Positions 1 through 64,000 of a stretch of 64,000 nt of DNA are shown piece after piece; positions within the stretch are counted from its first letter, which is position 1; each line of letters begins with the position of its first letter. Origin of the DNA: an uncultured Porphyromonadaceae bacterium (GTDB taxonomy: Bacteria; Bacteroidota; Bacteroidia; Bacteroidales; Coprobacteraceae). The stretch covers positions 8,153-72,152 of the forward strand of contig URAV01000003.1 of assembly GCA_900545915.1 (NCBI GenBank), written 5' to 3'. Under the pieces are notes generated by a model, which saw only the letters and a list, made by a program, of their open reading frames with translations, was not told the DNA's origin and did not search any database. A program made the position numbers and the translations under genes.

Positions 1-1455
1 GTTTAGCCCTTGTCTGCTCAGGAAGAATCACCTCGTCGATATATCCGAGCTCCGCGGCCCTGAACGGATTGGCGAACTTCTCCCTGTACTCCTCGGTCAG
101 CGCCTCCCTCATTTCATTCTCCGCGTCCCTAAACAAAATATTTACAGCCCCCTCAGCCCCCATTACAGCAATCTCCGCATTAGGAAAAGCCAGATTAATA
201 TCCGCCCCCGTCTGCTTACTCGCCATGACAATATAAGCCCCGCCGTATGCCTTTCTAGTAATCAATGTCACCTTCGGGACAGTCGCCTCGGCAAACGCAT
301 ACACGACCTTCGCCCCATGCCTGATAATCCCGTTATGCTCCTGGAGCGTACCCGGTAAAAATCCCGGCACATCCTCAAAAGTCACCAGCGGAATATTAAA
401 ACAATCACAAAACCGGATAAACCTGGCCGCCTTATCAGAAGCATCAATGTCGAGAACTCCGGCAAGAAACGCCGGCTGGTTCGCCACGATCCCGACCGAC
501 CGTCCCCCCAATCGCGCAAACCCGACCACGATATTCTTCGCAAAATCCGGCATCACCTCGAAAAAATACCCGTCATCCACGACCGGAACAATCACCTCTT
601 TCATATCATAAGGAATATTCGGATCATCCGGAATCACCCCTCTCAATCCCGGTATCTCACGCCGTATATCATCCCTACACGCCACTCTCGGCGCATCCTC
701 CATATTATTAGCCGGCAAAAAACTCAACAACTCCCGGATAGCCAACATCACCTCCTTCTCAGAATCCGCCAGAAAATGAGCGACCCCGCTTACCGCAGCA
801 TGCGTCACCGCTCCCCCCAGCTCCTCCTTGCCTACTACCTCGTGAGTCACCGCCTTAACCACATCCGGACCCGTAACAAACATATGACTTCCCCCCCTGA
901 CCATAAAAATAAAATCGGTCAAAGCCGGAGAATAACACGCCCCCCCAGCACAAGGCCCGAGAATAGCCGAAATCTGCGGAATCACCCCCGAAGCCATAGT
1001 ATTGCGGAAAAAAATACCCGCGTACCCGGACAAGCTCTCCACCCCCTCCTGAATACGCGCTCCTCCCGAATCATTCAAAGCGATCACCGGCGCACCGTTT
1101 TTCAAAGCCAAATCCTGCACCTTCATGATCTTCCGAGCATTCTCCGCACTCAACGTACCACCAAACACCGTAAAATCATAAGCATACACAAACACCAGTC
1201 TGCCATCGATTTTCCCATACCCCGAAACGACTCCGTCTCCGGGTATTTTTGATGCGTCCAAACCATAATCATTACATCTATGAACTACCAGTTTATCCAA
1301 CTCATTGAAGGAAGCCGGGTCCAGTAACAAATCGATTCTCTCTCTTGCCGTCAACTTACCAGCCGCATGCTGCTTTCCGATCCTATCAGCACCACCAGCC
1401 TCCTCAGCCGCTTTGATCTTTTCGGCAAACACCTCATATAATTTTTCGTTATCCA
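1..1455 (-). CDS. acyl-CoA carboxylase carboxyltransferase subunit (propionyl-CoA carboxylase beta chain / methylmalonyl-CoA carboxyltransferase family), partial; C-terminus runs off the window start
   Basis: Hand translation of the minus strand from the ATG at 1455 gives [22 protein letters not shown]...[10 protein letters not shown]...[16 protein letters not shown]...[36 protein letters not shown], typical of the carboxyltransferase family. It is absent from the ORF track only because there is no stop in the window. The plus-strand ORF 776..1252 is its antisense shadow. Confidence 0.85.
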
Positions 1456-1457
1456 TA

Positions 1458-1973
1458 TCAATCCAAATCGTTTAAATTAAGCCATACCAATACTTGATCA
1501 CTGTTTACAAGGTCACCCTCCTTCACGAGAACCTCCCTGACCACACAATCCTCACTCACCTTAAAATTACTCTGCATCTTCATCGCCTCGATCACCAGCA
1601 CAGTATCCCCTGCCGACAACCTGTCCCCCGCAGCAACCATCACCCGCACGACCTTTCCCGGCATAAGAGAAATGATTCTGTCGGTCTGTTTCTCTCCGTC
1701 CTTTTTCCGAGCAGACAACAATTTCGCCTTAGCATCGAGAATCTCCACACCTAAAGAAGCGAATAAAGTATTTACCGTATAGATCTTTCCTCCTTCAGCT
1801 CTGATCAATTCGGCATTATATGAGATCCCGTCCATCAAAATCGAACATACTCCGTTTTCGGCCATCACGACATCTACATCCAGCACCTTACCGTCAATAG
1901 AAATTTTTACAGCATTCCCATCCTTGCTGATCAATTCTATATCTGCTATTCTGTTACCAACACGTATCTCCAT
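1458..1973 (-). CDS. biotin carboxyl carrier protein (biotin/lipoyl attachment domain)
   Basis: C-terminal EAMKM biotinylation motif ([13 protein letters not shown]). Three-bp gap to the upstream carboxyltransferase; operon with biotin carboxylase. Confidence 0.85.
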
Positions 1974-1984
1974 AACCGTACAAA

Positions 1985-3496
1985 TTAAATTCTCAAAACC
2001 CCCTTATGAATACCAAACGCCCTCCATCTACTAATCGGTCTATTATCCATTCTCCCCGTCACATTCTCCTCAAACCCCATCAAATAATCGATATAAGCCG
2101 CGATCATCGCTACTTCCTCACATGCCTCCTCCCGAGCAGGTTTACCTTCGAGAAGAAATTCCGAGTTATTGGCTATGAAGCCTGTATCATAACACCCCTT
2201 CACAAAATCCGGCGTATCCATAATCCTCCTCAAATAAGCAATATTACTCTTCACCCCCGTAATCTTATACTCAAACAACACCCTTCTCATCCTTTCAATC
2301 GCATACTCCCTACAAGTCGCCCACACGATCAACTTACCGATCATCGGATCATAAAATACGGGAATCTCATACCCCTCATACACATAACTATCCACCCTCA
2401 CTCCGATACCATTCGGTTCGGTAATTTGCTTGACAATTCCCGGAGCCGGTAAAAAATCAGCCTCTGTGTCTTCTGCGCAAATCCGGCACTCGATCGCGTG
2501 TCCTCTTTGTACAATATCTTCTTGTTTCAGTCTTAGCGGTCTGCCGTTTGCAATGTGAATCTGTTCCTTTACCAAATCGATACCCAATACCTCCTCCGTA
2601 ATCGGATGCTCCACTTGCAATCTCGTATTCATCTCAAGGAAAAAATAATTTCCGCTCCCGTCCACAAGAAACTCGATCGTTCCAGCCCCCACATAATTCA
2701 CCGCCTTAGCCGCGGCCACGGCTTTTTCACCCATCTCCCGTCTCAAGACCTCAGAAATAAAAGGCGAAGGCGTCTCCTCCACAATCTTCTGATTCCTTCT
2801 CTGCACCGAACATTCCCTCTCACAAAGATGGATCACGTTGCCGTGTTTATCACCCAGAATTTGGAACTCGATATGATGCGGATGCTCTACGAATTTCTCG
2901 ATATACACGGTATCATCCCCAAATGAAGTCAAAGATTCGGATTTAGCCGCCAGAAACGCCTCTTCGACCTCTTCAGGCTTTCTAGCCAACCTCATTCCCT
3001 TTCCACCTCCCCCGGCCGAAGCCTTCAACATCACCGGGTATCCGATACGATTGCACACCTCTATCGCCTCCACAGAAGAATTCAGATTTTCAGTCGTTCC
3101 GGGCACGACCGGCACACCCGCCTCCCTCATTCTCCTACGCGCAGAAATCTTATCCCCCATCACCACCATAGTCTCCGGCTCCGGTCCAATGAAAACAATT
3201 CCAGCATCATTACACCTTCTCGCAAACGCAGCATTCTCGGACAAGAACCCGTATCCAGGATGAATCGCATCCGCCCCGTGCTCGACCGCCACTTGAATAA
3301 TTTTGTCGATATTCAAATAACTCTCCCTAGCCTCAGCCGGACCGATACAATACGCCTCATCAGCATACATCACATGCCTGGCCGCCCTGTCGGCCTCAGA
3401 AAATACAGCTATTGTACGTATCTCCATCTCTTTGCACGAACGCATCACTCGCACGGCGATCTCGCCGCGATTGGCTACTAATATTTTCTTTATCAT
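1985..3496 (-). CDS. accC: biotin carboxylase (acetyl/propionyl-CoA carboxylase, ATP-grasp)
   Basis: MIKKILVANRGEIAVRVMRSC..., ATP-grasp glycine loop GGGGKGM, EMNTRLQVEHPITE; 503 aa. Confidence 0.9.
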   Translation of the reverse strand: MIKKILVANRGEIAVRVMRSCKEMEIRTIAVFSEADRAARHVMYADEAYCIGPAEARESYLNIDKIIQVAVEHGADAIHPGYGFLSENAAFARRCNDAGIVFIGPEPETMVVMGDKISARRRMREAGVPVVPGTTENLNSSVEAIEVCNRIGYPVMLKASAGGGGKGMRLARKPEEVEEAFLAAKSESLTSFGDDTVYIEKFVEHPHHIEFQILGDKHGNVIHLCERECSVQRRNQKIVEETPSPFISEVLRREMGEKAVAAAKAVNYVGAGTIEFLVDGSGNYFFLEMNTRLQVEHPITEEVLGIDLVKEQIHIANGRPLRLKQEDIVQRGHAIECRICAEDTEADFLPAPGIVKQITEPNGIGVRVDSYVYEGYEIPVFYDPMIGKLIVWATCREYAIERMRRVLFEYKITGVKSNIAYLRRIMDTPDFVKGCYDTGFIANNSEFLLEGKPAREEACEEVAMIAAYIDYLMGFEENVTGRMDNRPISRWRAFGIHKGVLRI

Positions 3497-4126
3497 TGTT
3501 TTCCTATTGATTATGTTGTTATAACATAGATTTTTAAAAAGTATGAAGAGTCACTCTCCGGTATTTCCCGGACAGAATTTGTATAAATATTTTGAATGAT
3601 TGTGTGATCGGACGTAAGAGTCTTGTAAATCGTCCAGTTCAGTAAAAACACATAAATAGTTATCCGCATTATCGGATTGGTTGATAAAAGAGATATCGCA
3701 TTGCGGACATATCTTTTTCATAAATGATAAAAATTGAAATCAATAATTTTTTCGTATCTACACTCTAACCCTCGAGAATGTAAACCTTTAATGAATGGCA
3801 GGTCTTCTGACTGACTCCCATTCTGAAGCCTTCCCGGTCATAAACCAGTGGCAAAGTTTTTTCAGAATGTTGAATAGAGCTTCACAGCAGCGGGACTGTT
3901 CGGGATTTGCACCCGATTCCCTTTTAATTTGCTTTTACGAAAAGGAAAAGCAAAACCAATTCTGCGGCAAATATAGGGATAAATTTTAATTTATGAGAAT
4001 ATGTAATGAAATATCAATGGCGGAATATAGCGTACGATATAACATTTATAGGACTTATTCCCTGATTATAAGGTTTATTTTTGAATTGATTTATGAATAT
4101 TTTTTGTCAAAAAAATTAGATAGACT

Positions 4127-5245
4127 CTACGATATTTTTCGTATATTTTTTTTCTTCTTTTTTCCCGGATCTTCTTTTAATATGTATTTTTGGTAATAAG
4201 CCAGAACGAGAGACGTGAGAGGAAGAGCTATAATCATGCCGATGACACCGAGCAGAGTTCCCCATATCGACAGAGATAAAAGTATAATTGCCGGATTTAA
4301 TCCTGTGACATGTCCCATGATGCGAGGGACGAGAATTATATCTTGAATTAACTGTACTATGATGAAAACAGCCATGCATGCTGCGAACAAAAGCCAGAAA
4401 TTTTGTCCCGATTCAGAGGCTTTTATCAAACATAACAAAACTGTCGGGATAACTCCGATGATTTGCAGATAAGGTACCATATTCAGTAGTCCGATAAATA
4501 ATCCCAATACGATAGCGAGGGGTAGTCCGACGATAAGAAATCCGATGCTGAAAAGAACGCCGACTAAAAAGGCAACGAGAGACTGACCTCTGAAATACCG
4601 ATTCATGCTTACTTGCACGTCGGTGAGTATCCCTAATACTGTTCTGCGGTAGCGGCGTGGAATGAGGCCTCGGAAGCCGACGATGATCTTTTCATAATCA
4701 AGCAGGATGAAAAAAAGATACAATAATACTATAAACCAGCTTATAATAGTGATAATCTGGTTTACCGACCCGGTAAGAAAAGACCATGCTTGGGTAACAG
4801 TTGTTTCGATCAATTTTTTCCAGTCTTCTTTGTTCATTATCTGTGCGATCTGCTCGAAATCGATTTTTTCCCGAATATAATCATGCCAACTTTCGGGAAT
4901 GAAAGGTATAGCATTATCCGTCGATATGTAATTATGAATAAGAATTTTCATTTTATCTATTTCCTCTATAATAGATGGTATGAAAATCCAGCCGAGCAAT
5001 CCGAAAAAAAGAATGACAGAAAGGAGGGTCGCTGAAATAGCTACTACCCGGTTTTTGATATGGCATTTATTATGAAAAAATTCTACGATCGGATGCATAA
5101 GGTAGGCCAGTAACCATGCAACAAGAAAAGGCAGAAGTGCACCTTTCAGCAAGTTTATCAAGTAAAAAGTCCCGATGAGAACTGCGATACTGAATATGAT
5201 TCGGGTAACCCGGTCGAAAGTATAAGGACGACGTGAAAGATACAT
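4127..5245 (-). CDS. AI-2E family transporter (PerM/YhhT-like, UPF0118) membrane protein
   Basis: Multi-pass hydrophobic protein with the characteristic layout and a lysine-rich C-terminal tail. Confidence 0.75.
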   Translation of the reverse strand: MYLSRRPYTFDRVTRIIFSIAVLIGTFYLINLLKGALLPFLVAWLLAYLMHPIVEFFHNKCHIKNRVVAISATLLSVILFFGLLGWIFIPSIIEEIDKMKILIHNYISTDNAIPFIPESWHDYIREKIDFEQIAQIMNKEDWKKLIETTVTQAWSFLTGSVNQIITIISWFIVLLYLFFILLDYEKIIVGFRGLIPRRYRRTVLGILTDVQVSMNRYFRGQSLVAFLVGVLFSIGFLIVGLPLAIVLGLFIGLLNMVPYLQIIGVIPTVLLCLIKASESGQNFWLLFAACMAVFIIVQLIQDIILVPRIMGHVTGLNPAIILLSLSIWGTLLGVIGMIIALPLTSLVLAYYQKYILKEDPGKKKKKNIRKIS

Positions 5246-5301
5246 GATTACTTCTATTTTGATTATAATTGATAATGAAGAATATATGCAAGTGTGAATA
5301 T

Positions 5302-5886
5302 CTATTCTTGCAATGTATGCTTTTTATTATAGCATGTGCGACAAAGTGGCTGATATTCTCCTTTTTCGCCTAATAAAACTCTTTTATCATTGTCTACGAG
5401 TCGGTGAGAATAATTTGCCAAATGTCCGCATTCTACGCAAATAGCATGAACTTTGGTCACTTCGTCGGCAATCGATAACAAATAAGGCATAGGTCCGAAA
5501 GGTATCTTTTTGAAGTCCATGTCTAATCCTGCTACGATAACCCGTGTTCCTTGATCGGCAAGCTGGTTGCAGATATCGACGATGCCCTGATCGAAAAATT
5601 GGGCCTCATCGATACCTACGACATCTACACCGCTTGATAATAGCAATATACTTGCAGAACTGTCTACCGGAGTCGATTGTATGGAGTTACTGTCATGGGA
5701 TACGATTTCTTCTTCCGAGTAACGTACATCGATAGACGGTTTGAAGATTTCGACTTTCTGACGAGCTATTTTTGCGCGTTTGAGCCGTCTTATCAATTCT
5801 TCGGTTTTTCCTGAAAACATCGATCCGCAAATTACTTCTATGCGTCCGCGTTTATGGGTTTCGTAGTTTTCTTCAGAAAATAACAT
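5302..5886 (-). CDS. tdk: thymidine kinase
   Basis: P-loop [15 protein letters not shown]-terminal zinc ribbon CVECG...CRTC; 194 aa. Confidence 0.9.
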
Positions 5887-5920
5887 TTTGATTCTCTTAT
5901 ATTAAATAGTTCAAGAAGTT

Positions 5921-6100
5921 TTAGAACCTGTCTGAATTTTCCAACAAAAAAATATTATCAGGTCATCTTTGCGTTTTCTTTCGGTCTTTTTCCCCGTTTT
6001 CCCTCGTCGGATAGCCCGCTATCCTCCTTGTAAAAACAGAAAAACATCCTCGAAAGAAACTCTCAAACCTGACCCGAGCAAAATTTAGACAGGCTCTTAT
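5921..6100 (+). repeat. MITE-like dispersed repeat, copy A (about 180 bp, imperfect terminal inverted repeats TTAGAACCTGTCTGAATTTT / AAATTTAGACAGGCTCTTAT)
   Basis: Same element recurs at 8115-8309 (reverse), 34366-34543, 37093-37273 (reverse). Diverged variants at 13544-13710 and 15410-15500. Fragments at 20588-20660 and 24716-24740. All intergenic. Confidence 0.8.
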
Positions 6101-6348
6101 ATCTTGAAACAAATGTACGACACTTTTTTATTTTTTTGAACTATCCGGTTCGAATTTACTTATATGACTTGTTCAAAATTATGAAAATGCTTTTAGAATA
6201 AGAGGGATAGCGGATTGCATAATGTACAGGAACAGGAAAATATCCTTATATATCTATTGTCGGAAAATTCAGATAAGGGCTAAAAATGAAACAAAATTGT
6301 ATATTCTTTGAAAATCGGTTATTTTTGTTTTAGAAATTATATCTTCTT

Positions 6349-7806
6349 ATGAATATATCTGTTATAAAATATCTTATTGTGTTCTTTTGGACGGGATTAT
6401 TCTCTTTTTCGCATGCCGAGACAGGTATATCTCGTTTTGTTTCTTTGCCGGAATTGCATTCAGCTTCGGTAGGTTTTTGTATTATGGATGTTGAAACGGG
6501 AGAAATAGTATCTTCTTATGACTCTCGGCGCTTACTTCTTCCGGCTTCGGCATTGAAGCTACTAACTTCGGCAACAGCTCTCGGAATATATGGGGGAGAA
6601 CATCGTTTTTATACCGATGTACAATATTCGGGACATATCGGTAAAGATAGTGTGCTTTATGGCGATTTATATATTCGGGGGTGCGGAGACCCAACATTAG
6701 GTTCGGAATATGGTACACGTCAGGTTTTTGATTTTCGAAATCGTTTGTTGAAAGAGCTTGAAAATGCAGGTATTCGTCGTATAGAAGGGAGCATTATTGC
6801 TGATGACAGCCGATTCGATACGGAAGGGGTTTCGCCGAAATGGTTGTGGGAAGATGTCGGGAATTATTTTGCAGCAGGTTGCTATGGCATTAATTATAGA
6901 GACAATACTTATCGTCTGACATTGCGTTCGGGAATAAAAGGTTCGATACCCGTTATTATCGGAGTAGAACCGGAAATACCCGGATTGAGTTTTTCTAATC
7001 ACCTTGTTTCGAGCAGTAATGCGATTGACAGTGCCTACATATACGGAGCTCCTTTTTCTTTACGGAGGTATATTTATGGGAGTATTCCGGAAAAACGGGA
7101 TCGTTTTGTCATAAAAGGTGATTTACCAGATCCCGCTTTGTTTTTTGTAAATGAAATAACGTCTTTTTTGAAAACTTCCCGAATCGAAGTGGTCGGTGCA
7201 CCTGTAACGATGCGTATATTGAATGAAGAAAAAAAAATAAAACCTTTACCAGATCGGTATGTGCTGTTTCGTTATTCTTCAGACCGTTTATCTGATATTA
7301 TTCGCATTGTAAATCATAACAGTAATAATTTATATGCTGAAACTTTATTGCGTTGGATCGCTTTGTCTCGTTATCCGGAAGCATCGGCATCGAAAGGTAT
7401 CGAGGTGTTGAAGCATTTTTGGAAAGAGAAAGGAGTGTTTCTGGATGATCTTGTTATGTACGACGGTAGCGGTTTGTCTCCGGTAAACCGTATCTCGGCC
7501 GCAATGTTGTGTCGGATACTTGCGGCTGTGGCTTCGGATAAAAATTCGCAGGCGGTATTTTATTCTTCGTTACCGTGTCCGGGAGTAAGTGGTACGGTAC
7601 GTTCATTTTTGAAAAATTCGTCTTTTTCGAAAAGAATGAGGTTGAAAAGCGGTAGTATGGCACATGTCCAAAGTTATGCAGGATATTATGATGCGGGAAA
7701 TAAAAAATATGCTGTGTCTGTCATTGTAAATAATTTCTCAGGCTCTCGTTCACATTTGCGTCGTGTGTTGGAACAGATGTTCGAGACAGAATTGAGATCG
7801 TTATAG
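6349..7806 (+). CDS. dacB: D-alanyl-D-alanine carboxypeptidase/endopeptidase, PBP4 family (peptidase S13)
   Basis: Signal peptide; SxxK (PASALKLLT), SxN (YDGSGLS) and KSG motifs; 485 aa. Confidence 0.8.
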   Translation: MNISVIKYLIVFFWTGLFSFSHAETGISRFVSLPELHSASVGFCIMDVETGEIVSSYDSRRLLLPASALKLLTSATALGIYGGEHRFYTDVQYSGHIGKDSVLYGDLYIRGCGDPTLGSEYGTRQVFDFRNRLLKELENAGIRRIEGSIIADDSRFDTEGVSPKWLWEDVGNYFAAGCYGINYRDNTYRLTLRSGIKGSIPVIIGVEPEIPGLSFSNHLVSSSNAIDSAYIYGAPFSLRRYIYGSIPEKRDRFVIKGDLPDPALFFVNEITSFLKTSRIEVVGAPVTMRILNEEKKIKPLPDRYVLFRYSSDRLSDIIRIVNHNSNNLYAETLLRWIALSRYPEASASKGIEVLKHFWKEKGVFLDDLVMYDGSGLSPVNRISAAMLCRILAAVASDKNSQAVFYSSLPCPGVSGTVRSFLKNSSFSKRMRLKSGSMAHVQSYAGYYDAGNKKYAVSVIVNNFSGSRSHLRRVLEQMFETELRSL

Positions 7807-8114
7807 GTTGAATCCTCAAAAAACAGAAAAATATTCTCAAAGCCGCCCCGAATAAAATTTAAATGGGATTTTAGAACCGTTTTTTATTCTTTATGAGAAA
7901 GTTTCCCTCATATGAACTTTTAACAATTTTATACCTCTGTCGGACAGAGTACTATTTTCTGATCGCATAGGTAAATCAAATCCGAAAACTTATCTTAAAT
8001 CATCATGTATGATAAAAGCAAACGGTTTCTTAATATTCAGAATATCGGTAAGATAAAAGATGTTTTGCTATATTTGTAAATTGTTAACCTTAAAAGGACT
8101 CTTGTAGGATAGTT

Positions 8115-8309
8115 TTAGAGCCTATCTGAATTTTGTTCGGGTCAGATTTGAGAGTTCCTTTCGAGTATGTTTTGTTGTTTTTACGAGGATGATAGTGGGG
8201 TATCTAATAAGTGAGAACAGGGAAACAAACCAGAAGAAAACGTAAAAATGACCTGATAATATTTTTTTGTTGGAAAATTCAGACGTACAAATGTACGACA
8301 GGCTCTTAA
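8115..8309 (-). repeat. MITE-like dispersed repeat, copy B (reverse orientation; 15-bp palindromic insertion GTACAAATGTAC in one TIR)
   Basis: About 85% identical to the reverse complement of copy A over about 180 bp. Confidence 0.8.
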
Positions 8310-8512
8310 AGTCTTCTTCTGAGAAATATATAATATAGGAAAAATCTGGTTTGATAATTTTTTAATTACTGAAGATATTTCATTGATAAATTCCGGTTTT
8401 TACCCTGTATTTACTTTTATTTTTATCATAAGAAGAACAAGAATTCATAATTTATTTGTCTGAATTCTTACGTTTTTTTGAATATTATTAGAAGAAATTA
8501 TTGGCCAACTCA

Positions 8513-8677
8513 CATGAACGTTTGTTAAAACGCAAATAATTTCTAACTTTGTAGTGTCGGAATTGGAGTAGAGACTTTTTATCCGACATACATGTTAGAG
8601 AAGCGTTTAGTTTTATCCTCGCTTTGAAAATCGCCAATTTTTAAAACATTGAAGGATAAACAGAACAAACGTTCATG
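8513..8677. promoter_or_regulatory. candidate invertible promoter (DNA switch): 14-bp perfect inverted repeats CATGAACGTTTGTT / AACAAACGTTCATG flanking a 137-bp segment that carries a Bacteroides-type promoter (TTTG, 19-bp gap, TAACTTTG)
   Basis: IRs read directly at 8513-8526 and 8664-8677. The IR core AAACGTTCAT matches 9 of 10 positions of ARACGTWCGT, which I recall as the Mpi-type Bacteroides invertible-promoter IR consensus. TAnnTTTG -7 element at 8544-8551 with TTTG at 8521-8524. About 420 bp upstream of a fimbrial operon. Confidence 0.35.
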
Positions 8678-9096
8678 CTTTTCCATTATAATCACGAGAG
8701 TGAATATATAAGGTTAGGCGTGGGTTGGCTGTTTATTTCAATGTGGGTGTTTGGCGATACCTCAAAGCGAGTAAACTGACAAATTCCCACGCTTTTTTTA
8801 TGTTTTGTTTTATCTTAAGTGAAACTGCTGATTTGGGGAATTTATGGCGAAAAATCTTTAGATCATGAAAATAGTTTTGTCATTTAAGATGAAGAGTCCG
8901 ATACATGGTTTGCATGGATTAGTTGTGGCAGTAAATTTTTTGATGAACTCTGTTGGTATCGTTAAAGCCCATACTTCTGGGAGTTATCTTAATAAATCTA
9001 TTTTTTAAATCCATCTTGTTATTATTAAAAATTAAGAAATGGCAAAAGCTTTAATTGCTTGTCATTTAGTCGAATCTATTATTATATAATTAAATT

Positions 9097-10371
9097 GTGA
9101 AAAGATATAAAAAAAGGTGGGTCTTATTGTTGATAACTGCATTATTTTTGTCGGGTATTGTATGGGCGCAGGAAACATCCGAGACTTTCACTTCGTGCTC
9201 GAATAAAGATTATCCTAATTATGTGATTTTTTTGTCAGATAAAAAAATCGATTCTGTTTTTTATTATGCCAATACTTCGATAGCACCAGTTATTTTTAAA
9301 GTGAATAAGCATAAATTGTATCCCAACAAACAGTTGGATAGTATTGCTGATATATTACGGCGAATACAACAAGATACTGTAATCCGTTTGTCGCATGTAT
9401 GGGTCGGAGGAAGTGCCTCACCAGAAGGACCTCCGAGTTGGAATTATCAATTAGGTGAGTATCGTTCTCGGGCTCTTGCCGATTTTTTGTTACAAGAAAC
9501 CGGTATTCCGGAAAGTAAACTTAAAGTTGAAAACCTTTGGGAAGATTGGTATTCGTTTGAAGTTGCATTGAAAAATGGAGCGCAAATTCCCAATAAAAGC
9601 AAGGTTCTTGATATTTTAGCAAAAGAGACTGATAATGAACGTCGTAAAAAACAAATTAAAGCTCTTGACGGAGGATATACTTGGCAACGGATTATTCGGA
9701 ATATATTTCCTCCGTTCAGGAATGCACGTATTGCCATTGTCTGTCAGGAAGAACAATTTCCTCTGCCTCCAGTATCAAAAAATTTACAAGTTGCAGAATT
9801 TCGCATGCCAGATTTGAATCCTGCTATTCCTTTTTCTTTACAACCGTCGCAACAAGAAAAATGGATAATTGCTATTAAGTCGAATTTATTGTTTGTTGCG
9901 GCATTGACTGCTAATTTGGGTATTGAAATTAGCCCGTGTTCCCATTGGTCTTTTGATTTACCGGTGTGGTATTCTCCATATAATATTACTTCGACGCGAA
10001 AGTTGCGTTTATTGGCGGTACAACCGGAAATACGTTGGTGGCCGAAAGAAACCATGAAAGGACATTTTATCGGTTTACATACCCATGTCGCCGGTTTTAA
10101 TGTGGCAATTAATAATCATGGTCGTTATCAAGATCCTAACCATGCTTTATGGGGAATGGGAATCAGTTATGGTTATGCTATCGATATCGGTAAAACGAAA
10201 AGATGGACTTTGGAATGTAATATAGGAGCAGGATTTGCTGAATTTGATTATGATGTTTACCGTAACTGGAAGAATGGTCCGAAATTTCGTTCGGGGTCAG
10301 ACTGGTATTGGGGTATAACGAGAGGAGGCGTTTCGATATCCTATAAATGGTATAAACAACGGAAAAGGTAA
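9097..10371 (+). CDS. OmpA-like/DUF3575 outer-membrane protein, first gene of a type V pilus-like operon (GTG start)
   Basis: Signal peptide, OmpA-C-like peptidoglycan-binding segment (GGSASPEGPPSWNYQLGEYRSRALADFL), then a DUF3575-like beta-rich C-terminal half. Operon context with a lipoprotein and a fimbrillin. Confidence 0.55.
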   Translation: MKRYKKRWVLLLITALFLSGIVWAQETSETFTSCSNKDYPNYVIFLSDKKIDSVFYYANTSIAPVIFKVNKHKLYPNKQLDSIADILRRIQQDTVIRLSHVWVGGSASPEGPPSWNYQLGEYRSRALADFLLQETGIPESKLKVENLWEDWYSFEVALKNGAQIPNKSKVLDILAKETDNERRKKQIKALDGGYTWQRIIRNIFPPFRNARIAIVCQEEQFPLPPVSKNLQVAEFRMPDLNPAIPFSLQPSQQEKWIIAIKSNLLFVAALTANLGIEISPCSHWSFDLPVWYSPYNITSTRKLRLLAVQPEIRWWPKETMKGHFIGLHTHVAGFNVAINNHGRYQDPNHALWGMGISYGYAIDIGKTKRWTLECNIGAGFAEFDYDVYRNWKNGPKFRSGSDWYWGITRGGVSISYKWYKQRKR

Positions 10372-10376
10372 AGAAT

Positions 10377-11456
10377 ATGAATGGAAAAAATCTAATGATT
10401 GCTGTATTATCCGTATTTATGGGATTAATGATGGCTTGTGATGCGACTGTTCATGAGTATCCTGTTCCCGATAAATCGTTTGTTGTCATAGAACCGAATG
10501 TTGATCGGTTGCCTCCTCTTTATTATAAAGAAGTTTTTTATGATGAAGAATGGAATCGTACGATTAAAAATCTGGAAGAAGCACACTCCAAACCGTATGT
10601 TCCAGATGAAGATTTTGCAATGCGTATTATTCTTGATGTTTATGAAAAAAAATCAGGGAAGAATAGAATCGCACAGCAGAGAACCGAGCGACGAATGCTT
10701 TTTGTTGATAAAGATGCATTACCTCCACAAGATACGATACAAGTTTATTTACCGAAAGGTGATTATCAAGTGTTGGCATGGGCGGATTATGTCTATAAAG
10801 ATAATCCTGTCGATCTATTTTATCAGACAGATGTGTTAATGTCCATTAAGGCGAATACGGATGTTTATCCTGTTAATACGCATCATCGAAGTACAGCAGT
10901 CGGTCAGGAGGTGTTTACGGTAGGTTCAGATTTTGAGCCAAATAGTTTTTCTTTTGGAGAGTCCGGGAATTTGCCTTCTACGGTTATTCCAGTTATGATG
11001 GAAAGACCTTCGGGGCGTTACAGAGTAATTGCATCCGATTTTGACGATTTTATCCGGGCTGGAGGTGCACTGGAGGGATTGACTGTAAAAGTAATTTATA
11101 AACAATATATCGGAGTCGGGTATAATGTAGAAGCCCGAAAACCGAATCTGTTTACAACGATGTATAGTTTTAATACGATTCCTTCTCAAATAGTTTATGA
11201 TGGAAAAGAGGCAGTCTCTTTGTTCGGAGATTATTTATTTACCGATTGGGAAAATGAAACGAATATTTTGGCTGATTTTTATTTTTTCGATGCTTCAGGA
11301 ACAGAAATCAGCCATTGCCAGAATATCGAAATTCCTTTGAAGCGTAATCATGAGACTGTATTGAGAGGGTTCTTTCTTACTCGAAAAATAGGCGATGGTA
11401 ATAACGTAAATATCGATGATAGTTTTGGTGGAGAATATGTAGTAGAGATCAACTAA
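10377..11456 (+). CDS. fimbrial operon lipoprotein (FimB/Mfa2-like anchor or DUF3868-type)
   Basis: Lipoprotein signal (LMMAC), beta-rich, 6-bp gap from the upstream gene. Second position of Bacteroidales Mfa-type operons. Confidence 0.35.
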   Translation: MNGKNLMIAVLSVFMGLMMACDATVHEYPVPDKSFVVIEPNVDRLPPLYYKEVFYDEEWNRTIKNLEEAHSKPYVPDEDFAMRIILDVYEKKSGKNRIAQQRTERRMLFVDKDALPPQDTIQVYLPKGDYQVLAWADYVYKDNPVDLFYQTDVLMSIKANTDVYPVNTHHRSTAVGQEVFTVGSDFEPNSFSFGESGNLPSTVIPVMMERPSGRYRVIASDFDDFIRAGGALEGLTVKVIYKQYIGVGYNVEARKPNLFTTMYSFNTIPSQIVYDGKEAVSLFGDYLFTDWENETNILADFYFFDASGTEISHCQNIEIPLKRNHETVLRGFFLTRKIGDGNNVNIDDSFGGEYVVEIN

Positions 11457-11483
11457 TATATTGTTTAACAAAAATGTAATTGT

Positions 11484-13505
11484 ATGAGAAAATTTAAAAA
11501 TTTAGTTATGATCGGATTTTGTTTGCTATTGGTAGCATGTCAATCGGAAGACTTGTTTACCGATGCTCCGGTCGCTGCAGGAGAAGGGAATGTAAATTTT
11601 ACGGTTTCTGCCCCTGATCTTTTACAAATGACGCGTGCAGCTTTAGGTGAAAATAGTAATAGTATGCGTGGGGGAATCACTAATGTAGATTTTGCTGAAT
11701 ATGATTTGCGTTATCAGTTAGCGGTTTATCGCGTGGATGGGGAAGGGGAGAATATCTCCTATACGCAGGTAATTTCTCCTCAGAAAAAAGTTGTGGATAG
11801 CTATCAAGCTGTAAATTATTCTTTACGTCTGACTCCGAACCGGAATTATAAATTTGTCGTTTGGGCGGACTTTGTAAAGCAGGGTACTGATACGGACTTA
11901 CATTATGAAACCAGTAATTTCGAAAATATTACTTGCATAGACGGAGTTGATAAACAACTGAATGATGAGAGTCGGGATGCCTATTTTGCAACTGAAGAGA
12001 TTACAGTAGGTAGCGACGGGGTCATGAAAGATTTGACATTGAAACGTCCTTTTGCTAAACTTCGTGTTGTTGCTACTGATTGGGGAGTATATGATCTGGA
12101 GATGCCAGATAATTTTAAAATAACTTATTACGGATGTAAACGTTTTACTAATATTAATGCAGTGACCGGTTTGTCTGAAAGTACAGATTTGGCTGTTGAC
12201 GTAACGGCAGTTACTGAAGTTTATACAGGTTCGATTGATAAATCTCAAAAAGATTATGCCTTAGGTTATGATAAAAGTATGAATAATAGAACTTTGACAG
12301 TCGATTATCTGATGACCGATGCAACGGAACAGACTCCTATTCATTTTAAGTTCGAAGCATTGGACGGTACTTCACTTGTTAGTTCACATGATTTAAAAAC
12401 AGATATTCCCATTCAACGTAATTGGTTAACGACAGTAATGGGTAATATTTTGACTACAGATGCACAGTTTACTATTGCTATTGATGAAAATTTTGAAAAT
12501 GATTGGGTTGATGCAGAAGAATGGTGGAATCCGGCGGTAATTGTGCCGAAAGAACCTGTCTATGACGAGAGTACCCAAACTTATCATATCTATACGAGAG
12601 AAGAGTTTGCATGGCTACCGGATAATATCCTTGATATGATTACTAAAAAAGATGCAAGTGGTAAATCGGTAAATGTTACGATCCTTTTGGAGAACGATAT
12701 CGATATGAGCGGAGTTGAATGGAAACCTATTTATACTTCAGGAGAACAGACATACACGGTAGATGGTCAAGGGCATACTTTAAGGAATTTCTCTTTGAAT
12801 GGGAAATTCGGTGCAGTGTATGAATATCAGATTTGGGGAATTACTATCGGTAAATATAATGCGTATACGGGAGTTTGGGGTAAGTTTGAAGGTGTAATGA
12901 AGAATTTGACGTTCGAGAACATTACTATTAATGGGCTTGCCGATGATGAAGTGCATACGGATGTTGATGGAAATCCGATAGATCATAGTAAAGAATATGC
13001 TTATTTTGCCGGTTGTGTGGGATATACCGGAGCAAATTATAGTACCGTTGCTCAATTTGAAAATGTGCATGCAAAGCATATACATATTAAAGCCTCTACG
13101 GGTTTGACTACCCAAAATGTCGGAGGTTTGATTGGATGGATCGGTGTAGGTGGAGGAGCTACTTGGTTGGATAACTGTTCTGCCGAAGATATTTATTTAA
13201 CTGGTTATCAGGCTGGAGGATTAGTTGGTCAAATTGTCGGCGGAAGGGGTGTCGCAGTTAAAGATTGTCGGACGGAAAATATTCATATTCGAATGAGAAG
13301 TCGTTCGGGAATATCCGGATTTATTGGACAATATAACGATGGTGCAGGATCGAAAATAGAAAATTGTGTTTATCCTGCACATGTTGAATATATCGATGAT
13401 AAAAATGGAGTATTGACAGATTATGAGCCTGCAAATAATTATTATGGTTCATGTAGTAAAAATAAAGACAAACTTGTCATAACTACATCGACTCCTTTAC
13501 CATGA
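11484..13505 (+). CDS. Mfa1/FimA-family fimbrillin-like lipoprotein fused to a C-terminal GLUG-repeat domain (putative adhesin/tip subunit)
   Basis: Lipoprotein signal (LLLVACQSE). C-terminal third has repeated GGLIGWIG, GGLVGQIVGG and ISGFIGQ (GLUG motif). Operon context. Confidence 0.5.
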   Translation: MRKFKNLVMIGFCLLLVACQSEDLFTDAPVAAGEGNVNFTVSAPDLLQMTRAALGENSNSMRGGITNVDFAEYDLRYQLAVYRVDGEGENISYTQVISPQKKVVDSYQAVNYSLRLTPNRNYKFVVWADFVKQGTDTDLHYETSNFENITCIDGVDKQLNDESRDAYFATEEITVGSDGVMKDLTLKRPFAKLRVVATDWGVYDLEMPDNFKITYYGCKRFTNINAVTGLSESTDLAVDVTAVTEVYTGSIDKSQKDYALGYDKSMNNRTLTVDYLMTDATEQTPIHFKFEALDGTSLVSSHDLKTDIPIQRNWLTTVMGNILTTDAQFTIAIDENFENDWVDAEEWWNPAVIVPKEPVYDESTQTYHIYTREEFAWLPDNILDMITKKDASGKSVNVTILLENDIDMSGVEWKPIYTSGEQTYTVDGQGHTLRNFSLNGKFGAVYEYQIWGITIGKYNAYTGVWGKFEGVMKNLTFENITINGLADDEVHTDVDGNPIDHSKEYAYFAGCVGYTGANYSTVAQFENVHAKHIHIKASTGLTTQNVGGLIGWIGVGGGATWLDNCSAEDIYLTGYQAGGLVGQIVGGRGVAVKDCRTENIHIRMRSRSGISGFIGQYNDGAGSKIENCVYPAHVEYIDDKNGVLTDYEPANNYYGSCSKNKDKLVITTSTPLP

Positions 13506-13543
13506 TATATTATAGCTGATCTTTGTAAAGATTTATTATTGAA

Positions 13544-13710
13544 TTAGAACCTGTTTAAAAATTCGGATAAAGCTTATTATCAGACTTTCTTTGAATTTCT
13601 CTTTCGGTCTGTTTTTTATTTGTCAGGGAAGCCACTATTATTTTAGTGAAAGCAGATAGATATTCTCGAAAGAAATTTTTAAATCCGATTAAATAGGAAC
13701 AGACTCTTAG
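13544..13710 (+). repeat. MITE-like repeat, diverged variant copy E
   Basis: Shares TTAGAACCTGTTTAAAA...TTTCTTTCGGTCT...CTCGAAAGAAA...AGGAACAGACTCTTAG with copy A. Confidence 0.6.
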
Positions 13711-13713
13711 AAA

Positions 13714-13758
13714 GCCGTTTTTAGTTAACTTTATTTTAAACTAAAAACGGCTTTTTAT
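13714..13758 (+). terminator. rho-independent terminator (perfect 13-bp stem GCCGTTTTTAGTT/AACTAAAAACGGC followed by a T-run)
   Basis: Read directly; downstream of the fimbrial operon and abutting MITE variant E. Confidence 0.6.
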
Positions 13759-13954
13759 TATGTTGAAATTTGCAGTCGGTTAAAAGCTATTTTTTCGGTA
13801 TTGGAAAAAAGTCGATTCTGAATGTTATTTAGATAATTCTTGCTTTTTGTAAAAATAATGTTTCTGTTTTTTCATACATATTTCTTTAGAAATAATTATT
13901 GAAGTTGATTATTGATAGTATATTTGAATTCTGATATTTTTAATTTATGGTTAT

Positions 13955-15358
13955 ATGAAAAGATTGGTGTATTTATTATGTTTTGTCTTCATAACTGCCG
14001 TTGCGCAGGGACAGGCCAAGTATGTGTTTTATTTTATTGGGGATGGAATGGGAGTAAATCAGGTAAATGGTACGGAGATGTACCGTGCCGAATTGCAAAA
14101 CGGGCGTATTGGAGTAGAGCCGTTGCTTTTTACTCAATTTCCGGTAGGAACTGTGGCAAGTACGTTTTCTGCTAAAAATTCTGTAACAGATTCGTCTGCG
14201 GCAGGTACGGCTTTGGCTACTGGGATCAAAACTTATAATGGAGCGATAGGGATGGACGAACAACAAAATCCATTACAGACAATAGCAGAAATGGCTAAAA
14301 AAGCGGGTAAAAAAGTAGGTATTGCTACCAGTGTCAGTGTCGACCATGCTACTCCTGCCGCATTTTATGCACATCAGCCTCGCCGTAATATGTATTATGA
14401 AATAGCAACAGATCTTCCGAAAGCCGGATTCGATTTTTATGCAGGTGCGGGTTTTTTAAAACCGACGACTTCGGCAGACAACAAAGAAGCTCCGAGTATT
14501 TTCCCTATGTTTGAAGAAGCCGGATATACATTGGCACGTGGATATGATGATTATAAGGCAAAATCTGATCAGGCACAGAAAATGATATTGATTCAGAAAG
14601 AGGGTGCAGATGCCTCTTGTTTACCCTATGCGATTGATCGCAAAGAAGGGGACTTGACGCTTGCTCAAATTACTGAAAGTGCAATTGATTTTCTTACTAA
14701 AGATAAAAATAAAAAAGGCTTTTTTTTGATGGTAGAAGGGGGCAAAATAGATTGGGGATGCCATTCTAATGACGCTGCTGCGGCTTTTAATGAGGTGATA
14801 GATTTGGATAATGCGATAAGAGTTGCTTATGAATTTTATAAGAAGCACCCTAAAGAGACATTGATTGTCGTTACGGCAGACCATGAAACCGGAGGAATTG
14901 TGCTTGGCAATGGTAAATATGAACTGAATTTGAAGGTTCTGCAATATCAAAAGAATTCGGCAGATATATTATCGAATCAGATCAGTGCGATGCGAAGAAA
15001 TAAGAATAATAAAGTGCTTTGGGATGAAATGAAGGCTTTTCTTTCGGAAAAAATGGGATTTTGGAAAGAGATACCGCTTACGTGGGAACAAGAAAAAAAA
15101 TTACGTGATGAATTTGAAAATTCTTTTGTAAAAAATAAAGTCGTATTTGAAGAAAGCCTATACTCGAAAAATGAACCTATGGCTGCACGTGCGAAGGAGG
15201 TAATTAATGAAATTGCAATGATTAGTTGGGCAAGTGGAAATCATTCGGCCGGTTATGTTCCTGTGTTCGCAATCGGGGAAGAGTCGCAACTTTTTCATGA
15301 AAAAATAGATAATACCGAGATTCCTAAACGAATAGCAAAAGCGGCAAAGTATAAATAG
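13955..15358 (+). CDS. alkaline phosphatase (PhoA family)
   Basis: Signal peptide; FIGDGMG, DSAAAGTALATGIKT, DHATPAAF and DHETGG metal-site motifs; 467 aa. Confidence 0.85.
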   Translation: MKRLVYLLCFVFITAVAQGQAKYVFYFIGDGMGVNQVNGTEMYRAELQNGRIGVEPLLFTQFPVGTVASTFSAKNSVTDSSAAGTALATGIKTYNGAIGMDEQQNPLQTIAEMAKKAGKKVGIATSVSVDHATPAAFYAHQPRRNMYYEIATDLPKAGFDFYAGAGFLKPTTSADNKEAPSIFPMFEEAGYTLARGYDDYKAKSDQAQKMILIQKEGADASCLPYAIDRKEGDLTLAQITESAIDFLTKDKNKKGFFLMVEGGKIDWGCHSNDAAAAFNEVIDLDNAIRVAYEFYKKHPKETLIVVTADHETGGIVLGNGKYELNLKVLQYQKNSADILSNQISAMRRNKNNKVLWDEMKAFLSEKMGFWKEIPLTWEQEKKLRDEFENSFVKNKVVFEESLYSKNEPMAARAKEVINEIAMISWASGNHSAGYVPVFAIGEESQLFHEKIDNTEIPKRIAKAAKYK

Positions 15359-15409
15359 CGCGGATGTCCGCTGTTCATATATAAATAGCTGTTTTTTTAT
15401 AATGCTTGT

Positions 15410-15500
15410 TTAAGAGTCTGTCTGAATTTTCCGACAAAAAAGTATTTTCAGAAGAAATTTCCGAATCTGATATAGGGTAAATTTAGAACAGAATCTAAGA
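15410..15500 (+). repeat. MITE-like repeat, short variant copy F
   Basis: TTAAGAGTCTGTCTGAATTTTCCGACAAAAAAGTATT...AAATTTAGAACAGAATCTAAGA; has TIR-like ends but a truncated interior. Confidence 0.5.
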
Positions 15501-15507
15501 CTATAAA

Positions 15508-15544
15508 AAGAGTCCGTTTCAAAATAATTCTGAAACGGGCTCTT
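15508..15544. terminator. hairpin terminator between convergent genes (AAGAGTCCGTTTC...GAAACGGGCTCTT)
   Basis: Inverted repeat read directly between the alkaline phosphatase (+) and GH99-like (-) genes. Confidence 0.5.
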
Positions 15545-15589
15545 AACATGTGTAGTTGTGTATTTGTGTGTGAATTGTATATCTTTATT

Positions 15590-16888
15590 TTAATTTCGTT
15601 CCGGCATTTTTTTTGTCAGAGGCATCTCTTTTCGTAACATTTGAGTCGCTTTACCGGTGAGCCATAGATAATGGTCCGAAGGTTTTCCATCCATTCCGAT
15701 AAACTGGGATATTTTAGTTACAGGAGGTGTATCGGTACATTTAAATATCGCAGTGCCTTCGTCTATTTCATCAAACATAGCTACATAGATCATTTCTCCT
15801 CCGGCTTTCATGGCATTATACATTTGATCCCAGAAAAATTTCCCTCCTTGACGCGGTATCGAACCTGATGGTTTTATGTCATCGGGAAATTGAATCGTGC
15901 TTAAATTATGCCAACTAAAACCCGGAGTGACGCAAGGTACATAATCTATTTTGTTCTTTTTACACCATTGGATATCGGCTTTGGTCTCGTCATGATAACG
16001 GTCCATATCGTTATGTAATAGCGGAGTATAACGTTGTACGGTCCAAGGTAGTAATAAATCTGCTTTTTTGATTATTGTGTGCAGATAAGGATCATTGGTA
16101 CAATCGAAATTCAGATCGCGCCAAGCTGTAGGAACTCCCAGCATGACAGCGCAGCCTCCGTATACCGGATCATTTTGTAAGAAATCGATTAGTTTTTCTA
16201 TACCTATTTCGTTAACCTTGTATGGACGATCTGTAAATCCTAATCCCCATATTGCAACGACCGGTTTTTGGTTATGGTGCAGGTATGTTTTACTACCGTT
16301 TTGGTTCGTAACTTTTAGTTGATCGACCAGATATTTCCAGTCTTCAATAATAACCGAACAATCTTCTTTTTTGTGCCTTAATCCTGACAAGTCGTACATA
16401 ATCGCTATGGCTCGATCATATTTCGAAGCGGCGTCAAATGCATTTTTAAGAATGATATCAGGTAGTGATTGTTCACCCCTTCCTCGTGCGTAATCAAAGA
16501 AGCGTTGCATAAATACTCCGTCTATACCATATTCTTTCATCCATTTAAAATGGAGGTCTGTCGTGCTGATATCATAAGAGCTGAATATACGTGCCGTAGA
16601 TCCATCGGCATTTTTAAATTCTGTAGGATAAGTTTTTGAATATTCCCGTACATCAGGCCAAATATCTATATGGCAACTTCCATCTTTAAAACCGTTTTTA
16701 CCCGCCATGTGGCGGAATCCTCCGCTTTTACCATCTTCCGGAGTTCCGAACCAACCTTGATATCCCGCCATAATCATCCCTTTGTAACTTGGGTATTTGG
16801 TCTCTTTGGCATGTTTTGTTGCACCTTGCATGGTCGGGATCATAAGGTAAGAACACATTGCAAGAGTTAAAATTTTCAGCACTTTCAT
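15590..16888 (-). CDS. GH99-like glycoside hydrolase (endo-alpha-1,2-mannosidase family), paralog 1
   Basis: Signal peptide. Conserved MAGYQGWF near the N-terminus and MFDEIDEGTAIF near the C-terminus (E374-x-x-E377). This matches the ExxE catalytic pair I recall for GH99 (BxGH99 E333/E336, human MANEA E404/E407). About 55% identical to paralog 2 over the aligned N-terminal part. Confidence 0.5.
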   Translation of the reverse strand: MKVLKILTLAMCSYLMIPTMQGATKHAKETKYPSYKGMIMAGYQGWFGTPEDGKSGGFRHMAGKNGFKDGSCHIDIWPDVREYSKTYPTEFKNADGSTARIFSSYDISTTDLHFKWMKEYGIDGVFMQRFFDYARGRGEQSLPDIILKNAFDAASKYDRAIAIMYDLSGLRHKKEDCSVIIEDWKYLVDQLKVTNQNGSKTYLHHNQKPVVAIWGLGFTDRPYKVNEIGIEKLIDFLQNDPVYGGCAVMLGVPTAWRDLNFDCTNDPYLHTIIKKADLLLPWTVQRYTPLLHNDMDRYHDETKADIQWCKKNKIDYVPCVTPGFSWHNLSTIQFPDDIKPSGSIPRQGGKFFWDQMYNAMKAGGEMIYVAMFDEIDEGTAIFKCTDTPPVTKISQFIGMDGKPSDHYLWLTGKATQMLRKEMPLTKKMPERN

Positions 16889-17022
16889 TTTTTATTTTTT
16901 GTCGTGTCGTTATTAAATTTTGTGTTTCAAAGGTATTTGGGAACACTTAATAAAAGGACATTAACTCTATTAACAGAAGTATAAAAAAGCGATTAAATTG
17001 ATTTTTTTACTTGATTAATAAT

Positions 17023-17068
17023 AAAAACCGCTCTTTTTATCATTGTAAAAAGAGCGGTTTTTATTATT
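17023..17068. terminator. terminator hairpin (AAAAACCGCTCTTTTT/AAAAAGAGCGGTTTTT, symmetric)
   Basis: 16-bp perfect inverted repeat with A/T runs on both sides, just downstream of the GH2 stop at 17087. Confidence 0.65.
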
Positions 17069-17086
17069 TCTAAGAGAAATCTCTCT

Positions 17087-20000
17087 TTAAGGTTTTTCTA
17101 ATACCGAATCCATTTCTTCGGCAAGATAATCCGGTTGATTACAGATTAAGCGTCCGTTGAAGAACCAACCGCCTCCGCCTTGAATAGCTTTGATAAGGAA
17201 GTGATTCCAGCCTTGGTGCAAAGGCAACCCTTTTGATACGGCTTTACCACCTTCAATAGGGCCTTCGCGAAGATTACTGATGATCATTTTTCCGTTCAAC
17301 CATACTTGCACGGCATCATCAGCAGCTACTTCGAGATCGACGACAGGCATGTTCGGTTCTATAAGCAGGTCATCTAATGGTCTCGGACTGAATACCCAAA
17401 AGCTCATATAGGCTTCTGCGTTTTGGGTAGGACCGTCTAATTTTGCTTGTTTGAAGTCGATCAAACCGCTTTGCGAATGATATTTTTTCCATGTTTTTCC
17501 GTCGAGTGTCGTATTTTCCTTAATAGCATCGACTTTAGTTAAGTCAACACGGTTTTGCGTTCCTGCCTCTTTTACAGAAGATACAGGGTAGCTTCCACTC
17601 ATCAATACACGTACGATTTCTCCTGATTTTAATAATGGTTTACCGGAGTCGCTACCTGATCCTAATTCAATGCCCATATTGGTAAGAAGTGCCCGAACTG
17701 CTTTTTCTGCTTTAGCGCCACGGGGTGCAGCAGGGATAGTCGTAACGACCAAGTTTCCTTGTCCCATTTTCTTTTTGAGCATTACAACGCCTTCGGGTTT
17801 GCTTTCTTTTTCGGTACGTAGAATCATACCTGTCTTGGCATATTCCGGTTGTTTATTCCATTTCATCCAGTCAGTATCGCATGCCTTAAGCAATGTCGTG
17901 CTGTTTTTTACTAAAGAACCACCTAATCCGACGGTCGTAAATTCTGCCGGATGTAATTCAGAGAAATAGAGATCGGCTTCGGTAAGACCAGAAGTAATAT
18001 CGTCCGGAGTGCCGAATACCAAAGACGTTGCTTTGCGATCGGTTATTACTACCGGAGACGGTAATATTTTATTCAGTTCGTTTACTTTTTTCGGATCAGC
18101 CCCCCAAATAACTACCGTACCGCCTTTAGCATATACTTTTTGCATAACAGATGTGGCATTTGCCGGAATATTTGCACCGTCGATGATCAGCAGTTCGGGT
18201 ACGGTTTCGGTATTCATTTTCTTCACAGGAATGCCGGTACGGAACAATTCCCTGCTTAATTTACCGTTTTCGGGTAATATTTTTATCGATTTTACTTTTT
18301 TCACGTTAGCGACTTTTGCCGGAGTTACGTTTTTAACCACCCATTTGCAAGGTTGCATGGGTTCGGCATTTGCAGCTTTAATTGCATCGAATAGCGGCCA
18401 TGTTTTGTATAATGGCAGAGATTGATCGTAACCGGGGTTAACAGTTGTACTGTATGGTCCGATGCGTTCTGGCTGTACACCCGGTTTCCCTTCTACGAAA
18501 GAGGTGAATGCTATACCGTCTTTTAATGTAGGAGCTTTTGTCTGATCTTTTAGACCGATTGGGAGGGGTTGCAATCCGTACCAAATTAAATTGAATACAC
18601 ATCGGTAGCTGGCTTTGTATTTACGTTGATTTGCTAAAGAGTTATAAGCATCTACAGCAACGCTTTCCATACGTCCTTCAAATGAACGGTATGCACGTCC
18701 ACCATCTTTTGCAGCGTTGGAGACTTGTTCGGGTGTTCCGTAATATGCGTTACAAGCTTCACCGACACCCCAAGGTTTTCCGCTGTCTAAAGCTCTTTTC
18801 ATAGCACCTTCTCCACCGTAGTGAACCATGTAAAACGGTAATAATCCGCGTCCGTCGTCTTCCCCGTCGGCCGAAGCCCATGCACGTGAGGGATCATATT
18901 TAAAGCATATATCAGACCATATTTTAAAATGTTTTACCAAATTGTCTTCTAATCCCGGAGCATTACGCATGACACCTCGGATAATCGGCATAATTTCATT
19001 GGAAACGCTCCATCCGAATACTGATGGGTGGTTGCGGTCACGCAGTACAAGTTGCTTCATGTGCTCTTCACTGCATTTCCAAAATTCTTCACTGCCCAGT
19101 TTTTGACCTCCGTCACTGGCCCACATGGCGCTCTCGTCTAAAACAAGCATACCCATTTCATCTGCTACATCAAGATAAAATGTCGGGTAAGGTTGAGCGT
19201 GGAAACGTACGGCATTGCAGTTTGCAGCACGTAATGCTGTGTACCATGCCCAAGCATAGCGGCGTGTCATTTGAGGGATACCCATAAAATGCCATGAGTC
19301 TCCTTTTAATACGAAAGGTTCTCCGTTCAACCAGAATTGTCCGTCTTTCAGTTCGGTTTGTCTCCAGCCGAAGCGAGTGTATTTGCTGTCATTCGTTTTT
19401 CCGTTTACCGCAGTTTTTACTACTAATCCATATAAGTTTGGAGAAGAAGGTGACCACAATTTCAATTTATTGTCAACAGTCGTTTTCAACGTTGTTTTTA
19501 TTTCTTTTCCTGCAGGTATAGTTATTTTTTGAACCGGAATTTGTAATGCCGCTTGAGTGCCTAACTGTGAACTCGGATTTGCAGCTGTAAGAGTCGTTTT
19601 CCCGGCTTTTGATATCCATGGGTAAGCCGCTGCGCTAAGACTTACTTCAACCGCTTTATTTTCATCGTTGCGGAGTGTTACTTCAACCTCTAATGTGTTT
19701 TTATTGACAATGGGTTGAATATATACATCTGCTACACGGGTTTGCGGCAGAGCTACGAGATATACATCTTGCCAGATACCGGCAATGTGTTGTCCCCAGA
19801 ATGACCCGCCTTGATATGTTCTTCGTCCCAATGGACTTTTTCTATCATCGAAAAGAGAAGATTTTAGAATCCCTACATTCAGTACATTTTCTTGTCCGAA
19901 TTTAACAACATCGGTAATATCTACGTCAAAAGGCATGAAAATGTCGAAGTTGTTACCGACAATTTTACCATTGACATATACATCGGTTTTTCCGGCGACA

Positions 20001-20443
20001 GCTTCAAAGTGAATTTGTATTCTTTTTCCTTTCCAAGAAGCCGGAACGGTAAACTTTTTCTGTAACCATCCCATTTTTATCGATTCCCACTCTTTAGGAT
20101 AACTCGGATATGTACGATGGTCTCCACCTAATCCGTTTTTATCGGCAAAACTATTGACATTCCAAGGTGATGGAATGCGAATCGGAGTTTTGCTGAATGT
20201 TACTTCATTTACTCCGGGTAAAGCCGGTGCGGCGGTTTCGCCTTCTTTAAATCCTGCCGGTAATTGTACGGGAGCAAAAGCCCATGTCCCGTTCAGGCAG
20301 ATTTCTTCCCGGTAAGGTTTTTCTACCGGTTTGATCCAATGCTCTGAAGGAGCGAACTCCATGCTGCTTTTCATTGTTTGTCCGGTTGCAGATGCTGCAA
20401 CAAACAATAAGCACAATGCAGTCCAAAAACTGTGTTGTTTCAT
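17087..20443 (-). CDS. glycoside hydrolase family 2 protein (large, 1118 aa, extra C-terminal domains)
   Basis: Signal peptide; GH2 sugar-binding N-terminus; acid/base region HPSVFGWSVSNEIMP. Confidence 0.8.
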   Translation of the reverse strand: MKQHSFWTALCLLFVAASATGQTMKSSMEFAPSEHWIKPVEKPYREEICLNGTWAFAPVQLPAGFKEGETAAPALPGVNEVTFSKTPIRIPSPWNVNSFADKNGLGGDHRTYPSYPKEWESIKMGWLQKKFTVPASWKGKRIQIHFEAVAGKTDVYVNGKIVGNNFDIFMPFDVDITDVVKFGQENVLNVGILKSSLFDDRKSPLGRRTYQGGSFWGQHIAGIWQDVYLVALPQTRVADVYIQPIVNKNTLEVEVTLRNDENKAVEVSLSAAAYPWISKAGKTTLTAANPSSQLGTQAALQIPVQKITIPAGKEIKTTLKTTVDNKLKLWSPSSPNLYGLVVKTAVNGKTNDSKYTRFGWRQTELKDGQFWLNGEPFVLKGDSWHFMGIPQMTRRYAWAWYTALRAANCNAVRFHAQPYPTFYLDVADEMGMLVLDESAMWASDGGQKLGSEEFWKCSEEHMKQLVLRDRNHPSVFGWSVSNEIMPIIRGVMRNAPGLEDNLVKHFKIWSDICFKYDPSRAWASADGEDDGRGLLPFYMVHYGGEGAMKRALDSGKPWGVGEACNAYYGTPEQVSNAAKDGGRAYRSFEGRMESVAVDAYNSLANQRKYKASYRCVFNLIWYGLQPLPIGLKDQTKAPTLKDGIAFTSFVEGKPGVQPERIGPYSTTVNPGYDQSLPLYKTWPLFDAIKAANAEPMQPCKWVVKNVTPAKVANVKKVKSIKILPENGKLSRELFRTGIPVKKMNTETVPELLIIDGANIPANATSVMQKVYAKGGTVVIWGADPKKVNELNKILPSPVVITDRKATSLVFGTPDDITSGLTEADLYFSELHPAEFTTVGLGGSLVKNSTTLLKACDTDWMKWNKQPEYAKTGMILRTEKESKPEGVVMLKKKMGQGNLVVTTIPAAPRGAKAEKAVRALLTNMGIELGSGSDSGKPLLKSGEIVRVLMSGSYPVSSVKEAGTQNRVDLTKVDAIKENTTLDGKTWKKYHSQSGLIDFKQAKLDGPTQNAEAYMSFWVFSPRPLDDLLIEPNMPVVDLEVAADDAVQVWLNGKMIISNLREGPIEGGKAVSKGLPLHQGWNHFLIKAIQGGGGWFFNGRLICNQPDYLAEEMDSVLEKP

Positions 20444-21014
20444 AATGATTTATTTTTGTTAGTGTGTATTAAAAACTTTATTATTTTGATTTAATGATCA
20501 CAAAATAAAAGGGCAAGTATTAAGTAATCTCCTTTTTCGCGATTAAATTTGAACTAAAAAATTATTTATGCAGTTTTTAATTTATAATCTGCTTTGAGCT
20601 TGTCTAAATTTTCCGATAAGAAGATATTATCGAATTATTTTTGTGTTTTTCTGTTCTGATAAAAATTAAAAAATGTTTGCGAAAACAACTTCTAAAAAAA
20701 GTCTGTGCAAAAAATGATTCAAAAAAAGTTCGAGTATATGATTTTACTCAGAGCTGCTTTAAGAATTTCTTTATCGAAAAATTAAATAAGCTCTTAAATG
20801 TCACTTTTTATTGATTAATTTTTGTCCTAATGTGATATTAAGACCGATTTAAGGCATTATTAATCCAAAATTTAAGATTGAGTATTTTTCTTTGCATTTT
20901 GTAGTAATGCATGGGAAACATCATCTGTTTTTGATCATTTTTCAGATTTGTAGGGTATTCCGGATTATTTAGAAAACACTAAATATAAACATCTTCAAAT
21001 AAATAATAACTAAT

Positions 21015-24000
21015 ATGCAAACACACTTACGAACCCTGGGTTTGGGATTGGCTTTGAGTTTCGGGCTCGGACAGCTAAGTGCCCAAAATGGCGTTTTCAA
21101 AGAAGATTTCGCAACCGATGGGATGGCTCTTAAAACTATCGGTAGAGGAGATTGTCATGTAAAAAATGGCGTTTTTAGCAGTCGGGAATCTTATGCTCTT
21201 TTCGGGAATCCCGAATGGAAAAATTATTCGGTAACCTTTAAAGCTCGAGCTCCTAAAGGCAGTGAGCAGGTTCAGATATGGGCGGGATTTCGTGCCTATA
21301 ATCGTAATGATCGATATATTATCGGATTAAAAGGCGGATTGCAGGATGATATCGTACTTGCTCGTCAGGGGTATATGGGTACAGATGAGTTTTTTGCCGT
21401 AAAACCTCTCGGATTTCATCCGATTCCCGGAGAATGGTATAAATTTAAAATCGATGTAGTAGGAGATCGTATCCGGGTTTATATTAATGATGAGAATATT
21501 CCTCGAATAGATGTAACTGATAAAAACTCAAATTTAGCTCCCAGTGGTCAAGTTGCTCTCGGTGGCGGTTGGTTAACTACTGAATTTGATGATCTTGAAA
21601 TTAAGGAACTTCCTGAAAATTATTTTCAAGGGAAAAAACGTCAGGAGTATAAATATGCTATGACTCCGGCAGAAAAAGAAGCTAAACGTCAGAAAGAAAG
21701 AAGTCGTTATAAAGCGATTGAAGTGGGAACACTGAATCCGGGACGTACAGAAATTAGTCTTGACGGTCAATGGCTTTTTATGCCTGAATATCAGTTGAGC
21801 GATCAAGCAAAAGCTATAAATCCAGCTGTAGAAGATACAGATTGGCATTCGATGAGTGTACCTAATTTCTGGAATCCTATTCGAATTTGGCTTCATGGAG
21901 AAACATTTGGTCCTGAACATTATTCCAAAGGTGTTTCAGATACCTATTTTCAACAGGAAACCGAGCGTTGTGAAAATTATACTTTCGAATATGGGAAAGT
22001 AAAAGCTGCTTGGTATCGTCAATGGATAGAATTACCTGAGTCGATAGAGGGTAAACAGGTTGAATTGCATTTTGATGCTGTGTCTAAAGTTGCAGATGTA
22101 TTTATTAACGGGAAAGAAGCCGGTTCGCATATTGGTATGTTCGGAGATTTTTCGGTCGATGCGACACCATATTTGAAACCGGGTAAAAATCTTATTGTTG
22201 TAAAAGTAGTCCGTGATTTTATAAAAAATATAGCGGATGCTGATAAAATCGTAGATGTTGCTGTAACTGTTCCGGTAACCAATAAAATGTTAAAAGATAT
22301 TGCTCACGGTTTCTATTGCATCGATAATGGAGGAATATGGCAACCTGTGCAAATGGTAATTACAGACCCTGTAAAAATAGAGGATGTATTTATCAAGCCT
22401 TCTCTTACCGGAGCTGATTATGAAATCACTTTGAAGAATTACGGTAAGAAAAAACAGTCATTCGATATTAACGGTAAAATTATCGATAAGTCGAACAATG
22501 TACAGTTGAGCGATGTCCTTTTACAGAAAGGAGTAACATTAAATCCGGGAGAGGAAAAAACTGTTATGGCGAGTGTGAAAGGTTTGCAACCTAAATTGTG
22601 GACACCTCAGCATCCTAATCTGTATAATTTTAAGTTTTCTTTGAGTAATAAAAAAGGAGCGATCGATAGTAAAACTATTACTTCTGGATTCCGTACTTTC
22701 GAAAAACGTGACGATGGTTTCTTATATTTGAATGGCGAACGTTATTGGTTGAGAGGCGGTAATCATACTGTTTTTGCGTTGACACCAAATGATCGTCGTA
22801 TGGCTGATACTTTCTATCAAATAATGAAGAGCGGTAATATAGAGACTACCCGTACTCATACGACTCCCTACAATGAGTTGTGGATTACTGCTGCCGATGA
22901 GAACGGTATCGGTATAAGCCATGAAGGGACTTGGCCTTGGTTGATGATTCAGTCATCTATGCCTGACCAGAATTTGATTGATATGTGGGCGGACGAATAT
23001 GTCGGCATGTTGAAAAAATATCGTAATCATCCGTCTATTTTCTTCTGGACTATCAATAATGAGATGAAATTCTATGATAATGATCCGGATAAGGACCGTG
23101 CGATCAAGAAAATGCAGATTATCGAAAAAGTAGTAAAACGAATGCGAGAAATAGATCCTACTCGTCCTATTTGTTTCGATTCTAATTATAAACGTCCGGA
23201 AAAACGTTTTGGAAAGGATTTCTTCAAAACGTTTGACGATGGAGATATAGATGATGATCATTCATATATCAATTGGTATGATCATACTGTGTTTAAGCAG
23301 TTTAATGGTGAATTTCAGAGAAATAAACGCGAAGGTCGTCCTTTAATCAGTCAGGAGATGTCCACAGGATATCCGAATAATGAGACCGGACATCCGACAA
23401 CTTTCTATACGTATGTACATCAGAATCCTCAGGTATTGGTAGGGGACGATGCTTACCCTTATGGCGATCCGAATGCGTTTCTCGAGGCTCATCGTTTCAT
23501 TACCGCCGAGTTGGCAGAAGCACTTCGCCGCAGCAATCCTGAAGCATCGGGTATTTTGCATTTTGCATTGCTTACATGGTTTAGAAATGTGTATGATGCA
23601 AATACTATCGATCCTTATCCTGCATACTATTCTATGCAGAATTCGTTGAATCCTCTTTTGGTTTCAGCTGAATTATGGGGACGCCATTTATATGCCGGAT
23701 CGACGTTGCCTGTCCGTTTTTGTGTCGTGAATGATTTGGAAGACGGTAGTACCATACCGGCTTCTACAATTACTTGGAGTCTTGTAAGTGCCGGACAAGT
23801 ATTGGCTAAAGGTAATGTAGATGTTCCGGTTGTTAAACATTACGGCCGTCAATGGATGACTGCCAATATCAATGTACCTTCTGATTTGCCTGAATCTCGT
23901 GTGGATGCTAAATTGAAGCTTGAATTGAAAGATAAAGGTGGAGTGTTGTTGAGTCAGAATGATTATAATATTACTTTGGCAACCCAAGAATGGAGTAATA

Positions 24001-24650
24001 ATGAAGAACTGAAAGATAAGAAGATCGTTTTGGTAGATAATAACAATACTGCTAAAGTATTTGACCAATTGCAGATACCTTATACTAAAGTTGCTACTGT
24101 TACGGAAGCTGTGAAAGCAAAAGCCGATCTTTATGTTTATGCCGGATTGGATGATAAGAACTGTTCTGCAGAAGAATTGTCAAATGTGAGAAAATCAGTT
24201 CAAAGTGGTAAGAATGCTCTTTTCTTGAATTGTGAAAAAGCGATGTTGAAAATGTACCCGGAACATTTTACCGGATTCCTTGTTCCGACAGAAGGGGATA
24301 TTGCAACGATGGAAGTTCCTGAATCTCCCGTGTTCGATAATATAGAAAAAATGGATCTTCGCTATTTTAACAATAATAAACGTGAGATTCCGACAGTTTG
24401 CAGTGCTTCGATGCAAACTGTACGTAGTGAGAAGGTTGTTCCTTTAGCAGCTCAAATGAAAATTCATGGTTATATTAACGGTGATATGCATAAACGTTCT
24501 GAATATGTATCGACGATTAAAGGATTCCCCTTGTTGATGATTCAAGATCAAGGTAAAGTTATGGTTTCTACTATGCGTACCGATAAAGCTGCAACAGATC
24601 CTATTGCAGGAAAATTACTTTCAAATATGGTTAGTACCATGCTTAAATAG
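21015..24650 (+). CDS. glycoside hydrolase family 2 protein with N-terminal concanavalin/DUF1080-like domain (1211 aa)
   Basis: Signal peptide; the N-terminal 200 aa are lectin/DUF1080-like; then GH2 core with NHPSIFFWTINNEMKF. Confidence 0.75.
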   Translation: MQTHLRTLGLGLALSFGLGQLSAQNGVFKEDFATDGMALKTIGRGDCHVKNGVFSSRESYALFGNPEWKNYSVTFKARAPKGSEQVQIWAGFRAYNRNDRYIIGLKGGLQDDIVLARQGYMGTDEFFAVKPLGFHPIPGEWYKFKIDVVGDRIRVYINDENIPRIDVTDKNSNLAPSGQVALGGGWLTTEFDDLEIKELPENYFQGKKRQEYKYAMTPAEKEAKRQKERSRYKAIEVGTLNPGRTEISLDGQWLFMPEYQLSDQAKAINPAVEDTDWHSMSVPNFWNPIRIWLHGETFGPEHYSKGVSDTYFQQETERCENYTFEYGKVKAAWYRQWIELPESIEGKQVELHFDAVSKVADVFINGKEAGSHIGMFGDFSVDATPYLKPGKNLIVVKVVRDFIKNIADADKIVDVAVTVPVTNKMLKDIAHGFYCIDNGGIWQPVQMVITDPVKIEDVFIKPSLTGADYEITLKNYGKKKQSFDINGKIIDKSNNVQLSDVLLQKGVTLNPGEEKTVMASVKGLQPKLWTPQHPNLYNFKFSLSNKKGAIDSKTITSGFRTFEKRDDGFLYLNGERYWLRGGNHTVFALTPNDRRMADTFYQIMKSGNIETTRTHTTPYNELWITAADENGIGISHEGTWPWLMIQSSMPDQNLIDMWADEYVGMLKKYRNHPSIFFWTINNEMKFYDNDPDKDRAIKKMQIIEKVVKRMREIDPTRPICFDSNYKRPEKRFGKDFFKTFDDGDIDDDHSYINWYDHTVFKQFNGEFQRNKREGRPLISQEMSTGYPNNETGHPTTFYTYVHQNPQVLVGDDAYPYGDPNAFLEAHRFITAELAEALRRSNPEASGILHFALLTWFRNVYDANTIDPYPAYYSMQNSLNPLLVSAELWGRHLYAGSTLPVRFCVVNDLEDGSTIPASTITWSLVSAGQVLAKGNVDVPVVKHYGRQWMTANINVPSDLPESRVDAKLKLELKDKGGVLLSQNDYNITLATQEWSNNEELKDKKIVLVDNNNTAKVFDQLQIPYTKVATVTEAVKAKADLYVYAGLDDKNCSAEELSNVRKSVQSGKNALFLNCEKAMLKMYPEHFTGFLVPTEGDIATMEVPESPVFDNIEKMDLRYFNNNKREIPTVCSASMQTVRSEKVVPLAAQMKIHGYINGDMHKRSEYVSTIKGFPLLMIQDQGKVMVSTMRTDKAATDPIAGKLLSNMVSTMLK

Positions 24651-24776
24651 GACATGATAACATATAGTTAGTTGAAACTGTGTCACGATAATTTTTAAGA
24701 AAGAATCGTGACATAGTTTTTAGACAGGCTTTTAAAATAGTATATACACATACTTTATATTTAATTTTATTGATAG

Positions 24777-26003
24777 ATGAAGAAAACTTTTTGCATCCTG
24801 TTGGGGATACTTGTTTTTTGTTCTGTCGGGGTTGAGGCCAAAAAGAGGTATTCTTCTTATAAGGGATTGGTAATGGCCGGGTATCAAGGTTGGTTTAATA
24901 CTCCAGATGACGGTGCTGACCGAAAGTGGAGACACTATCCCGGAAGGCAGGGATTTAAACCCGGTTCTTGCAGTATAGATATGTGGCCTGATGTCAGCGA
25001 ATATGAGAAAGTGTATCCTACTTCATTTAGTTTTGCTGACGGGAGTGTTGCTAAAGTATTCAGTTCTCACGATGAATCAACGGTAGATACCCATTTTCGT
25101 TGGATGAAGGAGTACGGTTTAGATGGGGTTTTTATGCAACGATTTGTAGGAGAAGTGAAAAATCCTTCGGGGAAAAATCATTTTAATAAGGTTTTGGCTT
25201 CGGCTACAAAAGCTGCCGATAAATATGATCGTGCAATTTGTGTCATGTATGATCTTAGCGGGATGAAAGGAACGGACGCATCGTTTGTTCTGGATGATAT
25301 AGATGAACTCACCCGTTTGTTTAATATCGGAAATCGGAAAAAGAATCCTTCTTATTTGTTCCATAACGGTAAGCCTCTTGTCGTGATTTGGGGAGTGGGA
25401 TTTAATGATCGCCGCAGATATACTACTGAAGATGTCGAGCTGATTGTTGATGGACTCAAAAAACGAGGTTTTAGTGTAATGTTGGGAGTTCCTACTTATT
25501 GGAGAGAATTGAGGTCTGATACGGAGAATAATCCGAAACTTCATGAATTGATTCGTAAAAGCGATATTATAATGCCTTGGTTCGTTGGACGCTATAATGA
25601 CCGGAGTTTTGAGAAGTTCAAGCATTTAGTTTCTGAAGATATTGCTTGGTGTAAAAGCAATAAGATAGATTATGCACCTTTGGTTTTTCCCGGATTTTCA
25701 TGGAAGAATATGAAAGGCATGAACAGCCATTCTACACCGAGAAACAGAGGCCAGTTTTTATGGGATCAAATGTATAATGCCGTAAGTTCCGGAGCTGAAA
25801 TGATTTATGTAGCTATGTTTGATGAAATGGATGAGGGCACGGCCATATTTAAATGTGCGACAAAAGTACCGATTGGAGAATCTGTTTTTGTCCCGATTGA
25901 GGAGGGCTTGTCGAGTGACCATTATTTATGGTTGGTGGGACAGGGAAAAAAGATGTTGAAAAATCCGAAAGGCTTTTCTTCTGATCTTCCGGCCAGAAAA
26001 TGA
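24777..26003 (+). CDS. GH99-like glycoside hydrolase, paralog 2
   Basis: YKGLVMAGYQGWF...YVAMFDEMDEGTAIFKC; paralogous to 15590-16888. Confidence 0.5.
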   Translation: MKKTFCILLGILVFCSVGVEAKKRYSSYKGLVMAGYQGWFNTPDDGADRKWRHYPGRQGFKPGSCSIDMWPDVSEYEKVYPTSFSFADGSVAKVFSSHDESTVDTHFRWMKEYGLDGVFMQRFVGEVKNPSGKNHFNKVLASATKAADKYDRAICVMYDLSGMKGTDASFVLDDIDELTRLFNIGNRKKNPSYLFHNGKPLVVIWGVGFNDRRRYTTEDVELIVDGLKKRGFSVMLGVPTYWRELRSDTENNPKLHELIRKSDIIMPWFVGRYNDRSFEKFKHLVSEDIAWCKSNKIDYAPLVFPGFSWKNMKGMNSHSTPRNRGQFLWDQMYNAVSSGAEMIYVAMFDEMDEGTAIFKCATKVPIGESVFVPIEEGLSSDHYLWLVGQGKKMLKNPKGFSSDLPARK

Positions 26004-26032
26004 TAATTATTGCTTGAATATATAGTTTAATA

Positions 26033-26075
26033 AAAAGAGTTGATTCAAAAATTTTGAATCAACTCTTTTTACTTT
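26033..26075 (+). terminator. rho-independent terminator (AAAAGAGTTGATTCAAAA/TTTTGAATCAACTCTTTT)
   Basis: 18-bp near-perfect inverted repeat 30 bp after the GH99-like stop. Confidence 0.65.
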
Positions 26076-26809
26076 TGTTTACGGGAGTAAGTTGGCTATT
26101 CGGCGAAAGAAAACTCAGAGAATACCAACATGGAAAATGTTATTCTATGCAGAATTAATATGTTGCATATCAGTATAATAATAACAATTCTTACTTATTA
26201 AAGAAACAGTATAGAAACAAAACTAGTATTTTGAGAGATTCTTCGGTTTTTGTTTTTCACTTGATTTCATTCCTTGTACTTGGTTACACACAAAGTGTTT
26301 TCCGAAACAATTTTTCCGACTACTTACCTCTCACCTGAAAAATATCGTTTGGTTGCCCATAGAAAATGTTGCAGCTAAAAGAGAAACGGGCAAACGTACA
26401 TCTTCAGGCCACACGTTCACCGGAACTTTTGCATTCCGTAAAGGTAAGTATTTCTATCAAGTCATAGGCATATGTAAAGGCAGATATGCCTACCTAAATG
26501 TAGTTTACTTTGGTTTAGCTTATATATAGAGCTAACAAACCAAACTAAACTGAATTTTCAATGTATTTCCACCATCTAATAAACATATACAGTCAAAAGA
26601 AAAGGTAACTCTACTATGTATTTTCTCTTTTCGATGCAATACAACTTTGGGGCTACTTCATTCTTATGAACCCAATACGAATGGCCGGAAAATTCATGGA
26701 CAACCAAGTTTTGCATCAAACAGATAAGAACGATTGGAATATCATCCTGTTTTTATCTTTTTATCGCATTGTATTTTATATCTTTGTAGTCGAATATAAA
26801 CGGATTAAC

Positions 26810-27016
26810 ATGAATAAGCCAAGGAATCGCATAAAAGAGGTACTTGAAGAAAAGGGTATCAAACAGATATGGTTGGCGGAAAAACTCGGAAAGAGTTTTT
26901 GTATCGTCAATTCCTATGCCTGCAACAGACGTCAGCCAAGTTTGGATGTGCTGTTCGAGATTGCAAATATCCTACAAGTTGATCCGAAAGATTTGATTAA
27001 TAGTAAAGAGAAATAA
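26810..27016 (+). CDS. XRE-family helix-turn-helix protein (putative controller/C-protein of the R-M system); ORF-track start at 26666 is probably too far upstream
   Basis: MNKPRNRIKEVLEEKGIKQIWLAEKLGKSFCIVNSYACNRRQPSLDVLFEIANILQVDPKDLI is a classic HTH_3 layout. The stop lies 3 bp before the methyltransferase start. Confidence 0.65.
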   Translation: MNKPRNRIKEVLEEKGIKQIWLAEKLGKSFCIVNSYACNRRQPSLDVLFEIANILQVDPKDLINSKEK

Positions 27017-27019
27017 GAT

Positions 27020-29068
27020 ATGGCAAAAAAGAATATACAATCCGTAGAACCCAATATTGCGGATTTGGCTAATGATTGGCTCAAATCTTATAAATTGGAT
27101 TATAAACTTGAACAAGAATCTTTGAATGAAGAGATTGACAAAGCTCTTGAAGATTATTTCTCTAAAAACGGCGGTGTAGGTGGCAACCGCCCCGATGCCA
27201 AATTGCTTTTGCAGGATAAACGGTTGAACTGGTATCCGGTACTTATCGAATATAAAGGATATAAAGACAAATTGGAAAAACTTGATGCTCAGGGTCAAGT
27301 GGAAAACAAGACGGCTAAAAACGAACCGAACTTCAAACATATCAATTCGTATGCCGTAAATGGCGCTGTTCATTATGCGAATGCCATACTTCATCATACC
27401 AGCTATACCGATATTATCGCTATCGGCATGACGGGATATAGAGATGAATATGGAGAGTTGCAGCATCAAATAGGAGTATACTATGTTTCCAAAAGCAACT
27501 TCGGTATTGGCCAAAAGGTCGGTGAATATTCGGATTTCTCATTTTTAGCGCCCGCTAATTTTGAAAAATTCATTGAAAAAGTCAATGCCCTTAGCCTGAC
27601 CCAAGAGGAAATAGACAGAATCAAGGAACAACGAGAGAAAGAAATCACCACGAGTTTAACCAAACTCAATAATGAGATTTACCAACACGAGAAAGGACTT
27701 GGCGAGAATGACAGGGTCTATTTGGTTGCAGCTTCGATTATTGCAACACTCGGTATTCCCAACAAGGTATCTCCGCTTGAAAAGTCGGATTTGAAATCTT
27801 CGTCAGAGCAAGGTAATACGGATGGCGATATAATCGTAAGAAAGATTCGTGCCTTTCTGAATGAAAAGCACTTGCCTGATGAGAAAAAGCAACTCATCAT
27901 CCGAACTTTAGAAAACACTTTGACAACAGATAATATCAACCGGCCGGAGAAAGGGGAAAGCCAACTGAAAAGGGTATTTGTCAAGATTGTAGACACTTTG
28001 GGGATTTACTATAAAATCGGCTTGACCACCGATTTTACCGGCAAACTCTTCAACGAGATGTACAGTTGGCTCGGTTTCACACAGGATAAGTTAAACGATG
28101 TTGTGTTAACGCCGTCATACGTAGCTACATTGTTGGTAAAGTTGGCTCGCGTTACTAAAGATTCCTACGTCTGGGATTTCGCTACGGGTTCAGCTGGATT
28201 ATTGGTTGCCGCGATGAACGAAATGTTAGTTGACGCAAAAAATAGCATACATTCTCCAGAAGAACTTGCTGCGAAAGAAGCAGCAATCAAGGCGAATCAG
28301 TTATTGGGTTTAGAATTGCTGCCGAGTATTTATATGCTGGCTGTTCTCAACATGATTCTGATGGGAGACGGCAGTTCGAATATTCTAAATAAAGACTCGT
28401 TAAAAGACTTCGATGGCCATTATGGTTTTGGTGAGGTCAATGCAAAATTCCCCGCCGATGCTTTTGTCCTGAACCCTCCGTATTCTGCCAATGGCAACGG
28501 AATGAACTTTGTCGAAAAGGCACTTGGAATGATGAGTAAAGGCTATGCAGCTATCATTATTCAGAATTCCGCAGGCTCGGGAAAAGCCAAAGAATATAAC
28601 AAAAGAATATTACAGAAGAATACGCTTTTAGCAAGTATCAAGATGCCTATTGATTTGTTTATCGGCAAATCAAGCGTACAGACAAACATCTATGTGTTTC
28701 GGGTTGGAGAAGCGCATAAGAAAGACGATATTGTAAAGTTTATCGACTTCTCGAACGATGGGTATACCCGTACCAATCGTAAAAAGGCTAGTTGTAATCT
28801 GCGGGATACCAACCATGCCAAAGAACGTTACGAGGAGGTTGTGAACTTGGTGCGTTTCGGCAAAAAGAAGTTAAAGTATCTCGCAGAAACAGATTATTAC
28901 GAAGGAACTATTGACCCCAACAATGGATCAGACTGGAATCAATCCGCTCCGATTGACACCAAGCCCACCTTGCAGGATTTTAAAAAGACGGTTGCTGATT
29001 ATCTTGCATGGGAAGTGTCCAATCTTTTGAAACGCCAAAAAGCTGGGGAGGACGGCCTGGGAAAATAG
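27020..29068 (+). CDS. restriction-modification A subunit: N-terminal PD-(D/E)xK nuclease motif fused to gamma-class N6-adenine DNA methyltransferase (Type IIB BcgI-like; alternatively an HsdM-like MTase)
   Basis: P58-D59 ...17 aa... E77-Y78-K79 (RPDAKLLLQDKRLNWYPVLIEYKGY). MTase motif I DFATGSAGLL and motif IV FVLNPPYS. 682 aa, about 150-200 aa longer than a typical HsdM. No HsdR in the locus. Confidence 0.6.
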   Translation: MAKKNIQSVEPNIADLANDWLKSYKLDYKLEQESLNEEIDKALEDYFSKNGGVGGNRPDAKLLLQDKRLNWYPVLIEYKGYKDKLEKLDAQGQVENKTAKNEPNFKHINSYAVNGAVHYANAILHHTSYTDIIAIGMTGYRDEYGELQHQIGVYYVSKSNFGIGQKVGEYSDFSFLAPANFEKFIEKVNALSLTQEEIDRIKEQREKEITTSLTKLNNEIYQHEKGLGENDRVYLVAASIIATLGIPNKVSPLEKSDLKSSSEQGNTDGDIIVRKIRAFLNEKHLPDEKKQLIIRTLENTLTTDNINRPEKGESQLKRVFVKIVDTLGIYYKIGLTTDFTGKLFNEMYSWLGFTQDKLNDVVLTPSYVATLLVKLARVTKDSYVWDFATGSAGLLVAAMNEMLVDAKNSIHSPEELAAKEAAIKANQLLGLELLPSIYMLAVLNMILMGDGSSNILNKDSLKDFDGHYGFGEVNAKFPADAFVLNPPYSANGNGMNFVEKALGMMSKGYAAIIIQNSAGSGKAKEYNKRILQKNTLLASIKMPIDLFIGKSSVQTNIYVFRVGEAHKKDDIVKFIDFSNDGYTRTNRKKASCNLRDTNHAKERYEEVVNLVRFGKKKLKYLAETDYYEGTIDPNNGSDWNQSAPIDTKPTLQDFKKTVADYLAWEVSNLLKRQKAGEDGLGK

Positions 29069-30213
29069 ATGCCCCACTTAACAAAAAACTGTCCGAGGTT
29101 AAGTGGGGCGAATTTGCTATTTGTGATTTATTTAATAAGATTAATGTTAAATCCTTAAAGTATAAAGCTTCAGATTTACCTAATGAAGCAACGGCTGAGT
29201 TTAATCTTCCAGCATTGACTGCAGGAATTCAAAATCAAGGTTTAAATAATTATGTACCTAAGGCAGATGCTACAGTTTTAAAAAATGTTATTTCAATCTC
29301 TGCTAATGGAGCGAACACTGGAGCAACTTTTTATCAAAGTAATGAATTTACGGTGCTCCAAGATGCTTATGCTATTAACTGGAGTAAGGAGATGGTATTA
29401 ACAGATAACTCATATTTATTTCTAACAGCTGCCGTATCTAAGGCTATTTATGGAAATTATGAATGGACCAATAAGGCTGGCTGGGAAAGAATTAAATTTG
29501 AGAAGATATACCTGCCAATTACGAAGGATGATGAAATTGACTTTGCTTTTATGGAGAATTTTATAGCGGAGCTGGAAGCGGAGCGTATAAAGGAGCTGGA
29601 AGCTTACTTAACAATAGCAGGATTGAAAAACTATGAGCTTACCGATGAAGAACATAAAGCATTGGAGGATTATAATAGTTTATCATTCAAAAATTGTTCT
29701 GTTCCAAAATTGTTTGAAATAAAAAATACAAGAAATATCCTTTCAAAAGACATTGTAAAAAATAGTGGAGAATATCCATATTTGTGCGCAAGTGCTGATA
29801 ATAATGCTGTAAGTACTTACATTTCTTACGACAAGAAATATATGGATAAAGGCAACTGTATTTTTATTGGGGGCAAAACATTTGTTGTAACTTATCAGGA
29901 AAAAGATTTCTTCTCTAACGATAGCCATAATTTGACTTTGAGATTAAAAGATGAATTAAAAAGATGTAAAGATATTCAACTATATATGGCAACCTGCATA
30001 AACAAAAGTTTAGGTCATAGATATTCTTGGGGAGATAGTATAAGTAACAAAAAAATTAAAAATGATGTTATTTCATTGCCGTCTTTAGGAGAATTCATTG
30101 ATTATGATTCAATGCCAATTTTAATTTCCGCTATCAAAAAGTTGGTTATAAGAGATGTGGTTCTCTTTGCTGATCGAAAAATCGGAATGGCTGAAAAAAT
30201 TGTGAATAAATAA
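29008..30213 (+). CDS. restriction-modification specificity (S/B) subunit with two target-recognition domains; overlaps the upstream gene by 61 bp in another frame
   Basis: N-terminal WGEFAICDLF TRD start, central coiled-coil spacer (FIAELEAERIKELEAYL), second TRD; HsdS/BcgIB-like; 401 aa. Confidence 0.8.
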   Translation: MGSVQSFETPKSWGGRPGKIDAPLNKKLSEVKWGEFAICDLFNKINVKSLKYKASDLPNEATAEFNLPALTAGIQNQGLNNYVPKADATVLKNVISISANGANTGATFYQSNEFTVLQDAYAINWSKEMVLTDNSYLFLTAAVSKAIYGNYEWTNKAGWERIKFEKIYLPITKDDEIDFAFMENFIAELEAERIKELEAYLTIAGLKNYELTDEEHKALEDYNSLSFKNCSVPKLFEIKNTRNILSKDIVKNSGEYPYLCASADNNAVSTYISYDKKYMDKGNCIFIGGKTFVVTYQEKDFFSNDSHNLTLRLKDELKRCKDIQLYMATCINKSLGHRYSWGDSISNKKIKNDVISLPSLGEFIDYDSMPILISAIKKLVIRDVVLFADRKIGMAEKIVNK

Positions 30214-30214
30214 T

Positions 30215-31336
30215 ATGATTAATTTCGACGAATATATACGCCAAGGCGAGCCGCAGAAACGGGAGAAGGGTTACGCATGGCAGACTGCTATCGGGTTGCA
30301 GGCTGTCGATGGGCTGAAGCCATCCGATTATCTTATCGAGACCGCTCGTAAGGATATTGAGGGCGAGATTACAATCGACGAAGCCGAACAGCTTATTCGT
30401 AGCTATTATCAATCAAGAATAGCGCATACGCCCGAAGATACGGAAATGCATGAGGCGGATATGGCATCGACCAACATCCGTCGACTTCTTACCGAGAAAA
30501 CTTTTGCTTTTACACTCGTCGGGCTGACATCAATTCATCGTCGTATTTTTGACGGAGTTTTCAAATTTGCGGGGCAAATCCGTGATTACAACATTACCAA
30601 AAAGGAATGGGTGCTACGTGGTGATACGGTGCTGTATGTTTCCGCACCCGACCTTCGCAAAGCGATCGAATACGACTTGGAACAAGAACGCCAGTTCGAC
30701 TATTCAAAAGTGGACAAGAATGGATTAGTGAGCCACATAGCCAAATTCGTATCGGGATTATGGCAAATTCATCCGTTCGGCGAGGGAAATACCCGGACGA
30801 CTGCCGTGTTCACGATTCTCTATCTACGTTCTATGGGTTTTGATGTAACAAACGACTTGTTCGCCAATCATTCGTGGTATTTCCGTAATGCGCTGGTACG
30901 TGCCAACTACCAAAACGTGCAAAAAGGCATCATGCGTAATTCTGAATACCTGGAACGCTTCTTTCGCAATCTGTTATTGGGTGAAAACAATGAGTTGCGG
31001 AATAGATATATGCTGGTTAATGCTCCCGAAGGGCTGACTGCAAAACAAGTCTGGCAAATTGACCGTACAAGTACCGAACAACCTGCCGTACAAGTAACCG
31101 AACAAGTTCGCGCTTTGTTGTTGGCTTTGTCAAACGAACAATTATCGTTAAAAGTATTGATGGAGAAAATAGGCCTGAAACATCGTCCGACATTTTTGGA
31201 GAACTATATAAACCCCGCTTTCGAAGTCGGTTATCTCAAGGTGCTATATCCAGACAGGCCTAATCACCCGAAACAAAAATACCTGCTTACGGCAAAAGGG
31301 CTGGCTCTATATAACGAAATAAAGAAAATGCAATAG
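30215..31336 (+). CDS. Fic/DOC family protein
   Basis: Fic motif HPFGEGNTRTTAVF (HxFx[DE]GN[GT]R). Starts 1 bp after the S-subunit stop; a frequent passenger of R-M loci. Confidence 0.85.
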   Translation: MINFDEYIRQGEPQKREKGYAWQTAIGLQAVDGLKPSDYLIETARKDIEGEITIDEAEQLIRSYYQSRIAHTPEDTEMHEADMASTNIRRLLTEKTFAFTLVGLTSIHRRIFDGVFKFAGQIRDYNITKKEWVLRGDTVLYVSAPDLRKAIEYDLEQERQFDYSKVDKNGLVSHIAKFVSGLWQIHPFGEGNTRTTAVFTILYLRSMGFDVTNDLFANHSWYFRNALVRANYQNVQKGIMRNSEYLERFFRNLLLGENNELRNRYMLVNAPEGLTAKQVWQIDRTSTEQPAVQVTEQVRALLLALSNEQLSLKVLMEKIGLKHRPTFLENYINPAFEVGYLKVLYPDRPNHPKQKYLLTAKGLALYNEIKKMQ

Positions 31337-31747
31337 TCTTGATAATTGCTTCCATTATGAACCTTTCCATCTTCATAGCGATATCCTTTTGTGACATTTT
31401 TATCGGATAGCTTTCGGCGGTTGGAGCTGTTTCTTGCATTGGACGTTTGCCAAAGCCGATTTGATCCGGGTTTGTCCGTTTGCCACGAAATTCATTTCGG
31501 GGGAGCCTAAATACCCCGTCCGACATTCGTCGTCGGGTGGGTTGCCATACAATCTGCAAGCAGAGACGATGAGATTGTCCGATGTCGGGTAGATTATAAA
31601 GTGGCAAACGGATAGGCAGAGTGCTTTTGGCGTATCGGGAAATTTAGCCTATACCTGTTCATGTCGAGCAGGCATCCGACAAGAGGGAGGAAAAAAGAAT
31701 TTGCCCCTTGTAGCGTTGTCTTATCTGGTAAATTTGTTCAAGTACAC

Positions 31748-34261
31748 TTATTCTTCTTTTGTTACATCATTAAAGGAAAGTCCGTATTTTTCACCTAAAA
31801 GGGTTTGATATTCTTTGCAGAAATTATCATATATGCTTTTGGCTATACCCATTTTGTCGTTTCGGCAGAAGATAGAACATTTGATACGTAAAGCTTCTTC
31901 GTTGAAACTGTCATGTTGAAAAATGGAGTCTGCTATTTTTAACCGGAACTTGTCATTGTTCTGGAATTCCTCTTTGTGTAATAATAGATGCAACAAATCG
32001 ATTGTTATATCTGAATAATGGCTTTTGAAACTGTCGAGATAATCGTTTTCTGTATTAGGCAATAACGGCCCGTATAGAAGTAATTCAAGAACTTTATTAA
32101 AAAATTCTTCATCATGTTCTGTTGTTTTGGTTGCTTTGTCTATATAATCTAAAGCGGTATGGTAGTCACAGAATACGTCATCTCCTAAGATTATTTTCCA
32201 AAAATTATTGTCATTGACGATTTGTATGTTGCCGACCTTTTCGAGTAATAAACGTAAGCGGCTGATAGAAACGTTACGGTTATTCCGGGCAGATTTTTCG
32301 CTTTTGTCTCCCCATAAAAGGTCATCCAATTTTTTGCTTGTGATTCCTCTGTTGTCTTTTTCGGTGTTGAGCAGTATTAATAATAGTAGGGATTTCAAAA
32401 TGGGAGTAAATGAAGAGGTCATATTTTCTCCTGTTTTACTTTTTACGTTGAATGAACCCAATAAACAAATACATGCACGATCACGATTGAAATACGATTT
32501 ATCCGGAACGGTAAAGATCGAAGATTCTGTTTCAGGTCTGCCGGTAGAAAATTTATTATCCTTTTTCAGATTTTTGCCGCTTTTCCGTATGAATATACCT
32601 GTTCCTGTCAGCAGTACTATTGCAGGAATCAGATACCAAAGGAAAGAAAGGTCTTGCTTTTCTTTGTCTTGTTGTAAAATTTGAGAATATACCATTGGAG
32701 GATAAGATAACGAGTATATCTGTATTTGAGACGGCTGTCCGTTTTTATAATTTTTCGCATAAAGACAATATAAATGTTGAGAATGGGGAGCATAATATAA
32801 TTGGGAGAATGAAAAGTCTGCACCCGAATCGAAATGTTGTATTTCCGATACAGGAATAATTCCCGGTTCATTTATAGAAATTCTCAGTAATACTCCGCCC
32901 ATATTTCCGGTAATAATATAAAAACAAGATTCATCTTTATTATAAATCATATTGCTGCCCGGAAGGAACTTCTTGTCGAAATTTGACATTTCCCATAGTT
33001 TTTTTGTTTCGAAAGTATTCAGATCGATCGCATATAAATCGGAAAAATCGCGAGGGGATAGTTCCTGATGTCCAGAAGGACATCCTTTGCCTCCAAATAT
33101 ATAAAGCGTATTATCTATGATTGCCGATGCAGGAGAATACCTCGGATATATTTCAGGGATAGTCTTTTCTGTAAATTCTCCTGTTTGAGGGTCGATTTTA
33201 AATAGAGAATTTTTGTATAAGAAAGAACCGTATCCTCCAAAAGTAATAATGGTAGAATCGGGAGCTATGCCCGATGTGTGATGCCAAAATCCGGTTTCTT
33301 TTTCTGTTTTTGAGGTTTGAGTCCATGCCTTATCGGTGAAAGAAAATATCGATATGGTCTGATCATCTAAATTGTAAGATTCCAAACGATTCGTCTTTGT
33401 ATTGAAAATCATTTGATTTGTGCTTGCAGCTGCCGGATATCCGATGATACCTCTGATTGTATCTTGGTGATTTGTAAGAGGATTATAGATGAACATTTCC
33501 TGACCACCGGTCGTAATATAGAACAGTTCTTTCTCCGGGTCGAATGCATACTGCGGGTTTCTTTTAAATTGGTAGCTGTATATATTTTTCCATACTGCAT
33601 GATCATCTGTGAGCCAATGAGGGTTTATGGCTTTTGCCGGACTATGATTGACAAGATCGTAGCACACTCCTTTACCATGCTGGCTTAATTCCCAATGGCG
33701 AAATAACTCTTTTCCGTTGTAAATGCGAATATTTTTTATGTTTATAGGAGCGGCATCCGGGGTATTATAATCCGGATGGTCGCAAGCCCCGAAATAGATA
33801 CGAGTGTTTTTTATCTGGCTGAAATCATAATCATATACTCTTTTTATTGAGTTATAGGATAATTCTATTTTATTTTGTTTGGTTAGGAATGTAATACTGA
33901 CAGGAATCCATCTATTTCGTATTATTGTATCGCTGATAAAGAAACGCTTATTTTTTATCACAATAGCCGGTAGCTTCCTTTGAAGAGTGTCTATGGAAAA
34001 AATAAGGTCTATGTTTTCGTTATTGTTTGTTATGATGCGTGTGGCGAAACCGAATATGATTTCGTCCCGGATATTCATTTCGAATGAAATTTGTTGTTTG
34101 TCTTGTATTTCTATAGGCTTTCCGTTATCTAAAACCAAAGAAGTCCGTTTATCCCCGTCATGCAGATGACTGTTGAAAAATAGTCCTGATGTCAACTCTT
34201 CAGCTGATGCTGATAATATTTGGATAGATATAAGGAAGAAAAGTCCAATTATTTTTTTCAT
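31748..34261 (-). CDS. membrane-anchored one-component regulator: signal peptide + periplasmic Kelch/galactose-oxidase-like beta-propeller + single TM + cytoplasmic SARP-type (OmpR-like wHTH + BTAD) domain
   Basis: Kelch-like repeats (TLYIFGGKG, IITFGGYG); TM LWYLIPAIVLLTGTGIFI followed by RKSGKNLKKDNK; C-terminus LDDLLWGDKSEKSARNNRNVSISRLRLLL aligns with the SARP/DnrI signature LIDDLWGD...VSRLRKAL. Confidence 0.55.
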   Translation of the reverse strand: MKKIIGLFFLISIQILSASAEELTSGLFFNSHLHDGDKRTSLVLDNGKPIEIQDKQQISFEMNIRDEIIFGFATRIITNNNENIDLIFSIDTLQRKLPAIVIKNKRFFISDTIIRNRWIPVSITFLTKQNKIELSYNSIKRVYDYDFSQIKNTRIYFGACDHPDYNTPDAAPINIKNIRIYNGKELFRHWELSQHGKGVCYDLVNHSPAKAINPHWLTDDHAVWKNIYSYQFKRNPQYAFDPEKELFYITTGGQEMFIYNPLTNHQDTIRGIIGYPAAASTNQMIFNTKTNRLESYNLDDQTISIFSFTDKAWTQTSKTEKETGFWHHTSGIAPDSTIITFGGYGSFLYKNSLFKIDPQTGEFTEKTIPEIYPRYSPASAIIDNTLYIFGGKGCPSGHQELSPRDFSDLYAIDLNTFETKKLWEMSNFDKKFLPGSNMIYNKDESCFYIITGNMGGVLLRISINEPGIIPVSEIQHFDSGADFSFSQLYYAPHSQHLYCLYAKNYKNGQPSQIQIYSLSYPPMVYSQILQQDKEKQDLSFLWYLIPAIVLLTGTGIFIRKSGKNLKKDNKFSTGRPETESSIFTVPDKSYFNRDRACICLLGSFNVKSKTGENMTSSFTPILKSLLLLILLNTEKDNRGITSKKLDDLLWGDKSEKSARNNRNVSISRLRLLLEKVGNIQIVNDNNFWKIILGDDVFCDYHTALDYIDKATKTTEHDEEFFNKVLELLLYGPLLPNTENDYLDSFKSHYSDITIDLLHLLLHKEEFQNNDKFRLKIADSIFQHDSFNEEALRIKCSIFCRNDKMGIAKSIYDNFCKEYQTLLGEKYGLSFNDVTKEE

Positions 34262-34365
34262 GATGTTCTAAGTCGTGAGAACGTGATGATTATAAGTCTT
34301 AATATGCAAAGGAATAAAAAAAATGAGAATCTTGAAAATTACATGATGAAAAATTCGCTTGTTTT

Positions 34366-34543
34366 TAAGAGTCTCTTTGAATTTTCCAATAAGGAAAATA
34401 TTATCAGATCATCTTAGCGTTTTTTTCGGTCTTTTTTCCCGTTTTCCCTTGTCGGACAGCCCGCTATCCTCCTCGTGAAAAAGAAAAACATCCACGAAAG
34501 AAAATCTCAAACCTGACCCGAGTAAAATTGAGACAGGCTTTAA
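34366..34543 (+). repeat. MITE-like dispersed repeat, copy C
   Basis: Near-identical to copy A (TTAAGAGTCTCTTTGAATTTTCCAATAAGGAAAATATTATCAGATCATCTTAGCG...GAGTAAAATTGAGACAGGCTTTAAG). Confidence 0.8.
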
Positions 34544-34792
34544 GTTTTTGTCTGGTTTTGAGTGAATTTTTTATTTTTCGAATTTATGATCCTGTTTGTC
34601 GTATTCTCAATGCTTAAATTTTTCGGAATCGAATCTTTTGGTTTATGTTTTTTTTAATCTGTATTTAATCGGTATGTTTTTATTTCTTTAATATAGAATC
34701 GTGATCTTTGTAAATGTAATTTTTTGAGATTACAAATTAATATTATTTTTGCATATTCTGAATTTTAATCATCAACATAAACACTATCATAC

Positions 34793-37000
34793 ATGAAAAA
34801 TCAAATTTTTTATTGCGTTTTATTTCTCTTAGGAGTTTTTTGTACCTATACAGGAAAAGCTCAAAATACTTTTCCGTTTCAAAATCCTGATCTCTCTTTC
34901 GAAAAAAGAGTAGATGATTTGGTCTCTCGGTTGACATTGGAAGAAAAGATTTCACAGATGTTGAATAAAGCTCCGGCTATCGAGCGGTTAGGCATTCCGG
35001 CATACGATTGGTGGAATGAGTGTTTACATGGGGTTGGACGTACTCCCTATAAGGTAACGGTATTTCCACAGGCCATAGGAATGGCTGCTACGTGGGATGA
35101 GGCTTTATTTCAACAGGTTGCGTCATCTATTGCCGATGAGGGACGTGCCATATATCATGATGCTATATCAAAGGGTGTTCATGAAATTTATCATGGATTG
35201 ACTTATTGGACTCCGAACATTAATATTTTTCGAGATCCGCGTTGGGGAAGGGGACAGGAAACTTACGGAGAAGATCCCTATTTAACCGGAACTTTGGGAA
35301 AAGCTTTCGTAAACGGTTTGCAGGGTGATGATCCTAAATATTTAAAAGCATCGGCGTGTGCGAAACATTATGCAGTGCATAGTGGCCCGGAAATTTCCCG
35401 GCATTTTTTCAATACAGAAGTGAGTATGTATGATTTGTGGGATACATATTTACCTGCTTTCAGGGATTTGGTCGTTGACGCGAAAGTTTCGAGTGTAATG
35501 TGTGCCTACAACGCTTTGGCTGGTCAGCCGTGTTGTGGAAATGATCTTTTGATGCAGGATATTTTGAGAAAACAATGGAAGTTTACCGGTTATGTGACGT
35601 CTGATTGCGGAGCTATTGATGATTTCTTAAAACATAAAACTCATGCCGACGCTGCTCATGCTTCGGCTGATGCCGTATTGCATGGAACTGATCTTGAATG
35701 TGGGCAGAATATATATATAAAGTTGGTTGATGCCGTGAAACAAGGTCTTATTACCGAAGCTCAGATCGATGAATCTGTAAAGCGTCTTTTTATGACTCGT
35801 TTCCGTTTGGGACTTTTTGATCCTGCAGATCGTGTAAAATATGCCGATACTCCGTTGTCTGTTCTTGAATGTGACAAACACAAGGCATTAGCTTTGAAAA
35901 TGTCCAAAGAATCGGTTGTTTTGTTGAAAAATGATAATGTATTGCCTTTACGTAAAAATTTAAAAAAGATTGCGGTTATAGGTCCGAATGCAGATGATTC
36001 CACTGTTGTATTGGGAAATTATAATGGTTTCCCGTCTAAGGTTATTACTCCATTGGAGGCAATACGTTCGAAAGTCGGAAAACGTACGCAAGTTATTTAT
36101 GATAGAGCGATAGATTGCGTGAAGCCTTCGGATGAAAAAACTGTAAACGCTTTGATAAAACGTTTACAGGGTGTGGATCAAGTGATTTTTATCGGAGGAA
36201 TATCCCCTCGTCTTGAAGGAGAGGAATTACCGATATCGGTCGAGGGATTTCGGGGAGGAGACCGTACGACAATTGCTTTACCTGAAGTACAGACCGAATT
36301 GATGAAAAAAATGAGGGAAGCGGGATTACCGATTGTTTTTGTGATGATGACGGGTAGTGCTTTAGGTATAGAATGGGAATCGCAGAATATTCCTGCTATC
36401 CTGAATGCATGGTATGGTGGTCAATTTGCAGGGCAGGCAATTGCCGATGTATTATTCGGCGATTATAATCCGTCTGGTAAATTACCTGTTACGTTTTATC
36501 GTTCGGATAGTGATTTGCCACCTTTCGGTGCATTTTCTATGGTAAATAGAACTTATCGCTATTTCAAAGGTGAAGCGTTATATCCGTTTGGATTTGGATT
36601 AAGTTATACGATGTTCGATTATTCTGCACCGCAAATCGTATCTGGAGGAAAAGTCGGTGAATCGATTAAGGTTTTGGTAAAAGTAAAAAATATTGGGCAG
36701 AAAGATGGGGATGAAGTTGTTCAGTTATATCTTTCTCATGAAGGTATGGAAAAAGCTCCAATTACGGCGTTGAAAGGATTTAAGCGAGTTTATTTGAAAG
36801 CCGGAGAAGAAAAAACTCTTTCTTTTGAAATTTCTCCTAAGGATATGTCTTTGCCGGATGAGAATGGAGTTATAACTATATTCCCGGGTAAGAAAACAAT
36901 ATATGCAGGGGGAGTGTCGCCTACTTCTGAAGCCAAGTCGAAAGGGTTGGTAAAAAGTACAGTATGTCAGGTTACAGGAGATGCCTATGTAATAAAATGA
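34793..37000 (+). CDS. glycoside hydrolase family 3 (beta-glucosidase/beta-xylosidase type)
   Basis: Signal peptide; GH3 N-terminal domain (KHYAVHSGPE, GYVTSDCGAI), C-terminal domain and fibronectin-like tail; 735 aa. Confidence 0.85.
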   Translation: MKNQIFYCVLFLLGVFCTYTGKAQNTFPFQNPDLSFEKRVDDLVSRLTLEEKISQMLNKAPAIERLGIPAYDWWNECLHGVGRTPYKVTVFPQAIGMAATWDEALFQQVASSIADEGRAIYHDAISKGVHEIYHGLTYWTPNINIFRDPRWGRGQETYGEDPYLTGTLGKAFVNGLQGDDPKYLKASACAKHYAVHSGPEISRHFFNTEVSMYDLWDTYLPAFRDLVVDAKVSSVMCAYNALAGQPCCGNDLLMQDILRKQWKFTGYVTSDCGAIDDFLKHKTHADAAHASADAVLHGTDLECGQNIYIKLVDAVKQGLITEAQIDESVKRLFMTRFRLGLFDPADRVKYADTPLSVLECDKHKALALKMSKESVVLLKNDNVLPLRKNLKKIAVIGPNADDSTVVLGNYNGFPSKVITPLEAIRSKVGKRTQVIYDRAIDCVKPSDEKTVNALIKRLQGVDQVIFIGGISPRLEGEELPISVEGFRGGDRTTIALPEVQTELMKKMREAGLPIVFVMMTGSALGIEWESQNIPAILNAWYGGQFAGQAIADVLFGDYNPSGKLPVTFYRSDSDLPPFGAFSMVNRTYRYFKGEALYPFGFGLSYTMFDYSAPQIVSGGKVGESIKVLVKVKNIGQKDGDEVVQLYLSHEGMEKAPITALKGFKRVYLKAGEEKTLSFEISPKDMSLPDENGVITIFPGKKTIYAGGVSPTSEAKSKGLVKSTVCQVTGDAYVIK

Positions 37001-37033
37001 TTTGGTTTTAGAAATATATTTGTAACAGATTTT

Positions 37034-37065
37034 AAGGCGGTCGTTTTGACCGCCTTATTTTTTTG
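37034..37065 (+). terminator. rho-independent terminator (AAGGCGGTC GTTT TGACCGCCTT + T9)
   Basis: Read directly, 34 bp after the GH3 stop. Confidence 0.7.
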
Positions 37066-37092
37066 TCACTTCCTGCAACTTTAGGAGCTGTT

Positions 37093-37273
37093 TAAGAGCC
37101 TGCCTGAATTTTGTTCAGGTCTGGATTAGAGTTTTTTTCGAGGATATTTTATTGCTTTTACGAGGAATATCGCGGGCTATCTGACGAGAGAAAGCGGGAA
37201 AACAGGCTTGAAGAAAACGTGACAATGATTTGATAATATTTTTTTTGATTGAAAGATTTAAACAGGTTCTAAA
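37093..37273 (-). repeat. MITE-like dispersed repeat, copy D (reverse orientation)
   Basis: TTTAAGAGCCTGCCTGAATTTTGTTCAGGTCTGGATTAGAG...GATTGAAAGATTTAAACAGGTTCTAAA; homologous to copy B. Confidence 0.75.
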
Positions 37274-38012
37274 TAGGTAGTACTGCTACTATGTTTTTTC
37301 TCTCTTGATTATTTAGTTAAAAACAAATATTTGTCTATTGTATGCTTGCTAACAGTGAAATGAGATTATATCAGAAATAAAATTCTTAATGTGCAGATAT
37401 ACTGTGGAGAAGATATGGGTAAATATTTTTTTAGCGTTTGGATAGAAAAATGATTATATAAATCATGTGAAAGCTTCCTGTTAAAATGATATTGGATGAA
37501 TTGTGATTATAGATTTATTCCTTTCTTTGTCTTATTCCATTAATAGTTTTGTAATATATAGGAATGCCGATAAGTATTTTAAAAATGAATCATTCGATAG
37601 ATGATTATTTGAGATATTGAATAGTTTTATTCTTGATGTAAAAAATCTTATATGCTTATTATTGAGATATTGATTTATTTGTATTTTAATCGATTATGAT
37701 AAAATTAATTCATATTTATCGTATATTTTAATTGTTTGGATAGCTTTGAATTTGAATTGAGGTTCTGAAAATAATTCTATCTTTTTCTTTGTTTAATTAT
37801 TTTTTAATCGCTAATTAATATGAAATAAAGAGGTGAATTAATACTCTAAATATACTTTTGTTTTAGAAATGATAGGCGATATGAAACTCGCTGAAGATTT
37901 ACATTGTCGGTTTTGAATTTGAAAAATGTAATAGTTTTTTAATAATAAAAGAATTGATCTTAAATCATCAATATAAATTAATAACTAATTGTAGAATTAA
38001 AACTTAATTATC

Positions 38013-40160
38013 ATGAGAAATGTAAGTACTCTGAAAAGGATGGCGCTTGCTGTTTTGTTTGCAGGTCTTTTTACTTCATCTTATGCTGATGCCAAGAAGT
38101 ATTATTTGTCACCCGAAGGTAGTGATGATAATGACGGATTGACAGAAGCTACAGCTAAGGCCTCAGTATGTGGTATAATCACTGAAATTTATAAAAGTCC
38201 GACTTTAGCTCAGGATACAATGGGACACACCCCTGTGGAAATTTACGTAAACGGAATTATCGATATTACTAAAGAACCTTCAAAATCCGGAGGTTGGAGA
38301 GATGTTATCGGTAATGCGGGAGATTACGCTACCGGTTATCCCGAATTGTTAAAAGGTCCTGATGGCGTGGAGCGTGAATATCGCACATGGAATGCAAACG
38401 GTGGAGATATGGGCGTATTATTTTTGGATGTACCGATGACATTCATCGGGAAAGATACTGTGACTTGTGGGTTTACCGGAAGTGATAGAAGTCGTATATT
38501 CCGGATTGACGGAGGTTTAACCGGTGGAAAACATACTTTTAAAAACCTGCGTTTTACGAATGGTAAAGGGGCTAGTGATACAGGAGGTGCTTGCTACATA
38601 AGAAGTATAAGTGTCGATTTTGAAAATTGTCTTTTTACGGGAAATAAAGTGTTGACTCGCGGAAATGATAATAGTAATCAGGGGGGAGCTATGGTGATTA
38701 TTGCGGCAAACATCAATATGGATAATTGTGAGTTCCGTTATAATTTTGGTGGTCTCGGCGGTGCTGTTGCTTGGCAAGGCGGTGGTGCTGTTAATATTAC
38801 AAATACACTCTTTTATGCTAATAATGCTACTTGGGTGCCGGATGATGCAGGAGGCGGTATTTGGGGAATTCCCGATGGTTATGGCGCAGCGAATAAAGGC
38901 GGTGCAATAGGTATTTCTTTAAGCAATGGGAAGAATAATAAATTGCATGTGAAAAATTGTCGTATGGTCCATAACGGAGCTAATGATTCCGGTGGTGCTA
39001 TTTATTTTGAAGAAACAGGAGCTGCCAATAATGGAGCGGAGACTCCTATCACGTTTGAAAATTGTGTTATAGCAGATAATTTTGCGATGTCGAGTTGGAA
39101 TGGAAATGGAAATGCCGATGGTGGAAAGGGCGGTGGAGCTATTTATATGCACAATGCTGTTTCTAATATACAAGGATTTTTTGTAAAGTTTAATCTGGTG
39201 AATACGACGATTCTTTATAACTATGCACAAGGTGCAGGAGGTGCTATTCTTTGTAAATATGGTCGGTCGACTAATGAGTTGAATATTATAAATTGTACGA
39301 TAACCGAGAATATGAGCGGAGCTCTTAACGGTAATGGATATGATGCCGCGGGGATACGCACTCTGGATGCAGACGGAGACTTGTCGCCTCAAGCAATGAG
39401 AAAGAGAATTTGGAATAGCATAATTGAGAACAATCACGCATCGAATCCAGTGCAACTTAATGATGGACGTCCCGATCTTTATTATGGAGATGTTAATTTC
39501 CAGAATTCAAAAAATAAAGATGTTGTAGCCAATTTGGATTTGAGACGTTCATGGTTGGGGCGCATCTCTTTCGGCGGTCAATATGCGTTAGTAGGAACTT
39601 CTGCTGATGCGGCTATTGCTACAGAAGAAGAATTGGCTAAGTTGAAAGAAGAAAATCGCTGGAACTATTCCTCTAATGGAGAGCTTAAAGCAGGATTTTC
39701 ACTTTGGGATAATTTTGACTATTATATTGATGAAGGATATCTGTTTTTACCTTCCGATAATGAAGGTTTGACTTTTGGAGAAGCTCGTTTATTACAACCT
39801 TTTTCACAAACAGACGGACGAGACCTGTACCGTAAATTTACAGATGGAAAATGTGCAATTGGAGCTATCGAACAAGATTCGGAAGTATATCCTTTGGCTG
39901 TAGATAAAAGTATTGTATCCGGTTCTGACTTGAATATATATTATGCAGATGGAAATATTCATATTAATGGTATTTCTGAATCATCGCTTGTTAAGGTCAA
40001 TATATATGATATGTCTTCTCAATTGTTATCTTCCTCTACTAAATCTATAGAAGCGGGAGTCTTTGTTCAAGAAGTTCCGGTAAACTTGTCTTCTGGTATT
40101 TATGCGGTACAGGTTATTGTAGGAAATCAAGTAAAAAGTATTTTAGTTAGTGTAAAATAG
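38013..40160 (+). CDS. secreted right-handed parallel beta-helix (Pmp/pectate-lyase-like) repeat protein with T9SS C-terminal sorting domain
   Basis: Signal peptide; many GGA[IV] beta-helix repeats (GGAIYFEETGAANNG, GGGAIYMHN); C-terminal about 80 aa beta-sandwich ending ...GIYAVQVIVGNQVKSILVSVK, typical of a T9SS CTD. Confidence 0.7.
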   Translation: MRNVSTLKRMALAVLFAGLFTSSYADAKKYYLSPEGSDDNDGLTEATAKASVCGIITEIYKSPTLAQDTMGHTPVEIYVNGIIDITKEPSKSGGWRDVIGNAGDYATGYPELLKGPDGVEREYRTWNANGGDMGVLFLDVPMTFIGKDTVTCGFTGSDRSRIFRIDGGLTGGKHTFKNLRFTNGKGASDTGGACYIRSISVDFENCLFTGNKVLTRGNDNSNQGGAMVIIAANINMDNCEFRYNFGGLGGAVAWQGGGAVNITNTLFYANNATWVPDDAGGGIWGIPDGYGAANKGGAIGISLSNGKNNKLHVKNCRMVHNGANDSGGAIYFEETGAANNGAETPITFENCVIADNFAMSSWNGNGNADGGKGGGAIYMHNAVSNIQGFFVKFNLVNTTILYNYAQGAGGAILCKYGRSTNELNIINCTITENMSGALNGNGYDAAGIRTLDADGDLSPQAMRKRIWNSIIENNHASNPVQLNDGRPDLYYGDVNFQNSKNKDVVANLDLRRSWLGRISFGGQYALVGTSADAAIATEEELAKLKEENRWNYSSNGELKAGFSLWDNFDYYIDEGYLFLPSDNEGLTFGEARLLQPFSQTDGRDLYRKFTDGKCAIGAIEQDSEVYPLAVDKSIVSGSDLNIYYADGNIHINGISESSLVKVNIYDMSSQLLSSSTKSIEAGVFVQEVPVNLSSGIYAVQVIVGNQVKSILVSVK

Positions 40161-40392
40161 TTAGTGAGTGCTGGAAAATAGGAGTGTCTGGAAATTTAAA
40201 CAGACACTTTTATTTTCTAATTTTAAGATTTTCTTAATGACATGGAAGTCAGATTTTGTAAAAATAATAGATTTTGTTATATCTGAGATTTTTAAGAAAA
40301 TCCCTGTTGAACTTATGTTTTTTAATCTTTGTTATGCTGAAATTTTTTTGGCAAAGAGATATACACACATTTATTAAATTTATTTTATAATT

Positions 40393-43300
40393 ATGGAAAA
40401 CAATAGAGAATGTGAAGATCGGATGACGGTTAGACGTCCGTTCCGAATGAGTTTTTTTACTCTGATCTTCGTACTGATTCTTTCCTCTTTCCAAACATTA
40501 TCTGCACAAAATCGTAAGTTAGAAGGTGCAGTATTTGATGAGCAGGGGGAGCCGGTAATTGGGGCGACGATACGGGATTTGTCATCGAAACGGGCAACTA
40601 CGACTAACATCGATGGTAAGTTTACGATACAGATTCCTGAGAATGCCACAATTAATGTGACATATATCGGGTGTGTACCGCAGAACATTACGGTTAATTC
40701 TAAAACTACTTTTTTGAAAGTCACGTTGAAACCGAAAGTTCAGGAATTGGAAGAAACGGTTGTGACGGCTTTGGGTATTCGTCGTGATGCTAAATCTTTG
40801 ACTTATGGACGTCAAACCGTGAAAATGGATGATGAAATGACCCAGACTCGTGACGCGAACTTGTTGAATATGTTACAAGGTAAGGTTTCGGGGGTTCAGA
40901 TTATATCGGGAGGTGGTCCGGGTAGTTCGACTCGCGTAGTTATACGCGGTAATAACTCTATTACGGGTAATAACCAGCCACTTTATGTGATCGACGGTAT
41001 TCCTATTATGAATGATATGGGAGAAAATGGTGAACTCGATTATGGTAATGCTGCCGCCAATATCAATCCGGACGATATAGAAAGTATAGAAATCCTGAAA
41101 GGTGCGAATGCATCGGCTTTGTATGGATCTGACGGAGCGAACGGTGTTATTTTGATTACAACGAAAAAAGCGCAGGCCCGTGCAGGATGGGGTGTCTCAT
41201 TTTCTTCCAATGTCCAGTTGAGTCGTTTGTATCAATATCCGGCTTATCAGAATATTTACGGTTCTGGTATGAATGCCGAGATTAACATGAACGCTTTGAA
41301 CATGACGGGCCGGAATGGATTGAATACGACTTATAATCCGGATCTGCCTTGGGGGATATTTAATTTGACTTCTCAGGATGCCAGTGACCGTAGCTACGGT
41401 TTACCTATGTTGGGCTTTCCGATTATCGGACGTGGAGGAGAACTTCGTACTTACTCTCCGAATAAAAATAATATTTCGGATCTTTATAAAACAGGTATTG
41501 CTTGGACGAATTCTTTGTCTTTCGATAAAGTGACCGATAAAGCTTCAGTTCGTTTTTCTTATACTGTACTAACAGCGAATGATGTCGTTAAAGATTGGAA
41601 CGAACGCACTCGTCATTCATTCAATTTGCGTACGCAATCTAAGTTGACCGATCGTTTGACAGCCGATGTCAACGCAAGTTATACATACGATGCTATGGAT
41701 AATCGTGGTTATCGTAATTCATCGAGTCGCAATCCGCTATATATATTGGGAAATTTACCTCGTGATACTTCGATCGAAGAGTTGATTCCTTGGAAAGACG
41801 GAGAAGGAAAGCCATATAACTTGAATGGTGGATTTACTAACCCGTATTGGTTGTTATACGAATTGCCGAACCATGATACGAAACATTGGTTTATGGGGAA
41901 TATCACATTGAATTACCGTATTTTGAATTTCTTGAATTTCCGATTGCGTATTGCTACCGATTTACAGACAGCAAGAGGATGGGAATATACCAACATGTAT
42001 AGTCAGTTCGATACAGACGGTCAGTTCAAAGAGTTTTCTCAAATGGCTCAGAATAACAATATCGAGGCGATGCTGAATTTTAATAAACGTTTTAAGAAAG
42101 ATTGGAATCTAACTGCATCGTTGGGTTATTCATGGCAGAATCGGAGAAATGAGCGTACAAATTTGACTGTAGGTACGACTTCTCAACCGGATATGCCGAG
42201 TTTGGCGAATAATGGAGCTATTTTGGTCGGAAACGACAGTTATGATGGTAAAGAGAAGGTTTCTGCATTCGCGATGGCCAATGTCGGATATAAAGATATG
42301 GTCTATTTAGACGGAACAATACGTAATGACTGGTCTTCTACTTTGTCTCCCGGAAATAATTCTTATTTCTATTGGTCAACGGGATTGAGTTTTATATTGA
42401 CTCAGGCTTTTGATATTCCTAAAGAGATATTGACATTCGGAAAATTGCGCGGATCTGTCGCTACAGTCGGTAATGATGCTCCGTTCGATTCATTATACGA
42501 CGGTTTGAATCTTTCGAGTACATACTTGGGGATGCCTTATTATATGACTGATAATATTCGTAAAAACCCTAATTTGAAACCCGAACAGACCACATCTTAT
42601 GAGGTAGGAGCTGATTTCCGTTTTTGGAACAATAGGATCTCTGTCGATTTTACTTATTATTGGAAAAGTACGACAGATCAGATCATGCGGGCGAGTGTAT
42701 CTTCTGCGTCAGGTTATAAAGAACGTTATGTGAATGCCGGTGAGATTCAAAATCGCGGTGCTGAGTTAACGGCTTCTATTACTCCGGTAAAAACGAAAAA
42801 TTTTGAATGGACTACAATCTTCAACTGGTCGAAAAATAATTCGAAAGTCGTTTCTCTGACTCCGGGGGTAGATCGTTATCAGGTGCGTGCTGCCGGAGCA
42901 GACGGTTGTATCAGTTATGTTGAAGTGGGTAAACCCTATGGTCAGATGTATGGTACGGATTGGCAACGAGATGCTGCCGGCAATGTTATTGCCGATGTAT
43001 CTGGTAAACCGCTTGAACAGAAAGATGTGTATATCGGTTGTGTTGAACCGGATTTCTTAGGGGGCTGGAAAAACCAGTTTAGATATAAAGGTTTTGATTT
43101 CTCATTCTTATTTGATTTTAAAAAAGGCGGATTGTTCTATTCTGAGACTGCTTATAAAGCAAATAATATGGGTAATAGTATAAAGTCTTTAGAAGGCCGT
43201 GATGAATATTTTTTCTCCAAATGGGTATTGGATGAAAGTGATCAAGAACGTGCCGGTTATTTGAGACCTACCGATGTTCCTTTTCCGGCCGATGCTCAGG

Positions 43301-43722
43301 CTAATCGTGTTCCGTACATGGATGGCTCTCGGCCTAAAGGAGTATATTTCCCCGGACGTGTATTTGAAGCAAGTATCGAAGGTTTGGGCGGACAGCCGGT
43401 TGTTAATGACTGGGTGAAACCGGATGTAATGTTCTGTCACATATCCGGACGTAATGCCAAGATGAACACTTATGATGCTACCTATGTGAAATTGCGCGAA
43501 GTAGCTTTAGGATACACTTTCCCGAAAAAGCTTTTACGGAAAACTCCTTTCCAGAGTTTGCGTTTATCTGCTGTCGGTCGTAATCTTGCTATTCTTTTCC
43601 AGAATACTCCGCAAGGAATTGATCCTGAAGCGACTTCTACGACTGGGAATGGTCAAGGTTTTGAACAAGGCTATCCATTGCCTACTGCAACTTATGGTTT
43701 TGACTTGAAAGTAACTTTCTAA
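40393..43722 (+). CDS. SusC/RagA-family TonB-linked outer membrane protein
   Basis: Carboxypeptidase-regulatory-like N-domain (LEGAVFDEQGEPVIGATI), TonB-dependent receptor plug and barrel, C-terminal ...GFDLKVTF; 1109 aa. Confidence 0.9.
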   Translation: MENNRECEDRMTVRRPFRMSFFTLIFVLILSSFQTLSAQNRKLEGAVFDEQGEPVIGATIRDLSSKRATTTNIDGKFTIQIPENATINVTYIGCVPQNITVNSKTTFLKVTLKPKVQELEETVVTALGIRRDAKSLTYGRQTVKMDDEMTQTRDANLLNMLQGKVSGVQIISGGGPGSSTRVVIRGNNSITGNNQPLYVIDGIPIMNDMGENGELDYGNAAANINPDDIESIEILKGANASALYGSDGANGVILITTKKAQARAGWGVSFSSNVQLSRLYQYPAYQNIYGSGMNAEINMNALNMTGRNGLNTTYNPDLPWGIFNLTSQDASDRSYGLPMLGFPIIGRGGELRTYSPNKNNISDLYKTGIAWTNSLSFDKVTDKASVRFSYTVLTANDVVKDWNERTRHSFNLRTQSKLTDRLTADVNASYTYDAMDNRGYRNSSSRNPLYILGNLPRDTSIEELIPWKDGEGKPYNLNGGFTNPYWLLYELPNHDTKHWFMGNITLNYRILNFLNFRLRIATDLQTARGWEYTNMYSQFDTDGQFKEFSQMAQNNNIEAMLNFNKRFKKDWNLTASLGYSWQNRRNERTNLTVGTTSQPDMPSLANNGAILVGNDSYDGKEKVSAFAMANVGYKDMVYLDGTIRNDWSSTLSPGNNSYFYWSTGLSFILTQAFDIPKEILTFGKLRGSVATVGNDAPFDSLYDGLNLSSTYLGMPYYMTDNIRKNPNLKPEQTTSYEVGADFRFWNNRISVDFTYYWKSTTDQIMRASVSSASGYKERYVNAGEIQNRGAELTASITPVKTKNFEWTTIFNWSKNNSKVVSLTPGVDRYQVRAAGADGCISYVEVGKPYGQMYGTDWQRDAAGNVIADVSGKPLEQKDVYIGCVEPDFLGGWKNQFRYKGFDFSFLFDFKKGGLFYSETAYKANNMGNSIKSLEGRDEYFFSKWVLDESDQERAGYLRPTDVPFPADAQANRVPYMDGSRPKGVYFPGRVFEASIEGLGGQPVVNDWVKPDVMFCHISGRNAKMNTYDATYVKLREVALGYTFPKKLLRKTPFQSLRLSAVGRNLAILFQNTPQGIDPEATSTTGNGQGFEQGYPLPTATYGFDLKVTF

Positions 43723-43731
43723 AATATAGAG

Positions 43732-45678
43732 ATGAATATGAAAAAAATAATGTATTTATTAGCCGGACTCTTGCTTTTTACAGGAATTACTTCTTGTGAA
43801 GACCGTTTTGAGGAAGCTAATACAAATCCTAATAAAATATATAATGTTCGCTTGCAGGATGTGTTTCCGGGGACGATTTACAAGAGCCTTGATTGTATGG
43901 CGGAGCTGAATTATAACTACTTTATGTGGTTTTCCCGCTATTCGTTCCTTACTTTCAGAGGCCCGAGCGATAAAGATAACACGAGCGGTGCATTTACTAA
44001 AATGTATGTTGATATTTTGAAAAATCTGCAAATTGGTATCGATAAGGAAAAAAATATACCGGAGGCTATAAATAGAGTGCAGATCGCTCAAATCTGGAAA
44101 GCATACGTATATTACTTCATGGCCTCTTCTTTCGGTCCTATGCCTATGCAGGATGCTTTGAATGCCGATTTAAATGAGTTCCGGTATGATTCTGAAGCTT
44201 CGATTTATACAGAAGTGCTGAATATGCTCGATGACGCGATTAGTAAAATCGATTTGAATAAAGGCGGTTTTGAAAAAGATCCGGTATATTATGCTTCTGG
44301 AAATGAAAGCGATATGACTCGTTGGTTGAAATTCGCCAATACGTTGCGCCTTGAAGTGGCTATGAATACACAAAGTGCAATTCCCGAACGTTCGTTTCAG
44401 GCTATTCAGGCAAGTATGGGACGGGAAGATCTGTTGATGTCGACGGTAGAAGACAATATGTGTCCGAGATGGGGAACTCAGAAAGATGTCGATGTATCTT
44501 GGTATTATACTCGTTTTTTGAAAGAACTTGATACAAAGCCGAATAATATCGATTCTTATCCGAATGTCAACCTCTACTTCTTTATTTGGCTGAGATCTTT
44601 CAATGACCCGCGTTTGGAAGCATATTGTCAGAAAACGTTTGATTTTGAAGATCGTTTTGAAGTACGGGATACATTGTTTCGTCAAAGTGTAATTGAGGGA
44701 CATGAATTGATGATGGACTCTATGATTGTTACTTACAAAGTTCCGTATTGTCCTCGTGAAGAATATTCTCCGGTTACGACAGGTGCGTGGGAAGTAGGTA
44801 CTTATGACGGTGTCAATAAAATTCCAAGCCCGTTCTCAAGTGCCAATGTTAGTAGAGATACTTATTCGAAGGTCGCTTATGATCTTGTTAAAATGGATGC
44901 ATTTCATCCGATTTTGACAGCGGCAGATGCTAACTTTCTTGCTGCCGAGGCTAAAATTAAATATGGATTGGGCGCGAAATCTGCTGAAGATTATTATAAA
45001 GCAGGTATTATTGCGTCGTTTGATCAATGGGGAGTATCGGGCGCTTCCGATTATTATGAACAGGATGGAGTGAAATGGAATACGAACGGAGAAGGTATAT
45101 ATGATTATCAGGGTATTTACAAGGTTGAAGTTAATGGAGAAGGCGGTGATGAAAATCACTTAGAGCAGATATGGAAACAACGTTATTTGGCTGATTTCTT
45201 TAATGGCCATGCTGCGTGGACTTTGGAGCGTCGTACAAGGGTGATGAACTATCCTCCTTATTTCTATGCTTCTGTTAATAATTTGCCGGAAGGTTCGAAA
45301 ACGACTTATGATTATATTCCGGAACGATTGGTTTATCCGACAGAAGAACTTACTAAAAATAAGGTGCAATATTATAAGGCTATCGATTTGTTGCAAGCCA
45401 ATTCACCGCAGTCATCACCTATTTATCATTGGGGAGATAACTTTTTCACTTTATTGCAATTTGCAAAAACATTCGATACTGCAGCCGGAGATGCAAAATG
45501 GGCAAGGGGTACAGTTGTATACAGCTCTAAATTTGCTCAAAAATGGTATGGTAAAGATTGGGATCATTTCTTGGAGGGTGTAAAGAAAGAATTTCCGGCA
45601 ATCAAAGATACTACGGAATTTGGCAAGTATATCGATATGAAGGTGATTAAACAAGTTGAGTTTACACCCTATTGGTAA
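43732..45678 (+). CDS. SusD/RagB-family nutrient-binding outer membrane lipoprotein
   Basis: Lipoprotein signal (GITSCEDRF); TPR-like helical SusD layout; 9 bp after the SusC stop. Confidence 0.85.
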   Translation: MNMKKIMYLLAGLLLFTGITSCEDRFEEANTNPNKIYNVRLQDVFPGTIYKSLDCMAELNYNYFMWFSRYSFLTFRGPSDKDNTSGAFTKMYVDILKNLQIGIDKEKNIPEAINRVQIAQIWKAYVYYFMASSFGPMPMQDALNADLNEFRYDSEASIYTEVLNMLDDAISKIDLNKGGFEKDPVYYASGNESDMTRWLKFANTLRLEVAMNTQSAIPERSFQAIQASMGREDLLMSTVEDNMCPRWGTQKDVDVSWYYTRFLKELDTKPNNIDSYPNVNLYFFIWLRSFNDPRLEAYCQKTFDFEDRFEVRDTLFRQSVIEGHELMMDSMIVTYKVPYCPREEYSPVTTGAWEVGTYDGVNKIPSPFSSANVSRDTYSKVAYDLVKMDAFHPILTAADANFLAAEAKIKYGLGAKSAEDYYKAGIIASFDQWGVSGASDYYEQDGVKWNTNGEGIYDYQGIYKVEVNGEGGDENHLEQIWKQRYLADFFNGHAAWTLERRTRVMNYPPYFYASVNNLPEGSKTTYDYIPERLVYPTEELTKNKVQYYKAIDLLQANSPQSSPIYHWGDNFFTLLQFAKTFDTAAGDAKWARGTVVYSSKFAQKWYGKDWDHFLEGVKKEFPAIKDTTEFGKYIDMKVIKQVEFTPYW

Positions 45679-45718
45679 TAATATTTGTATAAGTTAGAAC
45701 ACATAAAATCAATATAGA

Positions 45719-47041
45719 ATGAAACGAAATAGTAAAATAGGATTGTATCTCTGTGCCGGATTATTGATGTTTTCTTCTTGTGCGAAGGATGACGGACCCA
45801 GTATAGATGATTATTTTCTGAATTATGAAATTCCTGATGTTGAGCCGCCTGCCGGTCTGCAGTTAGGAGCTTATTATATGAATTTGGGTAGCGGTGGTCT
45901 TAATGCGGAAAAATATGCGCGGTTGAAACAACCTTTAGATTATGCCAACTCTATTTTAGGAGCGAATGTCATACCGATGTTGTCTTCTGTGAATTATCCG
46001 GAGGAAGGATCTAAAGCCACAGATGCTCCTTATCCGATGAACCCGAATAATGAGGAGTTTATCGCTATAGCTCAGCAGCAAGTAGATTGGGCATTACAGG
46101 CGGGACTGGACTTTTTCATTTTACCGAATTGCAATACTTCGATGGGTAAATATCCTAATGTGTTAGGAGATACTGCATTTGTTAACGTGGTGACAGGACG
46201 TCGTGATGTAACCGGAAAGGCGGCGAATGATCCGGCTTGTGGTGCTCTTGTCGATTTAAAGGGACTGAAATACGTGATTTCGGTGAATATGAATAATTTT
46301 AATAATCAACCGACAGCTTTAAAAGCTGAAGAAGGAGGGCGTGTTGAGGAGGTGCAAGATGTGGTTTCTACTCGTCCTTTGAAGTATCAAACACGGCTTC
46401 AGCGTTTTAATGATATCTTCAAGCGCATTGCCGATTATTTTAGCGATCCTAATTATTTTAAAGTTGACGGGAAGCCGATGGTCGTTATTATTGCCGCTGA
46501 TAAAACTCATTCTTTAGATAGTAAGAAGCTATATGCCGATATGAGGGCTTATGTGAAAGAAGAAAGAGGGTATGATATGTTCTTGGTCGCTCGTCAGGGT
46601 GCTTTTACTCCTCCGGGACGTTATCAATATTATTTTGTAGGTAATGTAGATGCGTTGTGTTGTGAAACGATGTATAAACAGACCAATTATAACCGTTCGC
46701 AGATGTACCCGCAACTGATAGACCAGAACTGGGCTTATTTCCAGAGTTTCTTGTCCAGCAACTTCGGGCACGAATTTATTCCGACAGTTTCTCCTGCATT
46801 TAATTGGTATGTAGAGAATCTGCAAAATTATGCTCAGTACCCGTTGGTTGTTCGCAACAAAGATACGTTTAAGACTTTATGTAATGTGGCCAAACGTAAT
46901 TTAGGTAAACATCCTATCGTATTTGTCGATTCGTTTAACGATTGGAATACCAATACGGCAATAGAGCCTACCGATCCGGCTTACGGTGATGGTTATGGAA
47001 CAGAATATCTTGATTTCGTAAGGGCACAGTTTAAGAGATAA
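45719..47041 (+). CDS. surface lipoprotein distantly related to the GH99-like paralogs but with the ExxE pair replaced (DWNT); candidate non-catalytic glycan-binding protein of the SusC/SusD locus
   Basis: Lipoprotein signal (LMFSSCAKDD). C-terminal FVDSFNDWNTNTAIEPT aligns with YVAMFDEIDEGTAIFKC of the GH99-like proteins. Sits in the SusE/F position after SusD. Confidence 0.35.
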   Translation: MKRNSKIGLYLCAGLLMFSSCAKDDGPSIDDYFLNYEIPDVEPPAGLQLGAYYMNLGSGGLNAEKYARLKQPLDYANSILGANVIPMLSSVNYPEEGSKATDAPYPMNPNNEEFIAIAQQQVDWALQAGLDFFILPNCNTSMGKYPNVLGDTAFVNVVTGRRDVTGKAANDPACGALVDLKGLKYVISVNMNNFNNQPTALKAEEGGRVEEVQDVVSTRPLKYQTRLQRFNDIFKRIADYFSDPNYFKVDGKPMVVIIAADKTHSLDSKKLYADMRAYVKEERGYDMFLVARQGAFTPPGRYQYYFVGNVDALCCETMYKQTNYNRSQMYPQLIDQNWAYFQSFLSSNFGHEFIPTVSPAFNWYVENLQNYAQYPLVVRNKDTFKTLCNVAKRNLGKHPIVFVDSFNDWNTNTAIEPTDPAYGDGYGTEYLDFVRAQFKR

Positions 47042-47148
47042 ATAAGTGTATATGTTTTGAGAAAAATGCGGAGGATATTTTTATTCTCCGTATTTTTTAT
47101 GACCTGACCGATCGTTTAAAGAAATGGAATAACAGGCTTTTAATATAT

Positions 47149-47191
47149 AAAAACGAGCCTTATTTCAGTTAAAAAAATAAGGCTCGTTTTT
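47149..47191. terminator. bidirectional terminator (AAAAACGAGCCTTA ... TAAGGCTCGTTTTT) between convergent genes
   Basis: 14-bp perfect inverted repeat flanked by A-run and T-run. Confidence 0.7.
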
Positions 47192-47210
47192 ATATAAAGA
47201 ATAATATTCT

Positions 47211-48854
47211 TTATGCTTGTTCCAATTTCAAAGTTTCTGTAGGCTGGTCGCAAACTTCTGTCGGTCCGAAGTATTGGATCGGTCCGGGATAAACATAGCA
47301 GGTCTCTTTAGCCCATTGTTCGCGCTGTGCTACAAAGTGTTTAAAAGGTGCGCCATCCAATTTTACTAATGCTTTTTGTATAACCGGTTTCATTTCTCCG
47401 TGGCGACGTTCCATATTCATCATCATGGTTACAGGAACACCGCCTGCAATCCATTGATCTGCAGGTTTGGTAGTATTACGTACCGAAGACATGTATCCGG
47501 TCTTGCCCTCACCGATCAACATTGCTGCTGTGTATCCTAATGAATAGCAATAGTCGGCATCGAAGTTAGAAGGAGCAGCACAACGGCCTTCATATCCGAA
47601 GAAATGATGTTGAGCAGCGAATTTACCGCTGTATTTGCCTTCCGCTTTCCATTCGGCCAATTTTTTACCGACCATTTCTGAAAGCAATTTCTCAGTTTCG
47701 ATCAATGATACTTGAACATTTCCGTGAGGATCGCGGTCTAAAGACAGTTGGCGGGCAACCCCTTCGGGAAGGCTTGCATAAATAGCCGAATTTTCGGGAG
47801 AAAGGTGATTGATAATATAATTTCGTTGTTCGGATTTTTTAATCATAGCAAATTCATTGCTATTGTGTGCAAGGAAGTCGTTCAGTTCGGCGATAAGTCT
47901 TTTCATTGCCGGGATAAATTCGATCAATCCTTCTGGGATGAGAACAGTTCCGAAATTATTACCTTTTGCTGCACGGTCGGCAACGATCTTTGCAATATAT
48001 GTCACAACATCGTCTAATGACATGTTTTTGGCTTCTACTTCTTCCGAGATGATGCAGATATTCGGTTGAGTCTGTAATGCGCATTCCAATGCAATATGAG
48101 AAGCCGAACGCCCCATCAATTTAATAAAATGCCAATATTTTTTTGCAGAGTTGCAGTCACGTTGGATGTTTCCGATAACTTCGGAATAAACTTTACAAGC
48201 CGTATCGAATCCGAAAGAAGTTTCTATCATTTCGTTTTTGAGGTCTCCATCGATTGTTTTGGGGCAACCGATTACCTGTACACCCGTATTGTTTTTTTTG
48301 TAGTATTCTGCCAATACGCAAGCATTAGTATTGGAATCATCCCCTCCAATAATAACGAGGGCCTTGATATTTAATTCTTTAATAATTTGTAAACCTTTAT
48401 CGAATTGATCTTCTGTTTCGAGTTTTGTACGGCCTGAACCGATAATGTCGAAACCTCCGGTATTCCGATATTCATCGATAATATCTTGGGTCAGTTCGAT
48501 ATATTTGTGATCGACGAGACCTCCCGGTCCTAATAAAAATCCATATAAGCGGGAGTCTTTGTTCAGCGCTTTTAATCCGTCGAAAAGGCCGGCAATTACA
48601 TTGTGACCGCCGGGAGCTTGTCCGCCCGAAAGTATAACTCCTGCATTAATTGCCGGATAATTTTTTACTTCGTTACTTTCTATGAATGATAATACCGGCA
48701 TTCCGTAAGTATTGGGGAATAATTTCGCAATAGCATCTTGGTCAGCTACAGACTGGGTCGGAGCTCCTTCTTGGATTTTGAGAGACCCTTTAAGCGCTTT
48801 AGGCAACTTCGGTTGATAAGCTGCACGAGCTATTTGCAGAGCACTTTTTTTCAT
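47211..48854 (-). CDS. pfp: pyrophosphate-dependent 6-phosphofructokinase (diphosphate--fructose-6-phosphate 1-phosphotransferase), long form
   Basis: [17 protein letters not shown] and [15 protein letters not shown] motifs. The ORF track starts at a TTG (48899); the in-frame ATG ([14 protein letters not shown]) at 48854 is the likelier start. Confidence 0.85.
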
Positions 48855-49048
48855 TGTAATTGAGAATTTATTTGTGTTAATAATTAAAACTACTGTCAAT
48901 CTTACAAAAGCGACACAAATTTCGTCAAATTTTTTCAGAATGCAAAAAGAGCTTTTATCAATTTGACAAAAAATAAAAATGAAATCGATTGCACATCGTA
49001 TGGATATGTAACCGTTTTAATAATGGATATGAGAGATGCCGTTGAAAT

Positions 49049-50359
49049 TTATCGGTTATTTTTTCCGATGCTGAACGTATATCCGATAGAGAGGCTGAAT
49101 TGTGTCCGTAATTCCATCGGCCTGTCTATACTTTCGGTAAATGGGAGATAAGTGTTTATCTTTATGGGAATTTGATACTTTTCTTTGTTTATGGATATTC
49201 CGACTGAAGCAATTATCCCGACAATGTAGTGGGGATATTCCATTGAATTGATATTGTGTCCTAACTCTCGTACAGATATGTCGAGTTTGTTTTTTACCGG
49301 AATATATACTTGTTGATAGAGCCCTATTTCAAGTAAAGGTTGTATTTTCTTTTTGGCCATCAATCTGCCTTCTACACTGATTTGATTATATATCCCTAAA
49401 GTACGGAATAAATAATGGTATTCTATATCGTGATATGTTTTTGGTCCTGTAACGTTTCCTTCATTATCTGTGAATTCATATCCGGGATGATAAAATATTT
49501 TGTTGTAATAGGTGTTTTTTTTAGCATTCAGATAGAATAGACCAAGTGCGACATTTAATCGAAGCCTGTCTGTGAATTTATTGAGGCTATGGCTATATGT
49601 CACTCCGACATGTACCATGGGACAGAGAAAATTTTCTTGCTCTGGATCGAGTATATCTGTTGCTCGTCTTTTTTGAAATCCGAAACTTGTGAAACAAGTC
49701 AAAAATTGAGAAGGTCTTTTATGGGGTTCTTTATATATGACACAATCTTTGTCTGTACATACGAGGTCATGGTATTTTTTGAACAAAGCGATCATCTTAT
49801 CTCGGTTATAACTTGATTTAGGTATATCGTTTTTCAATTTCTCTATTTGATTTATAAAAAGGCTGGTCAATTTCTTGTCGTTTCGTTTCGATTCCAGTTG
49901 GTCGTTGAAAATATCAGTCGGACAGATTATTTCAACCCAACTGTCTTCTTCCGGGATTTCGGCTAAGAATGCTGTGACGATAGGCCCGAATGATTTTCGA
50001 TCATCCATTTCTTTCGAATAATCTATTTGTGCGCAATATAAATTGATAATTCCTTCCAATAAACATTCTACGAAATATTTTCCGTTGAGATGTGATGTTT
50101 TTATATTTTTACTTTGAAAACATAGTCCGTCATCGTATCGATATGAGATCAATTCGTTCGGAGTATAGTTAAATTCTGGAGATCGCATGTCTTTTTTAAA
50201 CAAGCATTTTTCTTGATCTTCCATGCTTTTTCGATAGGCGATATATCCTTCTATTGTGTCGTTTTGAGTAGTGACAACATATCCCGGTTTCCACTCTTTA
50301 TTCGCTGCGAATAAAATCTCGGGAATGAAAATTAGCAGAACTGAAATTAATTTTTTCAT
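49049..50359 (-). CDS. hypothetical secreted protein; C-terminal half has amphipathic beta-strand periodicity suggestive of an outer-membrane beta-barrel
   Basis: Signal peptide (LIFIPEILFAAN); alternating hydrophobic pattern in the last about 200 aa; no recognised motif. Confidence 0.3.
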   Translation of the reverse strand: MKKLISVLLIFIPEILFAANKEWKPGYVVTTQNDTIEGYIAYRKSMEDQEKCLFKKDMRSPEFNYTPNELISYRYDDGLCFQSKNIKTSHLNGKYFVECLLEGIINLYCAQIDYSKEMDDRKSFGPIVTAFLAEIPEEDSWVEIICPTDIFNDQLESKRNDKKLTSLFINQIEKLKNDIPKSSYNRDKMIALFKKYHDLVCTDKDCVIYKEPHKRPSQFLTCFTSFGFQKRRATDILDPEQENFLCPMVHVGVTYSHSLNKFTDRLRLNVALGLFYLNAKKNTYYNKIFYHPGYEFTDNEGNVTGPKTYHDIEYHYLFRTLGIYNQISVEGRLMAKKKIQPLLEIGLYQQVYIPVKNKLDISVRELGHNINSMEYPHYIVGIIASVGISINKEKYQIPIKINTYLPFTESIDRPMELRTQFSLSIGYTFSIGKNNR

Positions 50360-50581
50360 GATGTAGTTAGTGTGTGAATAGTAATGTGAATATAATACAA
50401 ATGTAGAAAAATTTTGTGTTTACTCGATAACATTTATTTTAAATTTTAATGATGACATTAAATTGATGTCAATTGCTCTGATTTTTCTTCAAGTATATAT
50501 GTTGTTAAAATCGGGAAAAGTTCTAACTTTGCGGTGCTTATTAATGGCTTTAAATTTTATAAATAAAAAGAGCGAATTATT

Positions 50582-51283
50582 ATGATCTATTCACACGAAG
50601 TAGAACACATGTGTGTTGTAAAAAAAGGACCTAATCATGGTCCGGCTCCTATACCTGAAGAAGGTAGATGGGTAAAAGCCAAAGAAGTGATTGATATTTC
50701 AGGCTTGACTCATGGTGTGGGGTGGTGTGCTCCGCAACAAGGTGCGTGTAAACTGACTTTGAATGTAAAAGATGGTGTAATCCAAGAAGCCTTGGTAGAA
50801 ACTATCGGCTGTTCGGGGATGACTCATTCGGCAGCTATGGCTTCTGAAATTCTTCCCGGAAAGACTATTCTTGAGGCGTTGAATACCGACCTTGTATGTG
50901 ACGCTATCAATACGGCTATGCGTGAACTTTTCTTGCAAATTGTTTACGGACGCACTCAGTCAGCTTTCTCTGAAGGCGGTTTGATGATCGGAGCGGGCTT
51001 AGAAGATCTTGGTAAGGGTCTGCGTAGTCAGGTAGGTACTCTGTATGGTACTTTGGCAAAAGGCCCTCGTTATCTCGAAATGGCGGAAGGTTATATTAAA
51101 ACTATCGCTCTCGATAAGAACGATGAGATTTGCGGATATGAATTTGTTCACCTCGGAAAATTCATGGATGAGATTAAGAAAGGTACGGATGCCAATGAAG
51201 CTTTGAAGAAAGTAACCGGTACTTACGGACGTTTCACTGAAGAACAGGGTGCAGTTAAACATATTGATCCACGTCACGAATAA
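50582..51283 (+). CDS. NifU/IscU N-terminal-like Fe-S scaffold-domain protein (partner of the GGGtGRT protein)
   Basis: VGWCAPQQGACKLTLNV / ETIGCSGMTHSAAMASE / DLVCDAINTA align with the three Cys regions of IscU (GAPACGDVMKL / GCGSAIASSS / HCSILAEDAI). Confidence 0.55.
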   Translation: MIYSHEVEHMCVVKKGPNHGPAPIPEEGRWVKAKEVIDISGLTHGVGWCAPQQGACKLTLNVKDGVIQEALVETIGCSGMTHSAAMASEILPGKTILEALNTDLVCDAINTAMRELFLQIVYGRTQSAFSEGGLMIGAGLEDLGKGLRSQVGTLYGTLAKGPRYLEMAEGYIKTIALDKNDEICGYEFVHLGKFMDEIKKGTDANEALKKVTGTYGRFTEEQGAVKHIDPRHE

Positions 51284-51301
51284 TATAAGGAGGAACAGAT
51301 A

Positions 51302-52312
51302 ATGATTAGAGAAGTAAAATTTGAAAGTCAAGACCGTCGTATCAAACAGATTCTTGCTGCATTGAACGAAAACGGAATTAAAGATATCGAAGAAGCAAAT
51401 GCTATCTGCGAATCTTATGGTCTCGATCCTTATAAAACGTGTGAAGAAACTCAGCCGATTTGTTTTGAAAATGCGAAGTGGGCTTATGTTGTAGGTGCTG
51501 CTATTGCTCTGAAAAAAGGTTGTAAAAACGCGGCAGAGGCAGCAGAAGCCATTGGTATCGGGCTGCAGGCATTTTGTATTCCCGGTTCTGTTGCCGATGA
51601 CCGTAAAGTCGGTATCGGACATGGTAATTTGGCTGCAATGTTATTGCGAGAAGAAACTAAATGTTTCGCATTTTTGGCCGGCCACGAATCGTTTGCTGCC
51701 GCTGAAGGAGCTATCAAGATTGCTGCAAAAGCCGATAAAGTACGTAAAGAACCTTTGCGTTGTATTTTGAATGGGCTTGGTAAAGATGCTGCACAAATTA
51801 TCTCTCGCATCAACGGATTTACTTATGTTCAGACTCAATTCGATTACTATACCGGAGAGTTGAAGGTGGTTAAAGAGATTGCATATTCCGATGGTCCTCG
51901 TGCCAAAGTAAAATGCTATGGTGCTGACGATGTTCGTGAAGGTGTGGCTATTATGTGGAAAGAAGGCGTAGATGTTTCTATCACAGGTAACTCTACCAAC
52001 CCAACCCGTTTCCAACATCCGGTTGCCGGAACATATAAAAAAGAACGTGTATTGGCAGGTAAGCCTTATTTCTCTGTTGCTTCAGGTGGTGGTACGGGGC
52101 GTACCTTGCATCCTGATAATATGGCTGCCGGTCCTGCATCTTACGGTATGACCGACACGATGGGCCGTATGCACTCAGACGCTCAGTTCGCCGGTTCTTC
52201 TTCAGTTCCCGCTCACGTGGAAATGATGGGCTTCCTCGGTATCGGTAACAACCCGATGGTAGGATGTACAGTGGCTTGTGCGGTTGACGTGGCTCAGGCT
52301 TTGAGCAAGTAA
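51302..52312 (+). CDS. GGGtGRT-family protein (uncharacterised conserved)
   Basis: Contains the eponymous SVASGGGTGRTLHPD motif; 18 bp after the NifU-like gene. Confidence 0.6.
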   Translation: MIREVKFESQDRRIKQILAALNENGIKDIEEANAICESYGLDPYKTCEETQPICFENAKWAYVVGAAIALKKGCKNAAEAAEAIGIGLQAFCIPGSVADDRKVGIGHGNLAAMLLREETKCFAFLAGHESFAAAEGAIKIAAKADKVRKEPLRCILNGLGKDAAQIISRINGFTYVQTQFDYYTGELKVVKEIAYSDGPRAKVKCYGADDVREGVAIMWKEGVDVSITGNSTNPTRFQHPVAGTYKKERVLAGKPYFSVASGGGTGRTLHPDNMAAGPASYGMTDTMGRMHSDAQFAGSSSVPAHVEMMGFLGIGNNPMVGCTVACAVDVAQALSK

Positions 52313-52337
52313 TATAATACATTACTAATATATAAAT

Positions 52338-52371
52338 CCCTGTAACTGTAATGGTTACGGGGATTTTTTTT
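52338..52371 (+). terminator. rho-independent terminator (CCCTGTAAC ... GTTACGGGG + T9)
   Basis: Read directly 26 bp after the GGGtGRT stop. Confidence 0.65.
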
Positions 52372-52892
52372 GCTTTATTGTAAATAAAAATAATAGTGTT
52401 ATTTTTTCGAACTCGAAATCTCGGGTTAATGTAGTCTTTCAATTAAAATAATAAAAGAATAAAAACATAATTCTGCATAAATGGTGTATATTTTATCATT
52501 TTTCTTGATAAAATAGCTGCTGTATAGCATATATTACACAAAAAAATATGTTTTTGATAAGAAAAGAAATAAATTTATTATATTTGTAGCCGTTAGGCTT
52601 GAATGTTTATGCCGGGTTAGCGTATTTTTATGCTAATATTTTATTATATATAAGGTGAATCGTCCAATTAATTGAACGTTTCTTTGGATTGTGGAAGAAA
52701 GATATTGTGTTGGTGAGGAAAAGTGGATATTGTCCTGAAAAGTAATTTCTTAAGTGCTAATGGAAAAAATGTCTTTAATAAAAAAAATCGTCCAGATTAA
52801 TGTTCGTTAATATAGACATCTGTAGATTATAAGGTTTTAATAGGATTCTGATAGTGTTAATTTTATTCTTAAATAACTAAAACTTAAGGCTT

Positions 52893-55256
52893 ATGAAAAG
52901 ATGTTTACTCTTATCTGCTCTATTGTGTGTTTTTTCTATTGCACATATGTATGCAGAAACTACTACGCCTTCTATTACATTGACTACGACTAAGACTGAT
53001 GTGATAGAAATGAAATTTGGTTGTAGAACAGCTCATACGATTCATATTGATTGGGGAGATGGAAAACTTGTCGAAACGGTAGAAATTGCCGATTCAGCGA
53101 CCGTTTATCCGACAGCTTCTTCTGCAGCAATTCATCCTACTGTTGTTACTGGAACTCCTGTAAATGGTGGAAAAATAAAGATTTATGCAGATGATATTAA
53201 GTTTTTTGTTATTGATACAGATCAACAGATTACTGAATTGGATGTAACGGGGGCAACAAATTTGGGATATATTAAAGTTAATGATAACAGTTTTACGACA
53301 ATTGATTTATCGAAAAATAATCAGTTAGAATATGTGAATCTTGACGATAATAAACTTGAAACCCTTACTTTGGGAGATGCTCCTAATTTGACGCAACTTT
53401 TGGCAAGCGGTATGTCGATAGCCAAGATCAAGCTGACCGGATGTCCCAGTCTTACCAATGTAAATCTTGCAGATAATAAAATTACTACGATCGATGTAAG
53501 CGCTAATACTAAAATGACGTCATTAGCGTTAACGAATAATCTTTTGACTGATATCGACTGTTCAATGTGTGAAAGTTTAAAATTCCTTCGGTTGTCAGGG
53601 AATAGATTCGCTGCTGCAAATTCGGTAATTTTCCCGACATCGAGTGCCAATTTAACACAAGTTCTGTTGAAAGATAATTATTTTAAATTATCTACTTTGC
53701 CTGTTACGAAAGCTAAATCTTATACTTATTATCCGCAAAATCCGTATCCATCGCCTAAAGAAATAGCATTAGGGGGAACAGTAGATCTTTCATCCGAATT
53801 GACATTACAGGGATTATCCGATAAAGAAGAAACAACTACTTATAGGTGGATAAAGAAGGAAGACAATACGGTTTTAACATCCGGAACGGATTATACTGAA
53901 GTCAGTGCGGGTGTCTTTAAGTTTGATAAAGAGTTATCGGATACGATTTATTGTGTAATGTCAACTAATGCATTCCCTAAATTTACAGGTACTGCAAATT
54001 CTTACAAGACAGATCTTTCGGTAGTTGCTACAGAAGCTGCAATTACATTAAATACTACAAAAGTCGAAGAAGTGGAATTACAGCTTGGTTGTGCTACCGG
54101 GCATAAAGTGTTCATTGATTGGGGAGATGGGATTCCGGTAGAAACTGTAGAAATAAATGACTCTCTTGCGGTTTTCGGACAAAATACCATGAAACCGACT
54201 GAGTTAACGGGCACTTCGAAAGGAACGATAAAGATATATGCCAATGATGCCCTGTTTTTCGGTGCAGATGGGCAAGAGGTTACTTCTGTAGATGTGGCGA
54301 AAGCCGTTCAATTGGGAGTTCTTAAAGTTCCGACTAATAAATTGAAAGAATTGGATGTTACGAACAATGAAGAATTATATTATATCTATGCAGAAGAGAA
54401 TGAATTATCTGTTTTAGATGTAACTCACTGCCCGAAATTATTTTGGTTGTCTGCAAATGGGAATAGCCTCGAAAGTATAGATTTGACCGCTTGTCCGGAT
54501 CTATATAATTTGAATTTAAGCGAAAACCTGTTGTCAAGTATCGATCTTTCGGTATGTAATGATTTAGGGCCATGTCGATTAAGTAGCAATAATTTGGAGG
54601 AAATAATTATGCCGAGTGAAGGGGTTGCTCCTACAACGACATTGGATGTGAAAAATAATAAACTGACAATTTCTACTCTTCCTGAGAAAACTTTAGGAAT
54701 GTCTTCAGCAAGTCGTCTTACTTATGCACCTCAAGCACCTTATGTGTTGCCGAAAGATATTACTGCCGGAACGGTTGTCGATCTTTCTTCCGAATTGAAG
54801 GCTTTCGGGGTGTCGGATAAAGAAGAGACTACGACATATACGTGGCGTTTGAAGACAGCCGGAACAGCATTGCAAAAAGATGTGGATTATACAGAAAAAG
54901 ACGGTGTGTTCACATTTACCGGAACTGAACTTGCTGATAGTGTGTATTGCGTTATGGCAACGGCGGCTTATCCTAAATTTACGGGTACTGCAAATATGTT
55001 TAAAACAACAAATGTTCACATTACTGTTCCTGCAGGAGTAGACGAAAATACAGTAAGCGGTAGAATCATAACTACCGGAAACGGCTTGATTAAAGTGTTG
55101 AATGCCGAAAATAATGATATGATCGAGGTATTCTCTTTGAATGGAGCTTTGGTAACAATGCGTAAGGCGTCCGAAAATGTAGAAACTATAAAAGTCATAC
55201 CGGGTTCATATATTGTTAAAATCGGTAATAAACGGTGTTCGGTAATAGTTCCGTAA
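52893..55256 (+). CDS. leucine-rich-repeat surface protein with two tandem about 380-aa modules and a T9SS C-terminal sorting domain
   Basis: Signal peptide. LRR units (LxxLDVTxNxL...). Module 1 (HIDWGDGKLVETVEIADS...YKTDLSVVATEAAI) repeated as module 2 (FIDWGDGIPVETVEINDS...FKTTNVHITVPAGV). C-terminal about 70 aa beta-sandwich CTD. Confidence 0.65.
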   Translation: MKRCLLLSALLCVFSIAHMYAETTTPSITLTTTKTDVIEMKFGCRTAHTIHIDWGDGKLVETVEIADSATVYPTASSAAIHPTVVTGTPVNGGKIKIYADDIKFFVIDTDQQITELDVTGATNLGYIKVNDNSFTTIDLSKNNQLEYVNLDDNKLETLTLGDAPNLTQLLASGMSIAKIKLTGCPSLTNVNLADNKITTIDVSANTKMTSLALTNNLLTDIDCSMCESLKFLRLSGNRFAAANSVIFPTSSANLTQVLLKDNYFKLSTLPVTKAKSYTYYPQNPYPSPKEIALGGTVDLSSELTLQGLSDKEETTTYRWIKKEDNTVLTSGTDYTEVSAGVFKFDKELSDTIYCVMSTNAFPKFTGTANSYKTDLSVVATEAAITLNTTKVEEVELQLGCATGHKVFIDWGDGIPVETVEINDSLAVFGQNTMKPTELTGTSKGTIKIYANDALFFGADGQEVTSVDVAKAVQLGVLKVPTNKLKELDVTNNEELYYIYAEENELSVLDVTHCPKLFWLSANGNSLESIDLTACPDLYNLNLSENLLSSIDLSVCNDLGPCRLSSNNLEEIIMPSEGVAPTTTLDVKNNKLTISTLPEKTLGMSSASRLTYAPQAPYVLPKDITAGTVVDLSSELKAFGVSDKEETTTYTWRLKTAGTALQKDVDYTEKDGVFTFTGTELADSVYCVMATAAYPKFTGTANMFKTTNVHITVPAGVDENTVSGRIITTGNGLIKVLNAENNDMIEVFSLNGALVTMRKASENVETIKVIPGSYIVKIGNKRCSVIVP

Positions 55257-55283
55257 AGTTGAAAAATATATATGAAAAAACAG

Positions 55284-55321
55284 GGAGATCCCCGCTGAAT
55301 TACGGGGAATCTCCTTTGTTT
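55284..55321 (+). terminator. rho-independent terminator (GGAGATCCCCG ... CGGGGAATCTCC + TTTGTTT)
   Basis: Read directly 28 bp after the LRR gene. Confidence 0.65.
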
Positions 55322-55431
55322 GGATATTAGAAATTGGAAATAGAGGAAAGGCGTGTTCTGTATTTTAGCTGTTTAACTTAACTATGAAAATCATAGAACA
55401 TGTTTAGGATTAATAATTAAATTATAGGTAA

Positions 55432-58113
55432 GTGCAAATGAGAAAAGTTGGATTAATATTGCTGTCGGCAGTATTATTGTTCGGATCTCCCGATGTTTAT
55501 GCCAAAAGGGGGAAATCCAAAAAGTCTAAAAAAACGGAAGTCTCGAAAGATTCTTCAGTGAAAAAAGAGAGTAGCAAGTACAAACGGACTTTTAAGACGA
55601 AAGCTTGTGAAACGGCGAAAGGAGACTTCCTTACATTACATTGGACTAAAGGGAAAATCTATTTTGAAATGCCGGTAAAATATCTGGGTCGGGAAGTTTT
55701 GATTGCTTCTACTATCTCAGGTGCGAGTGATACAGATCTCGGGATGATCGGGTACAAACCTAAACCGCCGATGTATGTGAAATTTGTCAAGATGGACAGT
55801 CTTATCTGTATGTCGAAAGTAAATGTCGCTCCTCGATATGATGAGAGTGATGCAGCTATGAAGAAAGCGATAGACATCAGTACTTTAGACCCTATTTTAA
55901 ATACAATGCCTGTTTTTTGTTATAATCCGGATAGTTCTGCTGTCGTATTCGATATGACTACTCTTTTTACCGGATCGAACGATCAGTTATCTCCTATGTC
56001 GAATGGTGGCGGTGTAGTAAGTGTCTCGGGTACTTTCAATTCTAAAGCATCGGCTGTGACGGGAATAAAGGCATTCGAAGACAATGCTTCTATAAAATCG
56101 TATATGTCTTATTCGGTTTCAACAAAATTGATGGGCATGTACACATTATCACAGAATGTTCCGGTGACATTTCAGGTAACACGTACGATTCTTCTTTTAC
56201 CGGAGCAAAAAATGCGTCCTCGTGTTTCAGATTCACGAATAGGTATTTTTAATACAAACCGTTTGAATTTCGATAAAAATGAAGATTTTATCAAAACCTA
56301 TTCGATGATTCACCGTTGGAATTTGCAACCTAAAGATACGGCAGCTTATTTACGTGGTGAATTGGTAGAGCCGGTGAAACCGATTGTTTTTTATTTAGAT
56401 GACGCTTTTCCTGCAGCTTGGGCTAAAGGTGCGCGTATGGGTATTCTTCGCTGGAATAAAGCATTCGAAAAAATCGGTTTTAAGAATGTGATTCAGATTC
56501 TCGATTTTCCGAAAGATGATCCTAATTTTGACCCGGACAATTTAAAATATTCTTGTATTCGTTATGTTCCGGCACGAGTTATGAATGCTATGGGACCATC
56601 ATGGGTAGATCCTTCTACCGGAGAAATTATCAATGCATCGGTATTGGTTTATCATGATGTGGTTAAGTTGTTAAACCAATGGCGTTTTGTACAAACTGCA
56701 CAAGTAGATGAAAGAGCACGAAATAAGAAAATGGATGAGGATATGATTACCGAATCTATTGCCTATATTTTAGCTCATGAAGTCGGTCATTGTCTCGGAT
56801 TTATGCACAATATGGCAGCATCTGCTGCTTTCCCGGTCGATTCTTTACGTTCGGCAAGCTTTACGCAGAAGTATGGAACTACTCCTTCTATTATGGATTA
56901 TGCCCGTTTCAATTATGTTGCGCAACCGGGAGATAAGGGAGTTAAACTGACTCCTCCCGATTTGGGTGTATATGACTATTATTTAGTAGAATATGCTTAT
57001 AAACCGATATTTGAGGCAAAAGATGAGATGGAAGAGATTCCGTATCTCGAAGCTATGATCGATGCAAAAGCCGGAGATCCGCTTTATCGTTACGGAAGAC
57101 AACAAGTTTCAGGCCGTTACGATCCGAGTGCTGTGGAAGAAGATCTTGGCGATGATGCGATCAAGGCATCCGATTATGGTGTAAAGAATCTGAAATATAT
57201 TCTTGCTCACATGAACGAATGGATAACAGATGAAATGGATCCGGATGGTTCGTACAGAGAAATGACTTATGAGAACTTGGCTAAACAATATGATCGCTAT
57301 TTCCGCCATGTTATGTTGAATATCGGGGGGATTTATTTAACAGATCTGAAAGCTGGTACTCCGGGCGAAAGAGTTCGGGCAGTAGAAAAATCGAAACAAA
57401 AAGCTGCTCTTAAATGGGTGATAAACGAGTTGAAAAATTGCGACTGGTTAGACAATGAAGAGGTGACAAAGAATTTCGGATTAAGAGTCGGATTAGCTCC
57501 GATTATGAGATATTATACCGGACTTGAATTATTTAATTCATACAGCAATGTTATTTTCTCGTCTCATATTGCCGGTAAAGAGGGATATTCTCCCAAAGAA
57601 TATTTTGATGATCTTTATTCTTTAGTTTGGGAAAGTGCCATAAAGAAGAATCATGTACCCGAATCGGATCGTATGTTGCAACGTCTTTTCTTAGAAAGAG
57701 CTGTATATGTAGCCGGTAAAACAACCAAGCCTTTACAAAAAATGGGATTGACCGACGAAAATAGCGTTGCTGCCGCTTATGCTCCTTCTGTTGATGAAAT
57801 TATTTCTATGGGACTGGATGAAAGCGGAGTTGTAGAACGCTATAAAGATGTCCTGCGTGAATTGGAAATGAAGGAAGGTTCAGGTGTTGTCGCACGCAAA
57901 ATGGCTCAAGATGAGATCGGTTACGGTTACGGTTGGCAATATAGAGTAAATTTGAGAAGTATAGATAATTCGAAAGATCTGTTATTCGGTCAACTTTTAC
58001 GTGTTCAATCTTTATTGAAGTCACGAATGGGTGCTGTCGATACCGATACAAAAGCTCACTTTAAAGCTATGTTGTACTTGATCGATGAAGCTTTGGATGC
58101 AAGATCTAAATAA
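55432..58113 (+). CDS. zinc-dependent metalloprotease (Bacteroidetes DUF5117/DUF4953-type, HExxH + Met-turn)
   Basis: Signal peptide, lysine-rich linker, HEVGHCLGFMHN zinc site and SIMDY Met-turn; 893 aa. Confidence 0.8.
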   Translation: MQMRKVGLILLSAVLLFGSPDVYAKRGKSKKSKKTEVSKDSSVKKESSKYKRTFKTKACETAKGDFLTLHWTKGKIYFEMPVKYLGREVLIASTISGASDTDLGMIGYKPKPPMYVKFVKMDSLICMSKVNVAPRYDESDAAMKKAIDISTLDPILNTMPVFCYNPDSSAVVFDMTTLFTGSNDQLSPMSNGGGVVSVSGTFNSKASAVTGIKAFEDNASIKSYMSYSVSTKLMGMYTLSQNVPVTFQVTRTILLLPEQKMRPRVSDSRIGIFNTNRLNFDKNEDFIKTYSMIHRWNLQPKDTAAYLRGELVEPVKPIVFYLDDAFPAAWAKGARMGILRWNKAFEKIGFKNVIQILDFPKDDPNFDPDNLKYSCIRYVPARVMNAMGPSWVDPSTGEIINASVLVYHDVVKLLNQWRFVQTAQVDERARNKKMDEDMITESIAYILAHEVGHCLGFMHNMAASAAFPVDSLRSASFTQKYGTTPSIMDYARFNYVAQPGDKGVKLTPPDLGVYDYYLVEYAYKPIFEAKDEMEEIPYLEAMIDAKAGDPLYRYGRQQVSGRYDPSAVEEDLGDDAIKASDYGVKNLKYILAHMNEWITDEMDPDGSYREMTYENLAKQYDRYFRHVMLNIGGIYLTDLKAGTPGERVRAVEKSKQKAALKWVINELKNCDWLDNEEVTKNFGLRVGLAPIMRYYTGLELFNSYSNVIFSSHIAGKEGYSPKEYFDDLYSLVWESAIKKNHVPESDRMLQRLFLERAVYVAGKTTKPLQKMGLTDENSVAAAYAPSVDEIISMGLDESGVVERYKDVLRELEMKEGSGVVARKMAQDEIGYGYGWQYRVNLRSIDNSKDLLFGQLLRVQSLLKSRMGAVDTDTKAHFKAMLYLIDEALDARSK

Positions 58114-58127
58114 ATAGGTTTTGAACG

Positions 58128-58162
58128 GTTCGGAAGAAAATTTTTATTTTTCTTCCGAACCT
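58128..58162 (+). terminator. rho-independent terminator (TTCGGAAGAAAA ... TTTCTTCCGAA)
   Basis: Read directly after the metalloprotease stop. Confidence 0.6.
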
Positions 58163-58314
58163 GACCTTTTCCTAAACTATGCAAGATTTATAAGATTGTA
58201 GGTTATATAGTTCCGGATACTGAAACCTGAACCGATTCCGGATTCTAATTTTATGTAAAATAGTCGAATATGTTTTCTCCGAACGGAGAAAGATTATAAA
58301 AACTCAGAAATTAT

Positions 58315-61300
58315 ATGTTATATTACACTTTTGTTCTGAGACGGTGGTTAAAGAGAGTTTTGCTGTTATCTGTTTTAGTAATGGTAACCGGCTTAATAAA
58401 TGCTCAAACCCCTCCTAAAAATGAAAATAAACAAACTTCAGATAAAAAAGAACAACCTAAGACCCAGCGTGTTACGGTTATCGGTACGGTACTTGACAGT
58501 AAAGAAGAACCGTTACCGGGGGTTGTCGTGAAAGTAAGAGGAACAACACAGGCGGTAGCTACGGATGTTGACGGGCGGTTTATCATACAGATTCCTAAAT
58601 CGGATAAAGATATCTTTCTCGATTTTTCGTTTGTAGGTATGTTGCCGCACTCTATCAAGGTTGTAAAGCCTGAACGAAAATTGATTGTTCACTTACAAGA
58701 AGATAATGTCGCTTTAAGTGAGGTTGTGGTAAATGGTTTTTTTGCGCAAGATAAGAAAACCTTTACGGGGACGGCTACGACATTGCAGCGTGATGATTTG
58801 TTGAAGGTTTCCAGTACGAACGTTTTGAAAGCGATTACGGCACTGACCCCTAATATGAAGATTGTAGAGAATAATGCAGCGGGATCAAATCCGAATGTAG
58901 TTCCTGAACTGATAATTCGTGGGGCTAATTCTTTGGCTATTAGTGGAGAGCAGGGAATTAATAATCCGTTGGTAATATTGGATGGAGTAGAGATTTCTAT
59001 GGAAGAGCTTTATGATATGGAAATCAATGAAATAGAATCTGTTACGATATTAGAAGATGCTTCGGCTACGGTACTTTACGGTGAACGGGCTGCCAACGGT
59101 GTAATTTTGGTAGAACGTGTCAGGGCAAAGGATAGTAAAGTGCGTTTACGTTATAGTTTTACTCCGACATTTGCCTATGCCGATCTTTCTTCGATGAACT
59201 TGACCAATGCCGAGCAGAAATTGGAACTGGAACGTCTTGCCGGCCTTTATGATACCGATGACGGTTCTTTGGATCAGGCATACGCATATAAATTGGAAAA
59301 TATTCGGAGAGGAATCAATACAGAGTGGTATAAAGCTCCGTTGCGGTTCGCCTTCAGCCATTCCCACTCTCTGACACTTACCGGTATGGGGCAAAACTTA
59401 TCTTATTCGGCGGGGCTTAGCTTTAGAGATACTTATGGTATTATGAAAGGAGACTATCGTCGTAATTATGGATTCAATATAAATTTCGGTTATCGGTTGA
59501 CTGATAAGTTGACTATCTCTTTTACCGGAAGTTATGGATTAGGCGGAAGTAAGAGTTCTCCTTATGGAGATTATTCCACATATAGTAAAATGAATCCGTA
59601 TGAACCGATTTATGATGAATACGGGGAATATATCAAAGAATATTATTTCGATCCTTTCGATCCTTCCGGATCAGAAAAAAAGATCGAAAATCCTTTGTAT
59701 AATGCGACTTTATCGAGTTTTAGTAAAAATCAGAACCGGAATATGAAAAACTCGGTAATGATACGTTGGGATATCGTACCCCAATTCTATGTTACCGGGC
59801 AAATCAATTATTCTTCAGATTACAGCCAGTCCGATGTATATGTTTCTCCGGATGACTCTCAATATCTGTCAACGGTAAATCAGGCTGAGAAAGGTTCTTA
59901 TACGATCTCCGGAACAAATAATTCGGCATGGGACGGAAAATTTACAGCCAGTTATAGAAAGCAGTTTAAGGATGTCGGATTTTCTGTTAATGCAGGTTGT
60001 TCAAGCATATCCTATAAATATACCAGCGACTTTTCTGCGCAAGGGATCGGATTTATGAAGGATAATTTGAATGATATCAAGTTTGCTATGGGATATACCA
60101 AGAATGGAAAGCCGAGTGGAGACGAGAATATCAGTACGAGTGTAGGGTTTTATGGGAATACGACGATTGTTGTTTTAAAACGCTACATTATAGATGGAAA
60201 TCTTTCTTATTCGGGAAATTCTTCGAATGGTGCGAATAAACGTTTCGGACCGTTCTGGTCGGTCGGTGCTCGCTGGAATATCCATGAAGAGAAATTTTTT
60301 AGAAAGAGTTGGTTGAATGATTTGAGCCTCCGTTGGAATATGGGATCTACGGGAAATGCCGGATTTAGTGCAAAACAGGCGGTAACCCGATATCAATATG
60401 ATCAGGATAATGATTATTATACAGGAGTTGGTGCTACTCCGATAAATATGGGAAATCCGTTATTGAAATGGCAAAAAACCTTGAAGAATACATTTGCGAT
60501 CAATACTCGTATGTTTCAAGATCGTCTCTCGTTTAATTTCAGTTTCTATTTAGATAAGACCTTTGATATGTTAGTCCCTATCGATTTACCTCCTTCTGTC
60601 GGGGTATCCAGTGTAAAAGTCAATATGGGAGAGCTGCTGAATAAAGGACTTAGTTTTAATTTGTCGGGAAGAATCCTGCAAACGAAAGATTGGTATCTGA
60701 GCTCATATATTAACGGGTCTCATAATTTTGATAAAATAACGAAGATCAGCGATGCCTTGGAAAAAACCAATCAAGGAGGAGATACCGGGACTAAACCTAA
60801 ACTTCTTTACAAAGAGGGCGGTTCTCAGTACGATATATATGCAGTGCGTTCTGCCGGTATCGATCCGGCTACAGGGCAGGAAATTTTTATTACCAAAGAC
60901 GGACATTATACTTTGAAGTATAATGAAGATGATAAAGTCGCAGTGGGAAATGAAAATCCTATATTAAAAGGAAGTTGGGGAATGACATTGGCATACAAAG
61001 GATTCGGATTGAATCTTACTTCGAGCTATACGTTTGGCGGAGATATTTACAATTCGACGATTGCCGATGCTGTTGAGAATATTGATCCTTATTTTAACGT
61101 TGACGTCCGAGCTTTTACCGATCGATGGAAACAACCGGGAGATCATACGCGTTTCCTCGGATTGGGTGAGAAGAAAGAAACCTATCGTTCTGAGAGGTTT
61201 GTAGAAAAGAAAAATGAATTTTATCTGTCGAACATAACTTTTACGTATGAGTTGCCTAAGTCGTTTCTGAAAAAAATCAAATTGGAGAGATTAGTTGTCG

Positions 61301-61407
61301 GAATTGCTTACGACGATGTATTCAGAATTTCGTCGGTAAAAATGGAAAGAGGTACTTCATATCCTTACCAACGAAGTCTGAATCTTATATTCCGACCGAC
61401 TTTCTGA
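58315..61407 (+). CDS. SusC/RagA-family TonB-linked outer membrane protein
   Basis: CarbopepD_reg-like N-domain (VIGTVLDSKEEPLPGVVVKVRGTTQAVATDVDGRF), plug, barrel, terminal F; 1030 aa. Confidence 0.9.
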   Translation: MLYYTFVLRRWLKRVLLLSVLVMVTGLINAQTPPKNENKQTSDKKEQPKTQRVTVIGTVLDSKEEPLPGVVVKVRGTTQAVATDVDGRFIIQIPKSDKDIFLDFSFVGMLPHSIKVVKPERKLIVHLQEDNVALSEVVVNGFFAQDKKTFTGTATTLQRDDLLKVSSTNVLKAITALTPNMKIVENNAAGSNPNVVPELIIRGANSLAISGEQGINNPLVILDGVEISMEELYDMEINEIESVTILEDASATVLYGERAANGVILVERVRAKDSKVRLRYSFTPTFAYADLSSMNLTNAEQKLELERLAGLYDTDDGSLDQAYAYKLENIRRGINTEWYKAPLRFAFSHSHSLTLTGMGQNLSYSAGLSFRDTYGIMKGDYRRNYGFNINFGYRLTDKLTISFTGSYGLGGSKSSPYGDYSTYSKMNPYEPIYDEYGEYIKEYYFDPFDPSGSEKKIENPLYNATLSSFSKNQNRNMKNSVMIRWDIVPQFYVTGQINYSSDYSQSDVYVSPDDSQYLSTVNQAEKGSYTISGTNNSAWDGKFTASYRKQFKDVGFSVNAGCSSISYKYTSDFSAQGIGFMKDNLNDIKFAMGYTKNGKPSGDENISTSVGFYGNTTIVVLKRYIIDGNLSYSGNSSNGANKRFGPFWSVGARWNIHEEKFFRKSWLNDLSLRWNMGSTGNAGFSAKQAVTRYQYDQDNDYYTGVGATPINMGNPLLKWQKTLKNTFAINTRMFQDRLSFNFSFYLDKTFDMLVPIDLPPSVGVSSVKVNMGELLNKGLSFNLSGRILQTKDWYLSSYINGSHNFDKITKISDALEKTNQGGDTGTKPKLLYKEGGSQYDIYAVRSAGIDPATGQEIFITKDGHYTLKYNEDDKVAVGNENPILKGSWGMTLAYKGFGLNLTSSYTFGGDIYNSTIADAVENIDPYFNVDVRAFTDRWKQPGDHTRFLGLGEKKETYRSERFVEKKNEFYLSNITFTYELPKSFLKKIKLERLVVGIAYDDVFRISSVKMERGTSYPYQRSLNLIFRPTF

Positions 61408-61440
61408 TAAACGTGTTGTCAATTTATTTTATCAAAGAAT

Positions 61441-62913
61441 ATGAAAACAATAAAATATATCAAACTCCTGCTTTGTGTGACGGTATTGCCGTTGTTGTTG
61501 GCGAGTTGTGCAAATTTCTTGGATGTTAATCCGAAGGCGGAAGTGCTTGATAAAGATCTTTTTGAAACGGATGAAGGTGTTGAAGATGCTCTTTATGGAG
61601 TATATACGACTTATCGGTCTAATGAAATTTATGGGAAATATATATCCGTGCTTTATCCGGAGGCCATGTCTTTGAATTTTTCCGCAAAAGGCGGTGGTGG
61701 CTTAGATTACCTTGCTCATGCCGATTTTGAAAATGCATCTGGGCGTTCTTTATGTAATGCCACATGGAAAAAATCTTATCAAGCTATCGGTTATGTAAAT
61801 AATATAATACAGAATTTGGAGGCAATCAGTCCGACAAAGTTCAGATATTATAATTTGTATAAAGGAGAAGCTTTGGGACTGCGGGCAATGCTGCATTTTG
61901 ACTTGCTGAGACTCTTTGCCGTGGATTATAATGCTAATGACAGGGAAGCTTGGAATAAAGCTATACCTTATGTCACGCGTTACTCCTATGATATCACTCC
62001 ATTTTATACGGTAGGTGAGGTATATAATAAAGTGATAAAGGACTTGAAAGATGCTGAAGTTTGTCTGGAAGAAGACAACCATTTAGTTCAGGCAGAACGG
62101 ACTAATGTCGGCAGTTCTTTTACCGATTGTCGGATTATTCACATGAATCTTTATGCCGTTCAGGCATTGTTGGCGAGGGTATATTGGATGAAACAGGATA
62201 TGGATAGTGCAGCTATTTATGCCAAGAAAGTAATTGACAGTCAAAAATTTCCGTTGATGACATCTTCTGATTTTGTTCAATTCGAGAGAGGAGTGTTGAA
62301 TATGAAAGAGACGATTTTCGGACTTTATGCACCTACTTATGCTTCAAATTGTTATTCGATATTCGGAAAAACAGGTAGTACGGATATGTTAACGTTAAAT
62401 CCTGATTATGAAAATTGGTATAGTGATACACAAGGACCTACACCGGAAGGCTCTGATTTACGTTTGTCTGCATGGTTCGGTTCTACACTTGAGGTAAGCC
62501 CGGCTTGTGTGAAAATGATCAATTCGATGTTTGATAGCGGTTCTACCGATTCACAATATTCAGGAGATTCATATCTTGGAGTAAGTTTGATTCGAGTTCC
62601 GGAGATGTATTATATCATGGCAGAGGCGTTGCTTGAAAAAGATCCTCAGCAAGCGACGGCTTATTTTGATAAAGTAATCGAATCGCGAGGCATGGTCAAA
62701 TTTGCCGATCGTGTCGAGGGTGGAATTACAGCAGACGATATTTATATTGAACGGCGGAAAGAATTTTATGGAGAAGGACAGCAATGGTTCAATATGAAGC
62801 GTTTGAAGAAAGATATTCAGATCAGCGAGTCGAATATTCTGGACGGTCGTTTAGATAAAAACTATAAAATGTTGATCCCGAATGATGAGGATTTGCGTGA
62901 TAATTATGAGTAA
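61441..62913 (+). CDS. SusD/RagB-family lipoprotein
   Basis: Lipoprotein signal (LLLASCANF), SusD-like helical protein; 490 aa. Confidence 0.85.
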   Translation: MKTIKYIKLLLCVTVLPLLLASCANFLDVNPKAEVLDKDLFETDEGVEDALYGVYTTYRSNEIYGKYISVLYPEAMSLNFSAKGGGGLDYLAHADFENASGRSLCNATWKKSYQAIGYVNNIIQNLEAISPTKFRYYNLYKGEALGLRAMLHFDLLRLFAVDYNANDREAWNKAIPYVTRYSYDITPFYTVGEVYNKVIKDLKDAEVCLEEDNHLVQAERTNVGSSFTDCRIIHMNLYAVQALLARVYWMKQDMDSAAIYAKKVIDSQKFPLMTSSDFVQFERGVLNMKETIFGLYAPTYASNCYSIFGKTGSTDMLTLNPDYENWYSDTQGPTPEGSDLRLSAWFGSTLEVSPACVKMINSMFDSGSTDSQYSGDSYLGVSLIRVPEMYYIMAEALLEKDPQQATAYFDKVIESRGMVKFADRVEGGITADDIYIERRKEFYGEGQQWFNMKRLKKDIQISESNILDGRLDKNYKMLIPNDEDLRDNYE

Positions 62914-62938
62914 ATTCATTATAATATTGAGTAAAGAT

Positions 62939-63817
62939 ATGGACAGAATAAAAAAACATGAAACAGGAATAGTCGGGAGCTTTTTGCTGTCGTTGCTTTT
63001 GCTGTTCAGCTCTTGTCAGAATACGGGTCTTATGTATGATGTTTCTCAGCCGGGTACTGTGTACTTTGTAAAAACAGCATCGGCCGATGCTCCGGTGTGT
63101 TCGTTTGTTTTTGAAGCTGAGGATGAGATAACCTATGAAGTCCCGGTAAAACTGATGGGGATGCCTTGCAATTATGACCGGGAATTTGTAGTGACATTAA
63201 AACAAGATACAATGACTACGATAAAGGCGGGAGGTGTCAGCTATCCTGTCGAAACAGCCGAATTGGGAAAAGATTTCGATATGGGAAATTTGATTATACC
63301 CGCAGATTCTATCATGGGAAAAATCGTATTTACATTGCATCGTATTCCGGAGATGCAAAATACCTATCGAAGTGTGTTGATGGAAATCGGTACGAATGAA
63401 AATTTTATACCGTTATACGGAGATTATTATCGGTTCTTTATATCCGATGGAGATGTGCCTCTTCCGACATGGTGGAACAACGGAGGTACAGGTACGGGAC
63501 TCATTGAAGGGTGGCAAATGTATGTCGGTAAGTTTTTCCCGGAGAAATTTAGGCTGATGCTTGAATATTATTGGGATATGGAAGAAACACAACCTGAATT
63601 TTATGAAGAAGCTGTAAGTAAGTATGGCAAATATCTGGATAAAGAGGGAATTACAGCCGGGTTTTATCAAAAAGACAATCCTGCTGTCTGGGCTAAGTAT
63701 GTTCTGATCCCGTTGTATGAGCATTACAAGGCGAACCCCATTCCGAATGATTGCCCTTTTGCCGAATCCGGCAATCAAGGCGAGTTTTGGCGTGATCCGG
63801 TTGCGTTGTATAGATGA
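62939..63817 (+). CDS. DUF4843-like lipoprotein (accessory protein of peptide-type SusC/SusD loci); start moved to the ATG at 62939
   Basis: MDRIKKHE...LLLFSSCQN lipobox. Typical position after SusD and before a PKD-like lipoprotein. The ORF-track start at 62882 overlaps SusD. Confidence 0.45.
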   Translation: MDRIKKHETGIVGSFLLSLLLLFSSCQNTGLMYDVSQPGTVYFVKTASADAPVCSFVFEAEDEITYEVPVKLMGMPCNYDREFVVTLKQDTMTTIKAGGVSYPVETAELGKDFDMGNLIIPADSIMGKIVFTLHRIPEMQNTYRSVLMEIGTNENFIPLYGDYYRFFISDGDVPLPTWWNNGGTGTGLIEGWQMYVGKFFPEKFRLMLEYYWDMEETQPEFYEEAVSKYGKYLDKEGITAGFYQKDNPAVWAKYVLIPLYEHYKANPIPNDCPFAESGNQGEFWRDPVALYR

Positions 63818-63845
63818 TATTATTTAATTGTAAAATATTTTTCTT

Positions 63846-64000
63846 ATGCGGAAAATTAATATATGTTTTTTGATACTGCTGTTGTTGACAGGATGTTACG
63901 GTGTGGAAGAGCAAGAACTGACTCCGTTGGCAGAATTGACAATCGGTAATCCTACCGATGTGATTAATGCCGATTTGGGGATCGAATTGGTTTTTGATGC
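63846..64000 (+). CDS. lipoprotein, partial (probable PKD-like/DUF-type partner of DUF4843); continues beyond the window
   Basis: Hand translation MRKINICFLILLLLTGCYGVEEQELTPLAELTIGNPTDVINADLGIELVFD; lipobox LTGC. Confidence 0.4.
   Translation, partial: MRKINICFLILLLLTGCYGVEEQELTPLAELTIGNPTDVINADLGIELVFD

What the first reader, a model, noticed from the sequence alone, without database searches (positions are those of the whole stretch)
5921..6100. Dense MITE-like repeat family with 20-bp terminal inverted repeats, at least five full copies in 64 kb
An approximately 180-bp element with imperfect TIRs (consensus roughly TAAGARCCTGTCTRAATTT, TIR-L and TIR-R match at about 16 of 19 positions) and a comparatively GC-rich interior (GGATAGCCCGCTATCC hairpin) recurs at 5921-6100 (+), 8115-8309 (-), 34366-34543 (+) and 37093-37273 (-). 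Diverged variants sit at 13544-13710 and 15410-15500. All copies are intergenic and often lie between divergent or convergent genes. Copy B carries a 15-bp palindromic insertion (GTACAAATGTAC) inside one TIR. No transposase is visible in the window, which fits a non-autonomous miniature element that may also donate promoters or terminators.
Basis: seen in the sequence. Interest (0 to 1): 0.6.

Follow-up and report, generated by a model that had tools for sequence, protein, structure and literature searches.

The report
Coprobacter MITE mobilised by IS5-family transposase
The repeat is a real 173-bp non-coding "jumping" DNA element (a MITE) of an uncultured gut Coprobacter species. It copies a TTA/TAA target on insertion and shares its ends with an IS5-family insertion sequence found beside copies in other samples, so it is a new example of a well-known kind of selfish DNA.

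Summary
The window, from an uncultured Coprobacter sp., holds four full 172-188-bp copies (A-D), three diverged or truncated copies (E-G) and one fragment. All are intergenic.

- **Anatomy.** The element ends in 17-bp inverted repeats, GAGCCTGTCTRAATTTT, not about 20 bp.
- **Duplication.** Across unique sites in the window and metagenomes, 28 have identical TWA flanks and 3 have unlike ones (p = 2e-6).
- **Empty site.** In the sister species Coprobacter secundus, the tdk-PBP4 spacer equals the window sequence minus copy A and one TTA.
- **Partner.** An 898-bp IS5-family insertion sequence (IS1031-like, 251-aa transposase) has the same 17-bp ends. It lies directly beside a MITE copy in metagenome contigs. 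None is present in the window.
- **Age.** Copies A, B, E and F are fixed in 10 conspecific strains, and most transposase copies are decayed, so the family looks old.

The one unusual feature is that the whole element is a long hairpin that folds well on only one strand: G·U pairs are tolerated and A·C pairs are not, and compensatory changes occur. The cause is unknown. Verdict: a new member of a known kind, of modest interest.

The parts
5924..6096 (+). Copy A, 173 bp and full length. It is flanked by a TTA duplication (5921-5923 and 6097-6099) and sits 35 nt upstream of the tdk start codon.
   Evidence: E = 8e-57. There is a precise empty site in Coprobacter secundus L014...AAGAAGTTTTA|TATCTTGAAAC....
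8118..8305 (-). Copy B, 188 bp (173 bp plus a 15-nt insertion). TAA duplication at 8306-8308 and 8115-8117.
   Evidence: E = 7e-45.
8285..8299 (-). 15-nt palindromic insertion GTCGTACATTTGTAC inside the left terminal repeat of copy B, bounded by a GTC repeat.
   Evidence: Present in the window, L001, L004 and L009; absent in L006, L007 and L010. It forms a small terminator-like hairpin.
34369..34540 (+). Copy C, 172 bp. TAA duplication at 34366-34368 and 34541-34543. It lies 105 nt upstream of the Kelch-repeat gene start (minus strand).
   Evidence: E = 3e-47.
37096..37269 (-). Copy D, 174 bp. TTA duplication at 37270-37272 and 37093-37095. It lies downstream of the GH3 gene and that gene's terminator-like hairpin.
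   Evidence: E = 2e-41.
13547..13706 (+). Copy E, 160 bp and diverged. TTA duplication at 13544-13546 and 13707-13709.
   Evidence: E = 1e-16. Present in all 10 strains.
15414..15495 (+). Copy F, 82 bp. Both ends are kept and about 90 bp of the interior is deleted. TAA duplication at 15411-15413 and 15496-15498.
   Evidence: left end, E = 1e-4.
20596..20793 (+). Copy G, about 198 bp and degenerate. The left end GAGCTTGTCTAAATTTTCC is clear. The right end ...AAATAAGCTC|TTA was assigned by eye. Flanks are TTT and TTA.
   Evidence: family D2/D3; 20596-20650, E = 1e-7.
7814..7867 (+). Fragment matching the right half of the element (profile positions 103-170), directly after the PBP4 stop codon.
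   Evidence: E = 2e-4.

Best explanation
The repeats are copies of a 173-bp non-autonomous transposable element (a MITE).

**Shown**
- Each copy is bounded by 17-bp terminal inverted repeats, GAGCCTGTCTRAATTTT.
- The element has inserted at TWA (TTA or TAA) sites and duplicated those 3 bp.
- It has no coding capacity.
- The same terminal sequences bound an 898-bp IS5-family insertion sequence. That IS is IS1031-like and encodes a 251-aa DDE transposase with DUF4096, DDE_Tnp_1 and DDE_Tnp_1_2 domains.
- Intact copies of this IS lie directly next to MITE copies in Coprobacter-type metagenome contigs.
- Other IS copies are frameshifted or truncated relics.

**Inferred**
- That transposase bound the MITE ends and moved the element in trans by cut-and-paste into AT-rich intergenic DNA.
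- The family expanded in this Coprobacter lineage after it split from C. secundus.
- It is now largely fossil: copies are 68-92% identical to copy A and are fixed among strains.
- The interior is a long imperfect palindrome unrelated to the IS.
- Where a copy lies in a transcript, it would add a roughly 170-nt hairpin to that RNA. Copy A sits between a candidate tdk promoter box and the tdk start codon.
For: 1. **Terminal repeats.** 9 matches in the window against 0.05 expected.
2. **Duplication.** All six copies A-F have identical 3-bp flanks. Over de-duplicated sites from the window and metagenomes, 28 are identical and 3 are unlike, binomial p = 2.3e-6. If the inverted repeat simply ran 3 bp further out, unlike flanks (TTA paired with TAA) would be the rule.
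3. **Empty site.** C. secundus L014, and also L018, has a 171-bp tdk-PBP4 spacer that reads across the junction with a single TTA.
4. **Spread.** 64 of 120 metagenome loci carry copies at many different genomic sites, next to housekeeping genes such as ffh, MatE and PHO4.
5. **Partner IS.** L156 126-1023 has left end GAGCCTGTCTAAATTTC and right end GAGGCTGTCTAAATTTT; the L141 right end is GAGCCTGTCTAAATTTT.
   - Transposases P0121 and P0306 match NCBIfam NF033580 (IS5 family) at 208 bits and Pfam DUF4096, DDE_Tnp_1 and DDE_Tnp_1_2.
   - A MITE copy abuts the IS in L156, L158 and L159.
   - MITE positions 1-35 match IS positions 1-32 at 80%, and the right 17 nt match at 94-100%.
6. **Names.** Members of the transposase cluster are named as coming from "uncultured Coprobacter sp.", as is the window's tdk.
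7. **Relatives.** Related ISs L143 (856 bp) and L147 (855 bp) have the same ends.
8. **Published parallel.** The IS1031 subgroup gives 3-bp TNA duplications. ISLrh (857 bp) has 17-bp repeats GAACCTGTCTAGTATCT, identical to this element's end over the first 11 nt (PMC12016507).
Against: - No transposase lies in the window, and I could not show an intact IS in the very genome the window comes from. The link rests on shared names and on adjacency in other samples.
- The two related full-length ISs on long contigs (L143, L147) have unlike flanks, TTA/TAA and TAA/TTA. The 3-bp duplication is therefore shown for the MITE and not for the IS itself.
- Only one clean empty site was found. At sites C and D the C. 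secundus sequence is not collinear with the window.
- No presence/absence difference was seen among 10 conspecific strains, so there is no sign of current activity.
- The interior of the element has no similarity to the IS, so its origin is unknown.
- A scan of 185,579 species-representative genomes with a 27-nt pattern from the element's right end (overlapping the right terminal repeat) found no true copy. This is unexplained.
Confidence: 0.9

Rival explanations
1. It is a MITE that is also kept, or was amplified, because one strand folds. The bottom-strand hairpin would act as an RNA element in UTRs (processing, stability or termination), or as a single-stranded DNA fold that favours mobilisation. 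This adds to the best explanation rather than replacing it.
For: - As RNA, the top strand gives no consensus structure (-0.5 kcal/mol). The bottom strand gives a 53-pair hairpin (-29.5 kcal/mol).
- All 27 copies fold better on the bottom strand, mean -57.9 against -38.4 kcal/mol.
- With strand-symmetric pair geometry the consensus has 6 G·U pairs and no A·C pair. Variants present in at least 4 copies are G·U at 16 pairs and A·C at 2.
- 16 pairs carry changes on both sides, against 6.9 +/- 1.9 in shuffles and 3-9 in slid controls.
- Copy A lies just downstream of a TAnnTTTG box (6117-6110, minus strand). It would therefore be transcribed in the folding orientation within the tdk leader (inference from the published Bacteroides promoter consensus, recalled from my own knowledge).
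Against: - Rare variants (1-3 copies), which are mostly post-insertion, show no bias: 30 G·U against 40 A·C. There is thus no sign of host-level purifying selection.
- Orientation between co-directional genes is 13 sense to 7 antisense, which is not significant.
- The copies share ancestry, so the counts are not independent events.
- Mutation bias in a few master copies could give the same pattern.
- No expression data were available.
Confidence: 0.2
2. It is a family of structured non-coding RNA genes or cis-regulatory leaders, present once per operon and not mobile.
For: The predicted fold is strong (z = -7 to -8). Several copies lie upstream of genes: A before tdk, C before the Kelch-repeat gene, G before the GH2 gene.
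Against: - No Rfam family matches.
- Copy A is a precise insertion with a duplication, relative to the sister species.
- The flanking genes are unrelated to one another.
- Copies occur in both orientations and in convergent spacers.
- The ends are shared with an IS.
Confidence: 0.02
3. It is an invertible DNA switch (an "inverton"): a segment bounded by inverted repeats that a site-specific recombinase flips to switch a promoter.
For: The size (about 170 bp), the flanking inverted repeats and the intergenic position next to surface-protein and glycan-use genes resemble Bacteroidales invertible promoters (my own knowledge).
Against: - All four copies compared in 10 strains are in the same orientation.
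- There is a direct TWA duplication and an empty site.
- No recombinase gene lies nearby.
- The interior is itself palindromic, so flipping it would change little.
Confidence: 0.02

Closest known systems
IS1031 subgroup of the IS5 family (for example ISLrh of Lacticaseibacillus rhamnosus, PMC12016507)
   Same: - The partner IS is 855-898 bp and has 17-bp terminal repeats.
- The repeats begin GAGCCTGTCTA or GAACCTGTCTG; ISLrh has GAACCTGTCTAG.
- The target is TNA with a 3-bp duplication.
- The transposase matches the IS5-family model NF033580.
   Different: - The window holds only the 173-bp derivative, which has no coding capacity.
- The target seen here is restricted to TTA or TAA.
- The transposase is a single 251-aa ORF, whereas ISLrh uses two ORFs joined by a frameshift.
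- Subgroup membership was not tested against ISfinder.
Porphyromonas gingivalis MITEs (BrickBuilt, MITEPgRS/MITE464, MITE239, MITE700; PMC4596501, PMC2575886)
   Same: They are Bacteroidales MITEs, strictly intergenic, with about 10-20 copies per genome. Their terminal repeats match resident IS5-family elements and their interiors are unrelated to the IS.
   Different: - Their terminal repeats differ (GAGACCTTTGCA or ACGTCAGTTCGA, 12 nt).
- Their duplications are irregular or unclear.
- BrickBuilt carries a minisatellite, whereas this element is one long hairpin.
- There is no sequence similarity between the families.
Tourist MITEs / PIF-Harbinger superfamily of eukaryotes (PMC4482050)
   Same: They make a 3-bp TWA target-site duplication and their transposases are related to IS5. 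Their repeats begin GGCC/GGGCCTGTTTG-like, which resembles GAGCCTGTCTG; this point is recalled from memory and was not tested.
   Different: They are eukaryotic, and their autonomous partner needs a second, Myb-like protein. The similarity reflects the shared IS5/PIF chemistry and not membership.
Correia elements of Neisseria and other hairpin-forming bacterial MITEs (ERIC, RUP; review PMC10969869)
   Same: They are short, have terminal repeats, are intergenic, fold into long hairpins when transcribed and can alter expression of neighbouring genes (plus my own knowledge).
   Different: Correia elements duplicate TA, carry an IHF site and have documented promoters. None of these was found or tested here.

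Membership tests
MITE (prokaryotic miniature inverted-repeat transposable element) | Short (about 50-1000 bp) with no transposase coding capacity | tested here: met
   The consensus is 173 bp. No ORF of 80 aa or more overlaps any copy.
MITE (prokaryotic miniature inverted-repeat transposable element) | Terminal inverted repeats | tested here: met
   The ends are 17 bp, GAGCCTGTCTRAATTTT. There are 9 matches in the window against 0.05 expected. They are conserved in 27 aligned copies.
MITE (prokaryotic miniature inverted-repeat transposable element) | Target-site duplication | tested here: met
   The duplication is TTA/TTA or TAA/TAA. Flanks are identical at 28 sites and unlike at 3, p = 2e-6.
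MITE (prokaryotic miniature inverted-repeat transposable element) | Multiple dispersed copies at unrelated sites | tested here: met
   The window holds 7 copies and a fragment. Metagenome loci add 42 unique full sites.
MITE (prokaryotic miniature inverted-repeat transposable element) | Insertion polymorphism with a precise empty site | tested here: met
   Site A is empty in C. secundus L014-L017 and in L018. Only this one clean case was found. No polymorphism was seen within the species.
MITE (prokaryotic miniature inverted-repeat transposable element) | An autonomous element with matching ends in the same organisms | tested here: met
   The IS at L156 126-1023 lies next to a MITE copy. Its ends match the MITE ends at 16-17 of 17 positions. 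It was not shown in the window's own genome.
MITE (prokaryotic miniature inverted-repeat transposable element) | Mobilisation in trans by that transposase | not testable with these tools
   This needs a transposition or binding assay.
IS5 family, IS1031 subgroup (the partner IS) | DDE transposase of the IS5 family | tested here: met
   NF033580 scores 208 bits against a cut-off of 110. Pfam finds DUF4096, DDE_Tnp_1 and DDE_Tnp_1_2.
IS5 family, IS1031 subgroup (the partner IS) | Length about 850-1050 bp, TNA target and 3-bp direct repeat | tested here: inconclusive
   The lengths, 855-898 bp, fit. The 3-bp TWA duplication is shown for the MITE. The IS copies seen have unlike flanks or sit among other copies.
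IS5 family, IS1031 subgroup (the partner IS) | Transposase groups with IS1031 reference elements in ISfinder | not testable with these tools
   ISfinder was not available. The only support is the similarity of the ends to ISLrh, 11 of the first 12 nt.
Rfam structured RNA family | Match to a curated covariance model | tested here: not met
   There is no match over the copies at the gathering threshold or at E <= 10.

The most novel reading that the evidence does not exclude
The element is more than selfish DNA. Its roughly 170-nt hairpin is selected on one specific strand: G·U pairs are tolerated, A·C pairs are purged, and compensatory changes occur.

One possible reason is that an IS5-family transposase mobilises it best when that strand folds back. 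The other is that the transcribed hairpin acts as a portable RNA module for stability, processing or termination, which Coprobacter has spread through the leaders and trailers of many genes, including tdk.
Probability: 0.15. Interest if true: 0.55.

Novelty: new member of a known kind. Interest (0 to 1): 0.3.

Why it matters
- **Annotation and assembly.** It explains a dense intergenic repeat in a common but uncultured human-gut Coprobacter. It provides a consensus, exact boundaries and a target rule (TWA) that can be used for annotation, for strain typing and for avoiding misassembly.
- **A matched pair.** It pairs a MITE with its likely IS5-family partner in Bacteroidales. Until now only the Porphyromonas gingivalis MITEs had been described in this order, in the literature I could search.
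- **Genome plasticity.** Copies sit at the edges of blocks that differ between Coprobacter species, and one sits in the leader of tdk. The family may therefore contribute to rearrangement and to differences in expression.
- **An open question.** The one-strand bias of the hairpin is a small, testable puzzle about what shapes MITE interiors.

Tried and rejected
- **Rfam**, at the gathering threshold over the whole window and at E <= 10 over 5850-8400. It found only a cobalamin riboswitch elsewhere and chance hits.
- **Scan of species-representative genomes** with a 27-nt pattern from the element's right end (overlapping the right terminal repeat). The three hits all lie in coding sequence and are chance matches, two of them in Firmicutes.
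- **Viral contigs, plasmids and phages.** No match.
- **Search for a parent IS between pairs of terminal repeats 350-4000 bp apart** in the metagenome loci. The pairs only enclosed housekeeping genes flanked by two MITEs: endonuclease, PHO4, MatE.
- **A recurrent "left end" seen in 17 loci.** It proved to be one genomic site holding a decayed, internally deleted IS.
- **The L141 contig.** It seemed to show an aberrant left end. L156-L159 showed that the contig simply starts 38 nt inside the IS.
- **P0299, a "253-aa intact transposase".** It is a truncated relic at the same site as L088.
- **Empty sites for copies C and D in C. secundus.** The flanks are not collinear, so no conclusion is possible.
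- **Possible remnants at 4096-4127 and 6237-6273.** Their local alignment scores (24) fall within the range of shuffles (20 +/- 2.5, maximum 31), so they are not claimed.
- **Orientation bias relative to co-directional genes.** 13 to 7, not significant.
- **Promoter and terminator scans.** Nothing above background. These scans do not model Bacteroidetes promoters.

Full report

Yes. Repeat finding, alignment and a profile search all recover the four full copies:
- A: 5924-6096 (+)
- B: 8118-8305 (-)
- C: 34369-34540 (+)
- D: 37096-37269 (-)

They also recover the two diverged copies, E (13547-13706) and F (15414-15495).

The terminal motif occurs 9 times in the window against 0.05 expected by chance. 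The apical GGATAGCCCGCTATCC hairpin and the insertion in copy B are as described. No copy overlaps an ORF. Rfam has no family for the element.

**2. Exact anatomy**

Reading the ends of all copies shows that the element begins GAGCCTGTCTRAATTTT and ends with the reverse complement, AAAATTYAGACAGGCTC. That is a 17-bp inverted repeat.

The 3 bp outside each end are the same on both sides of a copy: TTA/TTA for A, D and E, and TAA/TAA for B, C and F. This distinguishes two readings. If the inverted repeat simply ran 3 bp further out, TTA would face TAA. A target-site duplication gives identical triplets.

After removing duplicate sites from the metagenome copies and adding the window copies, 28 sites have identical TWA flanks and 3 have unlike ones, p = 2.3e-6. 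Two of the unlike cases found before de-duplication simply abut another copy (L119, L122).

**3. Proof of insertion**

The window comes from an uncultured Coprobacter sp.; its tdk product is WP_297930468.1.

In the sister species Coprobacter secundus ("Tannerella sp. AF04-6", PBP4 89% identical), the tdk-PBP4 spacer is 171 bp instead of 462 bp. It reads ...GTTCAAGAAGTTTTA|TATCTTGAAACAAATGTACGA.... The window reads ...GTTCAAGAAGTTTTA[GAACCTG...CAGGCTC TTA]TATCTTGAAACAAATGTACGA.... This is a precise empty site with a single TTA. A more distant relative, L018, is also empty there.

Within the species, copies A, B, E and F are present in all 10 strains fetched, at 90-100% identity. These insertions are therefore old and fixed.

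For copies C and D, the C. secundus loci carry no copy. Their flanks are not collinear with the window, however, so no clean empty site can be read.

**4. Spread**

- 64 of these loci carry recognisable copies (68-92% identical to A), mostly on human-gut contigs. Flanking genes on two loci checked, L088 and L112, are named Coprobacter.
- 42 unique full sites were extracted.
- The neighbouring genes checked are ordinary housekeeping genes.

Loci of related species that were chosen through proteins rather than through the repeat carry few or no copies. L014 has one degenerate copy, and L018, L020 and L152-L155 have none. This points to a lineage-specific expansion.

A scan of species-representative genomes with a 27-nt pattern from the element's right end (overlapping the right terminal repeat) gave only chance hits. 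I cannot explain this.

**5. The autonomous partner**

Among the loci that matched the end motif without a MITE body, L088 showed the motif at the 3' end of a frameshifted IS5-family transposase gene.

A search with the repaired protein found intact 251-aa versions: P0121 (97% identical) and P0306, from the same 90%-identity cluster. Their contigs give the whole element.
- **Coordinates.** L156 126-1023, 898 bp.
- **Ends.** The left end is GAGCCTGTCTAAATTTC. The right end is GAGGCTGTCTAAATTTT, or GAGCCTGTCTAAATTTT in L141.
- **Neighbour.** A MITE copy lies immediately to the left, separated by TAA.

The transposase matches NCBIfam NF033580 (IS5 family, 208 bits) and Pfam DUF4096, DDE_Tnp_1 and DDE_Tnp_1_2. 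Related ISs (66-67% identical protein) on long contigs have the same ends: L143 1909-2764 and L147 1769-2623.

The MITE shares positions 1-35 with the IS left end (80% identity) and the last 17 nt with the right end. The interior is unrelated to the IS.

Most members of the transposase cluster are fragments from "uncultured Coprobacter sp.", forming a fixed relic next to a corrinoid adenosyltransferase gene (L088, L151). No transposase is present in the window.

Published work states that IS1031-subgroup elements insert at TNA with a 3-bp repeat. ISLrh (857 bp) has 17-bp ends, GAACCTGTCTAGTATCT (PMC12016507). All of this fits what is seen here.

**6. How it most likely works**

Shown: the ends, the duplication, the insertion, the co-occurring IS with matching ends, and the absence of coding capacity.

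Inferred: the IS5-family transposase recognised the 17-bp ends and moved the element in trans by cut-and-paste into TWA sites in AT-rich spacers. The family has since mostly gone quiet.

Caveats:
- The IS copies on long contigs have unlike flanks.
- The intact IS was not shown in the window's own genome.

**7. The one unusual feature**

The whole element is a long imperfect palindrome, but it folds well on only one strand.
- RNAalifold gives no structure for the top strand (-0.5 kcal/mol) and a 53-pair hairpin for the bottom strand (-29.5 kcal/mol).
- Each of the 27 copies folds better on the bottom strand, mean -57.9 against -38.4 kcal/mol.
- With pairs defined symmetrically for both strands, the consensus has 6 G·U pairs and no A·C pair.
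- Variants shared by at least 4 copies are G·U at 16 pairs and A·C at 2.
- Rare variants show no bias: 30 G·U against 40 A·C.
- Pairs with changes on both sides number 16, against 6.9 +/- 1.9 in shuffles and 3-9 in slid controls.

The hairpin was therefore maintained during the family's amplification, on one strand. There is no sign of selection after insertion, and orientation relative to co-directional genes is not significantly biased (13 to 7).

Copy A sits just downstream of a TAnnTTTG box and 35 nt before the tdk start codon. tdk mRNA probably carries it in the folding orientation. This is an inference from the published Bacteroides promoter consensus, recalled from my own knowledge.

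**8. Comparison and novelty**

MITEs with IS5-family ends are already known in Bacteroidales, in the form of the Porphyromonas gingivalis elements BrickBuilt, MITEPgRS, MITE239 and MITE700 (PMC4596501). MITEs in general are reviewed in PMC10969869. The TWA duplication parallels eukaryotic Tourist and PIF-Harbinger elements, whose transposases are related to IS5 (PMC4482050).

I found no paper on a Coprobacter MITE, and the element has no similarity to plasmid or phage records.

It is a new member of a known kind: useful for annotation, modestly interesting, with a small open question about the strand-specific hairpin.

Noticed in passing
window 3780-3975 (-): A cobalamin riboswitch (Rfam RF00174, 106 bits, E = 1e-25) lies upstream of the biotin carboxylase / carboxyl-transferase genes (1985-3496 and onward, minus strand).
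   Followed up: no
window 8285-8299 (-), inside copy B: A 15-nt insertion, GTCGTACATTTGTAC, is bounded by a GTC repeat. It is present in some conspecific strains and absent in others (L006, L007, L010). It creates a TAnnTTTG-like box and a small hairpin followed by a T-rich tail. Its origin is unknown; a transposon footprint or replication slippage are possibilities.
   Followed up: partly
window 8.1-15.5 kb and 7.8-34.8 kb, compared with L018 and L020: MITE copies lie at synteny breaks between Coprobacter species.
- The block holding the DUF3575 gene, two DUF6562 genes and the alkaline phosphatase gene lies between copies B and F. It is absent in L018.
- In L020, PBP4 is followed directly by the GH3 gene that in the window lies after copy C.
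   Followed up: partly
window 8390-9097, compared with L014 11750-12541: The spacer upstream of the DUF3575 (fimbria-like) gene is about 99% identical to C. secundus. The adjacent PBP4 protein is only 89% identical. This suggests recent exchange of this surface-structure locus, with the boundary near copy B.
   Followed up: no
window about 6150-6300: A second stretch of about 115 bp in the tdk-PBP4 spacer is absent from C. secundus. It contains a weak end-like motif, GGAAAATTCAGATAAGGGCT, but its similarity to the MITE is not above chance. It may be a decayed older insertion.
   Followed up: partly
window 15737-15863 / 25730-25856, 16500-16587 / 25057-25144, 16730-16787 / 24857-24914: These inverted repeats (72-81% identical) reflect two paralogous GH99-like genes in opposite orientation, 15590-16888 (-) and 24777-26003 (+). 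They flank the two large GH2-type genes.
   Followed up: no
window 53810-54995: Direct repeats spaced exactly 996 bp apart lie inside the ORF 52893-55256, which points to an internal domain duplication in that protein.
   Followed up: no
L142 1730-1905; L119 about 1416-1753; L122 from about 4511: Nested or tandem arrangements occur.
- In L142 a MITE abuts a 5'-truncated transposase gene exactly at the TTA of codon 6.
- In L119 and L122 two MITEs lie back to back and share one TTA.
- In L156 the intact IS lies between a MITE and another end-like sequence.
   Followed up: partly
L025, L036, L054, L062, L097 and 12 further loci: In a common gut bacterium, one genomic site holds a decayed, internally deleted IS of the same group. 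Its left end, GAGCCTGTCTGAATTTTCCA, is identical to the MITE left end. Some strains carry a further truncation.
   Followed up: partly
Genome-contig scan: A 27-nt pattern that matches window copies A-D found no true copy in 185,579 species-representative genomes, although metagenome contigs hold many copies. This is unexplained; the representative Coprobacter assemblies may lack these regions.
   Followed up: no
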